NCBI GenBank assembly: GCA_043815525.1
Contig: JBDRIZ010000225.1
Span: 1 to 9,943, forward strand
Direction: 5' to 3'
DNA from: Candidatus Woesearchaeota archaeon
GTDB taxonomy: Archaea > Nanobdellota > Nanobdellia > Woesearchaeales > JAZDKJ01
Length of the DNA stretch: 9,943 nucleotides
This document shows, in pieces, positions 1 to 9,943 of the stretch. Numbering within the stretch: the stretch's first letter is position 1; each line of letters opens with the position of its first letter. Under the pieces are notes generated by a model. The model was not told where the DNA came from, ran no database searches, and was given only the letters and a program-made list of their open reading frames with translations. The position numbers were made by a program, and so were the translations under genes.

Positions 1-5
1 AATGC

Positions 6-16
6 AAAAATATAAG
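6..16 (+). promoter_or_regulatory. Candidate archaeal TATA box for the PP-loop ATPase gene
   Basis: AAAAATATAAG lies about 30 nt upstream of the ATG at 42. Other genes in this window show the same spacing, which implies a leaderless or near-leaderless mRNA. Confidence 0.4.
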
Positions 17-41
17 AATGATTTGTTTTTATTGATTGTCA

Positions 42-1385
42 ATGGAGTCAAGGATAGAGATAAGAGAAACTCCAGAGGGCCTCAAGGCGAATTTTGGTAA
101 CAAAGAGGTTTTTCTGAAATACCCAGGAGATATTTGGCAAAGCTATCCTCAAAAATCAAAGCCAGCACTGATAGACAACCTTGCGTATCTTCTGACAATA
201 AACCTTCCGATGGTTGCAAGGCTTGAGAAACTGCACTACAACACAGCACTACCAGTGTTCCAGCCATTCTACAACATGGTAGTATTAAGAAGTGTTCCAT
301 CAGCAGTCGAGACATACTCGGACAACACATGGGGAGTGCTGCAGCATCTTCTGAACATCGAATACTTGTTTGACGATCCGCACGCTAAACTGCCAGAATA
401 TGATGGGGTGCTGCAGGAAAAGGCAGTGGTCCCATTTTCTTCAGGAAAAGACAGCCTGCTCACACTAGCTGTAGCGCACGAGCTGGGGCTTGACCCAGTG
501 GCAACATACTTTGTTGACACGGTGTCGCCAAAGGAAAACGCGATGAAAATGGAGTATAGCAAGAGGCTTGCCAAAGACCTTGGAATCAAACTGCACCATG
601 TGACAAACGAGTTCGAAAAACTAAACGATTTTGAGACATGGAATGTCCCTGAGACATGCCTTGGGTACAGCCACATGATGACAGGATTCTGCTTTTTATC
701 CTTGCCAGTAATGCACTATCACAAAGCAAGATACTTGTTTCTTGGCAACCAACAGGACATGAACTTCGGGTTTGTGAACGAAGACGGGATAAAGACATTC
801 CCAAGCTTTGACCAGATGTGGGGGTGGACAAAGCACCAGAGCACAATGGTGAAGCTCATGACAGCAAAGCAGGGATCAGTCTCAAGCCTGATAGAGCCGC
901 TCACAAACCTTGCGATAGTCAAAGTGCTATTCAACCGGTATCCACAGTTCGCAAAATACCAGATATCCTGCGACTGCTCTGATGATGTGCAAACACCCCA
1001 GAGATGGTGCTACCAGTGCCCGAAGTGCGCAAGGCTCTACCTATTCATGAAAGCGCACAACATCGACGTAGGAAGAGTGAATTTTGAAACAGACTTTTTT
1101 GACAAGGAACACCTAAAATACTACTCGCTATTTGACGGCTCGGACAGCGATGAATACGAGAGAAGCGCAGAAGCAAGAGACCAGCAGATGTACGCATTCT
1201 ACCTGGCACTAAAAAACGGCGCAAAAGGATACTTAGTTGACAAATTCAAAAAGGATTTCTACGCAGAAGCAAGGATGAGAGAAGACGAGTTTCACAAAAA
1301 GTTCATGCAGCCGCACGAAAGCCACACAATGGACGAGAAGATCAAGAGCAAGGTTATGAAGATATATGAGGAAGAGCTACTGTAG
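42..1385 (+). CDS. PP-loop (adenine nucleotide alpha-hydrolase superfamily) ATPase with a QueC-like C-terminal Cys cluster; specific function unknown
   Basis: Long ORF. The track start at 36 is TTG and the first ATG is at 42. A PP-loop variant FSSGKDS is at nt 435-455. A Cys cluster SCDC...WCYQCPKC is at about nt 961-1030. About 130 aa N-terminal to the PP-loop have no motif I recognise. Confidence 0.8.
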   Translation: MESRIEIRETPEGLKANFGNKEVFLKYPGDIWQSYPQKSKPALIDNLAYLLTINLPMVARLEKLHYNTALPVFQPFYNMVVLRSVPSAVETYSDNTWGVLQHLLNIEYLFDDPHAKLPEYDGVLQEKAVVPFSSGKDSLLTLAVAHELGLDPVATYFVDTVSPKENAMKMEYSKRLAKDLGIKLHHVTNEFEKLNDFETWNVPETCLGYSHMMTGFCFLSLPVMHYHKARYLFLGNQQDMNFGFVNEDGIKTFPSFDQMWGWTKHQSTMVKLMTAKQGSVSSLIEPLTNLAIVKVLFNRYPQFAKYQISCDCSDDVQTPQRWCYQCPKCARLYLFMKAHNIDVGRVNFETDFFDKEHLKYYSLFDGSDSDEYERSAEARDQQMYAFYLALKNGAKGYLVDKFKKDFYAEARMREDEFHKKFMQPHESHTMDEKIKSKVMKIYEEELL

Positions 1386-1448
1386 ATATTCTAGCTTGAT
1401 ATGCCAAGCGAAAACCTACCACCCGGTCAAAGACTGAACAGCATGCTC

Positions 1449-1470
1449 GGGTCGGTTGACCCCAAATTTT
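1449..1470 (+). terminator. Possible terminator: short hairpin plus T-tract between convergent genes
   Basis: GGGTC-GGTT-GACCC (1449-1462) is followed by CAAATTTT (T4 at 1467-1470). It lies about 65 nt after the stop at 1385. Confidence 0.25.
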
Positions 1471-1505
1471 CCACTGACAGTTCTATCCCAAGAAATAGCG
1501 GAAAA

Positions 1506-1991
1506 TCAAGATTTTATGGTGTGCTTTAACGCAAACGGCAGCATAAAAGAAAGGCCATAGACCAGCCCAACGAGCAGGCTGTTGTGCAGTATGCCAGGCA
1601 GGTCAAAGAAAAGAATCAGTTGATTTGCTATCTGCGAGAAAACGAGAACGCTGATTGCTGCAATTGCGGGAACAATAGCTATAAGCAGCACATGATGATG
1701 GTGAGAGAAGTCATCAAAATTCATTACAAGATTCTCAAACAGGAATCCAAAGCACAGCCCAACTGATACAATGACTGAGTACATTAACAATCCACCCATC
1801 ACAAGAAGCAGAGGAACAAAAAGCAAACCAATAATGAAGTTAGTGAAAACAGCAGCCAGAATTACTATCCAGAAAAGATAGGCATGCAAAAATTTTTCGA
1901 AACTGCTTCTCTTTTCTATTGATTTTGCCTTTGCCCTCTTGAGCCTATCCAGCTCCTTTTTTGACCAGCCTTTTTTCCGCAAGTGATGCAT
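1506..1991 (-). CDS. Hypothetical polytopic membrane protein (basic cytoplasmic N-terminus, about 4 TM helices, HHHH loop)
   Basis: ATG at 1991 lies 2 nt after the stop (1994-1996) of the upstream gene. It has a Lys/Arg-rich N-terminal helix followed by four long hydrophobic segments. No family recognised. Confidence 0.75.
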   Translation of the reverse strand: MHHLRKKGWSKKELDRLKRAKAKSIEKRSSFEKFLHAYLFWIVILAAVFTNFIIGLLFVPLLLVMGGLLMYSVIVSVGLCFGFLFENLVMNFDDFSHHHHVLLIAIVPAIAAISVLVFSQIANQLILFFDLPGILHNSLLVGLVYGLSFMLPFALKHTIKS

Positions 1992-1993
1992 GT

Positions 1994-2446
1994 TTATTTC
2001 AGGAATTTGTCCCTAACATAATCAAGGAATGCAAGCGAGCGCTTGTAGTACTCTGTGATAATGTCAATGTTTACCTCAACTTGTTTCTTATCAACTTCAA
2101 CTGTCATGGTGACATTTCTTCGGAACTCGCGGGCTCTTGTGTACTTTCCCTTGTACATCCTGCGAAGCAGAAGGTAAAACTGAATGTAATTTGTAATTGT
2201 TTCATCATCCGAATACAAATCCCTGACAATTTCAGCCTGGATCCCTGGGGACATAGGAATGGAAGCGATAAGCTTCCTCTCCTTGGCACGCACAAGAACT
2301 GACTTAACAATGATCTCGTAAGTGTTGATAAGCCTCTCGATAGTACTCCTGATTACGTCAACGCTTCTTGTGTACTTCAGGCTGACGTAAATGAGATGGT
2401 CAGCCCTCTTCAACTCCTCTTTAGCCTCACCTAAGGATTCCCTCAT
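1994..2446 (-). CDS. Hypothetical alpha-helical protein, divergent paralog of the upstream gene
   Basis: The track start at 2458 is TTG, and the ATG at 2446 aligns better with the paralog N-terminus (MRESLGEAKEELKRADHLIYVS vs MERFQEARDKAKRNLQIADHMAYMT). Both share an EF-R motif (AREFRRNVTMTV vs PMEFTRKDRYVICT) and a C-terminal helix. Confidence 0.75.
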   Translation of the reverse strand: MRESLGEAKEELKRADHLIYVSLKYTRSVDVIRSTIERLINTYEIIVKSVLVRAKERKLIASIPMSPGIQAEIVRDLYSDDETITNYIQFYLLLRRMYKGKYTRAREFRRNVTMTVEVDKKQVEVNIDIITEYYKRSLAFLDYVRDKFLK

Positions 2447-2909
2447 CTTTTCCAACAATGCTGTTTGTAATCTGCAAGAAATTTCTTGTCAGAAGAATGT
2501 ACCTTTTTATCTTATCGAGTGAAATCGCCTTCATCTTGTAGTTGTCTGTGCAAATCACATAACGGTCCTTTCTTGTGAACTCCATAGGACTTCTCTTGTG
2601 CTCGTAAATGAACTCCTTGATATCCCTTATCATAGACAAGTAAGACTTGTCAATGCTGTACTTTATCGCGCAATTTTGAAAAATTGTGAACTTTGCCTCG
2701 AAATTTTCAGGGAAAGGCTCGAGCCTCTTAAAAAACCTTTCGTAATGCAGAACAGAAGACATGGCATTTGTCAAGGCAAGAAAGAGATTCTCCATCACAA
2801 CAACAAGAAGCCTGGGGTCTTTTACAAGACTATAAGTCATGTAAGCCATGTGGTCAGCAATCTGCAAGTTCCGCTTAGCCTTATCCCTAGCCTCCTGGAA
2901 CCTCTCCAT
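2427..2909 (-). CDS. Hypothetical alpha-helical protein, first gene of a three-gene cassette
   Basis: ATG at 2909 lies about 26 nt downstream of a TATA box. The 160-aa ORF overlaps the next gene by 20 nt. No recognised catalytic motif. Confidence 0.8.
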   Translation of the reverse strand: MERFQEARDKAKRNLQIADHMAYMTYSLVKDPRLLVVVMENLFLALTNAMSSVLHYERFFKRLEPFPENFEAKFTIFQNCAIKYSIDKSYLSMIRDIKEFIYEHKRSPMEFTRKDRYVICTDNYKMKAISLDKIKRYILLTRNFLQITNSIVGKDEGILR

Positions 2910-2930
2910 GAGGTAGTAAAGGAAAACTAG

Positions 2931-2940
2931 CTATAAAAAG
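2931..2940 (-). promoter_or_regulatory. Candidate TATA box (CTTTTTATAG on minus strand) for the paralog/membrane cassette
   Basis: It lies immediately downstream of the HAD stop codon (2942-2944) and about 26 nt upstream of the ATG at 2909, which fits a leaderless mRNA. Confidence 0.5.
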
Positions 2941-2941
2941 G

Positions 2942-3538
2942 TTATGATAGCCCAAGACCCTGTAGCGATTTTGCGAGTTTTTCCGGGCCCTCGTACAATA
3001 TTCCAGTCATTCCGACAGACCTTGCCTTGTTAACAAAAAGTTTCACATCATCAATGAAAACGCACTCCTGGGGAAGTACATTTAGCATCTCAGCTGCAAG
3101 GAGAAAAATCCTCTCGTCATCCTTTGTCATCTGCAGCTCGCTTGACAGGAGCACAACATCAAACATGTCATAAAGGCCAGCGGTGCGGTGAATCTCAGCA
3201 TGCTGGGGTATAGTGTTGGATATTATGCCTATCTGGTATCTTGGTTTAAGCGACAACGCTATATCAAGAACCTGCCTGTTTATCTTAGTGAGATTGGCAA
3301 ATTTCTCCACCCATACACTGTGCAAGCTGGAATCATCCAATTGAATCTTGTATTTTCTCCTGAGCTGTTGCCAGAAATCCTCAAGGGTGACCTCTCCCCT
3401 GCATAAGGGAAGGCACAAGATGTTAATCTCCTCCCAGAACTTTCTCTGGTCTTGAGGCTTGAATATGTCAAAGAGCCATTTTCCGAAATCAGCAAAGTCA
3501 ACAAGGACTCCGCCAGCATCGAAGAGGACTGCTTTCAT
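2942..3538 (-). CDS. HAD-superfamily hydrolase (subfamily IA-like, YihX-type DxG motif I)
   Basis: Motif I is MKAVLFDAGGVL, motif II is IISNT, a Lys occurs in MTKDD, and motif IV is FIDDV. The track start at 3616 is TTG and would overlap the upstream gene. The ATG at 3538 puts the nucleophile Asp at residue 7 and sits about 27 nt from a TATA-like box. An alternative ATG is at 3562. Confidence 0.85.
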   Translation of the reverse strand: MKAVLFDAGGVLVDFADFGKWLFDIFKPQDQRKFWEEINILCLPLCRGEVTLEDFWQQLRRKYKIQLDDSSLHSVWVEKFANLTKINRQVLDIALSLKPRYQIGIISNTIPQHAEIHRTAGLYDMFDVVLLSSELQMTKDDERIFLLAAEMLNVLPQECVFIDDVKLFVNKARSVGMTGILYEGPEKLAKSLQGLGLS

Positions 3539-3560
3539 ACTGATATGCTGCTTATAGCGC

Positions 3561-3570
3561 ATATAATAAT
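3561..3570 (-). promoter_or_regulatory. Candidate TATA box (ATTATTATAT on minus strand) for the HAD gene
   Basis: It lies in the 49-nt gap between the methyltransferase stop (3588) and the ATG at 3538, with about 27 nt spacing. Confidence 0.35.
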
Positions 3571-3587
3571 CTTGTGCAAGGATTTTC

Positions 3588-4304
3588 TCAGAGAATCCTT
3601 TTTTCTGCAGAGACAATCAAATACTCAAGCGAGGCATATTTACCTTGTTGGCACTGCTCTGTCAAGAGATTTGGCATAATAGGTGCAGCCAGCTCAAACC
3701 AGTTTGATAAAGCAGAACTATATGTTTCCCACGGCCTGTGAAAATAGTATTCAATGTGGTGGCTGCTGTTAGTGAGGTTGAAAACCCAAGGCCTAGTTTC
3801 TTGTTTCCAATAGTTTGAATAGTCTTTATAGCAAAGTCCGGAATCGATATCCCATTTCTCTGCATAAGGGCTGACTATGGAAAGCAATAGCCTACCACTA
3901 GGAGCAAGAACCCTATGCACCTCAGCAATAGCCCTGCGAAAATCCTCAATGACATGCAGGGCATTGAATGAAAGCACATAATCAAACTTATTGCTATGAA
4001 AAGGAAGGTCTGTAGCTATGGAACGAGCAACAGGCATTATTTCAGATGCTGTTGCAAGTAATTTTGGCGAATTATCAATGCCAACAACAGACGCACCCAT
4101 TTCTTTTGCCAATTCACCAAATCTACCATTGCCACAGCAATAATCCAGAATCTTACTGCTAACCAAATTCTCTTTTTGCAGCAAGGAATTGACTATTCCA
4201 GGGAAAAAATCTGTCTCTGGAAGGTACAATCCATTCTGCATGGCATCAATCCAGAAATTCTCTCCAGCCCAACTAGAAACCTGCTTCAAATAATACACAC
4301 CCAT
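3588..4304 (-). CDS. Class I SAM-dependent methyltransferase (Methyltransf_11-like)
   Basis: Motif I is ILDYCCGNG, followed by the acidic post-I VVGIDNS, FDYVLSFNALHVI and VLAPSGRLLLS. The track start at 4319 is TTG. The ATG at 4304 is preceded by GAGGA with a 9-nt spacer. An alternative ATG at 4241 would remove the overlap with the upstream gene. Confidence 0.85.
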   Translation of the reverse strand: MGVYYLKQVSSWAGENFWIDAMQNGLYLPETDFFPGIVNSLLQKENLVSSKILDYCCGNGRFGELAKEMGASVVGIDNSPKLLATASEIMPVARSIATDLPFHSNKFDYVLSFNALHVIEDFRRAIAEVHRVLAPSGRLLLSIVSPYAEKWDIDSGLCYKDYSNYWKQETRPWVFNLTNSSHHIEYYFHRPWETYSSALSNWFELAAPIMPNLLTEQCQQGKYASLEYLIVSAEKRIL

Positions 4305-5016
4305 ACAAATGGTCCTCAAAATCGTTATCCAAGAATTTTGAATAGCATACCTTTGGAGTCACAACAAGGTTATTAGTGATCTTCATTGGAAATCCAATCC
4401 TGAATTCAGCATGGCTCAGACCACTTCTTTCCCTATAGTAATGGCTATTATATCCCAAAGCAACTTCAAGTGAGACAGGCAATCCTTTCAAAACACGGCC
4501 TGCAGAAAACTCAGCATATGTTCCCTTGCCGTCACCAAAATCATGGACTACACACAAAGAAGGATTTAACAATACATCCAAACCCATTCTTGCATATACC
4601 TCCTGCGTATCCTTAGAAAATGTGTTTGGAAAAGTCAGGTACGTGTATCCAAGAGAAACAGAGGTTCTTCCAATGGTCTTGCTGAAATCAACCGTCAGGT
4701 TAGCTTCGTTAGGCAATCTTTGCTCAGAATCAATATTCAGGAATCCAATAACAGTAAAATCTCCATATGAGTTTGAGTGGGTTGCGGATATACTGGGTTG
4801 GATAACCGGCCCCTTGGAATATTGGAAACCTCTTGAAACATACTTTGACAATAAGTCAACATTCAAACATGAATTTAGTGATCTATCAGTTCCAGCCTCA
4901 ACTGTATTTTTCTGCTTTAAATCTTTTGCAGGTTCCGCTGGCCAGGTAGGTCCTGGTGCAATAAAAAAATGGAATGCTGCAACAGCAGTTGCCAATAAAA
5001 TATTGACGCTTTTCAT
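4273..5016 (-). CDS. Secreted beta-barrel outer-membrane-protein-like protein (resembles the bacterial TIGR02001/Gcw_chp family)
   Basis: N-terminal signal peptide MKSVNILLATAVAAFHFFIA. The motif NVDLLSKYVSRGFQYSKGPVIQPS resembles the S-DY-x-RG-x-SQ...PA-QG signature of Gcw_chp. About 10-12 amphipathic strands show alternating hydrophobicity. The C-terminus VLFEAGF ends in Phe. Confidence 0.8.
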   Translation of the reverse strand: MKSVNILLATAVAAFHFFIAPGPTWPAEPAKDLKQKNTVEAGTDRSLNSCLNVDLLSKYVSRGFQYSKGPVIQPSISATHSNSYGDFTVIGFLNIDSEQRLPNEANLTVDFSKTIGRTSVSLGYTYLTFPNTFSKDTQEVYARMGLDVLLNPSLCVVHDFGDGKGTYAEFSAGRVLKGLPVSLEVALGYNSHYYRERSGLSHAEFRIGFPMKITNNLVVTPKVCYSKFLDNDFEDHLYGCVLFEAGF

Positions 5017-5048
5017 TTTGTAAACCTATATGATTGTGATAATTAGTT

Positions 5049-5058
5049 ACTATATAGT
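5049..5058 (-). promoter_or_regulatory. Candidate TATA box (palindromic ACTATATAGT) for the beta-barrel gene
   Basis: It lies about 37 nt upstream of the ATG at 5016, which would leave a short leader containing AGGT. Confidence 0.3.
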
Positions 5059-5081
5059 AGTACTTTTATATATGTTTATGC

Positions 5082-5097
5082 TGTCGTTTTTACGACA
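5082..5097. promoter_or_regulatory. Perfect inverted repeat TGTCGT-N4-ACGACA in the divergent control region; candidate operator
   Basis: Seen directly in the sequence, between the two divergent TATA candidates and just upstream of the TrmB-family gene. It occurs only once in the window. Confidence 0.3.
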
Positions 5098-5102
5098 ACA
5101 AG

Positions 5103-5112
5103 ATTATTATAG
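5103..5112 (+). promoter_or_regulatory. Candidate TATA box (ATTATTATAG) for the TrmB-family gene
   Basis: Nearly the same sequence as the HAD candidate box. It lies about 26 nt upstream of the ATG at 5134. An alternative box TTTTATATAT at 5064-5073 would serve the ATG at 5116. Confidence 0.35.
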
Positions 5113-5133
5113 GAGATGCCCATCTTTCCATCA

Positions 5134-5856
5134 ATGGACATAAAAAATACGCTTAAAGACATTGGACTTTCTGAAGGCGAAGCCGAGACATACCTCGCGC
5201 TCCTAAAGCTTGGAAGTGTAGCTGCAAGCAAGATAAAGGAAGAGACTGGCCTGCACAGAACAACAATATACGACTTCCTGGAAAAACTCGTGAACAAAGG
5301 ACTAGCCAATTTTGTGATAGTAGAGAACGTAAAGCAATACAAGGCAGTACACCCACAAAAGCTTATTGAATACTTGAAAGAAAAAGAAGAGAATGTATCT
5401 GAGATGATGCCAGAGATTCTAAAACTAATGACAACGGAAAAGACAACTCTTGAAGTTGAGGTACATAAAGGAAATGAGGGATTCAAATTTCTGCTAAACG
5501 ACCTTCTGGCTGTAAGACAAGAATATGTGGGTTTTGGAATCGATGAATCCATGTTCCAGCATAGATTTCCTGTATTGATGGAACAGTACTTCAACAAGGA
5601 AGAAAAACTTGGAATCAAAAACAGGCTACTCACAAGTGAAAATGCCATGTATACCTACAAGAGGAAGCACATTCAATACAGGTATGTACCAAGCGAATTC
5701 TTTGGGCCAACACCGACAGTTGTATATGGAAACAGAGTGGCAATACTAATCTGGGAACCATTTACATTGATAGTAATCAAAAACCAAGGGTTAGCAGACA
5801 GCTACAGGGGCCATTTTGAAATGCTTTGGAAAACTGCAAAAAAAAGGCAGCAATAA
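5134..5856 (+). CDS. TrmB-family transcriptional regulator (winged HTH plus C-terminal effector-type domain)
   Basis: The N-terminus LKDIGLSEGEAETYLALLKLGSVAASKIKEETGLHRTTIYDFLEKLVNKGL is a classic TrmB wHTH. The start is ambiguous: ATG 5116 has AGGAG directly abutting with zero spacer, while ATG 5134 fits leaderless spacing. Confidence 0.9.
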   Translation: MDIKNTLKDIGLSEGEAETYLALLKLGSVAASKIKEETGLHRTTIYDFLEKLVNKGLANFVIVENVKQYKAVHPQKLIEYLKEKEENVSEMMPEILKLMTTEKTTLEVEVHKGNEGFKFLLNDLLAVRQEYVGFGIDESMFQHRFPVLMEQYFNKEEKLGIKNRLLTSENAMYTYKRKHIQYRYVPSEFFGPTPTVVYGNRVAILIWEPFTLIVIKNQGLADSYRGHFEMLWKTAKKRQQ

Positions 5857-5869
5857 CCTCAAGACTTTT

Positions 5870-6850
5870 TCACTTATTCTCCTCAAAGATATGCCCTGGA
5901 AGAAAACCCTTCCTGTAGTACTGGAAGAACTCCATGATGTTGAAGGTCTCGATAATGTCAGCAAACTGCTCCCTTAGATGCACTGTTATCATCCGGATTT
6001 TTGACTTGTCAAAGCTTTCGATATCTATCTCCAAATCCCAGTCTCCAACAGTCTTGTTCACCTGCACAATCTCTGGCGTATCCCTGAGAAAATCCATCAG
6101 GGCGCTCTCCCTTTCAATGCCATGATTGTGCAGCTTTAAAAAAAGCCTGAACTTGAAGATGCCAAGCCTTGAGCAGTTGACAACAAACTTGAAAGCCCTG
6201 ATGACTCGCCTTTCTTTGAGGTTCTTTATTATGGAAGACACTGTTGGTATGCTTATCCGTGACTGCCGGCTAAGAGAATTGATGCGAATCCTTGCATTTT
6301 CGTTAAGAAGCCGCATCACGGCAAATTCTGGCATACTGAAAGACTCGACAGCGCGGTCTCCTCCAACAATGATCTCAGGAGAAAACTCAGGTATATCCCT
6401 TCCTATCAGGTACAGCCTTGGATAGATATGGGTCACAATGTTGAGCACAATCTTGAAATTATTAAGGGTCGGGACAAGGCTCACAAGAAACCTCAAGTCC
6501 TTATTGAACCTTGAAGGGTTGAAAGACTCCATCTCAATGCAAAGGTCAAACTCTCCTGTGAGCTCATAAATCGAGACAACAGAGGAGCTCGACGAGAGCT
6601 TGTCTATGATGCTCGACTTTTCCTTCTCACTCACATAACCTCCCTTGAAATATACGCGGAAAAGAAGCAGGCCAAAATAAGAGTAGTCAAAAACGCAGTG
6701 AGGATTAGAAACAATGCCTGCCTTCTCCAAGCTAAAAACAGAATACTTCAGGCGCTGACTTGTCTTTTTCAATGATGAGGCGAGGTCAGAAATCTTCACA
6801 CGAGCGTTCTCCGAGTAAAGAAAAATCAATTCTGTGTCTGTACGCTTCAC
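5870..6850 (-). CDS. Fused tandem Lrp/AsnC-family regulator (two HTH plus RAM modules in one 326-aa polypeptide)
   Basis: Module 1 has TELIFLYSENARVKISDLASSL...YELTGEFDLCIEME. Module 2 has FAVMRLLNENARIRINSLSRQS...NKTVGDWDLEIDIE. The only plausible start is GTG at 6850; there is no in-frame ATG before residue 107. Confidence 0.85.
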   Translation of the reverse strand: MKRTDTELIFLYSENARVKISDLASSLKKTSQRLKYSVFSLEKAGIVSNPHCVFDYSYFGLLLFRVYFKGGYVSEKEKSSIIDKLSSSSSVVSIYELTGEFDLCIEMESFNPSRFNKDLRFLVSLVPTLNNFKIVLNIVTHIYPRLYLIGRDIPEFSPEIIVGGDRAVESFSMPEFAVMRLLNENARIRINSLSRQSRISIPTVSSIIKNLKERRVIRAFKFVVNCSRLGIFKFRLFLKLHNHGIERESALMDFLRDTPEIVQVNKTVGDWDLEIDIESFDKSKIRMITVHLREQFADIIETFNIMEFFQYYRKGFLPGHIFEENK

Positions 6851-6870
6851 AAACTCAATAATTTTTTATT

Positions 6871-6880
6871 AATATAAAAA
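6871..6880 (-). promoter_or_regulatory. Candidate TATA box (TTTTTATATT on minus strand) for the double-Lrp gene
   Basis: It lies about 25 nt upstream of GTG 6850, in the very AT-rich divergent intergenic region 6851-6957. Confidence 0.4.
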
Positions 6881-6957
6881 TATATGTTATTTTCTTTCAA
6901 TAAATAAAAAAAATATAACCAAAACAAAGAAATAGCTGTTTTTGTATACTGATTAGA

Positions 6958-7338
6958 ATGGCTGTCGCAGAACAGGTATATAATTGGTCGGTAAAACTCC
7001 TTAATCATATTGCCAGTGATGGTATAAAAGCCAAACAAGTCGTAATTGCATACAGCCCAAAAGACCTGAACGGAACCTCGCTTCCTGTTTCAAACGAGAA
7101 AGAATTCATTGACTACATGCAACGATTTGCTGGGACCAAGGGACTATATCACCTCTATGGACGTAACGGAAGGATACAGCCAATGCCTGCAACAGAAATA
7201 GACGGTGCAATAAGCCTTGAGGAGATAGTGCAACATAAAGATGTTCTTCTGCTGACCAGATTGCCTGGTCCAGGAAATGAGCGCGCGAGAATGATGAAAC
7301 TGGAATATGGCGTTCCCGGGCAAAGTGTGAGCGTTTAA
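6958..7338 (+). CDS. Hypothetical protein, 126 aa, no recognised family
   Basis: ATG-initiated ORF that fills the gap between the Lrp gene and nac. An AT-rich upstream region contains AAAATATAAC (6910-6919). Amino-acid composition is ordinary. The opposite-strand ORFs are shorter and overlap it. Confidence 0.55.
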   Translation: MAVAEQVYNWSVKLLNHIASDGIKAKQVVIAYSPKDLNGTSLPVSNEKEFIDYMQRFAGTKGLYHLYGRNGRIQPMPATEIDGAISLEEIVQHKDVLLLTRLPGPGNERARMMKLEYGVPGQSVSV

Positions 7339-7376
7339 GGCGATTATTAACAAAAATTAACAGAATTGGCACAAGA

Positions 7377-7712
7377 CTATGACCTTAACTGAAGAATCGC
7401 CTGCGCAAGATCCCCTTTTGACTCCTTGATTGATTTTAGAGCAGCATCCCTCTCAACACCTGCCTGCTCCATCACTGTCTTGATGTCTTCTTCGCCAATT
7501 TCTGGCTCTGTAGAAAGGGACCTTTCCATTTCCTTGCCAGAAATCTGGTAAGAAGTAGATCCCATCATGTTGACCTTTGCGACCTGGGGGTCAGAAATGA
7601 CTATCTCCTTATCATCAGTTCTAATAACCACTTCCCTTGCAGGGATGTCCACCTGAGAAACGCCCATGCGCTTCATAGCCTGCTGCATCTGACGCTGATT
7701 GAACTGCATCAT
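7377..7712 (-). CDS. nac: Nascent polypeptide-associated complex protein (archaeal NAC alpha; NAC domain plus UBA domain)
   Basis: QMQQAMKRMGV...REVVIRTDDKEIVISDPQVAKVNMMG..YQISG is followed by a C-terminal UBA-like EEDIKTVMEQAGVERDAALKSIKESKGDLAQAILQL. This is a close pattern match to archaeal NAC. Confidence 0.95.
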   Translation of the reverse strand: MMQFNQRQMQQAMKRMGVSQVDIPAREVVIRTDDKEIVISDPQVAKVNMMGSTSYQISGKEMERSLSTEPEIGEEDIKTVMEQAGVERDAALKSIKESKGDLAQAILQLRS

Positions 7713-7879
7713 TGTAAAAGAAACCCAAAATAAGCGTGCAAGAAAACAGAGATGAATATGACAACAACCACCAGGATTATGATATGGCCTGGCTTGAACT
7801 CAATCTTTGACTTGTAGTCATCAAAGTACCTTGTAATACCAGCAGTGCTTGTCGGCATCGAAATCTTGTCTTGAGCCAT
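7709..7879 (-). CDS. secG: Preprotein translocase subunit Sec61-beta (archaeal SecG)
   Basis: The product MAQDKISMPTSTAGITRYFDDYKSKIEFKPGHIIILVVVVIFISVFLHAYFGFLLQ carries the S-AG-I-RYFD motif plus a single C-terminal TM. The longer track ORF (to 7996) runs into the RNase P RNA. The stop TGA overlaps the nac ATG as ATGA at 7709-7712. Confidence 0.9.
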   Translation of the reverse strand: MAQDKISMPTSTAGITRYFDDYKSKIEFKPGHIIILVVVVIFISVFLHAYFGFLLQ

Positions 7880-7903
7880 TTTATTCTTGTGAAACAACCC
7901 TAT

Positions 7904-7913
7904 CTTATAAAAA
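7904..7913 (-). promoter_or_regulatory. Candidate TATA box (TTTTTATAAG on minus strand) for secG-nac
   Basis: It lies about 30 nt upstream of the ATG at 7879 and begins 4 nt after the last P1 base of the RNase P RNA. Confidence 0.5.
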
Positions 7914-7917
7914 TTTC

Positions 7918-8291
7918 GGTAGGAACAAAATAAGCCGCCTTCTGTAAAGGCCCAAAGCATGCTATAAGCATGCCGATGGCCTTCCTTAGCATTCAACTAA
8001 GCGTCGTAAGACTTGCACCAGCCAGGGCTTGCCGTTTCACCGAATCCATTGACGACGTCGGCAGGTTACGTCAAGGTTTCCTTGACGTGCCAGAAATATA
8101 ATTTCTGAGCATCTTGAATCCTGTCACCAGGACCTTCGCATGCCTCATTCCATTTGCCAATGGCCGTTTCGTTTCTGCGCAGTTGCCGCCTGTTTCCAAG
8201 CCTCCTATAGAGTGGCCATAATGCAGCAAAAGCTGCAATGGTGGGCGGACTTTCCTCACCTTATAGGCGAGAGCTAAGTTCTGTTCCTACC
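7918..8291 (-). ncRNA. rnpB: RNase P RNA, archaeal type (about 374 nt)
   Basis: All read on the minus strand. P1 pairs 5' GGUAGGAACAG (8291-8281) with 3' UUGUUCCUACC (7928-7918). A small P3 hairpin is UCGCC-UAUAA-GGUGA. CR-I is GAGGAAAGUCCGCCC (8257-8243). CR-V is ACAGAAGGCGGCUUAU (7945-7930), and its GGCGG pairs with CCGCC to form P4. P2 pairs CUUAGC with GCUAAG. A terminal hairpin is AAGGCC...GCAUGC-UUAUA-GCAUGC...GGCCUU. A TATA box lies 27 nt upstream. Confidence 0.92.
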
Positions 8292-8313
8292 TAAAGAATA
8301 AGAAGAAAGATTG

Positions 8314-8323
8314 CCTTATAAAG
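8314..8323 (-). promoter_or_regulatory. Candidate TATA box (CTTTATAAGG on minus strand) for RNase P RNA
   Basis: Its centre is about 27 nt upstream of the predicted 5' G of P1 at 8291. Confidence 0.55.
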
Positions 8324-8380
8324 TTATGCTATAACAGGCTTGATTGCAGCATGCATTCTCATGATCTGCAGACTAGCTTG

Positions 8381-9943
8381 TTATGCCTTCTTTTTCCTTC
8401 TCGTCTTCTGCGCCAAGGACAAGAGGAACTTGTTCATGTCAAATTGAGGCGTAGGCTCTTTTTGCCTGTACAGCTCCTCAAAGGTAGCAATGTCCTTTAG
8501 CTTCTTGTTTAATACTTTGCTGACATCAGAATGATAATCCTCGATAAGAACAGAGATCTGCTGCTGGTTAACATACGAAGGGTAAATGACATAATCAGCG
8601 CCAAGATCATAAAGCTTCACAGAATCCTTGACACTTTTGGCAGTCACAAAGACTACTCCTTTAGGGTTTTCCTTCTTAAGTTTCCCAATGATCATGATAT
8701 TGTCATCAAGGTCATGACAGCTTGACACAACAATCTCTACGCTGCTAAAGTCCATCTGGTCAAAAAAGTAAGGCGTCGCTGCTGAACCATACAAGAAAGT
8801 GATACCCTGGCGCTTTAAAGAGTCAATACTTGAAGGATCGTTCTCCACAACAAGGATTTTCTTGCCAAACCCCTGCAGCCTAGAGACAACATCCCTGCCA
8901 ATGTCATGGAACCCGAAAATCACAACATTGTAATCAGCATCCAGTTTTGCAGTACCAAGCTCTTTCTTTGGGAAAAAACTATCAATCTTGGTTAGAGCAC
9001 CCTCAAAAAAACCAAACATTTTCTTGTCATATCTAATATAATACGATGAAGCGACCATCGTGACTATTACTGACACTATAGCTATCGCGCCAATATAGCC
9101 AGGCAGAGAACCTGCAAACGCGCTTCCAGCAATGATGATGATACCAAACTCACTTAGTTGTGCCAAGTACACGCTTACAATAAAAGAGGTTTTCATGTCA
9201 TAGCCACGAATCTTCATTGTTATGTAGGAAACAAGCGGCTTCAAGGTCAGTGCTGCAAGGCACAATAATACTGTGAATAAAACCAGGTGAGGTGTTGCGT
9301 CGATGCTCAACTGAAAACCAAGGCCCACAAAAAAGAGCATGTTAAAGAATATGACTAGTGGTTTTAGCCTTGAATAGATATCGTTCTTGTAGTTTGTGTT
9401 TGCCAAGGTTACACCAGCAATAAAGGCACCGATAGTTGTTGAGTAGCCGAGCAGTGGAGAGATTTGCACAAAAAAGAAGCAAACCCCAAGCCCGAAAATG
9501 AACATCAGCTCAGGATACCTTGCAGTAAATTTCAACAGGGGATTCAAGAGGTACTTAGCAAAGACAAAAGCGATGGCGAGAAGAGCAACACCTCCAGCAG
9601 GCACGAGAAGAACCTTGAAGAGTGTTGGCTCGCTGAAAATACTGAGCAAGGTAAGGGCAATAACAGCGAACAAGTCCTGCATTACCAGGATTCCAAGCAC
9701 CAATTTGCCATGCAGGGTCTTTGTCTCGTTCTTGTCCTCAACCCACTTAGCCACAAGAAGAGTGCTGCCAAAAATAAAGAGAATAGCAAGATGAACTGCA
9801 GATATTGCAGAGAAACCAAAAAGGACTGCTGCATAGTACGCAATCCCAAAAAAAACAACTGTCTGGATTGTTGTTATGATGAAGAGGTCCTTTCCAAGGT
9901 ACTTGAGGTTTCGCAGGTCAAACTCCATGCCCACAAGAAACAA
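8381..9943 (-). CDS. CPA2-family cation:proton antiporter (Kef-type) with C-terminal RCK/TrkA-N domain; 5' end lies outside the window
   Basis: The ORF runs off the window edge. It begins LFLVGMEFDL, typical of the Na+/H+ exchanger family, and has about 10 hydrophobic helices. A Rossmann-like VVIFGFHDIGRDVVSRL...ILVVENDP follows. The stop TAA is at 8381-8383. Confidence 0.9.
   Translation of the reverse strand: MFLVGMEFDLRNLKYLGKDLFIITTIQTVVFFGIAYYAAVLFGFSAISAVHLAILFIFGSTLLVAKWVEDKNETKTLHGKLVLGILVMQDLFAVIALTLLSIFSEPTLFKVLLVPAGGVALLAIAFVFAKYLLNPLLKFTARYPELMFIFGLGVCFFFVQISPLLGYSTTIGAFIAGVTLANTNYKNDIYSRLKPLVIFFNMLFFVGLGFQLSIDATPHLVLFTVLLCLAALTLKPLVSYITMKIRGYDMKTSFIVSVYLAQLSEFGIIIIAGSAFAGSLPGYIGAIAIVSVIVTMVASSYYIRYDKKMFGFFEGALTKIDSFFPKKELGTAKLDADYNVVIFGFHDIGRDVVSRLQGFGKKILVVENDPSSIDSLKRQGITFLYGSAATPYFFDQMDFSSVEIVVSSCHDLDDNIMIIGKLKKENPKGVVFVTAKSVKDSVKLYDLGADYVIYPSYVNQQQISVLIEDYHSDVSKVLNKKLKDIATFEELYRQKEPTPQFDMNKFLLSLAQKTRRKKKA

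Follow-up and report, generated by a model that had tools for sequence, protein, structure and literature searches.

We found that a Woesearchaeota archaeon carries a gene for a bacterial-type predicted β-barrel protein of the outer-membrane kind, and that this gene belongs to a deeply diverged subfamily resident in DPANN archaea, in which it was found in 10 loci to be transcribed divergently from a TrmB-family regulator. The gene lies at 4273–5016(−) of the analysed stretch of 9,943 nt (hereafter the window; contig JBDRIZ010000225.1, assembly GCA_043815525.1). The ORF encodes 247 aa, starts with ATG, ends with …FEAGF, and has its stop codon at 4273–4275. The observation made in the initial annotation, a bacterial-type outer-membrane-like barrel inside an archaeal locus, was confirmed, while its interpretation was supported only in part, as detailed below.

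To identify the family of this protein, we performed profile searches against Pfam and NCBIfam. Pfam PF09694 (Gcw_chp) matched residues 43–220 with E=9.1e-6 and 26.3 bits, just above the cut-off of 24, while the NCBIfam scan, which covers models such as TIGR02001, returned no family at E<=0.1, indicating that the archaeal subfamily is too divergent for that narrower model. In support of the marginal Pfam score, phmmer and profile searches gave hits to PF09694-annotated proteins, and a profile–profile comparison (hhalign) of the archaeal clade with bacterial PF09694 proteins gave 100% probability, E 2.5e-45 and 32% identity over the whole barrel. The N-proximal motif LSKYVxRG…VIQPS (LSKYVWRG…VIQPS) is invariant or nearly so across relatives, and residues S57, Y59, R62, G63, V71, Q73 and E139 were invariant across 29 relatives. 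The D/TQEVY motif (DTQEVY), the Sec-like signal, a length of about 230–270 aa and the C-terminal YGG-x5-F are likewise shared with the bacterial proteins. The NCBI name is ‘TorF family putative porin [Candidatus Woesearchaeota archaeon]’. ‘TorF putative porin’ is, however, an automated name that we could not trace in the literature, and the bacterial Gcw_chp family, described in Pfam as a bacterial protein of unknown function, has no experimentally defined function. Literature searches on Gcw_chp, TIGR02001, PF09694 and TorF gave only noise, and those combining DPANN or Woesearchaeota with porin, outer membrane or β-barrel found no description of this family.

Next, we predicted the structure of the protein with AlphaFold2 (pLDDT 83, pTM 0.73). 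The model consists of an N-terminal helix (residues 4–17), a disordered stretch (residues 16–42, pLDDT <50) and 12 strands by DSSP (residues 46–246). The predicted 12-stranded transmembrane β-barrel domain (residues 46–247) is encoded at 4276–4881(−). In a Foldseek search, the top 50 matches were all bacterial outer-membrane barrels, with 12-stranded ones fitting best: the TM-scores normalized to the target were 0.68 for PcoB, 0.70 for KdgM and 0.61 for NanC. The alignments to closed 12-stranded barrels were full length; closure of the barrel was judged from the strand count and these matches, not from coordinates. The strands showed the alternating pattern expected of a lipid-facing surface, with a mean KD of +1.54 on one face and −0.73 on the other, and with 5 of 66 against 17 of 69 charged residues; this contrast was reached by 15 of 2000 within-strand shuffles. 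The last strand (residues 237–247, LYGCVLFEAGF; 4276–4308(−)) ends in a C-terminal aromatic motif like the bacterial β-signal. The clade motif is Y-G-G-phi-x-phi-x-phi-x-F, with terminal F in 54 of 87 and an aromatic residue in 60 of 87 archaeal-clade members, against 101 of 128 bacterial-type sequences. KdgM, NanC and PcoB resemble the predicted protein as small monomeric 12-stranded barrels without extra domains, but the resemblance is structural only, since no Pfam family other than PF09694 was hit at E<=0.1 and a sequence search of the PDB was uninformative, finding only FapF at E=1. These proteins sit in proteobacterial outer membranes and are inserted by BAM; KdgM and NanC are controlled by sugar-responsive repressors, in parallel with the TrmB pairing described below.

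The N-terminal 20 residues (4957–5016(−)) form a Sec-like signal sequence with Lys at position 2 followed by a hydrophobic helix. Of 84 clade members, 78 have an N-terminal hydrophobic 12-mer, 76 of them with K/R upstream, and most have canonical A-x-A-type sites after the hydrophobic segment. In contrast, the signal-peptidase site of the window protein, judged from sequence without a dedicated predictor, is non-canonical, so that its N-terminal helix could be an uncleaved anchor. Residues 21–45 (4882–4956(−)) form a Pro/Glu/Lys-rich linker, predicted to be disordered, which is the most divergent part of the gene: nucleotide identity to the closest relative, locus L002 (loci of relatives are denoted L001, L002 and so on), was 52–70% here, against 88–98% in the barrel core. 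A non-channel role for the same barrel, such as an envelope anchor or scaffold, or a conduit for the uptake of hydrophobic molecules or lipids, embedded in or tethered to the cytoplasmic membrane by an uncleaved helix, would fit the non-canonical site, the additional Foldseek matches to the COG4313 hydrophobic-compound channel, the invasin β-domain and autotransporter β-domains, and the position of one relative (L062) beside isoprenoid-lipid genes. This reading appears unlikely, because the barrel takes up the whole mature protein without any passenger or extra domain, most clade members have canonical sites, and an open barrel in the energized cytoplasmic membrane would be harmful.

To confirm that the gene is truly archaeal, we examined the gene context in the window and around relatives. 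The window encodes NAC, Sec61β, TrmB and Lrp/AsnC, together with an archaeal RNase P RNA at 7921–8288(−) (130 bits). At least 13 independent contigs carry close relatives next to archaeal markers: L001 has an archaellum operon and MCM; L017 has L19e, L32e, L5e, archaeal L24P, SecY and EMC3 within about 1–10 kb; L064 has NreA and archaeal NucS; and L062 has polyprenyl synthase, GHMP kinase and UbiA. The NCBI labels are Woesearchaeota (four), Nanoarchaeota and ‘archaeon’, and the sequence designated P0056 lies on 11 contigs from independent assemblies. Barrel-carrying MAGs include, besides the window's assembly, GCA_018819945.1 and GCA_043815245.1. An exact-sequence look-up of the window protein in the contig index found nothing. 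We also considered an artefact, in which bacterial DNA was joined to an archaeal contig by misassembly, or a decaying, functionless recent transfer. In its favour, the barrel gene has the lowest GC3 (0.34) and a low codon-usage correlation (0.35) among the 13 window genes, and one clade member (P0046) is labelled Bacteroidota in NCBI. However, overall GC is continuous across the gene, the same TrmB–barrel pair and operator occur on 10 independent contigs of up to 103 kb that carry archaeal markers, the ORFs are intact, the motifs are conserved across about 87 clusters at 50% identity, and dN/dS is below 1. The contig labelled ‘Bacteroidota’ carries TrmB, the type-1 operator, NreA and archaeal NucS, and is therefore mis-binned. 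We consider the artefact very unlikely and largely refuted.

In a quick NJ tree, the archaeal sequences formed an 87-tip clade that contained no context-verified bacterial sequence, and the midpoint root fell between the two groups; the tree has no support values, and only about 15 of the 87 tips are verified by context or label. A score gap (229–335 versus <=155 bits) also separated the two groups, and the loci at 27–34% identity lie in Gram-negative contexts (AcrB/HlyD/OEP, GGDEF/EAL, DNA pol III delta′, and two-component genes). The archaeal clade has its own motifs, HDFxxGKGxY and GYNxHY[FY]RxxSG[LF]SH, shorter loops (median length 237 versus 256.5 aa) and a longer linker after the signal than the bacterial relatives. 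A scan of GTDB species representatives with clade-specific patterns returned only 5 bacterial loci and no archaeal one, indicating that the archaeal carriers are not among the representatives or that the patterns missed them. Against L002, dN/dS of the barrel gene was 0.45–0.49, higher than for the neighbouring genes (0.14–0.20).

We then searched for conserved neighbours (chaperone, lipoprotein or second barrel) within ±6 kb of the barrel genes. The only conserved neighbour was TrmB, found in 10 loci overall (9 in this analysis plus the contig-end copy in L002), with Lrp/AsnC in 3 loci. In the window, the regulator lies at 5116–5856(+) and matched PF01978 (E 4.1e-17, residues 13–80). The TrmB gene is located divergently 100–149 nt upstream of the barrel gene in the 10 loci, and the spacer holds one of two conserved palindromes, TGTCGT-N4-ACGACA (type 1) or CCCTGTACAGGG, between TATA-like boxes. 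The window has the type 1 palindrome at 5082–5097, a single match with 0.01 expected by chance, which we propose as the binding site of the neighbouring TrmB. The identical palindrome lies at the same place in L002, L017 and L062 and nowhere else in 63 loci, variants occur in L011 and L064, and the palindromes are unique to that spacer. The palindrome type co-varied with the TrmB lineage. On the barrel side of the putative operator is a TATA-like box at 5064–5073(−) (ATATATAAAA on the minus strand), about 48–57 nt upstream of the barrel ATG, and a conserved T(T/A)TA(T/A)ATA block lies at the same offset from the operator in the other loci; its promoter function is inferred, with a transcript start predicted about 20–25 nt upstream of ATG 5016. 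On the TrmB side is a TATA-like box at 5103–5111(+) (ATTATTATA), which lies 23–31 nt upstream of ATG 5134. This ATG is probably the true TrmB start, inferred to give a leaderless transcript, because orthologues start at the residue aligned with Met7 of the window ORF; L017, L062 and L064 have the same geometry. As in TrmB-regulated uptake systems of Archaea, for example the trehalose/maltose ABC system of Thermococcales, the regulator is encoded next to the gene that it is proposed to control, with a palindrome in the promoter region, and in L063 the pair sits inside a Liv-type ABC uptake cluster in which several genes have their own TrmB paralogue. The proposed target is, however, a β-barrel and not an ABC transporter, the regulators are short (about 240 aa) with no match to the TrmB sugar-binding effector domain, and the palindromes are not known as operators of characterized TrmB proteins.

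The initial annotation was right that this is a bacterial-type (Gcw_chp/TorF family) barrel, predicted here as transmembrane, with a Sec-like signal and a C-terminal aromatic motif on a genuinely archaeal, non-chimeric contig, and a bacterial origin by inter-domain transfer is the most economical reading. It had also described the gene as physically interlocked with its neighbour through a 32-nt overlap. This neighbour is a class I SAM methyltransferase at 3588–4304(−) (Methyltransf_11, E 5.6e-19), located downstream. The overlap is arithmetically correct if the methyltransferase starts at ATG 4304, but an in-frame ATG at 4241 would remove it, and the same neighbour and overlap were found only in L002 and were absent from all other relatives. 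We therefore rejected a functional link; the conserved partner is the divergent TrmB gene on the other side. Furthermore, the gene is not an isolated or recent transfer, but an old, domesticated archaeal gene. The two roles suggested in that annotation, a host-targeting barrel or a double-membrane archaeon, are neither shown nor excluded by our computations.

Taken together, our analysis establishes the homology to bacterial Gcw_chp proteins with a predicted fold like that of bacterial outer-membrane proteins, the archaeal residence on many independent contigs, the retention across the clade of the Sec-like signal sequence, the hydrophobic outer face and the C-terminal aromatic motif, and the conserved two-gene module with two palindrome types that co-vary with two TrmB lineages. 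The remainder is inference, which we favour with moderate confidence. A TrmB dimer would bind the palindrome, overlapping the BRE/TATA regions of both promoters, and would thereby control its own gene and the barrel gene in response to a nutrient-type signal. After Sec export, the barrel would fold without BAM into a second lipid layer outside the cytoplasmic membrane, either the cell's own outer layer or the membrane at a contact site with a partner cell, and would act there as a small passive solute channel like KdgM and NanC. Unassisted insertion of β-barrels into bilayers is documented (PMC13018214), and some archaea, such as Ignicoccus and Altiarchaeum, have a second membrane (PMC6349945). 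However, the outer-membrane pore proteins of these archaea are not known to be bacterial-type β-barrels, no archaeon is known to have BAM/Omp85 machinery, and no outer membrane has been shown for Woesearchaeota. In addition, about 150 kb of archaeal-context flanks held exactly one barrel gene per locus, with no paralogous barrel, and no outer-membrane biogenesis family appeared among the Pfam hits seen, which cover only part of these flanks; this is thin for a true outer membrane.

A possible but less likely alternative is a partner-directed pore, in which the barrel is exported and inserts into the membrane of a host or partner cell at the contact site, opening a channel through which the metabolically reduced archaeon takes up metabolites. 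DPANN archaea are mostly obligate ectosymbionts with reduced metabolism (PMC6349945, PMC11291902), and Bdellovibrio PopA, an outer-membrane protein reported to insert into prey membranes, is a precedent (PMC12228718). The PopA superfamily is a different, oligomeric lipid-trapping family with no sequence link to Gcw_chp shown here, but its possible distant relative in Altiarchaeales is a published hint of such proteins in a lineage that the authors call DPANN. The flexible 25-residue linker, the single barrel gene per locus without outer-membrane biogenesis genes among the Pfam hits for part of the flanks, the dN/dS raised relative to the neighbours and the mosaic block of 88–98% identity, suggesting recombination as is common for interaction proteins, are in line with this reading. 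As circumstantial evidence only, the nearest bacterial carriers of the clade motifs are Planctomycetota/PVC, a phylum that co-dominates with Woesearchaeota in one groundwater site. On the other hand, single-chain barrels normally fold from the periplasmic side and no delivery mechanism is evident, the hosts of Woesearchaeota are unknown, the loops are shorter, and not longer or more variable, than in the bacterial relatives, and control by a nutrient-type TrmB regulator and placement in an ABC uptake cluster would fit housekeeping uptake as well as host attack.

Transmembrane β-barrels are regarded as a hallmark of bacterial outer membranes and of the organelles derived from them, and archaea are thought to lack both such barrels and the machinery that inserts them. 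The most far-reaching reading, which remains tentative, is that a broad group of DPANN archaea (Woesearchaeota/Nanoarchaeota-type) maintains bacterial-type β-barrels that fold without BAM into a second bilayer, either a previously unrecognized archaeal outer membrane or the membrane of the partner cell, under the control of a dedicated TrmB regulator; this would be the first β-barrel ‘outer-membrane protein’ system native to Archaea. A conserved and diversified barrel subfamily, with its inferred regulation, gives concrete, testable handles on the envelope of these uncultivated ultra-small archaea, on how they exchange solutes with partner cells, and on whether a β-barrel can be assembled in vivo without BAM, possibly in ether-lipid membranes. 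The TrmB–operator–barrel module also serves as a practical marker, since it identified the contig labelled ‘Bacteroidota’ as archaeal. Finally, an antisense ORF at 4526–5023(+) was considered as a cause of the low synonymous divergence, and was left as an unlikely by-product.

To confirm that the predicted gene was real, we first examined the ORF at 4273-5016 on the minus strand, which encodes 247 residues, starting MKSVNILLATAVAAFHFFIAPGP... and ending ...LYGCVLFEAGF. The observation made in the initial annotation, a bacterial-type outer-membrane-like barrel protein within an archaeal locus, was confirmed. In the Pfam search, a single family was detected, PF09694 Gcw_chp, over residues 43-220, with an E-value of 9.1e-6 and a score of 26.3 bits, just above the curated cut-off of 24, while the NCBIfam search gave no hit. 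Nevertheless, this exact protein is already named 'TorF family putative porin [Candidatus Woesearchaeota archaeon]' in NCBI, and the window is the entire 9943-bp contig. The rest of the contig is archaeal, and includes NAC (TIGR00264, 110 bits), Sec61beta, a TrmB regulator, a double Lrp/AsnC regulator and an archaeal RNase P RNA at 7921-8288(-), with a score of 130 bits against a gathering score of 84. The Sec61beta ORF as listed mechanically (7709-7996(-), with a TTG start at 7996) overlaps the RNase P RNA, but the Sec61beta profile match begins at residue 39, suggesting that the real start is probably near 7882 and that the two features do not overlap. The 32-nt overlap between the barrel gene and the downstream methyltransferase gene, indicated in the initial annotation, is correct if the latter starts at ATG 4304, and the same overlap is called in the nearest relative.

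Next, the structure of the protein was predicted. AlphaFold2, run with a 29-sequence alignment, gave a confident model (mean pLDDT 83, pTM 0.73) with an N-terminal helix (residues 4-17), a disordered stretch (16-42) and twelve beta-strands between residues 46 and 246. Foldseek against the PDB returned 131 matches at E<=0.001, of which the top fifty were all bacterial outer-membrane barrels. The best size-matched fits were 12-stranded, namely, PcoB (TM normalised to target 0.68), KdgM (0.70), NanC (0.61), the invasin beta-domain and FapF, while a sequence search of the PDB yielded nothing useful. Within the predicted strands, alternate residues formed two faces, one rich in L/V/A/F/I (mean Kyte-Doolittle +1.54, 5 of 66 residues charged) and the other rich in S/G/T/E/N/D (-0.73, 17 of 69 charged), and only 15 of 2000 within-strand shuffles reached this contrast. 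This is the pattern of a lipid-embedded barrel with a polar lumen. In addition, a profile of the archaeal relatives aligned to a profile of bacterial PF09694 proteins with 100% probability and E 2.5e-45 over 198 columns, covering the entire barrel. Family-level homology is therefore secure despite the marginal single-sequence Pfam score.

To assess whether the gene is truly archaeal, we searched for relatives and analysed their genomic context wherever DNA was obtainable. A word-indexed search found only a handful of close relatives, whereas an exhaustive HMMER search found 1037 cluster representatives at E<=1e-3, 269 at <=1e-10 and 26 at <=1e-30. The close relatives (loci and proteins are hereafter designated L and P, respectively) were located on contigs with unmistakable archaeal markers: an archaellum operon (FlaC_arch, archaeal flagellins, FlaH/FlaI-type ATPases) and MCM on L001 (32.7 kb); L19e, L32e, L5e/L18, archaeal L24P, S5, S8, L6, SecY and EMC3/DUF106 at 1-10 kb from the barrel on L017 (103 kb); the TrmB of the window (61% identity) and the double Lrp/AsnC on L011 (73.8 kb); and polyprenyl synthase, GHMP kinase and UbiA on L062 (97.8 kb). 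L063, labelled 'archaeon' in NCBI (GCA_043815245.1), carries a Liv-type ABC uptake cluster, and for L012-L015, labelled 'Nanoarchaeota archaeon', the same protein and context were found on 11 contigs from NCBI, ENA and JGI assemblies. Further members, P0036, P0039 and P0196, are labelled Woesearchaeota in NCBI. One member, P0046, is labelled 'Bacteroidota bacterium' (locus L064; GCA_042584385.1, contig JBHOSX010000018.1), but its contig carries the TrmB neighbour, a one-mismatch copy of the proposed operator described below, NreA and an archaeal-type NucS above its cut-off. We regard this label as a binning error, the contig being apparently an archaeal one mis-binned into a bacterial MAG.

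In contrast, loci whose barrels are only 27-34% identical to the window protein showed Gram-negative bacterial contexts, including AcrB/HlyD/OEP efflux systems, GGDEF/EAL, response regulators and DNA polymerase III delta'. The scan of GTDB genomes returned Pirellulales, Sedimentisphaerales, Victivallales and Pseudomonadota. The bacterial genomes sharing the archaeal-clade peptide motifs (L006-L009) are Pirellulales, Sedimentisphaerales and Victivallales of the PVC group, and one groundwater study reports Planctomycetes and Woesearchaeota co-dominating the same site (preprint 10.1101/2020.05.14.094862), suggesting a possible donor or partner link, although this is only circumstantial. In a neighbour-joining tree of 215 sequences, the smallest clade holding all context-verified archaeal sequences had 87 tips and contained no context-verified bacterial sequence, although this quick tree carries no support values and only about 15 of the 87 tips are verified. 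The midpoint root fell exactly between this clade and the other 128 sequences, and a profile search showed a matching score gap, with 229-335 bits for the subfamily and <=155 bits for the rest. The GC content was continuous across the gene, while the barrel gene had the lowest GC3 (0.34) of the 13 window genes and a low codon-usage correlation with the other window genes (0.35).

We then compared the neighbourhoods of the barrel genes. The one recurrent neighbour was a TrmB-family gene transcribed divergently, 100-149 nt upstream of the barrel gene, which was present in the window, L001, L002 (the nearest relative), L011, L016, L017, L018, L062, L063 and L064, and partly in L004. Nothing else was conserved within +/-6 kb except Lrp/AsnC in three loci, in which a double-length regulator (two HTH_24/AsnC units, 326 aa) recurs near the barrel-TrmB pair (window 5870-6850(-); L011 3220-4185; and L018). 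The spacer contained one of two palindromes. Type 1, TGTCGT-N4-ACGACA, lies at 5082-5097 in the window and occurs identically in L002, L017 and L062, with degenerate copies in L011 and L064, while type 2, CCCTGTACAGGG, occurs in L001, L016, L018 and L063. Each palindrome occurs exactly once per locus, only in this spacer, across 63 loci, and the window match has a chance expectation of 0.01. The TrmB proteins fell into two lineages that matched the palindrome types perfectly, with identities of 52-62% within type 1, 46-56% within type 2 and 26-33% between them. The two lineages differ in a conserved segment of the winged-helix region, which we take to be the recognition helix.

A TATA-like box lies on each side of the palindrome. 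On the TrmB side, it is located 23-31 nt from the start codon supported by the orthologue alignment. In the window, the annotated TrmB start (ATG 5116) is probably 18 nt too far upstream, as orthologues begin at the residue aligned with Met7 (position 5134), and this start would place the TATA-like box (5103-5111) at about -27 of a leaderless transcript. On the barrel side, the box is located about 48-57 nt from the ATG, leaving room for a short leader with a Shine-Dalgarno-like AGGT/GGTGA/GGAGG. In this geometry, which is inferred from sequence alone, a dimer on the palindrome would abut both BRE/TATA elements and could control both genes. In any case, the barrel gene carries archaeal expression signals and an archaeal local regulator, which is the opposite of a freshly imported or misassembled gene.

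To examine what has been retained from the bacterial ancestor, we compared the termini and motifs across the 87-tip clade. Of 84 complete N-termini, 78 had a hydrophobic segment, and 76 of those had an upstream K/R, while most showed an [AS]-x-P-x-x-A / Q-E type junction. The C-terminus keeps Y-G-G-phi-x-phi-x-phi-x-F, with F as the terminal residue in 54 of 87 and an aromatic residue in 60 of 87, against 101 of 128 in the bacterial-type set. The archaeal proteins are shorter (median 237 vs 256.5 aa), the hhalign gaps placing the missing residues in the connections between strands, and they have their own motifs, HDFxxGKGxY and GYNxHY[FY]RxxSG[LF]SH. Against the nearest relative (76% identity), dN/dS was 0.45-0.49, indicating purifying selection, albeit more relaxed than for TrmB (0.14) or the methyltransferase (0.20).

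Taken together, the analysis establishes a predicted lipid-type 12-stranded barrel of bacterial ancestry, its archaeal residence, its long-term conservation and a module of TrmB and putative operator, whereas export, insertion, channel activity and regulation are inferred. In this view, the protein would be exported by Sec and fold without BAM into a lipid layer outside the cytoplasmic membrane; unassisted insertion of barrels into bilayers is documented, although it is slow (PMC13018214). It would then form a small solute channel, the synthesis of which TrmB would tune to nutrient state. In L063 (1-16807), five TrmB-family genes lie within 17 kb, interleaved with Liv-type ABC transporter parts (Peripla_BP_6, BPD_transp_2, ABC_tran) and the barrel gene, which fits a transport role, and TrmB paralogues seem to act as local regulators for individual uptake genes in this lineage. 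The lipid layer may be either the cell's own outer layer or the membrane of a partner. The broad, stable conservation of the signal and the C-terminal motif favours the former, whereas the symbiotic lifestyle of cultivated DPANN, the PopA precedent (PMC12228718), the single barrel gene per locus and the recombination signal described below favour the latter; against both, no Omp85-type machinery is known in Archaea. The interpretation in the initial annotation, an inter-domain transfer with a new role, such as a secreted or host-targeting barrel, or alternatively a double-membrane archaeon, was only partly supported.

The protein is a divergent member of the Gcw_chp superfamily, which passes the Pfam threshold and the motif tests, but does not match the narrower NCBIfam model or the 'bacterial' definition of the family. 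It would work like, but is not a member of, the KdgM/NanC class of 12-stranded porins. The regulatory arrangement resembles archaeal TrmB-controlled uptake systems, but the regulator lacks a detectable sugar-binding domain and the putative operators are different. In the literature, we found no paper describing Gcw_chp-type barrels, or any beta-barrel porin family, in DPANN archaea, and the nearest statement is a remark that a different OMP superfamily 'may even' have a distal relative in Altiarchaeales (PMC12228718). The automated NCBI name shows that the similarity is present in databases but not interpreted. The finding contradicts the usual view that Archaea lack beta-barrel membrane proteins, and is open to direct experiments.

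Finally, we compared the syntenic block (window 3050-5760) with that of L002. The barrel core (about 4340-4840) was 88-98% identical at the nucleotide level, with dS 0.19, while the signal/linker part, the intergenic spacer, the methyltransferase (dS 1.57) and much of TrmB (dS 0.86) were far more diverged. Barrel similarity also did not follow TrmB type, as the window barrel (type 1) is 50% identical to P0003 (type 2) but only 39% identical to that of L017 (type 1). Together with the low GC3, these observations suggest that barrel cassettes recombine, in this case recently, between related archaeal genomes. A 165-aa ORF at 4526-5023(+) runs antisense inside the barrel gene and is probably a by-product of its codon composition, although some contribution to the low synonymous divergence there is not excluded. 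Elsewhere in the window, the 449-aa product of 36-1385(+) is a PP-loop ATPase-like protein, the best NCBIfam match of which is the MurL family (UDP-MurNAc-L-Ala-L-Glu epimerase) at E 1.3e-11, far below the family cut-off; a peptidoglycan-related family would be odd in an archaeon, but the match may reflect only the shared PP-loop domain. Two adjacent ORFs of 154 and 160 aa, at 1994-2458(-) and 2427-2909(-), have no Pfam family and weakly similar N-termini (BLASTP E 2e-4). As listed, they overlap by 32 nt, the same length as the barrel/methyltransferase overlap, and may be a tandem duplication of an uncharacterised helical protein.
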